NCBI GenBank assembly: GCA_937625935.1
Contig: OW569348.1
Span: 310,001 to 374,000, forward strand
Direction: 5' to 3'
From: Tetramitus jugosus
Taxonomy: Eukaryota; Protista; Heterolobosea
Length of the DNA stretch: 64,000 nucleotides
Under the pieces are notes generated by a model. It was not told the DNA's origin, did not search any database, and worked only from the letters and a program-made list of their open reading frames with translations. A program made the position numbers and the translations under genes. Below, in pieces: positions 1 through 64,000 of this stretch (its first letter is position 1; the number at the start of each line of letters is the position of its first letter).

Positions 1-2
1 AC

Positions 3-119
3 AGAGACAAGTTCGTAAAGACGTTGGACGCCAATTCAGACGGTGTGGTTGAGTATGATGAATTTGCCCAGTTTTTGGACGGATTCAGAGTGTCGCAAAT
101 TAAGCAATCTGTAAAATAA
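3..119 (+). CDS. C-terminal end of an EF-hand calcium-binding protein (5' part outside window)
   Basis: Manual translation RDKFVKTLDANSDGVVEYDEFAQFLDGFRVSQIKQSVK* contains a canonical EF-hand loop, DANSDGVVEYDE. TAA at 117-119. Confidence 0.7.
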   Translation, partial: RDKFVKTLDANSDGVVEYDEFAQFLDGFRVSQIKQSVK

Positions 120-208
120 AATGATGACAATGACAATGGCGGATAACATAAATTTTAAAGGTTTTCTTCTTTGATAGCTCGAGTGTTTTCTGCAGTGATC
201 TCTCATTT

Positions 209-1291
209 TTATTTCTGTGTAATCAAAACGTCTGACATGACCAGATTGTGATCTGTGCACTCGTTGGAGTCAACAATCGATGCTTCTTTGACTTCAAGTA
301 GGGTACTGTCGGGCTTATGCCATTGCAGGATATAGTCAATTCGTGTGTTGAAACGGCAGGTCGATAGGTCAAATGCAACCTTAATACCATTGACTGCATT
401 ATTTACATGTGGTGGATATTGATTCTTTTTTTGCATGATGCTCTGTAGAATATCAGTGAACTCCATTTGCCTCAAAGTGTTCATGAGACCGAACTGAGGC
501 GATTCCCATGCGCCCTTGGATCTCACACGGGCCACTTCATACAATTCTTCGTCTGAATAATCTCCTCTTGTCAGTGCATTGAAATCTCCCAAGACAAATA
601 TTTGTTCAATCCCCGAATATGTCATATCTCGCATGTGCAAGCGACGATAACGATCTTTCTGTTCATCAATCACAGTACCAACGATACCTTGCGCACTATG
701 GTTTCCACCACGCGCCCAAAAAGACAATACATCTGCAAATTCCTTCCATTGATTCAATCGATTCTCTTCCTTGATATGATCGAGGTGCGTGCTACAAAAC
801 AGTGCAGTCGGAAGTTGAGTCAACTTGATGCACAATATTGCTCGATGACCAACTGCAATTCTCGATACACAGTTGATCGCATCAGAGATTGGATATCTAG
901 ACAACACAGCATTTCCATACTCCTCATAATCCGCATGTCCAAACACAAAATACTTGAATCCACACGCTTGTGCCAACTGTTCCAGACTACTCGCTTCTCT
1001 GCCATCATCATCATCCTCATCACTGTCATCCTTGTTCTCAAAGGAGTTATCGACCCAGACTTCATTCAATGAGAGAATATCAATCTGCAGAGGATCAATC
1101 ATTGCAATCAGACGTTGAAGGTTTGGTTTCATTCGGGAATCGACCCAGTTATGTACATTTAAAGTGGCAATTCTCAGCGTACTTGGTAAGCAAGGAGTTG
1201 GAAAATTGTCTTGTGAGAGACGTGCTTTTTTTGCAGCTCTTTTGGACGTGAATGAGTTGATCGTATGTATGTTGGGGCGAATGATACGCAT
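209..1291 (-). CDS. Endonuclease/exonuclease/phosphatase (EEP) family protein
   Basis: Motifs ATLNVH, LSLNEV, GNAVLSRYP, THLDH, LGDFN, RIDY and TDH. First ATG at 1291; the ORF track starts at an upstream non-ATG codon. Confidence 0.88.
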   Translation of the reverse strand: MRIIRPNIHTINSFTSKRAAKKARLSQDNFPTPCLPSTLRIATLNVHNWVDSRMKPNLQRLIAMIDPLQIDILSLNEVWVDNSFENKDDSDEDDDDGREASSLEQLAQACGFKYFVFGHADYEEYGNAVLSRYPISDAINCVSRIAVGHRAILCIKLTQLPTALFCSTHLDHIKEENRLNQWKEFADVLSFWARGGNHSAQGIVGTVIDEQKDRYRRLHMRDMTYSGIEQIFVLGDFNALTRGDYSDEELYEVARVRSKGAWESPQFGLMNTLRQMEFTDILQSIMQKKNQYPPHVNNAVNGIKVAFDLSTCRFNTRIDYILQWHKPDSTLLEVKEASIVDSNECTDHNLVMSDVLITQK

Positions 1292-1742
1292 CTCGTTTGT
1301 TCTCCTTGTTTGTTTTGTGTTGTGAACAAAAAAGTAGGAACAATTTTTTTTCGAGAACTTTATAAGTTGCGAGAGAGCCCTATTTGCTTGATTCAAACAA
1401 GGAGATGTAGCATTTTTGTTTTTTAATACAACTCAGTTGCTCTTTATTGGTTCGTCAGCTTTCTTAGTGTTTCAATGCATGTTCTTCCGGGGACGCTCGA
1501 AGAGCGTTACCACTATTTACAGTCTTTCGATTGCTGGTAGAGTGTGTGCATCGTACGGATACAACGACTCTTCACCCAGCTCACAAAACTGCGTGCTTTG
1601 CGATGGACTGGTTCCTGCTACATCCCATATTTAACCAACGAGTCCATTACTTAATCAAGAGCCTCGCTTTCGATGCCCACATCCCACAGAGGTACTCCTT
1701 GCTCGTCGTCCTGCGTGTCGGCCAGAGATACCCGTTCCTGAA

Positions 1743-2080
1743 ATTCACCTTGTCGAATCACAAGTTGACAGTTTTCAGCCAGGAGACCCTACTGGTCAGT
1801 AGCCTTGTGTACAGTTTCGCTAGGCAGCTAAGCAGGCTAATTGGCCTATAATTGTCCAGGTTATTCCAGTCGCCCTTCTTGTACGCTGGTATGATGATGC
1901 TGCGCTTCCATTGGAAGTGATAATACGGAAGAACTGAGAAAGTATCACGGATCGGTTTTGAGTGATGCCATTCGTTCCACTGTGCGAGGTGTATCCTACT
2001 CTCTTTGACTTTTTTGTCTTTGAGGAGACAAAGAACATACGGGGACTGATTTGTTCAGATGTCCTTGCTTTCCACAACCA
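1743..2080 (-). mobile_element. Degenerate non-LTR retrotransposon (LINE) reverse transcriptase remnant
   Basis: Minus 1913-1785 translates QWKRSIIIPAYKKGDWNNLDNYRPISLLSCLAKLYTRLLTSRV, a hallmark LINE RT N-terminal block. A frameshifted upstream piece reads SGTNGIT...ILSQFF (PGPDG-like). Downstream FDKVN (KAFD-like) follows a stop. Confidence 0.85.
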
Positions 2081-3117
2081 CTTGCTGAATGTTTGTTGCT
2101 AGTTTTTCGTCTCTCTTCATGTATCAACGAGTCCACTTCTTTTAGGGCCATCAACGTTGGTGTCCTTGTTGAACAACTTCTGCTTTCTCATATCTTTCTG
2201 GGAGGTGGTTCCCATTTCGGTTCAATTCCGGTCCCAGAGTAATCGATTAGTCATCACAAACTTTAAGAATCCTGTATTCAGAAAGTTTAACTCGTGAAGC
2301 TTCTGAATTCCTCGAGCCCTCCAAGAAGAGTTCCAAGTAGCTCCTATCAAAGGGATAGGTCATCTTTCAAATGTCGTGACTGGTGTGTTGGATAATATCA
2401 TGTCATTGGTAAAATTGGCTCTTATATGATCCATGGAAGTGATACTGAGTATTGAATTGAAGTATGTTGAATATATCTTGTCAGAGAGCTCTGTGTTGTT
2501 TGATGGAGATACAGTGTCGCCTAGTAGAGTTAAATTTGTGAAACTGTACGCAGCTTCGTTGTCAAAAGGAGTAGTTCCCCTCTAGGAGCAAAGATGCGGA
2601 TGTCCGAAGCCAGCTGGGGAATGTTGAACGGTTCGCAAGTATACCAATATCTCGCACATGGTAAAAGTTGAGGCCAAGGGAAGAGTTCGCACTTAAAGAA
2701 CAAACCTCTCACCATATTGTCCGTCCTATTGAAGGTATGCAGTACTCAGGCAACTAGAAACATTCTTCTTCCAGAAAACCCACGTCAGCAACAAGTCACC
2801 AAACCAAGGATCTCATTTGGCGGCCAACAGTTCCTTCCAAACAGAGTGTGAAAATAGAGCAATTATTTTGTATCTGTCAATTCGCGCCAAAATAAATTTT
2901 TACCGCCAAGATGTATTCAACAAATTCAATCCCGGCGGAAGATAACAAATTATTAATATGTACTTTCAACATCCAAATGAATACTGTGCGTCCAGATCAT
3001 TCGGAATCTCGGGGAGCGGTATGTGTTACCCGAAATAATGTGTTTGCTACCATAAAATGGTAAGGAATTCCCCAACACAAACACAACAACCACCTACACA
3101 TATACCAATAAGAATCA

Positions 3118-3654
3118 ATGAAGTCCATTCTTGTAACATTTGCCATCTTGGCTGCCATTGTTGTCGCCACCTATGCTCATTGTCCCACCTCTTTCCAACC
3201 TCCTCCATGCGTTGCACAAACTTTCCTTTGGATTGAGAGATCTACCGTTAGTAATGGAGACTTCTCCTCTTTTATTCCAGTTACTCCAGCAGGTCCTGGA
3301 CCCATCAGTTTGGGAGAGTTGAATACTTTTAAATCCACATTGTACGACAGTACTGGAACTGTAGTGATTGGAAAATCTCAGGGAATGTGTACTCTTGTCC
3401 GTTTCGTTGATGACATAGAGTTTACTTCTCAGTGTACATTTGGATTGTATGTTGATGGAGTTCCATTGTCATCTATCCAATTGGCAGGTGAATTTACTGA
3501 AAAGAATGTGACTTCAACTGATGTTCAAGCTATTATCGGAGGTACTGGGAGATTTGCAGGAGCTAACGGAGTTGTCATTCAAGAAACTGTTCCTCCAACT
3601 CCTCCTTCTGACATTATTGAGTTCAGATATACGGTTCAATTGTTGACTGGATAA
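3118..3654 (+). CDS. Secreted dirigent-like (dirigent/allene oxide cyclase barrel) protein
   Basis: Signal peptide MKSILVTFAILAAIVVATYA; motifs IGKSQGMC, SIQLAG and AIIGGTGRFAGANG; intronless, 178 aa. Confidence 0.75.
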   Translation: MKSILVTFAILAAIVVATYAHCPTSFQPPPCVAQTFLWIERSTVSNGDFSSFIPVTPAGPGPISLGELNTFKSTLYDSTGTVVIGKSQGMCTLVRFVDDIEFTSQCTFGLYVDGVPLSSIQLAGEFTEKNVTSTDVQAIIGGTGRFAGANGVVIQETVPPTPPSDIIEFRYTVQLLTG

Positions 3655-4194
3655 ACTGCAACTGTGCATAAATCTGGTGGTGCTAGTGAAATATTCTTTT
3701 TGAGTACTGATGGATTCAACTGTAACTGTGCATTAATCTGGTGAAAGAGATATGCTCCCTGATTGATCTGTATTTCGCAATAACAACCATAATAATTGTG
3801 TATATATCGCTGTCTTTAACAGTCATGAGTGCCACTTTAGGTGCTCTATTCTGTATGAACGTATTGGCTATACCTCTTGTATTATCACTTGTTGCTGTGA
3901 CTATACTGTTGGTAAATCTATCTTTGGGATGTATTGGAAAGGACAAACTAAAATGCACACCACGTAAAGAAAGGTATACATGTCGAGTAGGAAGCCAATT
4001 CACATGCGATAGTCCACAGCCGCATAGAATGATTTGATGCCTCCATTCTTGTGCATGGATCCTTGTAGATGACAAGGTCTTCCTCGTGATTGTCTGTCGC
4101 AAGCAAATCGAGCTTCTTGATGCCATGGTTAGGAATGCGTTGCCAGAATTTTACTCATGGGTTCATTCGTCGATTCAAAATCTCTCTACCTTGA

Positions 4195-5652
4195 TCAGTC
4201 AGCACATGGCGCGTTGAAGATGCTTTGACCCGTCTTGCGAAGCTCCAGCCAAGTGTCAACTGTGGCTTGCGAAGTGAATGCATGCACAAACACTTCACAG
4301 CTTGGATTGACCAACTCGACTGGCAATGGCACACGAATCAAGTCTGTCATTTTCATGAATCGCTTGGCGTAGGTGTTGGATCGAGCATTCGAGTTGGTGT
4401 TCTCGAGTGCCAACATCTTCCATGGAGCAGCTGCTTGATGATAGGCAAAGCAAAACAGTTTGTTAACCAGTCTCATGTCCAGCACATTGTGATGCTTGGT
4501 GAACTGGTGGGGCAGAAAGGAGAGGACATTGCTGATCATGTCAAACGTTTGACCACCCACAACGAATCGAGCAACAAACAAGAATTGATTGTCCAGCACA
4601 GAGGGCATCCTCCACAACTCGACCATCTGGCGCCACGCAAAGAAGAAGGACTTGTTGACGAGCCTCAAACCAAGAAAGTCTCCTCTGTCACTCGAACCAA
4701 CAAAGGAAAAGATGACTGACATAACATGAGCATTCACCAAGAAGGACAGTGCCCACCTCGGTCGTTTTGGACTGTAAGCTTGGAAAGACGTGGGTCTTCA
4801 CGACCTGTAAAAGTATTTTGGGCAAAAGTCCCTTGGTTCTCCCTTCAAGGGAGTTTGGTTTAGGTTTTGCAATGCACTCACGATGCTTCTTGGAAAAGGT
4901 GCACATGACACCCTTGAAGAGGAAGACTAGTTGTTCCAGTGACACACTCAGTCGGTTCATGTCTCTTCGATACTGCTCGACACACTGACTCAAGAAGGAA
5001 GGGCCAGTCACTGCCAACGCGCTAAAGTTTTGTTCTTTTGATGGTACCAACGGTTGAAGGTAATGGACAATCGATTGACAATTGTTTGGAAGACTCTGTG
5101 ACCTGGTGTCGCTGCCAAAAAGTAATCGTTGAGTCCAATGCGCTTGGCTTCGTACAGTGGCTGAGTGTGATCATGCCCGCTCAACCAACCATACTTGCAA
5201 TACAGGCACTCGTGCACAAACAATGCTTGACGATTCTCGAGCAGTGAGTAAATCGGCTTGAACAAGGTCATGTCATGATCCATGTAAACACCCCCATAGT
5301 GAAACAGAATAAAGTAACGAACTGCATCAGCCTGTGAAATCTTGTTCTTGTAGTTGTCATAGTAGGGCAAGAACCACGCATAGTGAGTCAAGAGCTCTCG
5401 TGCCATATCAAGGTTACAGTGCACATGAGGCCATCCTTGTTGCTCGCTCAAGAACTCTTTCTTCGATTGGTTCAAGTTTGAACTTGGCTGGCACATGGGG
5501 ACCGGCTCCAAAGTCAAACCAATCTGATGCAACGCTTTGGGGATTGTTTTTGTCTGTTTGGCTTCAGCTGCCATGGCTGACAAATGAATAGGGATGAGCA
5601 ATGATATTGTTTTCTTCCACTTCACAGAAGCCAACAAGTCTCGTCTATTCAC
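4195..5652 (-). pseudogene. Frameshifted GT32 (DXD sugar-binding) glycosyltransferase followed by F-box-like repeats
   Basis: IPKALHQI and QADAVRYFILFHYGGVYMDHD lie in ORF 5008-5652. The TGP motif (AVTGPSFL) lies in another frame (4688-5050). A third frame (4195-4740) has two F-box-like units (IFSFV...LRLVNKSF, VLSFL...MRLVNKLF). No splice signals obviously join the frames. Confidence 0.65.
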
Positions 5653-5697
5653 ACAACATGTATCGAATCGGTTGGAGACAAGACTACACTGACAACC

Positions 5698-6203
5698 TTG
5701 GACAGGGACTACAACTGTCGCAGTCGAGAGTTAGTCATGAGCAGTGTCGATGAAAGTAACATAAACGACTCAACGGTCACTCACTGGCTGGAAGAGAAGG
5801 GAGTGGGTTACACCACCAGAGACTCTTTCCAAGGAAACAACATGGATGGAGCAACCAGTCGATCGACCTTGAAGCGGTGAAGCAAGCCGTGGGTAAAGAA
5901 ATGACCAAACTTGATCTTCGACTGACCTACCACTCTTGGTCCCACACCATTGAATAAGTGTTGCTTCAAGTGAGTAGCATCATGAGTCTCATTCTATGCA
6001 AACAGCCAATGGCACACAAACCACTGACACTGAAAGAAGAATTGCTCATTTTCAAAACGGCTGCCCTGTTTCATGACACTGGTTTCATTGACAGGTACAA
6101 GAACAATGAAGAGGTAGGTTGCGAAAGGGTACTACTCATGCTCCCTCATCACTTCGTCAGTACAGTGTCAGAACACGTTTCAACAAACTCACATCACAAC
6201 TAG
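5698..6203 (+). pseudogene. Disrupted SAM-domain plus HD-domain phosphohydrolase
   Basis: SAM-like VTHWLEEKGVGYTTRDSFQGNNMDG. In another frame, LTYHSWSHTIE*VLL...AALFHDTGFIDRYKNNEEVG, with an in-frame TAA at 5955-5957 and a truncated C-terminus. Confidence 0.65.
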
Positions 6204-6239
6204 AGAGGAACAGAAATAGAAGCAAGATGCAACATGTCG

Positions 6240-6850
6240 AGTGCGAGCCCGGAATAAAATCACATAAGGACAAGTGATATGGAAAACTCCAACATGTTAG
6301 AGGGAAACCGCATGCAACTGGATGCAAGTGAACACTTTGTGATTCGTTTGGTGTACCAATATCCTTTTGGTTCGATTACAAAAAGCCGGAAGGTCAGAAG
6401 AACACGGACGAGGGAAACTGGTCCAACAACATTGTTGATTACGTCATGGATCTTGCTCGAATGTTACCGGGTTACCATAATGGCAGAAAGTACGTAATCA
6501 CAAAGGATGACCAGTGTTATGGTCATTTGAAAACTGCAATTAAGATTACAAACGATGGACATTTCTTCTCACTTTCGACTCAAGCTAACAGACCTTCTAG
6601 TCTGTTCTCTGATTACCTGCACAAATTTTGTCAAAATCAAGGAGATTCATCATATCTAATCTCGAAGAAACTGAAAATGTTTGCAGTGACAATGTATGAT
6701 TGTAATAAATGATATTTACTTATGAATTTCAGTTCCCCTGAGATTGAGGCCAAACTACCAAACGGAAAGTTTGGTAGAAAGAAAACTGATGCACAGAGAT
6801 TTGTTGAATCACACACATGAAGAGACATGTGGGAGGCCTATGAAAACGAC
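6240..6850 (+). mobile_element. piggyBac-like (DDE_Tnp_1_7) transposase remnant
   Basis: One frame reads LQHVRGKPHATGCK*TLCDSFG...VMDLARML...VITKDDQCYGHLKTA...GHFFSLSTQANRP...FAVTMYDCNK*YLL...WEAYEND. This matches the piggyBac KP.K.G.K..LCDS, DN.Y..GT.R.NR and W.D motifs. Several in-frame TGA stops (6275, 6329, 6710). Confidence 0.7.
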
Positions 6851-7127
6851 TTTTTTTTTCCATACAACATTTGTTGCCCCTTTATTCTATCCACTACAGT
6901 GAGACGTGTTGTCGCTCAGAACCGCAGGTTCTGAGCTATTGTTCACATCTCTTCGCTACTGAGTCTCTCCAGACTTTATGTAACCGTTTGATGCAAGACC
7001 TCTTCATTGCATTCACCAGCCTTTTAACTTTTGATTCCCTCTTCTTGCGACCGTGCACAACCAGCTCCTTCATCAACACATCCTTCTGGTCATCCTCCTT
7101 TCCCATTAACCCCCTATGAAAACGACT
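6837..7127. repeat. 15-bp target-site duplication CCTATGAAAACGACT (6837-6851 and 7113-7127)
   Basis: Exact direct repeat read from the sequence. Confidence 0.92.
6852..7112 (-). mobile_element. 5'-truncated non-LTR retroelement (3' end of ORF, 3' UTR and poly(A))
   Basis: Flanked by perfect 15-bp direct repeats. On the minus strand: an open frame from the junction (GLMGKEDD...LHKVWRDSVAKRCEQ*, stop 6936-6938), a hairpin at 6914-6936, AATAAA at 6881-6886, and an A-tract (T run 6851-6859 on +) abutting the repeat. Confidence 0.78.
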
Positions 7128-7155
7128 GATTTGATAAGGATATTGTTGATGTGGA

Positions 7156-7228
7156 GGGGGCGTGGCTCAGTTGGTAGAGCGCTTCCTTAGCATGGAAGAG
7201 GTCCTGGGTTCGATTCCCGGCGCCTCCA
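7156..7228 (+). tRNA. tRNA-Ala (AGC)
   Basis: Acceptor GGGGGCG/CGCCTCC with G3:U70; D arm GCTCAGTTGGTAGAGC; anticodon arm CTTCC-TTAGCAT-GGAAG; T arm CTGGG-TTCGATT-CCCGG; A73; TTTT terminator at 7232. Confidence 0.97.
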
Positions 7229-7940
7229 CGATTTTCGATCATCGATGCCTTTTTTGTTCGGGTGCCCAGTTTTTATGGCAGTTTACATAGCCCTTGCGAC
7301 AAGTTGTCTGTGTCGGATGAATGTCAATGATATGTTTTCAGTATTGAGGGAAGAGATAAGGCTGAAAGAAAGAAACCGAATAAATGAACCAAAAAGTTAT
7401 TGTAGTCAGTTTAGTATCTGGACGCTTATTGTTTCTCAGATGATAGTGGTTTTTTGAATCAATCATTCCGTAAGGCAATAGGTCGCTCAAGACGCCCCCC
7501 TCTCATGAGCAATTGAATTTAACTCTGAAGTAGATGAGACAAAGAGCAACATGCCATGCATACATTCAAGCAACCCAGCAGATATTGTTCAACCATTTTG
7601 AACAAGATGATAGCCATCATAATCGACAGCTCAGCCTCAACCAAACTCTCATCCTATTGCTCACGGATGGAACTTCAACTGTTGTGATGAATGCTTGGTG
7701 ATTACACGGGATGGTTTAGTATGAATCTCTTCTGGAGAGTTCAGCAATTTGTCAATGAATTTTGTCAACCGCTACCATCAGCTCGTCGTATGCACTTATT
7801 CAGAGAGAAAGTAGAGTTAAGTAATATGAACACTATTAATTTCATACCGATCTTAAAACAACAAACCCATAGATATAGTTACTCAACTGCGTTTAAAAAT
7901 TCAACAGTTCTCAAGTTCTTTTATGTTTATTCTGTTCAAA

Positions 7941-10900
7941 TTAAGATATCTCGTACACAGTTCCATTGTTCGTCATTTTCGTCCAGATCAAAAAGTTACA
8001 ACCCTCACCTCCTGTGGCTTCGGGGGTGTGTTTGTATCGAGACATATTGTGCGTTATGATGAAAACTTTGTCGACATGTTGGGAGGAAATCATTTGTATC
8101 ACCTCATTAACATGATGCTGACCAATCTTGTCAATTGCATCAAACACTTCATCTAACATTAAAAAATTAGATTGAAAGCGACTTTGTTGTCTAACAAGTT
8201 CGAAAAGTGCGAAGAATATCACTAACTGATTCCTCTTTCTTTGTCCTGCTGATCTCTTACCATAATCTTCTCTAATCATAAAATCATAATCAAAAGTAAC
8301 AGGCATCGAATTCGGTCCAAGTAGCTTTGTATACTCGTTCAAGATCATATTCAGGTCGTCAATTGATTGCTCTAATAGAAATGATCTCATTGTGATAAAC
8401 TGATTTTTCTCTACTTGCTTGTTTGTGTGCATGACGGGCAATGGGAGAGGATCTGAATTGTAAGCTGATCCCTTATCACTGATGGGTATGTCATCCACCT
8501 TTCTCGTTCTTCTCTCAAACGCTTTCTCCCAAAAATCATAGCAAGCAACATGATCTTCTACATGAGCAATACTGCGATTTGTATTCTCAATTGATTTCTC
8601 TAAATCACTGATTTGAGAGTGGATAGTGGATATAGCGTGACTCATTTCCTTCAACCTTTCATTCGTGTGTTCCAAGTCGGCTCTATGATGGTAGAATAGC
8701 TTGTTCTTCTCGAGTTGTTGAGTGCGAAGGTTGGTCAGAGTTCTAGATATAACATTATATCCATCCTCAGTTGAGAGCGGCTGAGATACTCCACTCTCAG
8801 AGATCTGTTTTGATATCTGTTCTAACTCTTCTAATCTCGAATTTCTCTCAGCTTCGATCTGTTTCAAGTCGGACTCTATCATAGAGTAATTCATTGTTGT
8901 TGCCATTCGTTTGGTCTGACTTTGTTTCAGAATGTGTAAATTTTGTTTCTTGTGCTGCAGAGCTATTCTCATTTGCTCGTACAACTCACCCTGTTGAGTC
9001 GCATGATGAAGTGAATCTTGATATATGTTAAGATCACCTCGCAACTTTTCAAGAGTACATTCCTCAATGGACTGTGAACAATAAGGACACGAGTGTGACT
9101 CGATCATTTCCTGTAACTTGCGAATTTCTTGATAGAGATGAGGTTCTTGCATTATGTATCCTTGAAGCTCGATTAATGATGCTTCACTCTCCGAGATATC
9201 TTTTTCTAAGAATTCAATCTCCCTCGAAGCCAGCTCGTACTGTTGAGTCATTAATTCATACTCTTGAATCTTGGATTCCATTCTTTGTTTCTTTTCATTC
9301 AATACAGAAAGAGTTTCGATTAATAAATTTCTAGACTGAATCATCCCTTTTGTGGATAAGAACGCCTGATAAGAAGCAATTTGGTCCTCAGCTTGTTTGA
9401 TATGATGATTAATATCGTGAATCTCAACCTTACAATTATCAATTGAAGGAATAATTGCATTTCGTTTCTGCTCAAGGGCCTGTTCAAGTGTCAACGTTCT
9501 AGCAAGACTCTCTCGTAACATCTTCAATCTCTGGTTGAGATTCTCAATACTATAGCCTTGAGCTATCGAATCGTTCTGCAACTTCTTCCGAACAAGTCTA
9601 ACCTCATTGAGGAAATCATCAAACTGATCGAGTCCAAGCAGATGCTCAATCATCTCCCTTCTCTCCTTTGCATCTGAACTCAAAAAATTGAATACACTCT
9701 CACCAACAATGACAGATTTTGAAAATGTATTGAAGTCTATCCCCAGAAGTTGCTCCAACCGAAGTTGTGAGTCTCGAAGAGATCCTCTCTCATACTCACT
9801 CATATAAACATTATCTTTGTAAACTCGAATTCCATTACCCTTCCTGGCTGGTGTGTTTGTGAGCTCAACTGTATCCATATCTGAGTATTTGCGGAATCGT
9901 TCGATCGAATACCCATTTTCAAATTTTACCACTACCCTACAGTTCCTTTTGGTGACATCATTCACGGCAAATGACGCTTTCATGTCTGTTCTTAAAAACC
10001 GATTGAACAGGCACCAAGTAATAGCTTCTAACAAACTACTCTTTCCTGATCCATTATTTCCTTCAATGAACCAAACACCATCATCCATCGTACTCAAGTT
10101 CAACTCGATCAAACCTTGGATGCCGAGAAAATTTTCAATTGTAACACTTTGCAATTTAGCATGGAACATATTACCTCCGATGGGAGATGCTGAACCCAGC
10201 TTTGTAGCTACGTTTCTCATAACCTCTCGTCCCTTATTGATCAATAACTCCTTAAACTCTAGATTGCTAGAAAGATCAAATAGAGACAAATATTCAGGAA
10301 TCAAGTCATCAAAAGATAAATGATTAATCTTTTCGGGTTGACTGATTTTGTCTGATTTTGTTTCTGCTTGATTTATCCTTCTCACAACTATTGAGTGCTT
10401 CTTTACCTGAAGAGCTCCTGCTTTAATTAACTTATCCTTGATTCGATCTGGTACAATATCAGGATTTTCATATATTACAGATACGAACTTGCCCTTGTAT
10501 TGCTCAATTGGTTCTAAATCAGCTTCACTATGAAGCCGAACCAATCGAAATGCGTCCCACGTTGGATTTTGCACAAACTCTACAATCGACGAGTCATTTA
10601 CATTACTTTTGTTCAAGAAGCAAATTCCTCTTCCAGAATCACCTGAATCTCCAAAATGGTGTTGCATTGGTGATCCACAATAAAGAACATTATCGGCTAA
10701 ATAATGGTGATGATGAAAGTGCCCTGAGATTAAAAACTTGAAACGGGTCAAGTAAGACGGAAGGGACTTTTTTCCCTTCATTTCATCATCCGAATGATAC
10801 TTCTTTGTAAATAATTTGTTATGGTTATCTTTCTGATATCTTTGTATTGCGCCTGGGAGAGACAAGTGACCAAAACCCACCATTTTAGAATAATCAAACT

Positions 10901-11495
10901 TGGATCCATTGTCTAAGATCCAGCGCTTCATCAGTGATTGGTCCTCCAAATAGGGAAACATGACACATGCTTGATCACCTATATCTGTCACTCTGATATC
11001 ACGGTATAAATGAAATTGATTCTTCAACGAATTCAATCCAAGCACATCTAATGAACTAATCTTTGAATCATGCTTCAAGTTCATGTCATGATTACCCAAC
11101 AGGATATGAATAGGTACATCCAACGTGCTTAATTTTTCAAAAAAGTGAATGGCTGCCGACTGAGATTGCACACTGACCGTTTCCCTGGTATTCAAAACAT
11201 CTCCCAGGCACACAATGCCTGACAATTGCGATTGATTTCGAAATTGATCATATATCCAATCACCTGTATCAATGACACGCTGCAATCCCACATCTTGAAA
11301 GTGAATATCTCCAAATATACCAATAGAATTCATAATTTGATCACCCTTGTGATCAGAAGGTGGATGCGTCAACGATCTCAATTGAAAAGATGACTTCCAC
11401 AATGCATGATGACAACGGTGGGATGACCGCATCATATGATGCTTTTGCTGCGAAGAATGACTCGATTTTCCATGCTGTATCAGTAGCTTCTTCAT
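7941..11495 (-). CDS. Fused Mre11/SbcD nuclease - Rad50/SbcC ATPase (single polypeptide, 1184 aa)
   Basis: Phosphoesterase motifs GDIH, GDVL, GNHD, GHLS and GHFH. Then Walker A GNNGSGKSS, coiled coil with CPYC zinc hook, signature SAGQ, Walker B/D-loop LMLDEVFDAID and H-loop ITHN. Confidence 0.92.
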   Translation of the reverse strand: MKKLLIQHGKSSHSSQQKHHMMRSSHRCHHALWKSSFQLRSLTHPPSDHKGDQIMNSIGIFGDIHFQDVGLQRVIDTGDWIYDQFRNQSQLSGIVCLGDVLNTRETVSVQSQSAAIHFFEKLSTLDVPIHILLGNHDMNLKHDSKISSLDVLGLNSLKNQFHLYRDIRVTDIGDQACVMFPYLEDQSLMKRWILDNGSKFDYSKMVGFGHLSLPGAIQRYQKDNHNKLFTKKYHSDDEMKGKKSLPSYLTRFKFLISGHFHHHHYLADNVLYCGSPMQHHFGDSGDSGRGICFLNKSNVNDSSIVEFVQNPTWDAFRLVRLHSEADLEPIEQYKGKFVSVIYENPDIVPDRIKDKLIKAGALQVKKHSIVVRRINQAETKSDKISQPEKINHLSFDDLIPEYLSLFDLSSNLEFKELLINKGREVMRNVATKLGSASPIGGNMFHAKLQSVTIENFLGIQGLIELNLSTMDDGVWFIEGNNGSGKSSLLEAITWCLFNRFLRTDMKASFAVNDVTKRNCRVVVKFENGYSIERFRKYSDMDTVELTNTPARKGNGIRVYKDNVYMSEYERGSLRDSQLRLEQLLGIDFNTFSKSVIVGESVFNFLSSDAKERREMIEHLLGLDQFDDFLNEVRLVRKKLQNDSIAQGYSIENLNQRLKMLRESLARTLTLEQALEQKRNAIIPSIDNCKVEIHDINHHIKQAEDQIASYQAFLSTKGMIQSRNLLIETLSVLNEKKQRMESKIQEYELMTQQYELASREIEFLEKDISESEASLIELQGYIMQEPHLYQEIRKLQEMIESHSCPYCSQSIEECTLEKLRGDLNIYQDSLHHATQQGELYEQMRIALQHKKQNLHILKQSQTKRMATTMNYSMIESDLKQIEAERNSRLEELEQISKQISESGVSQPLSTEDGYNVISRTLTNLRTQQLEKNKLFYHHRADLEHTNERLKEMSHAISTIHSQISDLEKSIENTNRSIAHVEDHVACYDFWEKAFERRTRKVDDIPISDKGSAYNSDPLPLPVMHTNKQVEKNQFITMRSFLLEQSIDDLNMILNEYTKLLGPNSMPVTFDYDFMIREDYGKRSAGQRKRNQLVIFFALFELVRQQSRFQSNFLMLDEVFDAIDKIGQHHVNEVIQMISSQHVDKVFIITHNMSRYKHTPEATGGEGCNFLIWTKMTNNGTVYEIS

Positions 11496-11597
11496 CGCTT
11501 GTTGTTGTTAACTTGTTTTTATTGGCCGAATAAAACAGGAAGAACTTGCGTTTTTTCTCCCATTGGGCGTCAACCAAAAACCTGTTGAATTTGCTTA

Positions 11598-13295
11598 TTA
11601 CTGTTGAGGAAAATCGTCCCAACCAGGAGATAGCAGATAGCAGGCCTTGCACTTCCATTTGATTGCACCGAACAAGACACCTAGCAACACCGCATAGAAT
11701 GTCATTAGCAGTAATAGAGACAACAATCGAACGCAGAGGACCACCTTGGACACAATACGTTCCACACGCATATTTGGAAGCAGTTTTCGAGGTGCAAACA
11801 CCAAACCGGCGAAGAAGCCACAGAAAACACCTCCAAAGTTTGCAAAGTTATCAATGGTTGGCAAGTAGCCCATAGCCAAAAACAAAATCACTTGTACAAG
11901 CAGAGCAAGCATCGGTTTCCAGGGTCTCTTTCGACTCACGAACCAATTGAGAGCATACTCAGCAATCAGAGCACTAAGGATTCCAATGAGACAAGACGTT
12001 GCACCAACACTGATCGACTCGGACAGAAAAACAGAACTCATCAAATTTCCTCCAATACCTGACAACACATAGACACAGAAGATTCGGACCCAACCCCAGT
12101 TTCTCTCTGTTCGAAGCACCAGAGACAGCTGCCAAAGCAATGTAAACAGCAAATGTACAATACCCGTGTGGAAAACAAAGGAAGATATCAGTCTGTACAC
12201 TTCCTTGTTGTTCTTCATGCGCGCTGCATTCTTGCCACCCAGGTCATACACATCTTGAACCGGTGGTCCTATCATTGGATTCTGCATAATAGGTGCCACC
12301 TTGAACTTGATCATACAAGCCAACAGAATACCAATCTGAACACATGTCAGCGCGAGGACAGTCAATGGAAATCTGGCACCTGGTTCCCTACCAAAATTCA
12401 GAATATTGTCAATGTCGTATCGATTTATCTTGCTCTTTCGTCTCTTCTCCTTGGGAATCAAGTGCAATTTGGCCGGATTCACTCCTGTTCCCAAATCTCT
12501 AAAATCACCAGCCTCTTCGTCCACCATACTCGTACTATATGGAGCTATCACTTCAATATATTGTTGATCATCAATGTCCTCAATCATTGCATTGCCAGTG
12601 CGAACTAAATCATCATAGAATACTCGTTTTTGTAACTTGTTCGAAGGCTTATAGGGATCCCTCGTATCGACCTTTGCAGAGCTTTCTTCTTGTTGTAGTT
12701 GTTGCTCTTGTAGTTGACTGAATATCGATGGCCACATCATCACACTATTATGCTTACTCTTATGATTGTTATTGTTATTGATGTAGAGTTGATCTTCGGG
12801 AACACCCAATGGTGAATCTTCGCCATCGTCATTGTCAATCTTCTTTTGTTCATACACTCTTGCAAAGTTCAATGGAGGTATGCAGCTAGGTGACGACGGT
12901 GAGGACATGCGAGCCATCATATTATGTTTTTCACTCGGTAAAATGAACACCAAATCTTCGAGTTCATACGGTGGAGGTGACTCTTGTGGCATGAGTTCAC
13001 CACCTCCATCATTACTACTACTACTACTGTCTTCGTCCTTTGATGTCGTTACATCATCATCCGTGTCTGTTCGTTCTCCCATCGTAGGAGGAGCTCCAAT
13101 TGAAACAATTCTTGGCAGCGGACAATCACTGATTTTGCGATAGCCATAGGGACCTGCTGTGGCAGTCTCACCAGAGTGGTTATTGGGTTGAGAGACAGAT
13201 GGTGGTCGCGAGTTATTATTATTGTGGTCATTGTTGTCTGCACGGACAAAAAACCGAACATCACTACCGCTACTGTCGTCACTGGGTGAACTCAT
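11598..13295 (-). CDS. Rhomboid-family membrane protein with long N-terminal extension, probably catalytically inactive
   Basis: NPMIGP, EVYRLISSFVFHTGIVH and SGIGGNL are present. The GxSG motif reads GATS and the AHxGG motif reads ANFGG. Confidence 0.85.
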   Translation of the reverse strand: MSSPSDDSSGSDVRFFVRADNNDHNNNNSRPPSVSQPNNHSGETATAGPYGYRKISDCPLPRIVSIGAPPTMGERTDTDDDVTTSKDEDSSSSSNDGGGELMPQESPPPYELEDLVFILPSEKHNMMARMSSPSSPSCIPPLNFARVYEQKKIDNDDGEDSPLGVPEDQLYINNNNNHKSKHNSVMMWPSIFSQLQEQQLQQEESSAKVDTRDPYKPSNKLQKRVFYDDLVRTGNAMIEDIDDQQYIEVIAPYSTSMVDEEAGDFRDLGTGVNPAKLHLIPKEKRRKSKINRYDIDNILNFGREPGARFPLTVLALTCVQIGILLACMIKFKVAPIMQNPMIGPPVQDVYDLGGKNAARMKNNKEVYRLISSFVFHTGIVHLLFTLLWQLSLVLRTERNWGWVRIFCVYVLSGIGGNLMSSVFLSESISVGATSCLIGILSALIAEYALNWFVSRKRPWKPMLALLVQVILFLAMGYLPTIDNFANFGGVFCGFFAGLVFAPRKLLPNMRVERIVSKVVLCVRLLSLLLLMTFYAVLLGVLFGAIKWKCKACYLLSPGWDDFPQQ

Positions 13296-13520
13296 GTTGT
13301 TATATTATTGTACAATGTTGTTTTGTGAAATGTATTGTGATGTTGTTGTGGAGGTTTCTGAAAGGGAGCGAATGTGTTGTTGATGGTTCTTTCTTACTGT
13401 TTCTCTCTTTTTGCCTGTTGGCTGTTGTCATCCGTCATCTATCCTCAAGCGGAAGTGGCAATTTCGGAGCGGAATAACACTGAACGAAACAAAAAATCAA
13501 ATTCAGAAAACCAAACCATA

Positions 13521-14141
13521 ATGAGCGCTGAAACATCCACAACAACATCTTTGACCTCTGTTTGCATTTACTGTGCCAGCTCCAACAAGATTGACCAAAA
13601 ATTCTTTGATGCTGCCATCGAGCTTGGCCGATCACTCGCAAAGAACAACATTTCCATTCGCTACGGCGGAGGAAATACCGGATTGATGGGCACTGTTGCA
13701 AAGTCTGTGTTGGACAATGGAGGCAAAGTGATTGGTGTGATCCCAAGATTCATGTGGGACAACAAGTGGGGTCATGAGCACTTGACCGAAATGATCATCA
13801 CAGAGACAATGCACGAGAGAAAGGTGGCCATGCTAAAGGACGTGGATGCTGTGATTGCATTGCCTGGTGGCGTAGGAACATTGGAAGAACTTTTGGAGAT
13901 TATATGCTGGAAAAAGTTGGGATTGTTTTTGAAGCCAATTATCATTGTGAACACTGATGGTTATTATCAATCATTGGTCGACATGTTGCAGAAGGCTGTG
14001 GATGAGAATTTTATGAACGGTGCACATTTGGAGATGTGGACCGTGGTGGATGATGTGAATGATGATCGTGTTGTTCAAGCCATTCATGACGCACCACAAT
14101 GGTTGGCCAGTAATGTCGGTAGAGTCAGTGAATTGATGTAA
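13521..14141 (+). CDS. LOG: LOG (lonely guy) family nucleotide phosphoribohydrolase
   Basis: VCIYCASS, YGGGNTGLMG, MHERK and LPGGVGTLEE motifs; ATG at 13521. Confidence 0.92.
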   Translation: MSAETSTTTSLTSVCIYCASSNKIDQKFFDAAIELGRSLAKNNISIRYGGGNTGLMGTVAKSVLDNGGKVIGVIPRFMWDNKWGHEHLTEMIITETMHERKVAMLKDVDAVIALPGGVGTLEELLEIICWKKLGLFLKPIIIVNTDGYYQSLVDMLQKAVDENFMNGAHLEMWTVVDDVNDDRVVQAIHDAPQWLASNVGRVSELM

Positions 14142-14210
14142 ATCGATATCACAAATAAACAAACATCGGCTTCATTTTCTCTCTTGTAATTACATTTAAT
14201 TGGTTGTTGC

Positions 14211-15590
14211 TTACGAAGCAGAGACAGCGGAAGTCAACTCGATCAATGGATAAATACCGAGCAATGCAATGACGAGAACGAGGCCACCAATCAATACAAT
14301 TGTCAATGGGTTCAAAACATTCAACAAAGTCTGCAATTGTTGCATGTACTCCTTGAGAACCATTTGAGACACATAACGAAGACCATCCTGAACAATTGAG
14401 TGCTTACCGCTCATGAAGCAAGCCTGTAGATATGCCACCTCGTACGGTGAAAATACATGCTTCTGCTTCAATAGATAACTGAGAACTTCATCTGCAGTTG
14501 CACCATACTTGGCCAAAGCAGCCATAGACTCAATCATATGCTGGAAAATGACATTACCGCTCAAATTTGTACACACAAGCAGTAACTTTGAGGTAATCTG
14601 CTCCTTGTCCAACAGAGACAATGTATAGAGAAGAGTTGCCTTGTCTTGCAAGAATTTCAAATGTCCAAGTGGCGTATGTAACTTCATATACTCGAGCTTT
14701 AAAAACGTTCTGAAAGGCAAGTATTGCTTGCTACTCGATATGACACTCGGTATCAAATATATCAAAGCCAACCAGTGGTACTGAACATTCTGAACCATGT
14801 AGTTTGCAACTTGCAAGAATTTAGGTACAGTGAGACCCATACTCTCAAAAATAGAGATGTTCTGTGGCAGAATCTTAATCAATAGCAGTGTGATACCTAG
14901 AATACCTAACACACCCATAATTGTGGGATAAATCAGTGCACCTGACACTGCCTTTTGAATTTTGATCTCTCGAGCAAACCTCTGTGCACAATACAGCAGA
15001 ATAGTATCGAAATTGTTCAACGATTTACCGAGAACAAGCGAACTGTAGTACCAAGCCGGTAGATATTGCTGCACACGAGACAATGTCGTAATAAATGTCT
15101 TGTAATCTGTGCCTCCGAGAGCACTCTTTGGAATTTTGACTTGAGCCAAAAAGGGCAATAGATCAGAATCCTTGGGTGCACTTCTCAACATGATACTAAA
15201 GATACTCAAACTGTTTAGAGACGGTGGAATAGAGTTGACCAGAAACAGAATGTTGTTGAAGGCTTGAAGAGAAGCTGTTGTGAGAGGACCACTCCCTTGA
15301 AAGCTCCGTATCACCTTGTTCAACAGACTCGGATGAGATGTTGGATCAATCTTTCGAGTGCTCCTTGATGTGCCCCCCTTCTTGAGATTCTTATTCTTTG
15401 ATTGTATTGATGTGGATTTCGCGCCACTAGCCGAAGCCGTAAATGATGTGTGAATTTGTCCGACTTTATCAAAACACCGATCCAAATCGTTTTGACCGGA
15501 CTGATCAGGCTGGATGTGCCGCATCAGATTCTCCAGTCTCCACCGCACTCGTTGTGCTCCCAAACTCTCATCAACAGTCTCCTCGCTCAT
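14211..15590 (-). CDS. gspF: Type II secretion system protein F (GspF/PilC) homologue, eukaryotic T2SS-derived system
   Basis: Two T2SSF-like halves and three TM segments: IQKAVSGALIYPTIMGVLGILGITLLLIKILPQNISIFESMGLTVP; KLHTPLG...LYTLSLL; SGNVIF...KYG; VFSPY...MSG; LLNVLNPLTIVLIGGLVLVIALLGIYPLIEL. First ATG at 15590. Confidence 0.85.
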   Translation of the reverse strand: MSEETVDESLGAQRVRWRLENLMRHIQPDQSGQNDLDRCFDKVGQIHTSFTASASGAKSTSIQSKNKNLKKGGTSRSTRKIDPTSHPSLLNKVIRSFQGSGPLTTASLQAFNNILFLVNSIPPSLNSLSIFSIMLRSAPKDSDLLPFLAQVKIPKSALGGTDYKTFITTLSRVQQYLPAWYYSSLVLGKSLNNFDTILLYCAQRFAREIKIQKAVSGALIYPTIMGVLGILGITLLLIKILPQNISIFESMGLTVPKFLQVANYMVQNVQYHWLALIYLIPSVISSSKQYLPFRTFLKLEYMKLHTPLGHLKFLQDKATLLYTLSLLDKEQITSKLLLVCTNLSGNVIFQHMIESMAALAKYGATADEVLSYLLKQKHVFSPYEVAYLQACFMSGKHSIVQDGLRYVSQMVLKEYMQQLQTLLNVLNPLTIVLIGGLVLVIALLGIYPLIELTSAVSAS

Positions 15591-15794
15591 CGGTAGTGGT
15601 TCTCGTAAAGTGACCGCCAAAATTTTGTTTGCTTCTTCACTTTTTTCCGTGTTTCTTCCCGATTTCTCCTCTCAATCTGCTCCAAAAATAAACGAAACAC
15701 CTGTTCAAACAAGAAAATCAAAGTCAATCGTGAAACAAACACCAACCAAGCAAAAAGCAAGTGCGCAATCATCAATCGACATTGACAAATCATT

Positions 15795-16662
15795 ATGGCT
15801 CAAACTGCTCAACAATTTTGGGATGATCTCCCTCAGATCACAAAATACCTCTGTGTTTTCATACTTGGTCTCACAATGATTGCACAATTTGGTCTCGTCA
15901 GTGGATACTCGCTGATATTGGACTTTGATTTAATCTTCAACTTGAAACAGTTGCAATTGTGGAGATTGATCACTGGTGTTTTCTTCTATGGAGGATTCAG
16001 TTTTTCATTTTTGATGAACTTTTTGGTGTTGTACGTGTGTTGTGTTGCTTATTACGGTTTATTGGATGATTTACGATCGATGGAGAAACTCATTTTTTAC
16101 TAACTATACATTTGTCACATGTGTGTGTGTTTTTTTGATTGATAGCTTACAATATAGCTCAAAGCTCGAAAAGGATACGTTTGGTGGCAGAAGTGCCGAC
16201 TATGTGTTTATGCTCTTGTTTGGATCATTTTTCATGCTGATTGCCGCCTATTTCCTCTCCATGCCTATTGTGAGTTACACCTTGTTAATGTACATTATCT
16301 ATGTGTGGTGTAATTTGAACACGAATGCTCATTTGAGCTTGTTCATGATACCGTTCCAGATTCCAGCTCGATACTTCCCATGGGCATTCATGATGTTTCA
16401 TGTTTTGCTCGGTGGTAGCATCGTGAGTGATTTGATTGGTATTGTGATTGGTCATGCATACTACTTTGTCATGTTTTACTATCCAAGAGAGTATCACAAG
16501 ACATTGATCAGCACTCCTGGCTTCTTATTGAACTGGTTCCCACCACAGAGAATGTCTGTTCATGGATTGAATCAATCGAGCTCACAACCTGCACCTCAGA
16601 GAGCACAACAAACCATGGGACCTCATCGATGGGGTGATGGAAGAAGACTGGGAGCAGAGTAG
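15795..16662 (+). CDS. DERL: Derlin (Der1 family ERAD protein), 2 exons: 15795-16030, 16146-16662
   Basis: LPQITK, QLWRLIT, YSSKLE, ADYVFML, YVW, YFPW and GHAYYF motifs. Intron GTACGT...TACTAAC...GATAG restores the frame. Confidence 0.93.
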
Positions 16663-16760
16663 AGTCCATTGTAATCTCATTTTTGGAACAACAACAATAT
16701 TTGTAAAGAAAGATAAAGAAAGATTGTAAACACTTTTGCACTTTACTTTTCTGTATTTGA

Positions 16761-19700
16761 TCAAAATAGCAAACGACACACTCGCTCTACCAACACAACA
16801 CCGACAATATCAGCAATCACCAACAGTGACACGAGGTGTTGAACACCGTATTGTGACAGATTCACTAAGCCCATGTAATTCTGCAACTCCATTGTTGCTT
16901 CCCATCCAAACAAGCATCCTCCAAGTGCGACCGCACAGCCACAGAAGCTGAACAAAAGAGGTTTGTTCACCCAAAAGTTCTCCATGAATGGTTCACCTCG
17001 ATAATTGTTGGCAAATGTAATAATGGTCTGGAAGGAACTCACAAGAAATACGATCGTGTTCATGAGACTGCCCTTCACATGTTCGTCACTTTCTTCCTCA
17101 ATATGGAATCTCGATTGAAGCTTGAGTGCATCGAGTGGAGCAACACTTCTTGAAATACAGACGCAGCAAATGAGAACTGCTAAATGAACCATAAACTGAG
17201 CCATCACAGAACCCAAGACTCTACCATTCCAGACACTCCTCTCAGGTCTTTGTGGTGACAACTTGGCGCTCGGCTTGGATCGAGAAATAAACAAGAAGAA
17301 CATGGCAACACAGATACCAGTACTCATCATTTGAGCATCAGTGTACTTGACACCCATCAGATACAGCACTGATAGAGAGTAGGCTGTCAAGAGACAGTTG
17401 ATAGCCAGAATCTTGTACATCTGATAGGTTGTGACCAGTGTGCATCGACCCTGTCTCAAAATTTCTCTCGTTGAACTAATGTTGCCCAGTCTTGATGTGA
17501 ATGGAGCAGCAATGGAGGCATCACCCAATCGAACAGTTCTCACATTGGACTCATCAACCTCATTGTTTGCTTGCTGCATTTGCTTTCTGGAATGCTCAAG
17601 CATCTCTTTAAATGTCTTTGGTTGCGTTTGTGGTGCAGCAGGCGCGACTGGTTGAGCTGGTTGTTCTCCAGTCTTGGCTGCATCGGATGGATCAGAGGAA
17701 ATGAGAGCAACACCAATATGACTCATCTTTAGAGCACCCACATCGTTAGTACCATCGCCACACATCAATGTAATATCTCCAGACTCCTTCATAGCTCTCA
17801 AAATGCTCTCTTTCTGATTTGGAGCCACTCGAGCATAGATGACAATCTTTTGACACAATTGACTCAGTGCTACTTTGAAATCGAGTTCGACAACAGGCAG
17901 CAAATCACCAGAGATACACAAGTCACCTTCAGGATAGAGTACATCTCCATTCTGAATAAATGGTTGAGTTTTGTGAGTAATGTGGTTGTGCCACTGCAAT
18001 TCACCAATCTCATTTTCAACTCGCTGCAACACCCATTGAACTGCGCTCATATCAGATATGCCACATTGCTTGGCTACATGGCAAGCAGTCAAAACGTTAT
18101 CACCCGTAATCATGACACATCTCATGGCAGCTCCGCGCAGTTCCAGAATAGTTTCCTTGGTAAGCTTCTTGAGCTCGCTTCCAAAGAGAGCAAAACCAAC
18201 AAAGTGCAAATCTGCTTCTACTTGATCTCTGTCCCACCCTTCAGCATCAGCAGTAGTTTTCTTGTACCCAAGCGCTAGAACTCTTAGACCAGAATTTGCA
18301 AGATCAAATACCATTTGGTCATACTTCTCAATGCTAGATAGGTTTGTAAATCGAGCCTTCAAGGTTTCTGGTGCACCCTTACATAAAATAAATGCCTCAT
18401 TGCCCTTGGTGACCAAAACTGACATTCTTCTCAGAGCAGACTCAAAGTCCCATCTCTTGACAAGCTTTAACTTGCTACCGAGCAAATTTTTAGAGTCTAA
18501 CCAGGATCTTGCTGCCCGTTCCATACCATCACCTACCCATTCTCCACCAACTTCGACCAATGTATTACAGTGCTCTAATACTTCATGTGCATGCTTGAAC
18601 TCTTTGGTATCCTCGTCTAGATGCTTCAATCCAGTCATCTTCATGTCAGAGTCTGTTAATGTTCCAGTCTTATCAAAACAGCATGTGTGAACATGACCTG
18701 CGACAGCTATAAGAGTTGGTTCAGTACAGAAGATGTGCTTCTGATGGAGAGCAACTAGCGAGCTGTTGATCGCAAGGGAGAGTTCCATAGGTAACTCAGG
18801 AGGAACAACAGACGTGATAATCATGATACAGTTCAAGACTACCTTGTAATTTGAAACGATTCCAGAATCCCACAGATGATAGAACACATAACTGGATGCA
18901 AGAAGAGCAAACTGAACCAAGAACAGAATAAAACCGTATGACTGCCAGTCGGTATGCGATGAAGTGGACGACTCCAAAATAGTTCGTACAAGCTTGCCCT
19001 GACTCGTTCCAAATCCAATTCTAATAACTTTGGCAATAGCTCCAGAAGCAGCAGGCTTACCGCTCTTCGTTACAGCAGATCTCGATTGCAAAACTTTTGT
19101 ACCGGATGAGATAATGTGTGTTTTGAGATCCTTCTCCGGTACATTAGCCTTCTTATCATACTTGGAATAGAATGAACTCTTCAACAATGGAGTACTCTCT
19201 CCTGTCAACAAGCTCTCATTCACAACGACTTCACCTGAAACGAGCACCATGTCGGCTGGCACCAATCCCTCTCCAATAATCACAACTTCTCCAGGTAGAA
19301 TATCGGAACGTGGAATCTTCTTGTTTCGATCCACACTGAAAATATGCTTCTCGTCCTCGGAGAGCGATGTCTCAGGGTTAGCCATCTGTCTAATCATTCT
19401 CAAATTCCTCAATCGAGACATTGTCAACGTCACTTCAAACGTAAAGAGAAGGAACAGTGTCATCAGAGAATACATGAAATAGTCGTCCATGGACCACAAC
19501 AGAACACATAATACTTGGAAAATGAAAAACGGAGCCAATGCTTGCTGAATAAATAAGTCCTTGAATGCTGGCACAGGAATCACATATTCATTTCTACCGT
19601 ACACTCTTCTCAGATCACTCACTTCCTTGTCTGTCATCCCCGTCTCCAAAAAGTATTTACCATTTGGTGTGGCGGATGGTGACTGATAGGGAAATTTGAT

Positions 19701-20242
19701 CTTTTCGACCTTATTTGTCGCATACTCAATCACATATTTCCTTTGCCTGAAATGGAATGATCCATAATTGTGACTCGCTGATTTCACAACAGGTTCCAAG
19801 AACAATTGTTGGGTAGAGTACTTGTTGGAATGTGCACTCACATGAGTCGCTTCCTTGATGTCACATTTTTGATAGTGCAAAAAAATGGTCATTTTCAAGC
19901 TCCAATAACCACTATGATTGTTCACAACAAAAAATGTGTGTCAATAATAATATTATTCATAGTTTGATGATCAAATAAAATGAGTGGAGCAAAGCAAGAG
20001 ATTGCAACACAATAAACATACCTGAGAAACAGAATCAGCTGACACAGTAAACTCAACACGAAACCAACAACATAAAAAACAGTTTCCTCCTGCGTGGAAA
20101 CAATTTGATGAACAAGATGATTGAATCCGAGTGGCAAAAGAACATGGAGGAAAATGAATGGGTATATGACTGGTTTGAAAAGAAAAGGTCGCTTCTTGAG
20201 TGGTGTAATCACCACGGAAGAGTTGACCGATTGTAGCTGCAT
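16761..20242 (-). CDS. SPF1: P5A-type ATPase (Spf1/ATP13A1), 2 exons; intron 19912-20021
   Basis: LTGES, PPELPMEL (P5A signature), DKTGTLT, KGAPE, TGDN and GDGTND. Splicing yields FLSGYWSL. Confidence 0.93.
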
Positions 20243-20674
20243 GTTGTTTGATGTTTGTTTCGTCGTGACGGAAAAAAAAATGATTATGTGATAATTATCC
20301 GGTGTGAGAAAAATGGGCTTTGTGTTTTTGATCCGATATATTTGGAGTATGGTTCAGTCGATTGAGGAGTGAAACGAACCTGGTACTATTGCAGGGACAA
20401 AATCATTTCGCTTCTTGATCATGTTTGGTTATGTATGTGAAGTTTCGTTTGGTGGTGTGGATCCTGATGATCTGTTGTAAATTTGTTGTAAAGCTTCAAG
20501 TCACGTCAATCACGACTCCTATTTCGCCTACGATAATCATCGTCAACATTTGACGCCTCACCCACAAACACAAAAAAAACCACAAAAAAACTCTTTGTCC
20601 TCTGGAGAATCAAAAAATTTTTTGTTTGATTAGTCATCAACAGCCACACACACAAAAAACCAAACAACAACAAC

Positions 20675-21735
20675 ATGAGTCAAAACATTGATAAACAATT
20701 GCACTGCGCATTGGACTTGTTCAGAAGATTGCCTCCTGCACAATTGGAGACCAATTTGAGCTTTGTCACAGAGTTGGTTCCTGATTTGGCCGATGATTTG
20801 TTGCAAACTGTGGATTGTCCTTTGAAGGTTGCCATGGATCCTGAGACTCAAACTCGTACGTCTTTTTCTTGTGTAACAACAAACTATGTGTTTTTTTTGT
20901 GTAACACATGTGTTTGTGACTAACCACTTTCTGTTCTCTCCATCATCTATGCAATGTACACTACAACAATAACTTGATAATCATTCATTCATTCACATAC
21001 AACAACAACAAAAAAATGGATCCAACGATTGCATTTTTTTTTACAATCATGATCAACAAACGACTTCAATTATCATGGTCATCATTATCACCAACACAAC
21101 CGAACTCAGATTACTTGTTGTGCGATTACAACAGAGATGGTGATTCCTATCGTTCTCCTTGGACCAACAAGTACCACCCATCATTGCCAGACGGCATTAC
21201 TCCACCAAGTCACTTGAGACAGATTGAAGTTCAGGCCAACAACGTCTTTGCTCAATACTGTGAACAGTACTATGACAATGGTATCTCCAGTGCCTATGTA
21301 TGGGAAGTTGACAATGGATTCGCCATGGCAGTCCTGTTCAAGAAGAGTGCCAAATCTGGTGATTGGTACTCTATTCACGTGGTTGAAGTCGTGGAGAACA
21401 ATGCTCAATCCGCACAGTACACTCTGACCACTACCATCATCTTGACCATGGCTCAGACTGACGCAGCCAGTTTGAACTTGGACTTGTCAGGCAGTATTCA
21501 GAGACAAGAGGTGAGCGTTGCTCAGACCGACAAGTTCAACACTCACTTGGTCAACATTGGTAACGCCATTCAAAAGATGGAGAACCATTTGAGAGATCAG
21601 TTGCAAGCCGTGTACTTTGATAAGGCGAGAGAAGTGACTGGTACTTTGAGATCACCACAGGGATTGAAGCAACGTACTCAACAAAGTGCGCTCACAAACG
21701 AGTTGGCTAATGCATTGGCCAACAGACGTCGTTAA
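20675..21735 (+). CDS. CAPZB: F-actin capping protein beta subunit, 2 exons; intron 20856-21109
   Basis: [48 protein letters not shown] and LSGSIQRQ. Confidence 0.95.
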
Positions 21736-22013
21736 GCAAATCTCTGTCACCACCAAACTACGAACTGTGTGTGCGTGTGCACACATCATTTGTTGTATTT
21801 TTCTTCTTGGGGGGAGGAGAAGGAGCGTGAAGCTCTGAAGGCAATCTCTCTCTCAAGCTACCCCCAATAATATTAATTATATATAGATAAATTCATTTGT
21901 ATATTTTGTACAAAACTGTGTGTTTGTGTTGCTGCTCTTCTTCATGTTTATTATTTTGTCATTGTAAAAAACCAAGCTTGCAAAAAAAACGCGATCGCAA
22001 GCAAGGCTCAGAT

Positions 22014-22875
22014 TCAGAGGGGACATGGCCGGTTGACACACGTGGGCTCTGACTCTACGAGTGAAATAGGTTTGAACATGCCCATTCGATACTCTTCTTC
22101 ATCATCTTCCATGTCTTGGCAGTTGATATCATTGTCATTTACACAATTTTCGTTGACGATGATGCTGTTATCATGAAAGAGGATCGTTTGTTGATTTTGC
22201 TCTAGTAGTTGAGATTGTTGTATTATAGCTTGATTCGTGCCTATTTGTGGTATCAAGCTATTGCTGCTACTGTTGTTGTTGTTGCTTTGTGCTGAAATAT
22301 GATACATGTTAAGGTTTCTATAAAAAAAGAATGTGATAGTGTGTTAATTCGAGCTCGAATAATACAACTAGATGAAAGAGGATAGAGTGTACATACATCG
22401 TGTTCATTGATTGTATATTCTGGTCAAACATGGAGAATAGCTCTGCATTCATTTGAATGGCCTCTAGTGTGTTGACATTCAAGTTGAATTGAATCATTTG
22501 CAAGATGCATACATTGACACTCTGCAATTGATCGTGAGCTGATTGAAGTTGACTGAGCATCATTGTCGTCGAATGGTTGAAGCTGACGTCGGGCAGGAGT
22601 GACGAAGATCCCGCACTCGCGCAATGATTACGACCGGTCGGAAAGGAAAAATGAACATTGCTATTGTTGGTTGGAGAAAAATGAACAGTCGAGTTGTTAG
22701 ACAATGAGGGAGTGTAGAACTGTTGTTGTTGTTGAGCACATTCGTTATGATTCATGTTGTTGTTGTGTACTGCTGGATATGCCAATAGCTGTTGTTGTTG
22801 AGGTGGAGTCGAATTCGTGGCCATGTTCATTTGCCACGTGGTATATTGTTGCTGTTGTTGTAGAGTTGCCATCAT
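22014..22875 (-). CDS. Hypothetical Q/N-rich protein, 2 exons; intron 22318-22396
   Basis: A GTATGT...TATAG intron joins ORFs 22318-22875 and 22014-22307 in frame. Low-complexity composition matches other genes here. Confidence 0.6.
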
Positions 22876-23820
22876 GTTGTCCTCTGAAGCTGCTGCTGTG
22901 TGCTTAAGTTTTTTAATGTTGTTGTGTGGGTGGAGGGCTTTATGGGCTTTATCCTTTTGATGCTTTTATTTGAGGGGAGTTCTCCTTGGTTCGGTGTTGA
23001 GGGTTCGAGATCGAATCCCAATTTGTTGCTCCACAGTCGTCAGAACAATAGATTGATCTAAACGAGGTAAGTAATGATATTTTGTTTGGCTCGCAGGAGG
23101 AATTGTGGAGTTCTTGTCTTTCCATGTCCAGACCAGATGGCACGTCTCCGGAGATGGACTGATGATTTTTAGCAAAAGTAGTGCGCGCGATTTCTCTTTT
23201 TGGTGTTGTTGGTATAAGATTGTGTGAACGTCCAAGGCGTCGTGTTCTTTTTTTCCCTCCCGGGCAATAATAGCACAGCAGCAACGTCCAACTCGCACAC
23301 CGGTCACTACGAATTTAGTCAAAGCCGAAGGTAAGTGGTTGACAATAACATTCGAGCTTTGGTTGATACTTGGATTCATTCTTCCGTGAGACGACACAGC
23401 CGCTTGTTTTTATCGTAGGGACCAAACTTAATAATGTGTATGGATAAATTGGTTTACTTGTAAGGGGTCGAACTCATGGGTATAAGTTCTTAGATCAGAT
23501 CGTTACCAGGTAGCAACAGGTAAATTTACGAATTAAACCAGTTGCTCGAATTAAAGATCAACTCAATGTATATCGAGGTTTCTCAATTGCAATGTACTGA
23601 GAGCTCTAAATTTTGAGCAAGCGTTAATTCGTAGCCCAGGAGGACACATCCATTACTGCCATGCACATGAGTCATAACACACAACAGACCCAAATGTCCA
23701 CGCATTTCAGAAAACAAAAATATTATTCGGACTCCAAGGAGGATAATCTTTGTAGACAAAGCAATAGTGTGACCATGGAAACCTGAATCAATCGGTCAAA
23801 ATGGTTCCTCTACCTTGGCT

Positions 23821-24609
23821 CTAAACCGACAACAGATAGACCACAATTCGATCACCATTACAAAACACTGGCTCCATACCGCCATAGCTCATCTCATCTC
23901 TGACAAAAGCTCTCAGATCATCATCGTTACCAGTCAACACGACTCTCGTTCCTAAACTCTGCTCCAATATCAAATTTTGCACATCCAGTGATATTCGTCT
24001 CACACTGTACACTCTTCCGTCCATGATTTGATCACCCATCACAAGCACCGCTCTCTGCTGTGGCTGTTGCTGTTGTTCATCGTCACGCATACAATCATCA
24101 TTGTCATTATGATCATCACACGTCGTAGATCTTGTCAACAACAAACCATCACCATTACCACCAAATTTTTCATGCATCAATTGATGAATGTAGTGAACAA
24201 TGGATTCAAGAGTCACATCCTGCATCATTGTACTCACATTGACACGTATCATATCGCCAGAATCATACATGTCTGGTGAAAAAATAATTGACTTGTTGCT
24301 CGATGCAGTCAATGGACTTGTCGTGGTTGGATATATCAACGTTCCATTTTGTTGTTCTTGTGGACAGTACCGAAGCACTCTAAACTCAAAAAAGAGAAAC
24401 TGTGGCGCACTTTGTCCAGTATTATTGAGGATGTTCGTTGACGTCAAAGCAAAGTATTGGTTGATGTCATTGTCTTCAATGGGATCACCACCATGACCAT
24501 GGTGACTGAGCTTTGGTATTTTTAGAGAATTGTCATGTTGTTGTTGCTGTTGTGAAGGAGCAACATTGTTCGGTGTTGTTGTGTATGCGCTTGTTCGTTT
24601 GCGTTTCAT
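23821..24609 (-). CDS. Hypothetical protein with N-terminal basic NLS-like motif
   Basis: 262-aa ORF starting MKRKR, with poly-Q tracts; no recognised domain. Confidence 0.6.
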   Translation of the reverse strand: MKRKRTSAYTTTPNNVAPSQQQQQHDNSLKIPKLSHHGHGGDPIEDNDINQYFALTSTNILNNTGQSAPQFLFFEFRVLRYCPQEQQNGTLIYPTTTSPLTASSNKSIIFSPDMYDSGDMIRVNVSTMMQDVTLESIVHYIHQLMHEKFGGNGDGLLLTRSTTCDDHNDNDDCMRDDEQQQQPQQRAVLVMGDQIMDGRVYSVRRISLDVQNLILEQSLGTRVVLTGNDDDLRAFVRDEMSYGGMEPVFCNGDRIVVYLLSV

Positions 24610-24873
24610 ACTCTATATCGATTATTGATAATATCGGTCCTTGTGTGGTCTTTTTCTGGGGCACAAGAGAATTTTGCGCTTTCTTCAGCTGAACTTTTGC
24701 TATTTGGGGACATTAGACAAGAACCCGCCAAAAGATCTTGCCCAAGTGACGCTCAAAGGCTCCGCACACCACTGATACACACGATTTTAAAAGCACACAG
24801 GAACAATCACAACACCACCACCACCATCAAAACAAACACAAACACAACAACATAACAACATAATATCTAACTC

Positions 24874-26667
24874 ATGTTCATGAGAACAACAACAACAAGC
24901 GATAATACCAATGATAACAACACTCGTAATGATATCAACACAAAACAACAACAACAACAACAATCACCACTCATCATTATTAGTGATCTGTGGTACCACA
25001 TTGCTCTATTTTGTGATGAATATGATCTATTCAGGCGCATCTCCATGGTCAACAAGTGCCTATATGACATGTTTGGAGCGGATTGTGCCTCTGTGAGACG
25101 TACGTATCTCATGATTCATGAAACAAGAAGGAGAAAACAGTGGATGTTGTCATCTTCGTCATCTTCAGTAGAGGATGATGTTGATAGTATGCAACTGTTG
25201 CATCACAAGAACAAGAATAAGCTATCCTATATTCATCACTGCTTGAACATTGATTTCATGCGGGATAACATGCTGAGTCATGTGATACGGGATATGGTAC
25301 TGGTGAATCTGGTGGATCAGGGCATGGTGGAACCAGTGGATCGTTTTCTGTCCAATATTCATCTCAATAGTTTTACTGGTGGTGGAACAATTGAGGAGCA
25401 CAATGGATTGATGAAGAGTGGTAATTTGGCTCATAATCCATGCTGGTACGCAAAGCTGTTGGACAAAAACTTTATTTTTGAGAGGTTGCCGTCGACAATG
25501 GTTGTTTTTAGAGTACCGGGCACCAATCAGGCCATTGTCATGTTCTTGTCCATGGGATACCCAGGTGATGCCTATATTCAAGCCTCTATTAGCTTCTTTT
25601 TGAGTGTTTTTGTGCATAATACAGGTGGAAAGACAATCTTTACGTTCGATTATGACAAGTTGTGTGCCAGTCTGGCCAATGGCAACAATCTATTGCAATT
25701 CTTGGATGCAGAGTACGGTGAGAACAGTGATCGAGAGTTTTCATTGGACACGCGCATCATCATCATATCATCTATCAACGTATCGTTCAATGATCAATTA
25801 TTTATTAGTCAGGTGCAGTCCATGCTGAGAATTCGTGACCAGAGAAACTTCTTCTCATTCCTGTATTGGCACTGTGCACTGGTTCAAAGGAGATTTGACA
25901 AGGATTCGAGTATTAGAGTCTGGAAGTCATTCCAATACTCGTCAGACTTGTTCTCGAATAATCAAGAGCCATTCCGGATGATGTTCATGCACGGATGTGA
26001 CATTGTTGACTTGTGCGCACTTAAAATGTTTCTCATGACTCAGTCGAACAAAGCAATCATACCTCTGTTATTGAACGATCTGGCCGATAGCCCAGAAGTG
26101 AGTAAGCAAGTGTTACCATGGTTGTTTGATCACTTTTTGACGTACGATGGATGGACGCAAGATGACATTGAAACCGCATTGAGATCGGATCGTTTTACAA
26201 TGAGAACACTCATGAAGGCTATTCGATCTGGTAACTTGGATTTCATTTTGTTTCTGCAGGACAGGTGCGATATTGAAGCTGTGTTGATTGAAGTCATCCG
26301 TATCTATTCTCAGGTGCTTACACGTCTCATTCTAAGTACAAATAACATGTTAGTAAAGTACGAAACGATGCATCTCACCGAACTTTGCAAGAAGGAATCG
26401 TTGAAGAATTGCAATTGGGGTGCGAGCAGATCCACTCTGAGGTACGTGCTCGAGAAAACTATCGATATTGGTTATCCACTGTGGATTGACGGTATTGTCA
26501 AGTATGGCAACGCACCAGAGTTGCATGGACAGACTGTAACAGACGACGATTGCTTGGCAATGTTGCTACGGATACTAAACAAAGCTATGGAAGTTGGTAA
26601 TGACCGTCTGGGCTTTTATTTCCAAAAGTATTTGCACTCATCGCCCAATAAATGCTCAAACGATTAG
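24874..26667 (+). CDS. Hypothetical protein with N-terminal F-box-like motif
   Basis: IISDLWYHIALFCDEYDLFRRISMVNKCLY resembles protist F-box motifs; C-terminal helical, ankyrin-like segments (AIRSGNLDFILFL); 597 aa. Confidence 0.65.
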   Translation: MFMRTTTTSDNTNDNNTRNDINTKQQQQQQSPLIIISDLWYHIALFCDEYDLFRRISMVNKCLYDMFGADCASVRRTYLMIHETRRRKQWMLSSSSSSVEDDVDSMQLLHHKNKNKLSYIHHCLNIDFMRDNMLSHVIRDMVLVNLVDQGMVEPVDRFLSNIHLNSFTGGGTIEEHNGLMKSGNLAHNPCWYAKLLDKNFIFERLPSTMVVFRVPGTNQAIVMFLSMGYPGDAYIQASISFFLSVFVHNTGGKTIFTFDYDKLCASLANGNNLLQFLDAEYGENSDREFSLDTRIIIISSINVSFNDQLFISQVQSMLRIRDQRNFFSFLYWHCALVQRRFDKDSSIRVWKSFQYSSDLFSNNQEPFRMMFMHGCDIVDLCALKMFLMTQSNKAIIPLLLNDLADSPEVSKQVLPWLFDHFLTYDGWTQDDIETALRSDRFTMRTLMKAIRSGNLDFILFLQDRCDIEAVLIEVIRIYSQVLTRLILSTNNMLVKYETMHLTELCKKESLKNCNWGASRSTLRYVLEKTIDIGYPLWIDGIVKYGNAPELHGQTVTDDDCLAMLLRILNKAMEVGNDRLGFYFQKYLHSSPNKCSND

Positions 26668-26735
26668 CTACTTGTCTCTTTCAGTTTCTTCATGGTTGTA
26701 GTAACTTTTATTTCATCAAATGCTCAAAAGATTAG

Positions 26736-29159
26736 CTACTTTGAAACAATTTGATCAATGACAAATGCATAAAGATGACTGGTCTCATGCACACGCTTGT
26801 ATCTGCCGCTGACTCCACCATGGCCAGATGACATCTCTGTTTTCATTAGAATCTTACTTCTCTGTTCTTCCCCTTGCTTCATTGTGCTATAGTAGTGACG
26901 CATTCTTGCTACATACTTTGCACCCTCCCATACCTGCACTCGAGCATCATTGAATGCCTGAGTTAACATAATAGCAGGATAAGGCTTTTCAACATTTTCT
27001 GGACTCTCAATGTTATCATAAGGAGAGTATTGCATCATGTAATCGTACACTTCCTTCTCATTCGGATTGCCCCACTCTTCATACTCTGTCACAGTTAAAG
27101 GAATAGTAGCATCCAACATTGTATTCACACAATCAACAAAAGGAACTCGGAGGATAGCTGCAGCAAACAATTCAGGATTCATGTTGATACAAGCGCCAAC
27201 CAATAGACCTCCAGCACTGCCACCAGAGATACACAACTTGTCAGGGCTCGTGTAGCCTTCTTGAATCAAGTATTTTGCACAATCGACAAAATCGTTGAAA
27301 GTATTCTTCTTCTTCTGCAATTTGCCTTCATCTCTCCAATATCTGCCATTCTCTCCTCCACCTCTAATGTGAGCAATCACAAAGATGACACCACGATCAA
27401 GCAAACTAATTGCAGAGTCCATCCAGTAACAGTCTAGCGCATAACCGTAGCTTCCATATCCATATAGATACAGTGGATTCGATCCGTCTTTTTTCAATGT
27501 CTCTCCTCCATCCAGATCTTTCTTTCTGTACACCATTGACATTGGTACTTGGATGCCATCGCGTGCTGCAATATTGATTCTCTTGACCTCATACAGATTT
27601 TTATCGAATCCTTTGACCTGTTTCTCCTTTTTCACAATAAACTTCTTGTTTATCATGTCGTAATCAAAGGTCGTATCAGGTGTAATGAAAGAGCTATAAG
27701 TTAATCGAAGCATATGGGAGTCATGTTCTCTGTTATTTGATTCAGAAACATCGTAGGCCTGATCAGGGAAAGAAATGTAGTAGTATTGTGATGGATTCTT
27801 TGCATCCAGAATCATAATTTTCTGCAATCCCTCCTCACGCACAAACACTGCAATATGATCCTTGAAAGATACCAAATAGTCAATGAATCGATCATCATTA
27901 TATGGGAACACTTCTTCAGCATCTTGGAAGGTGCTCAAATATGAGGTACCTGCTGGTACTCTCACAAGTCTAAAGTTTCTGCATCCATTGCCATTCTCCC
28001 AAATATAGAAATAGGAACCATTGTGAACCAACTCATACTCAAGTCCTGTTGCTCTTGGTTTCACACATGCAAAGTCTCCATTGGGTGTATTGGCATCCAG
28101 GAACCAAATCTCTGATGTAATCTTCGATCCAGATGAAATGGTCAAGTATTGTTGACTCAGTGATTTTCCAATAGAAACCCAGAATCTTTCATCTTCATCT
28201 GTGAACATCAAATCATCAGCAATCTCCTCATTGCCCACAATTTCATTGTCTTGTGGTGACGGAAGCTTCAATATCATTGGATCCTCATCAGACAATGATT
28301 CAATGTTCAGCTTCTTACGATACACCTTGTATGGTCTCAATGTATGATCCAACACAGTGTAAAAACCAGTGTTTCCATTGTCATTGGCCCACTGGAATCC
28401 ACCACCCATTCTATCAATTCTATCATTCAACAACTTGCCTGTTGTTAGATCCTTGAAGTAGCACGAGTAGATTTCACCTCCAGTTGTATCGATCGCAAAT
28501 GCTAGAATGCGATGGTCAGAGCTCACCTTTGCAGCACCCAGAGACAAAAAGCTAAGCTTATTCTTGTCATAAATCTCATTCAAATCCAAGTAAATTTCCT
28601 CTTCACCAACTACTTGTCCATTCTCGCAAGCACGTCTACAATAGATGGGATATTGCTTTCCCTTTTCGTTCCTATAGTAATACTCGTAGTTTCCATAGGG
28701 ATACGGAGCAGAAACATCATCTTCATTCATACGACCGACAATTTCCTTGTAAAGCGTGTCTTGAAGCTCCTTGGTATGACTCATTTCACTCTCCTGATAC
28801 TCATTCTCTGATTCGAGGTATTGGACGAGTTTTGCATCCTTCTTGTCTTTCATCCAATAGTAGGGATCAGATCGCTCAACAACAACTTCCTTATTGGCTT
28901 CCTTGGTAGTTGTGAGCTTTACAGTTTCCTTGTGCTCAATTCTTGGTGCGATCACGCTGGGGATATGAGTGGATGACACCATTGTTGTTGTAACAAAAGA
29001 TCTCTTGATTGCTGTTTGCTGTTCCTTGTTTTTTGAACTTTTTGTTTGAACCTGCAATGAGGTGACGGATAATCTCAATTGAGAAAGCTTTGAGTTGCCA
29101 TGAGATGACAACAGAGAGGAGTAGTAAGAGGGACAACGAAGCAAAGATCGGCTGAGCAT
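26736..29159 (-). CDS. ptrB: Oligopeptidase B (peptidase S9A) with probable mitochondrial presequence
   Basis: DPYYWM, YGYGSYG, AHIRGGGE, KKNTFNDF, catalytic GGSAGG, DARV and GHGG. The N-terminus is R/S/L-rich and lacks acidic residues. Confidence 0.93.
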   Translation of the reverse strand: MLSRSLLRCPSYYSSLLSSHGNSKLSQLRLSVTSLQVQTKSSKNKEQQTAIKRSFVTTTMVSSTHIPSVIAPRIEHKETVKLTTTKEANKEVVVERSDPYYWMKDKKDAKLVQYLESENEYQESEMSHTKELQDTLYKEIVGRMNEDDVSAPYPYGNYEYYYRNEKGKQYPIYCRRACENGQVVGEEEIYLDLNEIYDKNKLSFLSLGAAKVSSDHRILAFAIDTTGGEIYSCYFKDLTTGKLLNDRIDRMGGGFQWANDNGNTGFYTVLDHTLRPYKVYRKKLNIESLSDEDPMILKLPSPQDNEIVGNEEIADDLMFTDEDERFWVSIGKSLSQQYLTISSGSKITSEIWFLDANTPNGDFACVKPRATGLEYELVHNGSYFYIWENGNGCRNFRLVRVPAGTSYLSTFQDAEEVFPYNDDRFIDYLVSFKDHIAVFVREEGLQKIMILDAKNPSQYYYISFPDQAYDVSESNNREHDSHMLRLTYSSFITPDTTFDYDMINKKFIVKKEKQVKGFDKNLYEVKRINIAARDGIQVPMSMVYRKKDLDGGETLKKDGSNPLYLYGYGSYGYALDCYWMDSAISLLDRGVIFVIAHIRGGGENGRYWRDEGKLQKKKNTFNDFVDCAKYLIQEGYTSPDKLCISGGSAGGLLVGACINMNPELFAAAILRVPFVDCVNTMLDATIPLTVTEYEEWGNPNEKEVYDYMMQYSPYDNIESPENVEKPYPAIMLTQAFNDARVQVWEGAKYVARMRHYYSTMKQGEEQRSKILMKTEMSSGHGGVSGRYKRVHETSHLYAFVIDQIVSK

Positions 29160-29440
29160 TTCAAGATGTTGTTATTGTGGATTCTTCTTCCCGATATCAA
29201 AATGTTGAGGAAGAAATTTTCGCGGCGCTGGAGTTGAATTGTCTCTTACCATGTCACTTGATCAAGATCATCTCCTAGGATGATCTACGGATTAAACTCA
29301 TCCTCTTTGTAATTTCAACAAACATGACATCTTCCTTCATAGGAAAGACTGAATGACGATTCGAGGCGGAAAATTTTTCCCCATTTTTTTTAGTCTTTTT
29401 TGTTCGTTAGTTCGCTGTCAATTGCAGCAACAAAAACGAT

Positions 29441-30219
29441 ATGACCAGAGTCAAGGTACTGTATGATTTCAATGCACAGAACGTGGAAGAACTGTATGCC
29501 AAAGGTGTGATTCCAACTTTAGGTTTAACAGCTTGAAATCATCTGTTGATCAATTCACTCAACCATGTTTTCTGATTTTTTGGATGTCTGTCCGTGTGAT
29601 CATGCTCATCTCAGCCGGTGATATACTTGAGCTCGTGAAGGATCATGGTGATGGCTGGGCAGATTGTACTTCTACAACAACGCGCAAAACCGGGTTAATC
29701 CCGGTCACATTCTTCCAGGCTCTCACTTCCAATGAGGAAGCAGCGATTAGTGCTGCTCCGAAATCTCCTCTGCGAATACGTATTCACGTGGTGGAAGGTA
29801 GACATTTAGTGATTCGAGATTTGGTGTCCAGTGATCCCTATGTAGTTGTGAAAGTGGGTGACATCACGCAAAAGACACGTGTAGTTACAAAGAATTTGAG
29901 TCCAAAGTTTGACGAAGTGTTCTATTTTGATGTGAAAGAGGAGGATAGGACCAAGACTGTGATCAAATTGACAGTGTTTGATTACGATCTTCTCACTAGT
30001 CGTATGTATCCAATGTGTTTCCATTGTTTAACATGAGAGTGATTTTTGCACTCACTAACTGGAAATTACTTTTCTTTTTCTTTCGGCAAATACAACACAG
30101 ATGACTCAATGGGCGAAGTCATTATTCCTCTCGCATCACTCGAGTCAGGCAAACAAGACATGTGGCTGCCTTTACAAGAAGTTGCTCGTGGTGAGCTACA
30201 CATAATCATTACATCATAA
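29441..30219 (+). CDS. SH3 + C2 domain protein, 3 exons: 29441-29504, 29615-30001, 30101-30219
   Basis: SH3: VKVLYDF...EL...AGDIL...DGW...GLIP. C2: DLVSSDPYV, KTRVV...LSPKFDE, VFDYD...HDSMG...WLPL. Both introns are GT-AG and in frame. Confidence 0.85.
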
Positions 30220-30297
30220 GAACAGAGTTAAAGTGAAAATTGAATATTATGTGCTCTATTGAATAGTTTAATTCATATTTACAAATAATTATTGAAT

Positions 30298-31368
30298 TCA
30301 CCTGATTGGATTGGAAGAAAAAGCATTTTGCAGTGCTTGCATCGTCATTGCATCAATAAACTTTTCATCTCTGTTCATAGAGTTCACCAACAGCTCTCGT
30401 GCCATTTTTCTTGGCTTTTCAATCCTGGCAGAAGGTGGTACAATCGACGCTCTACTGTACGTAGAATGTTGCAATGGTGGCAACTGTTGCAGAGGTGGTG
30501 AACTCTGATAGTTATAGTCATAATGGTTAATCTTGTTGTTGCTTTGTGTGGTGTAGTGAACAGGTGGCATCGTGGCAATAGTTGGTTCACTTGTTGCTCT
30601 GGAAGTTGAACGAGTGGAGGACGATGAGCTCATCATCACTGTAGAGGTAACATGCGTTCCCATGGAAACAACATTTGGTGCTTGAATAGGATTCGTGTGT
30701 AGTTCTGTTCTTGGAGAGTGATTTGCACGATTCACAGTGTATTGAAAACTGTTGTTGTTGGTGTTTGCTGTTGTCACATTGTGATTAGTGGAAGAAGCAA
30801 TCGTGTGTGGCCACCGTTGTCCTGGATAAGTCTCATAAAATCTTCTCTTCAGTGTACTCAAGCTAATACCAAGTCTCTTTGCTGCCTCGGGTTGAGGCAA
30901 ATGGATGTATCGGTCAATCTGAGCCTTGATTAAGGCATTTTGAGGGGCAGCAGTGGCTAACGTGCATGCAACATAGGTCTTTCTTGATGATGACGTTGTA
31001 TTGCTGTTGTTGTTATTGATATGGGAGGTAGTGTTGTGAGTGACAGATTGATTGATGGTAGTGGCAGCAGTAAATGACTGAGAGCTATTGCTTGAAGTAT
31101 GATTCGATGATGATGTAGATTGTTGTTGCTGTTGATTCACAGAGATATTGAGACCATTGTTTAATTGTGGAACAGAGCTTTCAATAGAGTCAGTGCTGTT
31201 GTTACTTGGTGAAGGTGAGTGTGAAGGTGATGAAGAAGGTGATTCGGGACCTGAAGTTGCTTCTGTAAAGTTGATAATGTGGAAAGTGAAGGGTTTGAGC
31301 TTGTTGGCGTTGGACCTTCGCTTCACTGGTTGCTTTGAGCTAGAAGTTGGATATGGTGTTAAGCACAT
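30298..31368 (-). CDS. RWP-RK domain transcription factor
   Basis: YIHLPQPEAAKRLGISLSTLKRRF...RWPH within S/N/Q low-complexity sequence. Confidence 0.88.
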   Translation of the reverse strand: MCLTPYPTSSSKQPVKRRSNANKLKPFTFHIINFTEATSGPESPSSSPSHSPSPSNNSTDSIESSVPQLNNGLNISVNQQQQQSTSSSNHTSSNSSQSFTAATTINQSVTHNTTSHINNNNSNTTSSSRKTYVACTLATAAPQNALIKAQIDRYIHLPQPEAAKRLGISLSTLKRRFYETYPGQRWPHTIASSTNHNVTTANTNNNSFQYTVNRANHSPRTELHTNPIQAPNVVSMGTHVTSTVMMSSSSSTRSTSRATSEPTIATMPPVHYTTQSNNKINHYDYNYQSSPPLQQLPPLQHSTYSRASIVPPSARIEKPRKMARELLVNSMNRDEKFIDAMTMQALQNAFSSNPIR

Positions 31369-31921
31369 GTTTGTATGGAGCTGTGTGATCTAGCACGATT
31401 ACTTAAGATTAGGCAGTGTAGTTTGTTGCTTTTGTGTGTGATGTGTTGGTTTGTGCTTACGAGGAGTAAAAAGTAGGTACAGCCGAACTGTGCAACAGAC
31501 ATATGAGCTCGATCAGGAGGTCAAAAATTGATTGATTTGGTTTAAACGAGCGCTATGCCAAAAGTGAACGTCGCTTGGCCCATAAGAGGAGAGGATGCAG
31601 AGTTTTTCCAACCACGACCGCAGAAAAGACCACAAGTGCTCCTAAAGGAGATTGTGTTTAGCGGGGATTTTCAGCCAAACTTTTTCTCCACCTTGGTACA
31701 AATTATTGTCTCTCCTGAACTTTGGGTCACACAAGGCAAGAATCTGATACAAAATGAGACAGAGACGAACAGAATGCGCCTAATCTTCGAGAGCAACACT
31801 GCAGAGAGTTTGATAGAACACTCGTAAATACCGTTTCTTTCCTGTCTGAAACAAACTATCCGCTGTTCTTTTTTTGACTCGAACAAAAAAGCGGGTTTCC
31901 TTCCAAACCAGAAAAAAACCA

Positions 31922-33589
31922 ATGAAGGAATCAAGCAACACTAGCAACAACGAACAAGAACACAGAATCATCAATGTGAATATTGGAATACTCGGTCATG
32001 TTGACAGCGGGAAAACGTCACTATGTAAAGTATTGTCTACACAGGCATCCACTGCTGCATTTGATAAGAATCCTCAGTCTCAAGAGAGAGGCATCACACT
32101 CGACTTGGGATTTTCTGCTTTTTATGTCCCTGTTGATGAACAGATGAGAGGCCGACTCAAAGATACTCTGCACAATGTTGACACAGTTCAGTACACACTT
32201 GTGGATTGTCCCGGTCATGCCGGTCTAATTCGGACGATTATTGGAGGCGCACAAATTATTGATTTTATGGTGTTGGTGATTGATGCGATCAAGGGCGTTC
32301 AGACACAGACATCCGAATGTATTATTATTGGAGAATTGACCGCTCGTTATTTGATTGTTGTGTTGAACAAGGTAGATCTCATACCAGAGAATGTACGGGA
32401 GCAGAAAGTGAAAATGCTAAAGGAGAAGTTGACCAAGAATGTATTTTCGTCGACAAGGTTTAAATCACCACCGATCGTTGCGGTATCTACAGTGGAGAAG
32501 ATTGGTATTGAAGAGTTGGTAAGTCGGTTCAATGAGACACTGTCAATTGAGACAAGTAGAGCAACTTCGAGCACAGATCCATTCTTGTTTGCAATTGATC
32601 ACTGCTTTGCCATTAAGGGAAAGGGAACAGTTATGACGGGTACTGTGCTGAAAGGTTCAGTCAAAGTGAATCAAAATGTGGAAATTGCGAGCATTAAGGA
32701 GCAACGCAAAGTTAAATCAATTCAAATGTTTAAAAAACCAGTGAGTGAGGCGCAGGCTGGTGACAGAATAGGAATATTGGTCACTCAATTAGATAGTAGC
32801 AAGTTGGAGAGAGGATTCGCCTCTGATGTAGGTGTTGTTCGAACCATTGATTCAGTCATTGCCAAAGTCAGTAAGATTAGATTTTATAAGCGAGAGATAA
32901 AGAATAAGAGCAAGTTTCATGTGTCTGTTGGTCACGCTACTGTAATGGGTGTCATATCGTTATTCACCAACAACAGTCCAGTGTTTGATATCAACTCGGA
33001 CTACATGTATGTGGATCAACTACCGGACCACCAAGATGAGAATAAGACGAACAATCATTACTTTGCAAAAATTGAATTTGAGACCCCTATTGAATGTTAT
33101 AGTGACGCTGAGCTTATTGCCAGTAAATTGGACACAGATATCAATTTGAATACGTGCAGGCTGGCTTTGCATGGCAAAGTGATTCACATGTTTAGTAAAT
33201 CTGACTCCAAAATGTTAGATAACCTAAAAGTGTACAAAAATAAGGAGCGTGTTGCACAGATTGATAGAATAGTGGATGATTATAATCTAATTGGCAAGAA
33301 TCTACTAAAGAAGAAGAATGCGAGATTGGATCTTTACATTGGGAAGAAAATCCTTGTGACAATGGAAAAGGGAGAGAGTTCTTCAGATGATACGTCCGAC
33401 AATGAAGTCTCGCAAGGCATTCTCGAGGGCTCGTTTGGTTCGAGTGGCAAATTCAAGGTTCGTCTGAATCAGCCGCTTGTTCTCAAAGACAAGAAGAGAT
33501 TCAAAGGTCTTGGACTCAAGATCAAGTACAGTGTGAACATTTACGACAAGGACAGACGTTGGATTCAAAATGATTCATTCATAAAATAA
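31922..33589 (+). CDS. EEFSEC: Selenocysteine-specific elongation factor eEFSec
   Basis: NIGILGHVDSGKTSL, AAFDKNPQSQERGITLDLGFS, DCPGHAGLIRTIIGGAQIID, DHCFAIKGKG, CRLA and GSFGSSGKFKV. ATG at 31922. Confidence 0.95.
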   Translation: MKESSNTSNNEQEHRIINVNIGILGHVDSGKTSLCKVLSTQASTAAFDKNPQSQERGITLDLGFSAFYVPVDEQMRGRLKDTLHNVDTVQYTLVDCPGHAGLIRTIIGGAQIIDFMVLVIDAIKGVQTQTSECIIIGELTARYLIVVLNKVDLIPENVREQKVKMLKEKLTKNVFSSTRFKSPPIVAVSTVEKIGIEELVSRFNETLSIETSRATSSTDPFLFAIDHCFAIKGKGTVMTGTVLKGSVKVNQNVEIASIKEQRKVKSIQMFKKPVSEAQAGDRIGILVTQLDSSKLERGFASDVGVVRTIDSVIAKVSKIRFYKREIKNKSKFHVSVGHATVMGVISLFTNNSPVFDINSDYMYVDQLPDHQDENKTNNHYFAKIEFETPIECYSDAELIASKLDTDINLNTCRLALHGKVIHMFSKSDSKMLDNLKVYKNKERVAQIDRIVDDYNLIGKNLLKKKNARLDLYIGKKILVTMEKGESSSDDTSDNEVSQGILEGSFGSSGKFKVRLNQPLVLKDKKRFKGLGLKIKYSVNIYDKDRRWIQNDSFIK

Positions 33590-33917
33590 GCGGTGGGTGA
33601 CGATTCTTCCGTAGTTGCAACGTTGAATCATTCATTTTTAGCTTACATATATGACAGGTGATTTGATGTTGTAAACACAATTTTTTGTCAACTTTGATCA
33701 AGCGCGGGGAAATGTTGGCCGTCAAATTCAGTCGGTCAATTAAATCCACGACTCGCTGCAAGTTTTTTTTCGTAGGTGACCGCTCTCGACAAGCTTTCAA
33801 TCACGACAAGGGAGTCACGCATCCTCATCAGCAAGAGAATCACTCCTACGACAAAAAAAAACCAACAAAAAGCTTTTTTTCATCATCAAAACACCACCAC
33901 ACATACACACGAAAAAC

Positions 33918-35475
33918 ATGTCCAGAAGTGCAGCACGTAGCAATCCAGTTGTTGTGATCGACAACGGTACTGGTTTCACCAAGATGGGTTACTCTGGTAA
34001 TTTGGAACCAAGTTTCATCATTCCAACAACCATTTCTACAAACACCACCCCTCAATCTCAGGGTTTGGAAGAGTTGGACTTTTACATTGGCCACGAAGCT
34101 ATTCAAAGAGCCACTGCTGGAGGATCCTATCAAATCAACTACCCAATGAAGCACGGTCTCGTTGATAACTGGAACAATATGGAAAAGTACTGGGAACAAT
34201 GTTTGTTCAAGTACATGAGATGTGAACCAGAAGATCACTTTGTTTTGTTGGTATGTACCTATCATGCACTCACTTTTATTGTCAATGAACATGTGGTGGT
34301 AAAAAAATTCAAACAAGTGTGATCACACAATGGAACACGGAACGATCTACACTCTACCATCATCACATACGCTTCCCAACAATGGATCAGCACAGCCAAA
34401 CACAAAAGCCTGGGGTTGCTCATGTGAGATCACACTTTTGTTCTCTTTTTTACCACCAATTGTTTCTCTTTTTTTCTTGAAGAAAAAACTCCTGATCAGA
34501 CGACTAACCAACAACAATCATCCATGATACTTTTAGACTGAACCTCCACTGAATCCACCAGAGAACAGAGAATACACTGCTGAAGTTATGTTTGAAACAT
34601 TTAACGTTGCTGGTTTGTATATTGCTGTTCAAGCTGTTTTGGCTCTCTCTGCTTCATGGACCTCCAAGAAGGCCCGTGAGTTGCAATTGAACGGTTGCAT
34701 GACCGGTACTGTTATTGATTCTGGTGATGGTGTCACTCACGTTATCCCTGTTGCTGACGGTTATGTGATTGGTAGCTCCATCAAGCACATTCCATTGGCT
34801 GGTAGAGATATCACCAACTTTGTTCAACAATTTGTTCGTGATCGTGAGACTGGTATCCCTCCAGAGGACTCATTGCTCGTGGCTCAAAAGATTAAGGAGA
34901 AGTTCTGCTATGTTTCTCCTGATATTGCCAAGGAATTCTCAAAGTATGACGCCAACCCAAGAAAGTACGTTGAGGAGTACAAGCAAAACCACAGAAGAAC
35001 TGGTCAAGAATGGAAGATTGATGTAGCATATGAGAAGTTCTTGGGTCCAGAAATTTTCTTCAACCCTGAAATCTTCAGTTCTGATTTCACTACTCCACTC
35101 CCTGATGTTGTTGACGCTGTCATTCAGAGTTGCCCAATTGATACCCGTCGTCCATTGTACAAGAACATTGTCTTGTCCGGAGGTAGCACCATGTTCAGCA
35201 ACTTTGGTAAGAGATTGGAGAGAGATATCAAGAGAAGAGTTGACGAGCGTTTGACGAAGAGCGCCCAATTGAGCTCCTCTGGTGTCAAGCCAACTCCAAT
35301 TGATGTCAACGTCATCAGTCATCCAACTCAGAGATATGCTGTCTGGTTCGGTGGTTCCATGCTTGGTACTATGCCTGACTTCTTCAGTGTCTGCCACACT
35401 AAGGCTGAATACGATGAGCAAGGTCCATCCATTGCTCGTCACTCAAGAGTGTTCGGTGGTCTCATGAACTTGTAA
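33918..35475 (+). CDS. ARP3: Actin-related protein 3, 2 exons; intron 34251-34536
   Basis: [57 protein letters not shown] and [10 protein letters not shown]. Confidence 0.97.
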
Positions 35476-35850
35476 ACAAGCACGCAGCACCTACAGAATA
35501 ATCTGTGCGTGTGTGAGCTTGTCTGTTTGCAAGCAAACACATGCAACAACACTGTCTTGTTCATGCTCCAATTGTATTTCTTGAAGTTTTGACATGTATA
35601 TTGATTAATGATTGGCTTTTGGCACAACATTACCCCTTGATGAAGTAACTTATATAAAGAAACAAACCATTTCTTCAATCAAAAAACATACTAGAACAAA
35701 TTTGTTGTAGAAGTTGCCTGACACCACGAAAGAATCTTCGAGTTCACATTGATCGGACCAGAAAATCGCCGGGAATTTCACGTGGGGAGAAATACCAAAA
35801 TTCTACAACAACCGAACACCAGAACAACAAAACACAAACAACTTTTAAGA

Positions 35851-36905
35851 ATGAGCGAAACGAGTGCCCCAACCAAGAAGCCAGTATTGAGCGATCTCCA
35901 AGATGAGAATGAAGACTATGAAATTGTCATTGATGAGACAACAGGTGAAAGAATGGGTCTCATTACACTCCAGGGTCAATTAATGAGAGTACCATTGGAT
36001 CGTCCAGTCAGAGTCTACGCTGACGGTATCTATGATTGCTTTCACTTTGGTCACGTATGTCCTATTTCAACTCTTTATATCGATAGCTATATTCTCTCAT
36101 CTGCTATTGTCTGCAAGTTGTTGTTGTTTGTTGATTGATGCTCACACACCAATTGATGGTTGCGATCATGTCTCTTTTTTTTTCACTCTCTTACTGGTAG
36201 GCTCGTTCGTTGAAACAAGCCAAGAACTTGTTTTATAATACGGAGCTCGTGGTTGGTTGCTGTGGCGATGAAGTAACACACAGACTCAAGGGAAAAACAG
36301 TCATGAATGAACAGGAGAGATACGAGTGTGTGAGACATTGCAAGTGGGCAGATGAAGTGTTGGAGGACGCACCTTGGATCGTCACTACAGAGTACATGGC
36401 CAAGCACAGGATTGATTTTGTGTCTCATGGAGAAGATTTGTCCGTGGATGAGTTTGGAAACGATGTGTATCAGCACATTAAGGACATGAAAAAATTTTTG
36501 ACCATCAAGAGAACAGACGGAATTTCTACCACGGATTTGATTATGAGAATTGTCAAGGATTATGACAAGTATGTGAGAAGAAATTTGTCCAGGGGTTATA
36601 GCAGACATGATATGAACGTTGGTCTGATCAAGGCTCAACAGATTAAGATTGCTCAAAAGTGGGACCAATATGTCAACAAGTGGAAGAATGTTTCCGACAA
36701 GCTTCTGATGAACTTTACAAAGGTGTTTACGAATCCAAAGAGTGAAGAAGAGCTCTTGACGTTGGCTGATTTTGAATCGGGCATTTCTTCGCCATCAGAA
36801 GACACGGAAGAACTGGAAGATGAAAAGCAAGTCGTTACTGTGAGTCCAGTGCCTGTCATGTTGTTCGCAGCTGTGACTATTGCCATTCTCAAGTATGGAA
36901 AATGA
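35851..36905 (+). CDS. PCYT1: Choline-phosphate cytidylyltransferase, 2 exons; intron 36055-36200
   Basis: RPVRVYADGIYDCFHFGH|ARSLKQAK, HCKWADEV, RTDGISTTDLI and YVRRNLSRGY. Confidence 0.92.
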
Positions 36906-37053
36906 AACTTTTGATTCAGGGCATGAGAACTTTAACCACAAGACCAATAAAAAGATGTCTGTTTGTACATTGTATTATTCACCACACCACATTTGTATTT
37001 ACATTCCGTTGCATTTTGAAAAAATTACTTTGTCAAATTTTCCCTCCAAGAAC

Positions 37054-37314
37054 TTAGTCCTGTTCGATTCCATTTTCTTTCTTGAATTGTTGCCACTGTT
37101 TCAAAAACTCTGGATCCGTTATATCATCATCCGTCGATGGTTCAAATCCATTGGCTACTCTTCGTTCATTCATGCGCAAGCGATCATAAAAAATGGCATC
37201 TCTCTTTCGCTTCAAAGTCGCAGCTTCATTTCGAAGAATAATGGTGGAGAGATAGAATCCACCAATGGTAATTCCTGTTGTCAGACCATAGAAAATTAAT
37301 TCCTTCTTTCTCAT
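37054..37314 (-). CDS. Small single-TM hypothetical protein (weakly Pet117-like)
   Basis: N-terminal TM segment followed by a charged helix (EAATLKRKRDAIFYDRLRMNERR). The family assignment is tentative. Confidence 0.5.
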   Translation of the reverse strand: MRKKELIFYGLTTGITIGGFYLSTIILRNEAATLKRKRDAIFYDRLRMNERRVANGFEPSTDDDITDPEFLKQWQQFKKENGIEQD

Positions 37315-37421
37315 AATACTCAATGATGATGGTGATTGTTGTTTGTTGCCACTTTATTTTTCTTTCACAAAGTTTTTCCGGCCGAGTGAGTTCCATGCAG
37401 AATACAATCACTAGGAGGATC

Positions 37422-38654
37422 TTATAGGGTGCATCCAAATAATTGTCTCATGTATTCTCTGACATTTAGATAACATCCATTCATCTTTAGGTGATCATTC
37501 TCTTGTTGAGCTTCTTCCAATAGGCGATACTGTTCTCTCCAGAGTTCCATGGTTTCACTCGAGTGACCATTCATCAAATGTGTCATGACACATCGAATCA
37601 AAACCAAGTAATAATATAAACATCTCCAGATTGAAACACTGTTGTTTGTCTTTATCATTGCATGATTCATTAGTTCTCTCCACTTTTCAACCAAAAGCTT
37701 TCCAACCAGTTCAAGATTGAACAACAAGGGAGCTCGGTCAATCATTGTAACCAATCGAAAAGTATAGAATTGAACCATATCGATCCATTGAGCGATACTT
37801 GACAAGTTGTTTTGTGGACAACAGAGAAACAGTGAAAGATACGGTTGTTGAATCATGTTTTGAATCGTGTATTGCTGCACTGTTGTTTGAAACAATTGTT
37901 TTCTCATCATGTTTAAATCTTGTTCAACACTTCTATTATCAACGCCACGAGAAAATACTTGAGATATGGTACTAGCATAGACTATCAATGTTCTATAGTA
38001 TGGGACATTATTTTGGTTGTCAGTGTTGTTGCTATTGTTGTTATTGTTATTGTTGCTATTGTTGTTGTTGTGAATAGGTTCTTGAATGAACATTTGTTGA
38101 ATAATGTGCTTAATGATACTGTTGATGTGCGTTTCTAGCTCAGTGTTCCAACAAAATTGTTCACTGTTGATAACCATATTATCATTGGTTAGCTGATGAG
38201 GATTCTGCTGTTGTTGTTGTCGTTGTTGTATTATTGTTAAATATTGGTTCAAGTAAGCAAAACTCTTTTGAATAAAGTAGCGTTCAGGAATTGTATGGGA
38301 TGAAGTATTGGAGTAGTAGTAGTAGTGAACATGGTCATTGTTGTTTTTGAACAATTGTTGAACATGACTTGACTGTGAAAATGGTTGTTGTTTTTGAGAA
38401 GGGATGGATGAGTTTGTGAGAGTTGTTGGCATATCATCATTTGTATTGGCGATTTGTGAATTTTCAGTGTTGGTTATTGTATCGTTCTCAGTTGTAGTAG
38501 TAGTTGTAGTAGTTGAGGTGATTGAAACAGATTTAGCTCTTTTGGAGGGTTTAGGGTTGGTAGAGCTGGAAGCTTCCTTCTTTGACTTTTTAGAGCTACG
38601 AGAAGAAGTTGATGAGGATGATTTTCTCTTTGATTTTTTAAGAGATGATTCCAT
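37422..38654 (-). CDS. Hypothetical protein with K/S-rich N-terminus (likely nuclear)
   Basis: 410-aa ORF with basic NLS-like clusters and N/Q tracts. Confidence 0.65.
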   Translation of the reverse strand: MESSLKKSKRKSSSSTSSRSSKKSKKEASSSTNPKPSKRAKSVSITSTTTTTTTTENDTITNTENSQIANTNDDMPTTLTNSSIPSQKQQPFSQSSHVQQLFKNNNDHVHYYYYSNTSSHTIPERYFIQKSFAYLNQYLTIIQQRQQQQQNPHQLTNDNMVINSEQFCWNTELETHINSIIKHIIQQMFIQEPIHNNNNSNNNNNNNSNNTDNQNNVPYYRTLIVYASTISQVFSRGVDNRSVEQDLNMMRKQLFQTTVQQYTIQNMIQQPYLSLFLCCPQNNLSSIAQWIDMVQFYTFRLVTMIDRAPLLFNLELVGKLLVEKWRELMNHAMIKTNNSVSIWRCLYYYLVLIRCVMTHLMNGHSSETMELWREQYRLLEEAQQENDHLKMNGCYLNVREYMRQLFGCTL

Positions 38655-38713
38655 GGTGTTTTGTTTCTAGGAGTGAATGATTTTTTGTACATGAACTGTC
38701 AACTGCTGACGAC

Positions 38714-38725
38714 TTTGGCGCCAAA
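38714..38725. promoter_or_regulatory. Palindromic E2F-like site TTTGGCGCCAAA between divergent genes
   Basis: Perfect 12-bp palindrome in the 124-bp gap between the ATGs at 38654 (-) and 38779 (+). Confidence 0.5.
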
Positions 38726-38778
38726 TTGTGGAAGGGAGAACAACAGTTATGTCCAAGATAAAACTTTGAAATGAGACG

Positions 38779-39729
38779 ATGAAGGGAAAGAGAGTAGCAA
38801 CAGGTAGTAAATCAATGGGGAAGAAAGTTCTATCAAAGAGATTGTTTCATCTGGATTCCAAAGTAGACAAAAGGGCTCAAGAAGTTACAGACAGAGTGAT
38901 TGATTATCTCAATGACTCTGGAAAGAAAAAGTTGAAACTACCTGTTAATGAAAAGGAGCTTGAGAAGTTGATAGTGAAGAGCGGTGCATCTCATCTGGTG
39001 CCAAAGAAACGAGTGAAAATACGGGAGCACTCTGAGGTGCAAACGAGTTTTCAGTCGATGAATGGTAGATTGAGCGAGTTACAACAGAAGGGTACTTCCA
39101 AAAGCTCACGAGTGACTCCTCAATTGAATCGAAAGAATCGTCCTTTTGGGAATTTAAAGGATTGTAATTTCATTCAAAGTGAACTGGAAGAGTCATGTGA
39201 CTATCGAGCCGAAGAAGTAATTGTTGTTAGCCGATCGAAAGACAAGAGAGAGGATATCTCGTATCATAAGGAGAGAAGGAGACAAAAGCGAAACGCCAGG
39301 GATGAAGAGATTAATACAAGCGTCGAGAGTTCGAAGGTAATGCTCTCGAATACTGAGCCAAGCTCTAAAAGCGAGATAGAAAAGCATGGGAAGATTAGTA
39401 TAGCTACAAAAAAGGCAATTGACATGGATCGCTATCATGACCTTAGTAACACTGATACTGAAGCTCCTTCTAACGTTGTTTTAGAGCAACAATCTAGTAT
39501 CGACTTTGAGAAACTGTATTTGGAGGATTGGATTAACAAGTACCAACGACCTCATCCTTCACAGAGTGCCAAGCAAGTTTCTTCCACAGAAGTCATGAAG
39601 CTGTACTTGTTTCAACGCTCTGGGAATGCGGAGTTACTCGACAAGCTTCTTCAGTTCGAATCGGGCCGACGAAGAAGTTTATCCAACATCTTGGGCAATG
39701 CCATCTTGGACCTCAGAAGAGTTGCTTAG
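38779..39729 (+). CDS. Hypothetical basic protein
   Basis: 316-aa K/R/E/S-rich ORF; no recognised domain. Confidence 0.65.
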   Translation: MKGKRVATGSKSMGKKVLSKRLFHLDSKVDKRAQEVTDRVIDYLNDSGKKKLKLPVNEKELEKLIVKSGASHLVPKKRVKIREHSEVQTSFQSMNGRLSELQQKGTSKSSRVTPQLNRKNRPFGNLKDCNFIQSELEESCDYRAEEVIVVSRSKDKREDISYHKERRRQKRNARDEEINTSVESSKVMLSNTEPSSKSEIEKHGKISIATKKAIDMDRYHDLSNTDTEAPSNVVLEQQSSIDFEKLYLEDWINKYQRPHPSQSAKQVSSTEVMKLYLFQRSGNAELLDKLLQFESGRRRSLSNILGNAILDLRRVA

Positions 39730-39873
39730 GACAATTAATCCCGCGGGCATTCGGTTCCTATTTTTTACGATACTTGCAACAGGCCGCAAGATCTGGGGGA
39801 TTTGGCCAATCATTCAGCATGAGTATTTCAAGTGCAACAAGAATAGACAAAAAAGAGAACAAACAGACAGAAA

Positions 39874-40500
39874 ATGATCAGAAAAGCTGTTCGATCAACA
39901 AACACACTCGTGATGATTCATCAGAGGAAAAATATCCCAAGCCTCATTGGAAGAATGATCTCCACTCACAGTGTCAACAGAGAACAATCTTTGGGTCAAA
40001 CAGACAAATTCAAGCCACCTAATGACGAGCAATATCTCAGGTCATATGCTGTGAATGGATTTAGTAAAGACTCTCGCTCTGACATGATTATTTCTCATCC
40101 CAAGAATCCTGATGTGTCATTCAAGATTGAATTCAGTCAAACGAACAAGGACAAAATGCTGTCACCACTGCAGTATTCACTTGGATCATTGGCTGGTTGT
40201 GAGGTTGCTACATTGCGATTCTTAGCAAAGCAAATGGGTTTACATGTCGGATCTGTGGAGCACAAGAGAGTTGAAGGATGGTTGGATGTGAGAGGTTACG
40301 GAAAGGGAGATCCTACGATTCCATCCCATTTCCAGAGAGTAGAGATTGAGGCACTCGTTGAAACAGATGCCACCGACGAGCAACTCAAGTTGTTGAAGGA
40401 GAGGGTGGAGCATCAGTGTCCTATTCATTCCATGTTCAAGGCCAGTGGATGTCATGTCAATTCGACATGGATCTCAAAGACGCCTGCAAGTAATAAGTAA
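39874..40500 (+). CDS. OsmC/Ohr family protein, probable mitochondrial presequence
   Basis: SPLQYSLGSLAGCE and VEHQCPIH (two conserved Cys); basic N-terminal extension. Confidence 0.85.
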   Translation: MIRKAVRSTNTLVMIHQRKNIPSLIGRMISTHSVNREQSLGQTDKFKPPNDEQYLRSYAVNGFSKDSRSDMIISHPKNPDVSFKIEFSQTNKDKMLSPLQYSLGSLAGCEVATLRFLAKQMGLHVGSVEHKRVEGWLDVRGYGKGDPTIPSHFQRVEIEALVETDATDEQLKLLKERVEHQCPIHSMFKASGCHVNSTWISKTPASNK

Positions 40501-40521
40501 ATGTACAGGCAGACATAGTTT

Positions 40522-41439
40522 TTATGCATATCGAAATGTAATGTTCAATCGCTGTCCTTTCAGCTTCGAGGTTTTGGTCAAAGTATGTTTGAACAATTGT
40601 TGGGTTGTACCTTTCATGAGGACAAGTGACCCATGTCTCAGATCTTTGCTCACTACAATCTTATCATTGTCTATTCTTTTGAATTTGAAGTTTCGTTCTG
40701 CTCCCATAGATATCGAAGCGATTGGAGTCCCACGTGCCTCACGATCCGAATGCCAAGCAATATAGTCCTCACCAGCGTCATACCGGTTGATCAACGCAAA
40801 CTCAAAGCAATGTTTTTCATTGTGCTTTTGCCATAGATAGTCCTCTACTTGTTTCTTGAGTTGTAACATCTCTGGAATCCATTCATAAGTGGCTCTTGAA
40901 AAGTATTCTTGATGGAGCTTTGATCCTTTTGGTGCTCCAAAGAGAATTCCAGTCCGCGGACTTAGGACCTTCTTCCCACCGCTCAACGTCATCAAATGCT
41001 TTTGATAAGAGTACTGTGGAGAGAGCAGCTTGTAAAACAGATTTGTAGCATCACTGGATTTCATAAAATTAGCTACATATTCCACTTGTGCACCTGATTC
41101 ATCGATCCACAGCACTGAAGTTAACTTTCGATCTGGAACAACTGCATTTGTCGAGCTATTGTTACCTTCCTGGTCTGTTGTCAATTTTGAACTATCTTGA
41201 TGAACCATCACCTCTTCAGAAGAAGATGAATTGCTGCTACTGGGGTCATTGTTGCTTTGGATGTCATCCACAGCGTAGCTCTTGTTCTGGGTCTGCTCAA
41301 AACAACTCTTCTGTGGTTCGGGTTGACTTGGTGGTGGAGAGGGCAGTGTTTTGTTTCTCTTACTGGGAGGAGGAGTGTGACTGCTGCTGGACCATGTGAG
41401 AGTGCTTTGCTTCAAGTTGCGCTTCTTTTTGTTTTCCAT
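40522..41439 (-). CDS. AlkB-family (ALKBH2/3-like) 2OG-Fe(II) dioxygenase
   Basis: LINRY...IAWHSDRE, IASISMGAERNF, HGSLVLM, FKH and RLNITFR. Confidence 0.9.
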   Translation of the reverse strand: MENKKKRNLKQSTLTWSSSSHTPPPSKRNKTLPSPPPSQPEPQKSCFEQTQNKSYAVDDIQSNNDPSSSNSSSSEEVMVHQDSSKLTTDQEGNNSSTNAVVPDRKLTSVLWIDESGAQVEYVANFMKSSDATNLFYKLLSPQYSYQKHLMTLSGGKKVLSPRTGILFGAPKGSKLHQEYFSRATYEWIPEMLQLKKQVEDYLWQKHNEKHCFEFALINRYDAGEDYIAWHSDREARGTPIASISMGAERNFKFKRIDNDKIVVSKDLRHGSLVLMKGTTQQLFKHTLTKTSKLKGQRLNITFRYA

Positions 41440-41586
41440 TTTCTACTTCGATGAAATTCTGGAGTTTCGCCGGGCTAAATACAAAAATTTGCTCATTTTC
41501 TCCGAATTGTGACCAATTAGTGCTCGAAGGGACAGGTTGTCTTGAATGTAATGTGGTGGATGACTTTATTGAATAAGTGGGGATAT

Positions 41587-43596
41587 TTACATTGATTTTT
41601 GGTCTGTCTTGAACTTTACCATTTGGATCATCATTTCATTGACTGGGAGCGGAATTCTCAACTGAGCAGCTCTGTCAACGAATACAGAGCTGAGAGAATC
41701 GATTTCGGTACTCCCTTGCCCCGATTTGATATCAGATAGCATTGATGACTCGTTATTCGCAGTTTTCATTGCGGTATCCAATACTACCTTCAGCATTGAT
41801 TCATTGGTGAGTTCAGCGGGATCAAACTGTTCCCTTGCTCCCGGAGTGAGCTGAATGATAGTCATACATTCTTCAACAAGTTGAGTAGCAACACTCTTTA
41901 AATGATGATTTTGAGCAATCATACCATTGGTTACTCCAAACACCGCAGTGATTGGGTTGATCACTGAGTTAACAACCATCTTCTTCCAGTCAACTTGATC
42001 TCCCTGAGTATAGTTCACTTCAAATCGGTGTTCTTTCTGAATATCTGAGAATATCTGAGCAATGGGAGTGTTTTTCAACATGGTTGGGATTCTGATGTCA
42101 ATCTTTTCGTTTGTAACTCTGATGGTATTCGAACTCAATTTTGTCGAACCAGAGTAGAGAGAGGCCTGATACACTTCAGGCGATTGTCCATAATGCTTGA
42201 ACACCTGGTGAATTGTGTCACAGTTTCCTGATCCATTCTGTAATGACAGTACTCGTCTGACATTTGTCCCTGTTTCTTGAACAATCTTGGATAATGCACT
42301 AGATGTGGCATAGTTTTTCACTGTCACGATCATCAGATCAATTGTTCTAGGCAATTGATCCAACGAGTCCACGACATTTACTTCCGCAATTCTCTTTTCT
42401 CCATTGGGAAGTTCGGTAATGATCCCTTCCTTGGATATTCTGGACTCTGATCTTCCTGGAACTAGAATGACATTACTGTTCTTGCCTCTTGATTCGACTA
42501 ACGCTGCAGATATCATCATTCCTACAGCTCCAGACCCAACAACAACTATGTTACCGATAGGAGAAAGGTTTGCTTGCGAGGAGTTACTTTGTTGTTTGTG
42601 GATCCCATCTGTTCTCGTACTCTTTGGAGAGGAAGATTCTGGCTCAATAGTATTCAAAAATGATTGGTATGCCTGTTCTCCAATGACAAAGGTATTCTTG
42701 CCAATAACTGGAAACTGTTTGGTCTTGACATCAATTGAGTATCGCTGACATGCTTCACGCATTGGCTCATTCAATGACAGGTATTGCTTACAGAATTTTG
42801 GAGTAAAGTGTTGATACATGCCCAAAAGGTCATGATACACGAGTACTTGACCTGAGCAATAGCCAGATCCGATTCCAATGGTTGGGATCTGGAGAGAATC
42901 GGTAATGGTTTGGGCTATTCTTTGAGGAACACACTCAAGGACCAGCATTCCCGCACCAGCTTCTTGAATAGCGTGAGCGGCTTCCCATAGTTTGATTGCC
43001 TCTTTTGGAGTTTTTCCAACGACCTTGTAGGATCCCAGTTGATTAATGGCTTGCGGTGTGAGGCCGATGTGACCAATAACCGGAACACCTGCGGACACGA
43101 TGGATTTAATTTGGTTGGTCTTATCTGTACCTTCCAGCTTTACCGCTTGCATAGAGCCTTCCTTAACAAATTGGATTGCATTTCGAACAGCATCTTCATT
43201 GAATTCATAAGAGCCAAAGGGCATATCACCAATGAGAAAAGACCGAGTGGATCCTCTGGCTACAGCCTTGCAATGGTGAATCATGTCAGGCATCGTGACA
43301 GGAACCGTTGAGTCGTAGCCAAGAGCTGTCATGCCCAACGAATCCCCAACGAGAATCATGTCAACACCAGCTTGATCCACAGTGCTTCCTGAGTGGTAGT
43401 CTACTGCAGTCAACATGGATAGAGGTTCTTTCTTGTTGTACTTGTCGTACAAGTCAGATATGGTCAGCCTTCTTTGGTGTTGTTGGTCTGTTGCCGGACC
43501 TGGTTTGGAATGGACGGAATACAATCGGGTTGTATTCGCTTGGAACATATTTTTCCGATGGATTGTCGGAATTTTACGGGAGAGAATTCTTTGCAT
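41587..43596 (-). CDS. panB-panE: Bifunctional ketopantoate hydroxymethyltransferase (PanB) - ketopantoate reductase (PanE) fusion
   Basis: PanB: ILVGDSLGM, GDMPFGSY, VKLEG, GHIGLTPQ, PTIGIG, GQVLVYHDLLG. PanE: GSGAVG, VKNY, LQNG, WKKMVVNSVINP, SSMLSD, TEID. Confidence 0.92.
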   Translation of the reverse strand: MQRILSRKIPTIHRKNMFQANTTRLYSVHSKPGPATDQQHQRRLTISDLYDKYNKKEPLSMLTAVDYHSGSTVDQAGVDMILVGDSLGMTALGYDSTVPVTMPDMIHHCKAVARGSTRSFLIGDMPFGSYEFNEDAVRNAIQFVKEGSMQAVKLEGTDKTNQIKSIVSAGVPVIGHIGLTPQAINQLGSYKVVGKTPKEAIKLWEAAHAIQEAGAGMLVLECVPQRIAQTITDSLQIPTIGIGSGYCSGQVLVYHDLLGMYQHFTPKFCKQYLSLNEPMREACQRYSIDVKTKQFPVIGKNTFVIGEQAYQSFLNTIEPESSSPKSTRTDGIHKQQSNSSQANLSPIGNIVVVGSGAVGMMISAALVESRGKNSNVILVPGRSESRISKEGIITELPNGEKRIAEVNVVDSLDQLPRTIDLMIVTVKNYATSSALSKIVQETGTNVRRVLSLQNGSGNCDTIHQVFKHYGQSPEVYQASLYSGSTKLSSNTIRVTNEKIDIRIPTMLKNTPIAQIFSDIQKEHRFEVNYTQGDQVDWKKMVVNSVINPITAVFGVTNGMIAQNHHLKSVATQLVEECMTIIQLTPGAREQFDPAELTNESMLKVVLDTAMKTANNESSMLSDIKSGQGSTEIDSLSSVFVDRAAQLRIPLPVNEMMIQMVKFKTDQKSM

Positions 43597-43829
43597 TGTA
43601 AACAGCCAGTAAAGTTCCTGTTTTTTACCTTGTTGTTATTGGTTTTCAAAAGATAAAGAAATTCCAAAGTTTATTTGAACCAGGTATTGCGCACCTAGAG
43701 GTTCAATGGAACTGATCATGCGAATTTCATTCCTCCTAAAGTCCGTGCCACGAACAAGCAACGTCACCAGGAGAAATAGAGGCGAAAAAATCGCCGGGCG
43801 GAATTATTGACACTGATAATAAGTATATC

Positions 43830-43900
43830 TCTCCTATGGTCTAGTGGTATGATAGCGGACTTTGAATCCGTTGACGGTGGTTCGATTCCACCTAGGAGAA
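43830..43900 (+). tRNA. tRNA-Gln (TTG)
   Basis: Acceptor TCTCCTA/TAGGAGA; anticodon arm GCGGA-CTTTGAA-TCCGT; T arm GGTGG-TTCGATT-CCACC; followed by TTTT. Confidence 0.92.
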
Positions 43901-43921
43901 CTTTTAGATGTTACTTTTATT

Positions 43922-46900
43922 CTAAAGGGCGAAAGCAAAAGAAGAGAAGGCAATGAGTATTGCTAATTTTGTCCATCCAAATGCTCTACTTGCTGGACTG
44001 GGGCTGGGTCGCGGTTGAGGTGTGGGAGATGGCACTGGTGTAGGTGTGGGTGTTGGGCTTGGCACTGGAGGTGTAGGAGTTGGGATTGGTGTAGGTGTGG
44101 GTGTGGGCGTGGGTGTTGGATGTGGCTTATCCCCACAGGTATCGTGCAAATATCTCAACACTGCTTTTCCTTGTGTTTTGTGTCCCAAGTAATCCATTTG
44201 TGCTTCAGTTAGTGCGAAATACTGCTTACAAGCCATCAGAGTTAAGTACGTAGGAGGAGTGAGTGCGTGCATCAATTGAGCATTCGTCAAGCTGGCCACG
44301 CATTCCTCAGAGAAACTTGTGAAGAAGAATCCCAACCCCTCACCAAACTCATTCTTGTCAAACGCAACGGGTGGGAGGAAAGGAATTTGCTTCGGTCTCA
44401 ATCCTTCAATGGCATCTGGCAATAGGTGTCCGAGTTGAGGGCTCAGAGATCCAACGAACACATCATCTGGAAGTACTTTCACTTGATCATGGGTAAGTCC
44501 TTGATATGTTGTTTTCTCCATCTTCATCATCGTGTTTCGATTCAAATACTTCTTTACCGAGTCCGTGCTGCAGACAGTCAACTGAAGCCAAGTCAGTCTG
44601 GAAATCTCTGATGATGCCAACTGTCGAACAGCCTTTGGCTTCAACATCTTGAAACTCAAGATTGTGGTGTAGGGTACTAACTCCAATTGATCGAATCTCA
44701 TTTGATCAATGAAACCCAACTTCCACTTGGTGGACAAGCGCTCAAAGTGGCCCGGTCTAAAGCCGCCGATGGCATCCGATGTCAAGAATTTGAAATGTTC
44801 CAAGCGCAATCCTTCAATGCTCTTGTCATGCATATCGCTGAAGCATCCACCCTTGAAACCAGAAACTTCCTTATCGGCAATGTACTTGATGCAATCGGCA
44901 GATAGACCCTTACAAGCATTGGTGTCCGAATTAAAGGAAGATAGTTGGTTTCGAGTGAAACCTGAGCATGTCTCTGCAGGTATTTGCTCAATCATCTTAT
45001 CTGTTAGACCTTTGATAGCCACGGGAGAAAATTGTGCCAGTTGGACACTATTTACCACTTCAAGTACCTTGGGGTCAAAAAGACTGGTGCATCCAGCATT
45101 GAAACCTGCAAAAGATGTTGTTTTCATATTTGACATGCATTCCTTGGTAAGTCCCTTGCAAGTTAATTTGTCTGGCATATTGTTCAAGTAAGAGATGTGA
45201 GAAGCAGAGAAACCAGAGCAAGTTAGTGGATTGAGATTTTTCATAGTTTGTTGATCGAAACCTGATACTGCTTCTCCTGAGAGATACTGCAACTGGAATG
45301 CATCAATCTTGGATAGAGCGTCCTTGTCCATCTTTGCTATACAATCTCCTCTGAATCCAGAGAATGCGAGAGGGAGAATGCTGGAAAGGCAATCCTTCTG
45401 GAAGCCAGCACAACCTGGTTTATCGGTTGTTCCCTGGATCATTGACAGAGCTCTTGAAGTAAACCCGTAACAGGCTTTGACGTTCAAATTCTTAATAAGA
45501 TCTTTGGTCAGCCCGTGTGCTCCCTCTCCCAGATTGTGCAACTGCTGTGCCGAGATTTTCGAGAATGCCTTGTCATCCAACTTGCTGACACATGCAGAGT
45601 TGAGTCCGATAAATGAAGCAGGTGAAATCTTGTTAATACATTCATTCTTGAAGCCTGAGCAGGCATCTGGATTGGAAATGTGGAGCAATTGATCTCCTGT
45701 CCATCCAGCGCAACTATCATCATTGAGATTCTTGAGCATCGGTGCAGACAAACCTCTCATTGCATCTGGAACGATATGTGCTAATAGAATGTAATCAATA
45801 TCCTTGAATGCGTCTTCGGGCAAGCTAGATACACATTCTGCCTTCAATCCCTTAATGGAGAACATGTCAAAGTTGGCCAAACATTTAGAAGAGATGCCAG
45901 AGCATGCAGATTGATCAGTACTACTGGACAACAACTCAATCTTGTGAGCAGAAAATCCTCTGCAAGCTACAGGATTCAAGTGTTTCATCTGATCCTTGTA
46001 CAATCCAGGAACCGCATCGTCTCTGAGTTGAACGATTTGATCTTGGGTGATCACGTCAAACACCTGAGGAGACAATCGAGAGGCACACACGTGCTGAACA
46101 CCTGAGAACACCAATGGGTCCATATTCTTGACACAACCAGAAGTGAAACCGGAACAAGCAGAGCTGAGAACAACCATTTGTCCCTTCTTTAGACCTTTAC
46201 AGGAATCACTCTTGAGAGTTTTAAGTAACTTATCAGTCGCTCCAACCATAGCAGGGGGACTGATAAGACCCAATTGTGTTGATGAGACATCAGATAGTGA
46301 GGGCAGATTGGCCAGGCAATGATCAGTGAATCCTGAGAAGGACGCAGCAGGCACATACTTCAAGCAATCGCCAATAAATCCACTGCACGTTTTCTTCTTG
46401 TCACTATTCTCTAAACTTGTAATGTGTTCCGGTCGGAGTCCCATACAAGTTTCGTGTGACAGTTTTGACAATTGTTCAGCGTCAATAGCTCTAAATGCAC
46501 GCTCTGGAATATTGTTCAATTGATAGCGATCCAACACCTCGATCGAAGAACTTGGTAAATCATCAATACATCGACTATGGAAGCCATAGAACGAAACAGC
46601 AGGAATGTTGTCAACGCACTTGGCCGACAATCCCTCACACACTCCATCGGCCAATGCTGATATTTGATCCTTGGTAAAACCAACGCATGTTTCAGGTTTC
46701 AATGCATGTAGGTCATCAGCTCCGAGAGAAGCCACAGCAATGGGAATGAGGGTGGAGAATTGATCTGCTGTGATACCCGAAAAGGCTTCAGATGGTAGCT
46801 GAACAATACAAGCTGGAGTGATACCACTAAATGATTCCAATCTGATATGACCGATACATGCGGATGTCATTCCAGAGCATGATGTAGGAGCAAGATTCAA

Positions 46901-48154
46901 CAATTGATCTCTTCGGATGCCATAGCATGCCTCTGCAGACAATTCTTTGATGAAATGAGCATTAATCTTATTGATGGCACTATTGGTAATGTTAGACATT
47001 TGGAATCGATTAATTTTGGAGATGGCTTCATCATTCCAATTGGAAATACATGCACCAGAGAATCCACTGAACGTGTAGGGGTTCAATTGATTGATACACT
47101 TGTCATGAATAGAGGAACAGACGAGGTAGGACAATCGACTCACTTGGTCTGGTTTCAATCCCGAACATGAATCAGAAGTCTGTCCGAACTGGGCCACTTG
47201 TTCCTTGCTCCAAACAGAGAAGAGAGCTGAAGGAATTCTTGACATTTGAATTCCTTTGAGGGCAGCTACAGTTGGAGGCTGTAGAATGGAGAGACAAGTC
47301 TGAGGGATCTTGTTGAAAGCATCAGGAATGATCTTGGACACACAATCAGTGGAGATCCCTGCACAGGCTTGATGACCAAACAATTGAGAAAACTGTGCGG
47401 GAGATATACCTGCACATTGGTTGTTCCACAGACTCATCTTGTCCTTTGTCACATAGGATAGAGTACTTGGAGTCAGATAAACCACTTGATTGAGAGTAAT
47501 GGCACGGAATGAGTTGTCTGAGAGAATACTGAGACATGAACCAGATAACTCGGCCATGTTCTCTGGAGGAATCACAGAGAGGCACTCTGGTTGAATCACC
47601 GAACATAATTGCTCGGTGGCAGAGTTAGAAATGATTGATAATTGTGCTGCCGTAATGCCGAAACACGTTCCAGACTTGAGTGACTTCATCTGATCAGCTG
47701 TGATACCTGCTACCGCTTCGGTAGACAACTTTGAAAATTGAAGAGCACTAGTGGAAGAAAACACTTCGGTCTTCAAGTCTGTGATACATGATCTTTGAAA
47801 TCCCTGAAAGGTATCAGATGGAATATTCTGATAGCATGCCAACTTAAATCCAGAGCATGGAGATCCACCAGTCACTGAACTTGTTGGAAACATGGATAGT
47901 TGTTCCTTTCGAAATCCACTGCAAGCATAGGAAGGAATGGCTGCTAGATTTTCCGAGGTGACAGTTTTGAAAACCTTGGGATCCAGAGCAGATAACTGAG
48001 CAGCACTCAGATGAGCCCAATCGATTCCACCGGTAGTTGTGAGAGGTGCAGGAAGGATATGTACAGGGTCGGTCTGAGCAGCACCGACAGATAATTTACA
48101 ATAGAAGAAAATGGTGGCGAACACCACAAAGATGACCACAAATCGATAGTTCAT
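43922..48154 (-). CDS. Large Cys-rich tandem-repeat surface protein, probably GPI-anchored (1410 aa)
   Basis: Signal peptide; 13 copies of a ~80-aa repeat beginning C-x6-C; (PT)n stalk; C-terminal hydrophobic tail. Confidence 0.85.
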   Translation of the reverse strand: MNYRFVVIFVVFATIFFYCKLSVGAAQTDPVHILPAPLTTTGGIDWAHLSAAQLSALDPKVFKTVTSENLAAIPSYACSGFRKEQLSMFPTSSVTGGSPCSGFKLACYQNIPSDTFQGFQRSCITDLKTEVFSSTSALQFSKLSTEAVAGITADQMKSLKSGTCFGITAAQLSIISNSATEQLCSVIQPECLSVIPPENMAELSGSCLSILSDNSFRAITLNQVVYLTPSTLSYVTKDKMSLWNNQCAGISPAQFSQLFGHQACAGISTDCVSKIIPDAFNKIPQTCLSILQPPTVAALKGIQMSRIPSALFSVWSKEQVAQFGQTSDSCSGLKPDQVSRLSYLVCSSIHDKCINQLNPYTFSGFSGACISNWNDEAISKINRFQMSNITNSAINKINAHFIKELSAEACYGIRRDQLLNLAPTSCSGMTSACIGHIRLESFSGITPACIVQLPSEAFSGITADQFSTLIPIAVASLGADDLHALKPETCVGFTKDQISALADGVCEGLSAKCVDNIPAVSFYGFHSRCIDDLPSSSIEVLDRYQLNNIPERAFRAIDAEQLSKLSHETCMGLRPEHITSLENSDKKKTCSGFIGDCLKYVPAASFSGFTDHCLANLPSLSDVSSTQLGLISPPAMVGATDKLLKTLKSDSCKGLKKGQMVVLSSACSGFTSGCVKNMDPLVFSGVQHVCASRLSPQVFDVITQDQIVQLRDDAVPGLYKDQMKHLNPVACRGFSAHKIELLSSSTDQSACSGISSKCLANFDMFSIKGLKAECVSSLPEDAFKDIDYILLAHIVPDAMRGLSAPMLKNLNDDSCAGWTGDQLLHISNPDACSGFKNECINKISPASFIGLNSACVSKLDDKAFSKISAQQLHNLGEGAHGLTKDLIKNLNVKACYGFTSRALSMIQGTTDKPGCAGFQKDCLSSILPLAFSGFRGDCIAKMDKDALSKIDAFQLQYLSGEAVSGFDQQTMKNLNPLTCSGFSASHISYLNNMPDKLTCKGLTKECMSNMKTTSFAGFNAGCTSLFDPKVLEVVNSVQLAQFSPVAIKGLTDKMIEQIPAETCSGFTRNQLSSFNSDTNACKGLSADCIKYIADKEVSGFKGGCFSDMHDKSIEGLRLEHFKFLTSDAIGGFRPGHFERLSTKWKLGFIDQMRFDQLELVPYTTILSFKMLKPKAVRQLASSEISRLTWLQLTVCSTDSVKKYLNRNTMMKMEKTTYQGLTHDQVKVLPDDVFVGSLSPQLGHLLPDAIEGLRPKQIPFLPPVAFDKNEFGEGLGFFFTSFSEECVASLTNAQLMHALTPPTYLTLMACKQYFALTEAQMDYLGHKTQGKAVLRYLHDTCGDKPHPTPTPTPTPTPIPTPTPPVPSPTPTPTPVPSPTPQPRPSPSPASRAFGWTKLAILIAFSSFAFAL

Positions 48155-48425
48155 GGTTCTGTCCTTACGCTTGAGTTGTTACCTTGCTTGTGTGGAATAG
48201 TTAGCTGAGTCTTTTGGTACTCTTCTTTTAGCGACTTTTTATACGAGTACACTTTGTATCATTCTGATCTCTCTGGAAAGTAATCTAATATTGTTGGGTC
48301 AACCAACAACAATAATAAATGAGTTTACAACCAGTTCGATGCCAATTCTCCGCTATCCGAAGGATAATTAAAACACCGCAACCGCCCTGTTGACAAAAAG
48401 GAACAGCACCAGATGAAACGAAAAA

Positions 48426-50117
48426 ATGCCCGCAACGAACAACACCAAACGGCAGCATCCGTTCGTGAGCAAAGCTTGTGAAGCTTGCAAGATTGCTCAC
48501 ACGAAATGCGATGAAGAGAAACCATGTTCTCGCTGTTCTCGTCTCTCCATAGAGTGTGTTCCTGCCACCAAGACACGAAAAGACTATCGCAAGAACGTTT
48601 CTGGTCGCAAAGTCATCAACCATCCATCTGGCTCATCATCTGCGAGTCATCATCACCATCCTCACACTCATCACAATCATTCATTGTTCGTTCACGAGTT
48701 TAAAGTTGAACAACTACAATCAAGCAATGATAATGACCATAGTGTCATTGATCGTCACGAACAGGTCATGGAGCAGGACAACAAGTCAATGATATCATCC
48801 AAAAATAGAAAAGTGTCGGCTGACACTCATCGATTTCACTATTATCAACCAGATAGCCAGAGATTACAGAAACGAAGCAAGATTGATCACCATGGTGGAA
48901 CGAACGTTGCTTCTTCCATGTCATCATCCTCATCATCACCATTCTTTCATCAGGCAACAACAACAACAACAACAACAAGTATAGATACGAATGGTGATGA
49001 TCACGATGATAACAACAGTAATAGCAGTAGCAGCAGTAGCAGTAACAGTGGTAGTAGTGATGTAATGATGACGTCTCCCACAACAGCAACGACAACAATA
49101 ACAGCAGGAATAACAACAGCAACTAACATGAGGAACATGGCATCGCAACAACTAGGTTACTCCCAAACTGCTGCAAACAATACTCTCCATCAACCGAGGA
49201 GGATATCAATAGGTAGTGATGATGGGCCATTATTGCTCGAGGAAGGATTAAGGCTCGATCTAGAGGATTTGAATCGATCATTGTCTTCATCTTCATCATC
49301 CTCATCCTCATCTCCATCAACTTTTGATTTTACTTTGACGTCACAAGACACCACCAACTACAGTGATATGATGTCAATGATTTTGAGCATGAATGATCCA
49401 ATTATGAGATATGAAGCTGTTCATAAGATTTTGAATGAAAATGTGGCGTTGAAGAAGGAGATTGCATCAATGAAAATGGTGAATGAAGCACTGCAAACAG
49501 AGTTACACTTTTACAAGTCACAACAATTGTCCATTCAAACGATTGATGATGTGTCCAATGTGATACGGCGATGCATGACTGGATTCTATAATGGAATCGG
49601 TGTGATATTGACAGCTCAGAATGGACAAATTGTTGGCATGAACTCGTATCTGCGATGGAAGTTGGGTTATGAACAATTAACATTTAGACAAGGACTATTG
49701 CAACAACAACAACAACAACAACAACAGATAGGACCCTCTGCCAGTTGGCAGGTTTCCGCTAATGACATCATTTTGAAAAGTTGGAGAAATTTATTGCGCG
49801 TTGATTCAGCTTATGCATCACGGATGGCCTACGTGGGGTGTGCCACCTCTCAAAATTCAATATTTAGAGTCCATAATCCAGTATTCCTTCGCAAATTTTG
49901 TATTGTGAACGAGAATGCACGATTAAGGCCACTGACAGACTTGAGGTATGACATTGATGGATCTATGGCACAGGATCAACAGTTTCATTTGCAAACTACA
50001 AATGATTTAGAGACTGCGAAATACCTAGAGTCCCATATGGTGTATAGCAACGGAAAACCATTGATGGTTGTCACATTTGTTTTCTTTGAAGAAAAGTCGG
50101 ATGCATGCAAGAGTTAA
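48426..50117 (+). CDS. Zn(II)2Cys6 binuclear cluster transcription factor
   Basis: ACEACKIAHTKCDEEKPCSRCSRLSIEC; central coiled coil; PAS-like C-terminus (GVILTAQNGQIVGMN...LGYE). Confidence 0.9.
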   Translation: MPATNNTKRQHPFVSKACEACKIAHTKCDEEKPCSRCSRLSIECVPATKTRKDYRKNVSGRKVINHPSGSSSASHHHHPHTHHNHSLFVHEFKVEQLQSSNDNDHSVIDRHEQVMEQDNKSMISSKNRKVSADTHRFHYYQPDSQRLQKRSKIDHHGGTNVASSMSSSSSSPFFHQATTTTTTTSIDTNGDDHDDNNSNSSSSSSSNSGSSDVMMTSPTTATTTITAGITTATNMRNMASQQLGYSQTAANNTLHQPRRISIGSDDGPLLLEEGLRLDLEDLNRSLSSSSSSSSSSPSTFDFTLTSQDTTNYSDMMSMILSMNDPIMRYEAVHKILNENVALKKEIASMKMVNEALQTELHFYKSQQLSIQTIDDVSNVIRRCMTGFYNGIGVILTAQNGQIVGMNSYLRWKLGYEQLTFRQGLLQQQQQQQQQIGPSASWQVSANDIILKSWRNLLRVDSAYASRMAYVGCATSQNSIFRVHNPVFLRKFCIVNENARLRPLTDLRYDIDGSMAQDQQFHLQTTNDLETAKYLESHMVYSNGKPLMVVTFVFFEEKSDACKS

Positions 50118-50655
50118 AGCAAGTGACTCTGAATGCCGTGCATTCTTGCCTACTTAAGAATATCAATAATTCCATGTCTGGATTAATGGCATCAAGACGT
50201 CTCGATACGTTCTTTATTCGAATGTGATATCACAGTTAAATTGATCAAGAAATTCTATGCCTCAAACACTGGAGTGCACCTTACCACTATCGGGTAACAT
50301 CGAGATACAAGGTGTTTACAAGCTTCCCCATAAGTAACATGTTAGTCCTGTTCAGGTTGAAACTCTCAACTTGGCAATATTGCGAGCAATGATGTTTGTA
50401 TTCTTGGACAAATGATGGACTTTGTTTGTAATCTTCCCATGATCCCTGTCGTTGTATTAATTTCGGAATTCCCTCTCCATTCCCCCAAAATACACCAACC
50501 GCTCTTTCACAGGGATCAGTTCGCTCATAATCAATCCGATACAGGTATTATCATCATGATCGGTTCCATCAAGTAAAAAACAACCAAATCGTCCATCAAT
50601 AACCGAGTACAAGTTAACTCCAAAGTCTATACAATAATCACCAACTAAAACAAGG

Positions 50656-50982
50656 ATGAATCCATACGGCTATCCACAGCAAGGCTATCCACAACAAGGC
50701 TATCCACCAAGGTACGGTTACCCAGCTCAACAACCAATGATGCCAGGTCAACAAGTGCCCTATGGTTATGCACCTCAAATGCCAACCAACTACATTCCTC
50801 CTACTGCTGGAGGTATGATGCCCACACAGTATGTGGGTCAACCCGTTTACGGATATGGCGCACAACCATATGCCAGAGGATATGGTCAAGGCTACTACGG
50901 ACACAAGATGAAGAAGATGAAGGGAATGAAAATGAAGGGATACAAGGGAATGAAGAAGGGTTATGGACGAAGAAAGTGGTAA
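50656..50982 (+). CDS. Small G/Y/P/Q-rich protein with K/M/G-rich basic tail
   Basis: GYPQQ repeats and a C-terminal KMKKMKGMKMKGYKGMKKG; AATAA-type signal downstream. Confidence 0.7.
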   Translation: MNPYGYPQQGYPQQGYPPRYGYPAQQPMMPGQQVPYGYAPQMPTNYIPPTAGGMMPTQYVGQPVYGYGAQPYARGYGQGYYGHKMKKMKGMKMKGYKGMKKGYGRRKW

Positions 50983-51173
50983 CCTATCCTAAGCTGTTGT
51001 TCCTCGCTGTACATATAAAATAACGCTTAAATACTAAACTGTAACTCTGTGTAACGCTCTTGTCATTTTTCGCTTCGATCTCGGGGAATTGCACCAAACA
51101 AGTAAGTGGTTGAACAGGGGGGTAACAACATCACGTCCGCTGTTCAATATCCGAACCAACAAACTCAACAAGA

Positions 51174-52406
51174 ATGAGACCTTCAGCACCCAGAGCAAGA
51201 GATCGTTCCATCAACCATACTCACCACCACTACAATAAAACAGACAGTGGATATGACCACGCACAACAACCTGTTGGACAAGTTGCTCAAGTGCAGCACT
51301 TGTCTCCCATCTCGTTGACTCCATCTTGGATCTTTCCAGCGATTATTGTGAGCTTGTCAACGAGTATTATTGCACGTATGTATAGCTTGAAGTCAGGTGA
51401 AAAACTTGTGGTAATTTGGGCACATTTCTAACCAAGAGTCCTTTCATTTTGATGATGATGATTTAGTGTGTTATTACATGTCGTACACCCAGGGACACAC
51501 TCCAGCTTTCCCCTATACTGACATTACTCACACTGCAAGATATCGTATGTATTGTTCCTAGATTTCGAAAGCTTTTTCGTTGTTGTTCTTTTCTGTCTGC
51601 TTTTTCTATATGTCAGAAGCAGTTGCAAGGACACAAGCGTATGCTGCTCAATCACTGTCGGCTGACTCTTGTTGTTTTGTTTGTCAGCTCCCGAGAGATA
51701 CATTTTCAGAATTGGATTGATCATGTTGGGTGTTGTCATGTTTTGGAATTGGCACAGTGTCTTCTATTGGTTAGCTCATGCTCAGTTGACCGTTGCAGTA
51801 GAAAGAAGCAGAAGATCTAGACGACATAACGGTAGTATTGTTCCTCCAAGCACAAGAGTCATTAACATTGTTGCTTACTTGGGGTATTTGGCTTGTTTTG
51901 CGATTGCAGTGTCCAGTGCTTGTATCACATCAAATGAAGATATGCCATGGACCATTCATGTCATTGCTGCTTCATCATTCTTCGTGTTGACATATATTGC
52001 TCAAACAATGGTCACCATCAAGAGTTATCAATTGTATCACGAGATGACTGAAGAGAGCAGAGAGCGATTCATGACGTCCTATTCTCTCAATTGTAAATTG
52101 GCGGTCACTGGATTGGCAACACTGGTTCTTCTGATTGATGCCGCTTCTCAAAGCAAGATTCTGAGCTTCTTGCCCTCATGGACTGGAAATGCCTGTGAAT
52201 GGATTTTGACTCTGTTTGTGTTACTGTATAATACTAGTTTCTGCAATGATTGGTACGGCTCATTGTACACTGGTGTGATGCTTGTGCAGCCTGATGAAGA
52301 AATTGCCTCTGTCGTTCACAAGTACCGCCAGCTTGGAAGTGGTGAAGAGAATTGTGACGATGAAGATGAAATGGCTGTAGTTGGCGGATATTCCATTGAT
52401 GTGTAA
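51174..52406 (+). CDS. Frag1/DRAM/Sfk1 family membrane protein, 3 exons; introns 51376-51466 and 51545-51687
   Basis: Spliced product contains PYTDITHTARYPPERYIF, IHVIAASSFF and ACEWIL; multiple TM segments. Confidence 0.8.
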
Positions 52407-52521
52407 CAACTCTGAGTTTTGTATATCTCTAAAATTAGGCTGTGACTGAAAAACATTGCATTGTTGTGGACAATAAAGATTTGTCTCTCAACCAACGAAC
52501 AACACCTCAAAAATAATCAGA

Positions 52522-52773
52522 ATGGCCTCAACTGACAACGAACCTCATCACCTACAAATTGCCAGACGTGCATTTCAAGAATTTCAACACGGTCTGAACA
52601 CTAATGACTGGAGGGGTATTTTGGATCTGTTTTCTGATGATGTTGAGCTATGGATTCCAAAGGGAAGTCTTCAGGGCCTGCATAAAGGAAGGAACATGGC
52701 AGAGGGATACTTTAACGACGAATACTTGTGTGGCGATGGAACAGTTACCACGATCTCAAACAACAACCAATAA
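52522..52773 (+). pseudogene. Truncated or internally deleted SnoaL/NTF2-like protein
   Basis: ARRAFQEFQHGLNTNDW...LFSDDVELWIPKG..QGLHKGR is the N-terminal half of a SnoaL fold. It runs almost directly into EYLCGDG, which resembles the family C-terminus; only 83 aa. Confidence 0.55.
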
Positions 52774-52961
52774 AACTCTCATCATATTGTATTGTGTCGA
52801 CCATCCAAATTTCTCTCCGTAGCGCCATGACTGGATTCCAAATCTCCTATCGCGAGATTCCGCAACTGTTCCAACCACGCGAAGAAAACAGAAAATATTT
52901 GTTGTGCACGATCAAGAAAACAAACAACCAAACAACCAAAAAACAAGCAACGATCATCAAC

Positions 52962-54146
52962 ATGTCATTACCAACAAAAAAATCGGCAAAGAGAAGTGAA
53001 GCCATTATCGAAACATTGGCTCACATGTACACATTCTATCTATTCAAAATCTTCAAATGGTTCCTTCGTATCTTCACTGGTCAATCACAAGTCGAACGCA
53101 TCTGTAGTAGCTCTAGTCATCACACAACAGAAATGACTGAACAGCTACAGCATTGTCTCTCTAGCTCTACTCAACTCAAAACAGTGTTTCTCTCCTCTGA
53201 GTTGTTGTCGGAAGAAGATCGGAGTAAAAAGAGCGGAGATGTTGAAAAAATTCCGCTCATGGTACCTGCTGCATCCAAAAACAAGAACAAGAGCAATACT
53301 CATAGCAATATTACGACAGAGACCTATGTGATCAATCCAAAGCTCTATCACTTGAATCACAATAGTGATCGAAACAGTAGCAACAAGAAGAGTACATTCT
53401 ATGATGCTCACTTGTTTCACATTGTTGTGGATGGCATCTTGCAAGCAAAGAAACCATCTCTTGCCAAACAAATTCTTGAGAAAACTGCCACTACTTCTGG
53501 TGATGATCATCAGTTGGCAATGAATGACAAGTCTGTTCCTACGTGGGTACACAACCTATTTCAATGCGTTCAACAATTGATGCATGTCAATCAATCTGTT
53601 CAATTCTTGACTCAATTGAAAGACACGAGTGTGGTCAATACGGACACTCAACATGAAAAGTGGTTGGATCAGTTGTGGACAAAAGCGTTCCCGCAGTGGA
53701 AGCGAACAAAGCGAGTGACGACCGAGTGGCAAATGTTGGGTTTCCAGGGCACGGATCCATTGACTGACTTTAGAGGAATGGGTACGTTGGGACTACTCAA
53801 TCTTCACTATTTTTTGAGTGAGCATACGGATAGGGCGAGAACAGTGTTGGCAGAGAGTCGATCGGCTGCGTTGCAAAACGAGTTGGACGAGGATGATCGG
53901 TGGTACGGATTTGCCATCTCTGGTATCAATTTCACATCGGATTTGTACCATCAGGCACTGGAGAGGCACACAGTGTTCTCTCGACGATTCTATTCGTGTC
54001 GTTCGAACGAGGACACGATGCGCGTGTTTAATGAGCTCTACGTCAAGTTCTTCCTCATGTTCCACGAGTATTTCAAGAGTGAAGGTGCATCTGTCATGCA
54101 ATTCAACGAGAAGAAGAAGGAGATGGTTCAAATGTTTTTCTCATAA
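52962..54146 (+). CDS. ELMOD: ELMO/CED-12 domain protein (ELMOD, Arf/Arl GAP)
   Basis: WQMLGFQGTDPLTDFRGMGTLGL, YGFAISGINFT and VMQFN; ATG at 52962. Confidence 0.9.
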   Translation: MSLPTKKSAKRSEAIIETLAHMYTFYLFKIFKWFLRIFTGQSQVERICSSSSHHTTEMTEQLQHCLSSSTQLKTVFLSSELLSEEDRSKKSGDVEKIPLMVPAASKNKNKSNTHSNITTETYVINPKLYHLNHNSDRNSSNKKSTFYDAHLFHIVVDGILQAKKPSLAKQILEKTATTSGDDHQLAMNDKSVPTWVHNLFQCVQQLMHVNQSVQFLTQLKDTSVVNTDTQHEKWLDQLWTKAFPQWKRTKRVTTEWQMLGFQGTDPLTDFRGMGTLGLLNLHYFLSEHTDRARTVLAESRSAALQNELDEDDRWYGFAISGINFTSDLYHQALERHTVFSRRFYSCRSNEDTMRVFNELYVKFFLMFHEYFKSEGASVMQFNEKKKEMVQMFFS

Positions 54147-54225
54147 AACTGGTTCAAATTGATCGAAGTTTTAGTTTGTTGTATTCGAAATTTATAAGTA
54201 CATGGTATAGTATGGTTGTTACTAA

Positions 54226-56199
54226 TTAGGGAGCTTTTCCAGTCTGTAGTTGCCACTTGTAGTACTCGCCTCTCTCTGGATGAACAGGATACGTGAATAT
54301 AATTTCCAATTCCATGTCTTCCTCCAGAACACCATTCTTGAAATCTTCGTCTTCAATTGGTCGTTCCAATCGATCCCACAGACGGAAGACGGAATGAACA
54401 TCTCCAACAGCAGGTACATGGTCCGAGTATAGCGTCAAGATCTTTTGATAGAGCGAGTCCAGGTTCTGTTCAGTAGGCTTCAGGTACACGTACTTCATGT
54501 AGAATTCACCACGTGGACGAACTCGCACGGCAAGCTCTCCGACTTGTTTCTGTGCCTTCTTCTGCTCATGTCCAACCATGTTTCCATACATTGCTCTCTG
54601 ATAATCAGCCACACGAATACAGAGACGGCAAGATGAGTGAACAATTGCTCTATCCACAACAGCATTAAAATCCGCTGAAGGTCCATCCTTCTTCCACTGT
54701 AAAAACTCTTGATATTTGGCGTCGTCTCTGTCCAGACTCAACAAGAATTCTGCGAGGTACTTGGTCGAATTGAAGCTCGACACGTTGATAACAGATTTGG
54801 CACTAGGAGCAAATTTCATAACATTGGGCGCACCGAGATACACTGGAATACTGCCAGAAGAAAGCGTACCAAACAGTTTTTCAGTCACATAGTCATCTGT
54901 CTCACTGTTCTCTGCAGCAAACGTAAACTTGTACGTTGAAGTGACTGCAGTCTTTTGATCCAAGTACCCACCGCGAAACTCTGGTGGTATTGCTGCATTG
55001 GTCATGCATCTACCAAACGAGTGCACAGTCACACCATAACTCATCAAATCCTTCAATATTTGCAATCTCTTCTGAGATGAACAATTGGAGATGAAGGCTG
55101 CCATCATTGCACCTCCAGTCTTTGGCTTTGGTTGCATCATGTAATTGTACTCTGCCCAACTATAGTAGGGAACAGGAATATCAGAGTTGAGTCTCGTTGT
55201 ACCGACCAACGTCCTTCCGTCTCCTCTCATTGAATCCATTGGAATGTTCTCCATCGAATACGAGTAGTGTTTGGTGTGAGGACAGTCATGAGATGATCCA
55301 CCTCTTCCCGTAGACACATCAGGCGGGTACTCTGACTGATGACCAGTACTGATACATCTCACTGCACAACCCTTCCACTCATCTGAAAAGAGACCAGCCA
55401 CACGAACTGGATTGACACGATAGTCTCTGTCCAGTGTGTGACCACATCCCTTGTCATTCTTTTGCAAGTCTTGCTCCGATTGCATTTTGTTGACCTTGAT
55501 CATGTGTTCATCAAACTTGGAAGGTTTCTTTAGTACGATAGGATCTCTATAATAGTGCTTACTATTGTTCTTATTGTTCCGATCATTCTGTTTGGTGTTG
55601 GCAGCAACAGGAATAGTCGTTTTTGTCTGTTGTTGTGGTTGATCATCTAGTTGCAAGACATTGCCTGTATCGTCATCATTGTTGTTGTTGCTATTGACCT
55701 TGTTAACAGTAGTCTTGTCTTCGCTCTTCTTATTATTATTGTGATTGTCGTTCTTATTGTTCATATTATTGTCGTTATTGTCGTTATTATTATTATTCAT
55801 ATTATTGTTGTTGTTCATATCACCAGCGAGTTTGCCTGGTTCAATATGACCTTCATCGACTCGCTTCATGGCTTCCAACAGTTGTGTCAATGTTTTGGAA
55901 GAGTCAATATTGAGAAATTTGTGCTCGACATAGGACAATATTCCACCACCATTTCCACCATTGTTATTGTTTTTGTTGATGACATTGTAGTTGTTGACTG
56001 CATTGAAAAAGATGAAAAAATTGAGAATGAAGAAAACAAGGGCAAACAGGAGGAGAACATGTAGAAAGCTAAAGCATGATTGTTGTTTGCTATTGTGACG
56101 ACTACTATTGCTATTGATTGGGGCAGTAGCTCTCGTGTTGTGCGTGGTGGGCCGATGGATCGGCAGTGTTGGTGATTTGGAAGAACTGCTCGTGTACAT
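54226..56199 (-). CDS. Alpha-1,3-fucosyltransferase (GT10), core FucT-like
   Basis: Type II TM and N-rich stem; SDIPVPYYSWAEY, AAFISNC, YKFTFAAENSETDDYVTEKLF, IPVYLG and HSSCRLC. Confidence 0.92.
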   Translation of the reverse strand: MYTSSSSKSPTLPIHRPTTHNTRATAPINSNSSRHNSKQQSCFSFLHVLLLFALVFFILNFFIFFNAVNNYNVINKNNNNGGNGGGILSYVEHKFLNIDSSKTLTQLLEAMKRVDEGHIEPGKLAGDMNNNNNMNNNNNDNNDNNMNNKNDNHNNNKKSEDKTTVNKVNSNNNNDDDTGNVLQLDDQPQQQTKTTIPVAANTKQNDRNNKNNSKHYYRDPIVLKKPSKFDEHMIKVNKMQSEQDLQKNDKGCGHTLDRDYRVNPVRVAGLFSDEWKGCAVRCISTGHQSEYPPDVSTGRGGSSHDCPHTKHYSYSMENIPMDSMRGDGRTLVGTTRLNSDIPVPYYSWAEYNYMMQPKPKTGGAMMAAFISNCSSQKRLQILKDLMSYGVTVHSFGRCMTNAAIPPEFRGGYLDQKTAVTSTYKFTFAAENSETDDYVTEKLFGTLSSGSIPVYLGAPNVMKFAPSAKSVINVSSFNSTKYLAEFLLSLDRDDAKYQEFLQWKKDGPSADFNAVVDRAIVHSSCRLCIRVADYQRAMYGNMVGHEQKKAQKQVGELAVRVRPRGEFYMKYVYLKPTEQNLDSLYQKILTLYSDHVPAVGDVHSVFRLWDRLERPIEDEDFKNGVLEEDMELEIIFTYPVHPERGEYYKWQLQTGKAP

Positions 56200-56460
56200 G
56201 CTTTGTGATGTTGAAAGCTTTTTTTTTGGAGTTCAAAAGACTGAGAAATAATACACTGATGATGAAACGACGATATCTTGTGTGACGACGTGAAAGCTTG
56301 TTTCTCAAGCGAAAAGCGCGCTTTGTGTTATTCACCCGCTCCTACCCACTTCCTTAACTAATCCATCGGACTTTTATTGGTCTCTTTCAAACTCTTCGAA
56401 TCAAAGAATCGGAGAAAAATATTCAACGAAACAACAACTGAATCAACAGCGGTAAACAAA

Positions 56461-58263
56461 ATGGTGAAGAGATCGCATTTTCTGATAGCGTTCGTGACAC
56501 TTGTTGTCCTGGTCAATCTCTACATCTTCTCTCCCTTCCGTCCCTTCTCCAGCCCTAACGAAGATGACCTCGCCAAAATTTCTCCGATTATCGTCTCTCG
56601 AGATCCACCACCACAACCACCACAGAATGATCCACACCAACAACAAGAACAAGAACAGCAACCAAATCAAGATTTAAAAGCGATACAATCTGATTTATCA
56701 TCGTGTCAACTCGTTCATAAGCTAAAATTTGTCTTGATTGACACCAAAGACACGCATGACAAGGTTCGATTGCTCATTGGCTCCATTCATCAACATTACA
56801 AGAAGAATGTCAAGATTTATGTGTATGGATTGAATCTGAATGATGTGATTCAAGATGAAATTTTGTTGTGGGAGCATGTCACTTATTTTGATTTGGAAAA
56901 GGAGTTTGTAACGTCGTCCAAGGCTGATCAATCCTCTGGTCACTTGGATGAAAAGTGGTGGAGGTCGATTGTGATTTATGATGCGTTGGAAAGAGCGGGA
57001 AAAGTCTTATTTTTGAGCTCTGATTTGAAATTGGATGGAGAATTGCCTAGAGAGGTGATTGAGACTGTGGAGAAGAAGGGTGCTTATTTTGCGAGTGTCA
57101 ATTCAGAAGTGGTGATTGATTATCGTTCGTCAGGTGCATCGTTGGACAATACTGAACACTTTTTGAACTCGCACATCAATGCAGACTTGCAGGGCTATTC
57201 GCTCAACTCGGATGCGTACAAGCACTTTTTGTTGCCTCATATCGAATGTGCGAGAAGACAATGTGTGAACAAGGAGTTGTTCATGCTCAATAAGGACTGG
57301 AGAGTGTCATCCATGAGCAATGAGGAGAAGGAAGCGATGCAAATCCGAGCATTGCCATCAAATATTCGCCCCATGGACGCAAACAAGGACAAGAATGCGC
57401 AATGTTACATTATCAATCGAGAAGACTTTATTCATACGTATAAGCAACTGCCTGGTACACCAAACAAGTCTTGGGAAGTGTCCGTCACGACGAATCAAGC
57501 CAGATCGACAGAATTGAAGGACAAGACACTGATTGCGCTCGGATTCCCAAGTACGTCCAAGGGAAACAGACAACCGTCCATTCACAACCTTCCACTCACA
57601 AAGGTTTTTATTCCTACATTGTTGCCAACACTGAATCCAGACAAGGATCGATTCCATTACATCATGTATATGGGATTCGATGAAGGTGACTCGTTCTATG
57701 ACGTTCCAGAGAACAGAGAAGCTCTCAGAAATCATGTCAAAGCCATGACCGCTGGTTATCCAATCGAGTTCAGAATGATTCGTGTTGTCAATTCAAATGG
57801 CTGGGTTCCATTCATTTGGAATGCACTGTTCCAGCACTCCATGGACGATGGCTGCGAATACTTTTATCAATTGAATGACGATATCAAGTTCATTACACCA
57901 GGTTGGGCCACTGCTTTCGTCTCCACACTCAAGAGCAGCAAACTGGGAGAGAATGTCGGTGTGACTGGTCCTCTTGATCAAGGCAATCGCAACATTCTCA
58001 CACAAGCATTCGTTCACAGAAGACACAATGACATATTTGGCTTCTTGTATCCCTATGTTTTCAGGAATTGGTACAGTGATGACTGGATCACTCGAGTTTA
58101 TGAGGATATTGGTGGATTGCTGCGTCGACATGACTATGCTGTTCACAATGTGCAGAGCTTTGGTACCAGATATCACGTGTGTGATCACAATGCCATGTTG
58201 GCTTCTTCGTTGGCACTCGGCAGAGAACGAATCAAAAATTGGAGAGAAACCTATGTCCAGTAA
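56461..58263 (+). CDS. Type II membrane glycosyltransferase-like protein with two putative GT modules
   Basis: N-terminal TM. Module 1: LIGSIHQHY...IYVYGLNL...WWRSIVIYDAL. Module 2: WNALFQ...YFYQLNDDI...TQAFVHR...NWYSDDWIT (GT-A-like). Confidence 0.7.
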   Translation: MVKRSHFLIAFVTLVVLVNLYIFSPFRPFSSPNEDDLAKISPIIVSRDPPPQPPQNDPHQQQEQEQQPNQDLKAIQSDLSSCQLVHKLKFVLIDTKDTHDKVRLLIGSIHQHYKKNVKIYVYGLNLNDVIQDEILLWEHVTYFDLEKEFVTSSKADQSSGHLDEKWWRSIVIYDALERAGKVLFLSSDLKLDGELPREVIETVEKKGAYFASVNSEVVIDYRSSGASLDNTEHFLNSHINADLQGYSLNSDAYKHFLLPHIECARRQCVNKELFMLNKDWRVSSMSNEEKEAMQIRALPSNIRPMDANKDKNAQCYIINREDFIHTYKQLPGTPNKSWEVSVTTNQARSTELKDKTLIALGFPSTSKGNRQPSIHNLPLTKVFIPTLLPTLNPDKDRFHYIMYMGFDEGDSFYDVPENREALRNHVKAMTAGYPIEFRMIRVVNSNGWVPFIWNALFQHSMDDGCEYFYQLNDDIKFITPGWATAFVSTLKSSKLGENVGVTGPLDQGNRNILTQAFVHRRHNDIFGFLYPYVFRNWYSDDWITRVYEDIGGLLRRHDYAVHNVQSFGTRYHVCDHNAMLASSLALGRERIKNWRETYVQ

Positions 58264-58402
58264 CTGAGACACAACAATAGAGCTAAAATGCCAGAGAAAT
58301 GGAAGAAACATTCTCTGCTTGTACATCATAAAAACATTATCTCTTGTTCGCGACTCTACAATAGATCTATTGCAGCTGTGTAATCATGATCATACAGTTT
58401 GA

Positions 58403-58939
58403 CTATTGTAGATTCACCAATTTTTTGAGCTGTGTGATCCAATCTTGAATCACTTGTAATCCTCCACTAGAACTAGCACCGCCACCACCGCTGCTCATTA
58501 ATCTCAATGGAGCAAACGGCTCAAACAAATGAGTCAAATTGCGATGATATCCCTGATAAAACTTGTACGTCACCACAAATGCATAATAAACTGCAAAAAC
58601 CATGAGACCAATCTTGTAGTTGACCAATGGATCATCATCCTTAGTATTGACAGAAGTCGTATTCGAAGATGATGCAGTAGGTTGTAAATTTCTTGTTTTT
58701 CGTTTCACAATAGAGTAAATGATTCGAAGAATGGGATCACCCAGAGGAAGCACAATCATTTGTTTGATCAATGATTGAACAAGTGGAATGACGAACAGTG
58801 AAGAAGAAGAAGATTGGTGTGATGATGTTGATGATGATTGGGTGGTGGACATGAGTTGATGATGGTATGTTGAGCGTTGTTGTTGTTGTTGTAGCACCCT
58901 GGGTGTCACCATCAATGATGATTGTTGTTTGTCATTCAT
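58403..58939 (-). CDS. Hypothetical single-TM protein
   Basis: 178-aa ORF with a Q/S-rich N-terminus and one TM segment (IGLMVFAVYYAFVVTY). Confidence 0.6.
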   Translation of the reverse strand: MNDKQQSSLMVTPRVLQQQQQRSTYHHQLMSTTQSSSTSSHQSSSSSLFVIPLVQSLIKQMIVLPLGDPILRIIYSIVKRKTRNLQPTASSSNTTSVNTKDDDPLVNYKIGLMVFAVYYAFVVTYKFYQGYHRNLTHLFEPFAPLRLMSSGGGGASSSGGLQVIQDWITQLKKLVNLQ

Positions 58940-59029
58940 TTTGTTTTTCGAACGGTTGTTTTAGATAAGTTTTCAGGTCAAGTCGCGACTGGAAGAAAAC
59001 TTCTTTTCACACCACACAGAACACATAAC

Positions 59030-59779
59030 ATGCCTCAACAGCACATCAATGACGAAGAGAAGATTGATGTCCCATCTTTTGAGGAAAATACTGAGAGATT
59101 GAAAGAGTGGCTCTTTGATTCCTTTGCGAATCATAGTGTAAACAACAACAACAATAGTCAAGAACAGCAGTCATTCACATCCACTGCGCTCAATCATCCA
59201 TTGACTCAAGCATCATCGCCCAAACAACTCAAAAAACTCATTCAAAAGTATTGCAATCGCTCAAAAGTCAGAGAAATTCAAGTCGCATTCGAAAATTGTC
59301 ACTCGGAGAGATATAGAGCATACTATGCGATACCAAAGAGTGCGTTTCATAGTAAGAATGAACAAATTGATGAAAAGAATCATCACATGGATATCAATAA
59401 TCATAACGAGTCAATGGTCGGAGGGAGAATCGTACTGTGCGCAGATAAGATTAAAACGAGACAAGAGTTTGAAACAGTGTTGACTCATGAGCTCATGCAC
59501 ATGTTTGATCACTGTTCGTGGAATGCAAACTTTAGGAGTGAAGAAGAGTTGACTTGCAGTGAATTGAGAGCTTCAGCAGTGGGTGAATGTGTTCCGCGAA
59601 GACGGAAACTACAGCAGCCTTCGATGGCAGAGCATGAAAAGTGTGCAAAGCTGCATGCAATCAAGAATATGCAAGGGTATGGCCACAGTAAGCAAAAGAG
59701 TGAGGAATTGGTTCGGAATGCATTCCACAAGTGCTACCAGCACCTTTTGTTGCAACCAGCAACATCCGGAATATCGTAG
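59030..59779 (+). CDS. ATP23: Mitochondrial inner membrane protease ATP23 (peptidase M76)
   Basis: IVLCAD, LTHELMHMFDHC, CSELRAS..GEC, HEKC and FHKCY; ATG at 59030. Confidence 0.88.
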   Translation: MPQQHINDEEKIDVPSFEENTERLKEWLFDSFANHSVNNNNNSQEQQSFTSTALNHPLTQASSPKQLKKLIQKYCNRSKVREIQVAFENCHSERYRAYYAIPKSAFHSKNEQIDEKNHHMDINNHNESMVGGRIVLCADKIKTRQEFETVLTHELMHMFDHCSWNANFRSEEELTCSELRASAVGECVPRRRKLQQPSMAEHEKCAKLHAIKNMQGYGHSKQKSEELVRNAFHKCYQHLLLQPATSGIS

Positions 59780-59842
59780 AAATCTGTTTCTCCGGTGCAG
59801 CGAGATCAAATAAACAAATTCTTCACACAAAAAAGAACAACA

Positions 59843-60439
59843 ATGTTGGTAGGTAATCAACTGTTCACTCGATAGATCTCAGTGTTTGCAAGACTCATGT
59901 TATTGACACCTACGACGATCACTTGCATTTTTTTTTCAACTATACAGAGAACCACTGCCATTCAATTACTCAAGAAGCAACAACCACAAAAGCCAGTCTT
60001 TGTTTGTGGACGATTCTTCTCCACTGCCACACTGCGTAGTCAACAAGAGTCACACAATGACTTTAAGCCAAAATCAAAGCTCACTGATGCAGAGATTATC
60101 GAAAAGAAGATTGAAGAATATCAAACAGAGATTGACAAGGAAGTCAAGGAGAATTCCATCTTTTTGTACATGAAGGGCAATCCACAAGCACCTCAATGTG
60201 GTTTCTCTCGTGCTGTTGCCACTGTTTTGGCACAGTACAATTATGAGTATGGATCAGATGACATGAACGCCAATGTGTTAAAGAAGGAAGCTCTGAAAAA
60301 GTACAGTGATTGGCCAACGATTCCTCAATTGTTTGTCAAGGGAGAGCTCGTCGGTGGATGCGATATTGTTGTTGGTTTGCACAGAGATGGCGAATTGGAG
60401 CAAATTCTCAAGGATTCTGGCGCCCAAAAGAAGCAGTAA
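59843..60439 (+). CDS. GRX5: Mitochondrial monothiol glutaredoxin Grx5, 2 exons; intron 59849-59947
   Basis: YMKGNPQAPQCGFS and KKYSDWPTIPQLFVKGELVGGCD. An ATG-TTG micro-exon spliced to RTTAIQ gives a presequence. Confidence 0.92.
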
Positions 60440-60475
60440 ACGTGTTTTATCGTTGTTTTTTGTCAGACAGCTAGC

Positions 60476-61138
60476 TTATGCTTGTTGGTCGTCTTGTTGT
60501 TGTTGGGTTTGCAACCGTGCATTGCGTTGATTGTACAATTCATCTGCCAAGCTCTTACCAATGTTGGTCTGGAACTTGGATTGAGTCGTCTTGAAGAAGG
60601 AAGGCAAATGCTTGTTCTGATCCACTTCGTACTCATCTGCTTGCAATATCATGTCAAACTTATCAAAGTCCTTGACTAACTTTGCCTCTGGTGTCTCATT
60701 GTTCTCATACTCCATGAACAAGTCGAGCATTTCATGAACTACATTTGCAAACTCTTGATCATCATTGTTTGTCTCCAACTGCAATCCCTTCAATAGCTCT
60801 CTTCTCAAATGTTCAATCGCATTCCACTCTCTCTTGTGCTTATCATCCTCCGAAACACCATCAAACGGCGTAATATCTCCGACAATCGATTCAGCAAGGT
60901 CATGAACGAGACACATCTTGAGACATCGTTCTCTATTGACGTTGGCACATGGTGGAATCATCATACTCATGATGGACATTCTCCACATGTGACTCGCAAC
61001 GGTTTCTGGTTGATTGATTTGACTGTTGACCCATCCTGTGCGCAACAAGTGCTTTAGCTTGTTGATTTGTCTCAGGAATTGGATCATGTTTTTCACCTGA
61101 GTTGGTGTGAGATGTTGTTGTTGTTCTTGTTGTTGCAT
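60476..61138 (-). CDS. HDDC2: HD domain 5'-deoxynucleotidase (HDDC2/YfbR-like)
   Basis: LKHLLRTGWV, ETVASHMWRM, HDLAESIVGDITP and VKDFDKFDM; ATG at 61138. Confidence 0.9.
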   Translation of the reverse strand: MQQQEQQQHLTPTQVKNMIQFLRQINKLKHLLRTGWVNSQINQPETVASHMWRMSIMSMMIPPCANVNRERCLKMCLVHDLAESIVGDITPFDGVSEDDKHKREWNAIEHLRRELLKGLQLETNNDDQEFANVVHEMLDLFMEYENNETPEAKLVKDFDKFDMILQADEYEVDQNKHLPSFFKTTQSKFQTNIGKSLADELYNQRNARLQTQQQQDDQQA

Positions 61139-61270
61139 ATTCTTTGTTTTGGTTGTTGATTTTCTAGGGTTGTTGTTTCGTTCTTGAAGTTTTTTTTCTC
61201 CGACCAAAATTTGAAGGAGAAAGAGATAACAACTATTGTATTGAAAACATTGCTCAATCAAAGACTTCAT

Positions 61271-62871
<1,601 letters not shown>

Positions 62872-62914
62872 TTAGATTTTCGAGTGTTGATTTTTATTGT
62901 ACCAGATACGACAT

Positions 62915-64000
62915 TTAGAGTACGTATGGAATGTAAACGTATGGAACGATCTTGCAGTACTTGACCCAATCTTCCTTGTACTTGGCAGCACATCTGGTTT
63001 GATCTCTGTGGTTTCTGTGAATGATCATACCAGTGAAGAAGCAGAAGTAGAAGTATGGGATGAAGGAACTGAATCCACATACCAAACCCCACAACAGAGC
63101 CATAACGATATCACAAGTGTAGTGAATCTTTCTGGCGTATGCCCACCATCCATCAATCAACAACTTGCTTCCAACCTTGGTGTCCAAGCTCTTTGGGTTG
63201 TGCAAAGTACTCCATGGCAATTGTGGGAAAGTGTTTCTTGGCTTGTATGTGTTGTTCAACATCATACGGAATCTGTTACGTTGAGCTTGAGCAGTATCCC
63301 AAATGTAGTAGACAAAGAACAAGACAAGGAAGCAAATGGCCAAGAATGGGAATCCAGGAACATAGATCTCACCACCCTTCTTCATCAAGTACATGGAACC
63401 AAAGCAGTAGACGAATGGAACACCAGCCAAGTTCCAGAAAATGAGCAACCATCCCCACTTTTCATAAAAGATATCCCAAGAGGTAATGACACACTCTTCA
63501 CCCTTCATGATGGCATTGGCGTACAAAAAGTGAGCAGTCATCATGAACATCATGGAACCGCTGACGTAACCTTGTTGCTCATACATTTTGCATGCAGCAG
63601 AGCATGTCAACAAGAAGAGAACAATCCAAGACAATCTAGCCTCAGTGAACATCTTCAAATCGACAGTACCGATTCTAGGGTTCAAAGCAGCACCCATGAA
63701 ATAATCATAGATAAAATTGCCGCTCATTCTGTGTTGTCTGCCCTTTGCAATCGTAATGGTGTACACCAAGAAGGCAACAATGTTGGAGAAGATCATGGCA
63801 ACGGTCAAAATAGGAGCAAAGTGATCCATCAAGACAGTCAATGGCAAAATACCGGTAAAGTGGAGAGCAGGCACAGTCACCAATGTAACGTACCACACTT
63901 GAATGGCATTACAATTGTACTCCAACTTTTTTCCGCCTTCGTGAGGCAATGGCAATCCATAGTGCTTGAATCCTGGGAGCCAAGCAGCCAACAGGTATTG
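62915..64000 (-). CDS. ERG4: Sterol C-24(28) reductase, ERG4/ERG24 family (5' end outside window)
   Basis: DYFMGAALNPR, YANAIMKGEE, WDIFYEKWGWLLIFWNLAGVP, LLIDGWWAYARKIHY and CAAKYKEDW. Confidence 0.9.
   Translation of the reverse strand, partial: QYLLAAWLPGFKHYGLPLPHEGGKKLEYNCNAIQVWYVTLVTVPALHFTGILPLTVLMDHFAPILTVAMIFSNIVAFLVYTITIAKGRQHRMSGNFIYDYFMGAALNPRIGTVDLKMFTEARLSWIVLFLLTCSAACKMYEQQGYVSGSMMFMMTAHFLYANAIMKGEECVITSWDIFYEKWGWLLIFWNLAGVPFVYCFGSMYLMKKGGEIYVPGFPFLAICFLVLFFVYYIWDTAQAQRNRFRMMLNNTYKPRNTFPQLPWSTLHNPKSLDTKVGSKLLIDGWWAYARKIHYTCDIVMALLWGLVCGFSSFIPYFYFCFFTGMIIHRNHRDQTRCAAKYKEDWVKYCKIVPYVYIPYVL

Follow-up and report, generated by a model that had tools for sequence, protein, structure and literature searches.

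A conserved PTS2-type nonapeptide in the N-terminal extension of the heterolobosean T2SS protein GspF

Few of the systems proposed to be ancestral to eukaryotes still lack an account of their function and biogenesis; the mitochondrial T2SS is one of them. In Naegleria gruberi, all five core Gsp proteins were found in the mitochondrial and not the peroxisomal proteome, a placement that holds for GspF, GspE and GspG1/2 (PMC8134430). NgGspG1 and NgGspEN2A have been reported to co-stain with MitoTracker, and NgGspE-GFP, NgGspG1-GFP and an mNeonGreen fusion of NgGspG1 residues 1-160 reach mitochondria in yeast or Trypanosoma brucei. Heterologous import has thus been published for the NgGspG1 and GspE leaders; expression of GspF failed in that work. 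TargetP and MitoFates predict no presequence on heterolobosean Gsp proteins (PMC8134430), and the N-terminal extension of eukaryotic GspF was treated as a presumed presequence, with no link drawn to PTS2 (Horvathova et al. 2021, PMC8134430). Among the proteins that co-occur with the mitochondrial T2SS, Gcp1-3 are paralogues of Pex7 (PMC8134430). Pex7-dependent PTS2 signals, such as that of 3-ketoacyl-CoA thiolase, have R at position 1, hydrophobic residues at positions 2, 5 and 9, and H or Q at position 8, and are bound by Pex7 as a helix (PMC4585086). Their stringent consensus is [RK]-[LVI]-x5-[HQ]-[LAF] (PMC7710942, PMC4585086).

We analysed a window of 64,000 nucleotides of the Tetramitus jugosus genome (contig OW569348.1), in which the protein encoded at 14211-15590 is an orthologue of the eukaryotic mitochondrial T2SS GspF. 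It shares 56-85% identity over its body with GspF of Naegleria, Willaertia, Acrasis, Malawimonas and Andalucia, carries an N-terminal extension, and is accompanied in the genome by a matching Gsp/Gcp gene set comprising GspE, GspEL, GspG, a GspD candidate and Gcp2. Like bacterial GspF/PulF/PilC, the protein has membrane helices and T2SSF domains (Pfam T2SSF, 3.3e-13). Unlike in bacterial GspF, the first cytoplasmic domain is strongly diverged, the GspF profile TIGR02120 (5.4e-20) aligns from residue 169 only (residues 169-456, profile positions 118-401), and a tagged leader is present in the stretch described as a eukaryote-specific extension (PMC8134430). The open reading frame (14211..15620, minus strand) has its first in-frame ATG at 15590, with no further ATG between the upstream stop and this Met. 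A contig from a soil metatranscriptome is colinear with 14000-15595 and free of gaps; the gene is therefore intronless. The mRNA includes 5 nt or more ahead of the ATG, a lower bound given by assembled contigs, which do not map the true 5' end. Initiation downstream at Met23 was rejected, as the RNA contig spans Met1 and the codons 5' of Met23 are conserved. The gene itself is an ordinary member of its family. The reading of its extension as PTS2-type is new: no account of the tag turned up in the literature that could be searched.

Table 1. Features of the GspF locus, in window coordinates
Feature	Coordinates	Strand	Basis
GspF coding sequence, 459 aa plus stop	14211..15590	minus	ORF and translation, profile matches, orthologue identity, RNA contig
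Shortest RNA-supported 5' leader	15591..15595	minus	End of metatranscriptome contig at 15595; assembled contig, lower bound
Predicted alpha-helix, residues 8-26, ending with the last motif residue	15513..15569	minus	AlphaFold2 on alignment
Extended tag R-W-R-L-E-N-L-M-R-H-I-Q-P, residues 16-28	15507..15545	minus	Orthologue alignment
PTS2-type nonapeptide RLENLMRHI, residues 18-26	15513..15539	minus	Translation, alignment to 16 orthologues, thiolase-trained matrix
Variable, predicted-disordered linker, residues 27-90	15321..15512	minus	Unalignable in orthologues; pLDDT <50 over residues 27-138
Conserved GspF body, residues 91-459 (T2SSF domains, membrane helices)	14214..15320	minus	Near-invariant columns from about residue 103; TIGR02120

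A sequence-only reading of the window had pointed to a PTS2-like nonapeptide, RLENLMRHI, in the GspF extension, and counting from Met1 returns the same letters at the same positions (Table 1). The nonapeptide is preceded by a basic residue and followed by x-Pro; a strain variant in the RNA contig, 15511 T>C (Q27R), changes the variable x residue. It lies within about the first 40 residues, as PTS2 signals do, and has the large hydrophobic residue at position 5 (Leu22), a place taken by L, I or V in all 16 orthologues. AlphaFold2 predicts a helix over residues 8-26, in line with the two-turn amphipathic alpha-helix of PTS2, and its confidence peaks there, with a mean pLDDT of 71 for residues 11-20 versus 31-47 for ten-residue means over residues 31-160. 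The Ile at position 9, already flagged as non-consensus in the sequence-only reading, breaks the stringent PTS2 pattern, which is matched by 6 of the 16 GspF orthologues. Many Gsp tags deviate from this pattern, often through Ile, Val or Met in the ninth position and sometimes through Met or Ala in the second. The same three residues in the ninth position, and Met in the second, have been reported in orthologous PTS2 of other taxa (PMC7710942) and also occur within our thiolase training set. The start of the extension is acidic: the first nine residues are MSEETVDES, and residues 1-30 contain six acidic residues and four Arg, unlike the net positive, nearly acid-free and consensus-free composition of presequences. 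Together with the negative published predictions for heteroloboseans, this bears out the view that the extension is no typical presequence. A Cys (Cys47) and the small-residue stretch TSFTASAS (57-64), proposed as marks of a cleavable PTS2 leader, are present in this GspF; we dropped them as a cleavage site because orthologues do not conserve them, and unlike in PTS2 no conserved Cys cleavage site is found in the Gsp tag leaders.

Conservation among orthologues had been suggested as a test of the nonapeptide, and the motif is kept in all 16 GspF orthologues that have an N-terminus. They share R-[LIVM]-x2-[LIV]-x2-[HQ]-[LIVMC], usually followed by x-P; of the 16 rows, 13 have the trailing Pro in this place and two others have it shifted by one residue towards the C-terminus. 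Each full-length orthologue has one match in its whole protein, located at residues 3-52 within an extension that is otherwise unalignable. By chance, 0.26-0.35% of N-termini of 60 residues should match this relaxed pattern, and 0.02% should match it together with the trailing Pro; at about 0.3%, some tens of proteins per proteome would carry it. One match alone would be weak evidence, but the single match per full-length orthologue at residues 3-52 counters a chance origin. Among 158 ATG-ORFs from 264 kb of the genome, only GspF has the pattern. A whole-genome search with a 14-column profile of the GspF tags retrieved the copy in this window and no other, under an initial filter too strict for so short a model. 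With 16 of 16 orthologues in register, four Gsp proteins of the same genome tagged and the tag present in six families and four lineages, the probability that the motif is a functionless chance match is negligible; conservation of the tag already refutes that reading.

The nonapeptide had been noted for GspF alone. Its presence there stands, but it is a signature common to six families. In the same genome, GspE contains RINVLLKHI followed by S-P (read from exon 1 of two exons), GspG contains RLRILANHI followed by H-P, and GspEL contains RANTLLNHL followed by S-P; no tag was found in the GspD candidate. To these we added a survey by eye of Supplementary Data 1 of PMC8134430, excluding Gcp3-4, Gcp10-12, part of Gcp2 and most Gcp16 rows. 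Among the rows covered, the tag is present in 8 of 8 GspE, in GspG of every listed species except Reclinomonas, hemimastigotes included, and in GspF, GspEL, GspEN2A and most GspEN2B; the tagged lineages are heteroloboseans, jakobids, malawimonads and hemimastigotes. In the same rows, no tag was seen in GspD, GspDL or GspDN1-3. GspG orthologues found by search carry a single tag upstream of the prepilin site in 8 of 11 cases. Judged by their bacterial counterparts, the tagged families (GspE, GspEL, GspEN2A, GspEN2B, GspF and GspG) are those of the matrix side, and not the outer-membrane or intermembrane-space subunits. Acidic residues are frequent in the leaders ahead of the tag, which can itself lie as far as 50 residues, or further, from the N-terminus. 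None of ten ordinary N. gruberi mitochondrial proteins, all ten with classical presequences, has the tag.

To relate the tag to known PTS2, we used the FadI/HADHB-type thiolase of the same genome, which starts with RLHILQQHL followed by S-P. We call this leader a PTS2 on comparative grounds only: relatives in the T2SS-free Plasmodiophora and chlorarachniophytes have a textbook PTS2, and others have short classical presequences. A PTS2 matrix trained solely on 24 thiolase signals gave scores of 20.7 for GspE, 23.6 for GspG and 23.9 for GspEL of this genome, compared with a background of -6.7 +/- 4.8 (maximum 11.8) over 157 ORFs. The GspF orthologues with an N-terminus score 2.3-31, and 14 of 16 reach at least 10. 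GspF of the window is among the weaker matches; its best score, 6.2, falls on RLENLMRHI, and two orthologues score lower or similarly. One of the 157 background ORFs scores as high; its motif lies behind a signal peptide, and we rejected it as a chance match. In sequence, the Gsp tags are equivalent to the thiolase PTS2, in register. They also resemble PTS2 in lying within roughly the first 40 residues behind variable upstream sequence, in their predicted helicity and in the frequent Pro that follows, which is also common in thiolase PTS2.

We judge it about an even call that the tag is a recognition helix of PTS2 type, common to these subunits, and that Pex7-family propellers read it, with the co-occurring Gcp1-3 as the most plausible of them. 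The motif, its conservation, its spread over families, the thiolase equivalence and the predicted helix come from this analysis, and the mitochondrial destination from the literature. The conserved amphipathic helix, R-hydrophobic-x-x-hydrophobic-x-x-[H/Q]-hydrophobic with x-Pro mostly after it, would head all T2SS subunits whose bacterial counterparts face the cytoplasm, which corresponds to the matrix side in mitochondria; RLENLMRHI would be the GspF copy. Placed on a flexible leader, it may act as a common recognition signal. The most likely reader would be a Pex7-family beta-propeller, and the best candidates appear to be Gcp1-3, Pex7 paralogues limited to eukaryotes with the mitochondrial T2SS. 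Recognition would take place while the tagged subunits are being delivered or assembled at the mitochondrion, presumably in the cytosol or the matrix. Of the options raised for the nonapeptide, binding by a Pex7-like factor is thus the one we retain, the receptor itself being inferred.

A Gcp2 orthologue is encoded in this genome, and the Atlas clusters closest to it are Peroxin-7 (0.96-0.97). When its sequence was searched against the PDB, RBBP4/p55 and WDR77 came first and Pex7 was absent from the best 60 matches. A search for Gcp1 in this genome with back-translated peptide patterns matched only unrelated genes. In the portion of the published gene set covered, Percolomonas retains no more than GspD, GspDL, GspDN1-3 and four Gcps, and is without the six tagged families and without Gcp1. 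Like that PDB ranking and the low matrix score of the GspF copy in this window, several observations count against reading by Gcp1-3: NgGcp1 and NgGcp2 were assigned to separate proteome clusters, PTS1-like ends occur on several Gcps (PMC8134430), and no sequence difference sets the Gsp tags apart from the thiolase PTS2 in these organisms, from which they would have to be sorted. Gcp1-3 are moreover unneeded for import in yeast and T. brucei, because both hosts have Pex7 and lack Gcp1-3, yet import occurs.

The thiolase equivalence would also fit a working PTS2, by which canonical Pex7 delivers the tagged subunits, GspF among them, to peroxisomes either entirely or in part, through dual targeting or shuttling. 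Naegleria has PEX7 (PMC7549135), NgGspEL clusters with peroxisomal markers and peroxisomes co-purify with mitochondria (PMC8134430), and PTS1-like ends occur on GspDN2, Gcp1, Gcp8 and Gcp13 among the sequences covered. We consider this route quite improbable. Unlike PTS2 proteins, the Gsp tag carriers are experimentally mitochondrial: the proteome placement of the five core proteins, the MitoTracker co-staining and the fusions all oppose it, the last in two hosts that both possess a PTS2 pathway. The PTS2 route serves soluble matrix proteins, whereas GspF is polytopic (3-4 membrane spans predicted by TMHMM in the part of Supplementary Data 1 covered, PMC8134430) and another carrier is a prepilin-like membrane protein; a secretin-based machine also requires two membranes. 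The proposal that GspF resides in peroxisomes is therefore unsupported, given the published placement of tag-bearing proteins in mitochondria.

The same localisation data favour a different view, that an atypical mitochondrial presequence has the motif as its conserved core, and that the ordinary TOM/TIM receptors recognise it and the matrix peptidase cleaves it off without any Pex7-family protein. The likeness to PTS2 would then stem from the physical resemblance that is known to exist between these two types of amphipathic helix. Like a classical presequence, the tag leader is N-terminal and contains a basic amphipathic helix, carries reporters into heterologous mitochondria and is probably removed in mature GspG, all detected peptides of which lie downstream of the leader (PMC8134430). 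Among the published predictions covered, jakobid and malawimonad copies are called presequences (PMC8134430), a single His substitution turns a thiolase PTS2 into a mitochondrial signal (PMC4585086), and a protein with a predicted RLx5HL was found in mitochondria (PMC7710942). Real presequences, however, have no sequence consensus and are nearly without acidic residues (PMC4585086). The Gsp tag differs in being conserved position by position, with R1, hydrophobic residues at 2, 5 and 9 and H/Q at 8 kept in six unrelated or long-diverged families and four deep lineages, across supergroups. Its flanks are acidic, it can lie 20-50 residues from the N-terminus, TargetP and MitoFates miss it in heteroloboseans, and the ten ordinary N. 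gruberi mitochondrial proteins do not have it. A presequence would also leave the co-occurrence of three Pex7 paralogues with the T2SS unexplained. We therefore regard this view as rather unlikely, if the most serious competitor of a Pex7-family reader.

It is also conceivable that the helix acts inside the matrix, either as a docking peptide for one partner while the platform is assembled, such as a GspE-family ring, or as an element by which a dedicated leader peptidase, for instance Gcp16, recognises its substrates. Confinement of the tag to matrix-side subunits would suit such a role, as would the lack in eukaryotes of GspL, GspM and GspC, the subunits that hold the platform together in bacteria. 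The mitochondrial proteome includes NgGcp1, and Gcp16 is a putative membrane metallopeptidase proposed to substitute for the prepilin peptidase (PMC8134430). The apparent removal of the GspG leader in the mature protein speaks against a matrix role, as do the 80-240 residues between the GspG tag and the prepilin site and the tag on Reclinomonas Gcp16 itself, in the rows covered. A role of this kind has, in our estimate, a low probability.

The preferred reading, recognition by a Pex7-family propeller, has a further-reaching form, which we put forward tentatively and consider doubtful: the tag and Gcp1-3 may constitute a second PTS2-type receptor-signal system, ancestral to eukaryotes, that delivers the matrix-side subunits of a bacterial-type secretion machine to mitochondria, or hands them over, or couples mitochondria and peroxisomes. 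If true, this would be a protein-targeting route of a previously undescribed kind. The tag bears on how subunits are delivered in heteroloboseans, where no presequence is predicted, and on why three Pex7 paralogues and several PTS1-bearing proteins track the T2SS, and on the link to peroxisomes. A conserved PTS2-type helix on just the six matrix-side families provides a concrete, mutable candidate ligand for Pex7-like proteins. PTS2-shaped signals can evidently occur on experimentally mitochondrial proteins, which is relevant to proteome-wide PTS2 prediction. The tag can also serve as a search key for more clients of the pathway; one example is Gcp6 of Naegleria, where the tag was gained by Naegleria alone, on a lineage-specific extension.

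The GspF gene of the window encodes a 459-residue component of the mitochondrial type II secretion system (miT2SS; Pfam T2SSF, 3.3e-13; TIGR02120 GspF, 5.4e-20, spanning residues 169–456). A soil metatranscriptome contig aligns colinearly and gap-free with positions 14000–15595, which shows that the gene has no intron and that its mRNA extends at least 5 bases beyond the ATG, a lower bound given by assembled contigs. Inspection of the ORF revealed no other ATG between the upstream stop and Met1. The leader has the acidic start described in the sequence-only reading (MSEETVDES; six acidic residues and four arginines within residues 1–30), and the nonapeptide RLENLMRHI, here called the tag together with its equivalents on other Gsp proteins, lies where that reading had placed it. 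The metatranscriptome run also contains a related strain, with 16 differences across 1596 positions; the nonapeptide is free of them, and one, 15511 T>C (Q27R), hits the variable residue just after it.

Positions, sequences and thiolase-matrix scores of the features discussed (L and G000:C labels denote loci and contigs of the T. jugosus genome)
Feature	Position	Strand	Detail	Matrix score
GspF ORF	14211..15620	minus	first in-frame ATG at 15590	6.2
GspF nonapeptide	15513-15539	minus	RLENLMRHI, residues 18-26 from Met1	
LOG/lysine-decarboxylase-like ORF	13374-14141	plus	convergent with GspF	
Derlin-like membrane protein gene	15795-16662	plus	divergent from GspF	
Long ORF, 1054 aa	16761-19925	minus	P-type ATPase phosphorylation motif DKTGTLT	
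Window thiolase gene	61724-62625 = G000:C5:371724-372625	minus	two exons	
GspE, first exon			RINVLLKHI, then S-P	20.7
GspG	L004:979-2088	plus	RLRILANHI, then H-P	23.6
GspEL			RANTLLNHL, then S-P	23.9
FadI/HADHB-type thiolase	L010:1042-2481 = G000:C4, near 526 kb	minus	textbook PTS2 RLHILQQHL, then S-P	
Gcp2 orthologue	L045:1267-2439 = G000:C14, near 345 kb	plus	Pex7-like WD40; unique HTDP-x-LRLW signature match	
GspF orthologues			≥10 for 14/16 with N-terminus	2.3-31
157 background ORFs			mean, s.d., maximum	-6.7, 4.8, 11.8

A relaxed pattern, R-[LIVM]-x2-[LIV]-x2-[HQ]-[LIVMC], is expected by chance in 0.26–0.35% of 60-residue N-termini of the T. jugosus genome, and in ~0.02% with a proline two or three residues on. 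Among 158 ATG-ORFs of at least 150 residues, drawn from the window and twenty random 10-kb samples, GspF alone matches it within the first 60 residues; taken proteome-wide, this single match is weak evidence. What decides against chance is conservation. A word search retrieved 18 eukaryotic GspF proteins (Naegleria lovaniensis, N. fowleri, Willaertia, Acrasis, Malawimonas, Andalucia and metagenomic relatives). All 16 with an N-terminus contain exactly one match in the whole protein, starting at residues 3–52 and in register within an otherwise unalignable extension, while three GspF without the tag are truncated models. The objection foreseen in the sequence-only reading, that the nonapeptide is not conserved, therefore fails, and a functionless chance match is extremely improbable.

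The same orthologue alignment shows weak conservation of a hydrophobic-hydrophobic-[ST]-A-A patch (SFTASA in the window GspF, LVTAAA in Naegleria) at window residues ~55–64, after the tag and before the conserved body; the patch could be a processing region.

PTS2 signals follow the consensus [RK]-[LVI]-x5-[HQ]-[LAF], with a hydrophobic position 5, within ~40 N-terminal residues, and are bound as a two-turn helix in the Pex7 groove (PMC7710942; PMC4585086). A position matrix trained on 24 thiolase PTS2 signals only, and then applied to N-termini, locates the Gsp tags in their proper register, and the top-scoring background stretch sits behind a signal peptide. AlphaFold2, run on the GspF alignment, predicted a helix at residues 8–26, its end coinciding with the final residue of the motif (mean pLDDT 71 for residues 11–20, below 50 for residues 27–138). 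The proposed likeness to PTS2 is upheld by matrix register, predicted helix and conservation, but the window copy fails the stringent consensus at position 9 (Ile), which 6 of the 16 orthologues satisfy. Orthologous PTS2 signals elsewhere can have Ile, Val or Met as their ninth residue and Met as their second (PMC7710942). Unlike in a cleavable PTS2 leader, the Cys and small-residue stretch of the window copy, earlier read as resembling a cleavage site, is not conserved among GspF orthologues, and that suggestion is not borne out.

The FadI/HADHB-type thiolases fall into two classes, one with short classical presequences (e.g. kinetoplastid) and the other with a textbook PTS2, the latter found in heteroloboseans, whose enzyme's compartment we infer, in Andalucia and in T2SS-less taxa such as Plasmodiophora and chlorarachniophytes. 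The Andalucia protein with its PTS2 form is annotated as mitochondrial.

The T. jugosus GspE (read from exon 1), GspG and GspEL all carry the tag; its GspD candidate contains nothing tag-like. We surveyed Supplementary Data 1 of Horvathova et al. 2021 by eye, apart from the Gcp3–4 and Gcp10–12 rows, part of Gcp2 and most Gcp16 rows (PMC8134430). Within the part covered, the tag is present in GspE (8/8 listed species), GspF (9/9), GspG (every listed species but Reclinomonas, both hemimastigotes included), GspEL and GspEN2A (all) and GspEN2B (all save two later-starting models), and is absent from GspD, GspDL, GspDN1, GspDN2, GspDN3 or the N-termini of Gcp5, 7, 8, 13, 14 and 15. A search with the T. 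jugosus GspG gave 11 relatives, of which 8 carry a single copy ahead of the prepilin-like site. By this distribution the tag marks matrix-side families: the six are those whose bacterial counterparts face the cytoplasm, here the matrix side, and the outer-membrane and intermembrane-space side is spared. A peptide for matrix-side docking or peptidase recognition is an unlikely alternative reading of the tag. In the same rows, Naegleria Gcp6 alone has acquired the tag, which lies on an extension specific to that lineage, and a Reclinomonas Gcp16 carries it; both cases suit a portable signal better than a domain.

Several related elements were seen. The T. jugosus GspG has a second, weaker tag (RIKQIIRYV, then L-P; Tyr replaces His/Gln); it follows the first by ~75 residues and likewise precedes the prepilin-like site. 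In the supplement rows covered (PMC8134430), GspDN2 proteins have PTS1-like C-terminal tripeptides and contain an internal helix [RK]-L-x2-F-L-x-H-F-D-[RK]-P-P; the Gcp9 N-terminus has a conserved hydrophobic-x-x-hydrophobic-hydrophobic-F-P-[RK], like the second half of the tag; and Gcp13 has an internal block L-H-[RK]-hydrophobic-hydrophobic-x-x-hydrophobic-L-P-[KR]-P-N-K-G-L-W-E-P.

All five core N. gruberi Gsp proteins belong to the mitochondrial proteome rather than the peroxisomal one; NgGspG1 and NgGspEN2A, stained with antibodies, colocalize with MitoTracker, GspE-GFP and GspG1-GFP reach yeast mitochondria, and residues 1–160 of NgGspG1, tag included, bring mNeonGreen into the T. brucei mitochondrion (PMC8134430). 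These data give no support to the peroxisomal residence suggested for GspF. A PTS2 pathway exists in both yeast and trypanosomes, which lack Gcp1–3; the fusions became mitochondrial despite that pathway, which, with the proteome data, makes true or dual peroxisomal import of tagged subunits improbable. The mitochondrial destination also suits a plain presequence core, and PTS2 helices resemble presequences physically, single substitutions converting one into the other (PMC4585086). Against this serious rival, ten ordinary N. gruberi mitochondrial-proteome proteins have classical presequences from residue 1–2 and none has the motif, targeting predictors fail on heterolobosean Gsp proteins (PMC8134430), and several Gsp leaders have a strongly acidic sequence ahead of the tag, whereas presequences in general share no sequence consensus and tend to lack acidic residues (PMC4585086). 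We rate the presequence reading as possible but not probable.

The strict cross-family conservation of R1, H/Q8 and a hydrophobic face calls for a specific reader. The miT2SS-co-occurring proteins Gcp1–3 are WD40 proteins placed beside Pex7 (PMC8134430), and are the only candidate readers that track the miT2SS. For the T. jugosus Gcp2, the nearest Atlas clusters are Peroxin-7 (0.96–0.97), but RBBP4 and WDR77 come first in a PDB sequence search. In the supplement rows covered, Percolomonas retains only GspD, GspDL, GspDN1–3 and four Gcps, the six tagged families and Gcp1 being jointly absent (PMC8134430), which fits a tag–Gcp1 link weakly. The explanation we favor, with half our confidence, is that the tag would be a PTS2-type recognition helix shared by several miT2SS families and read by a Pex7-family propeller acting on proteins destined for mitochondria. 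Horvathova et al. 2021 name PTS2 once, as the Pex7 ligand, and presume the extensions to be presequences (PMC8134430); PTS2 and Pex7 are both absent from a 2023 review. The text of the searchable miT2SS literature yielded no PTS2–Gsp protein link, though figures may hold unremarked alignment shading.

Relative to Naegleria sequences, the T. jugosus Gcp2 has a long Ser/Asn-rich insertion and tail. Within the window, the frames read for the thiolase gene show no N-terminal extension. Three metatranscriptome contigs confirm a 115-nt GT..AG intron (16031–16145) in the Derlin-like gene, whose transcripts begin near 15743; ~150 bp separates the divergent mRNAs of this gene and GspF. One RNA contig spans the 3′ ends of the LOG-like ORF and GspF, so these transcripts may overlap tail to tail.
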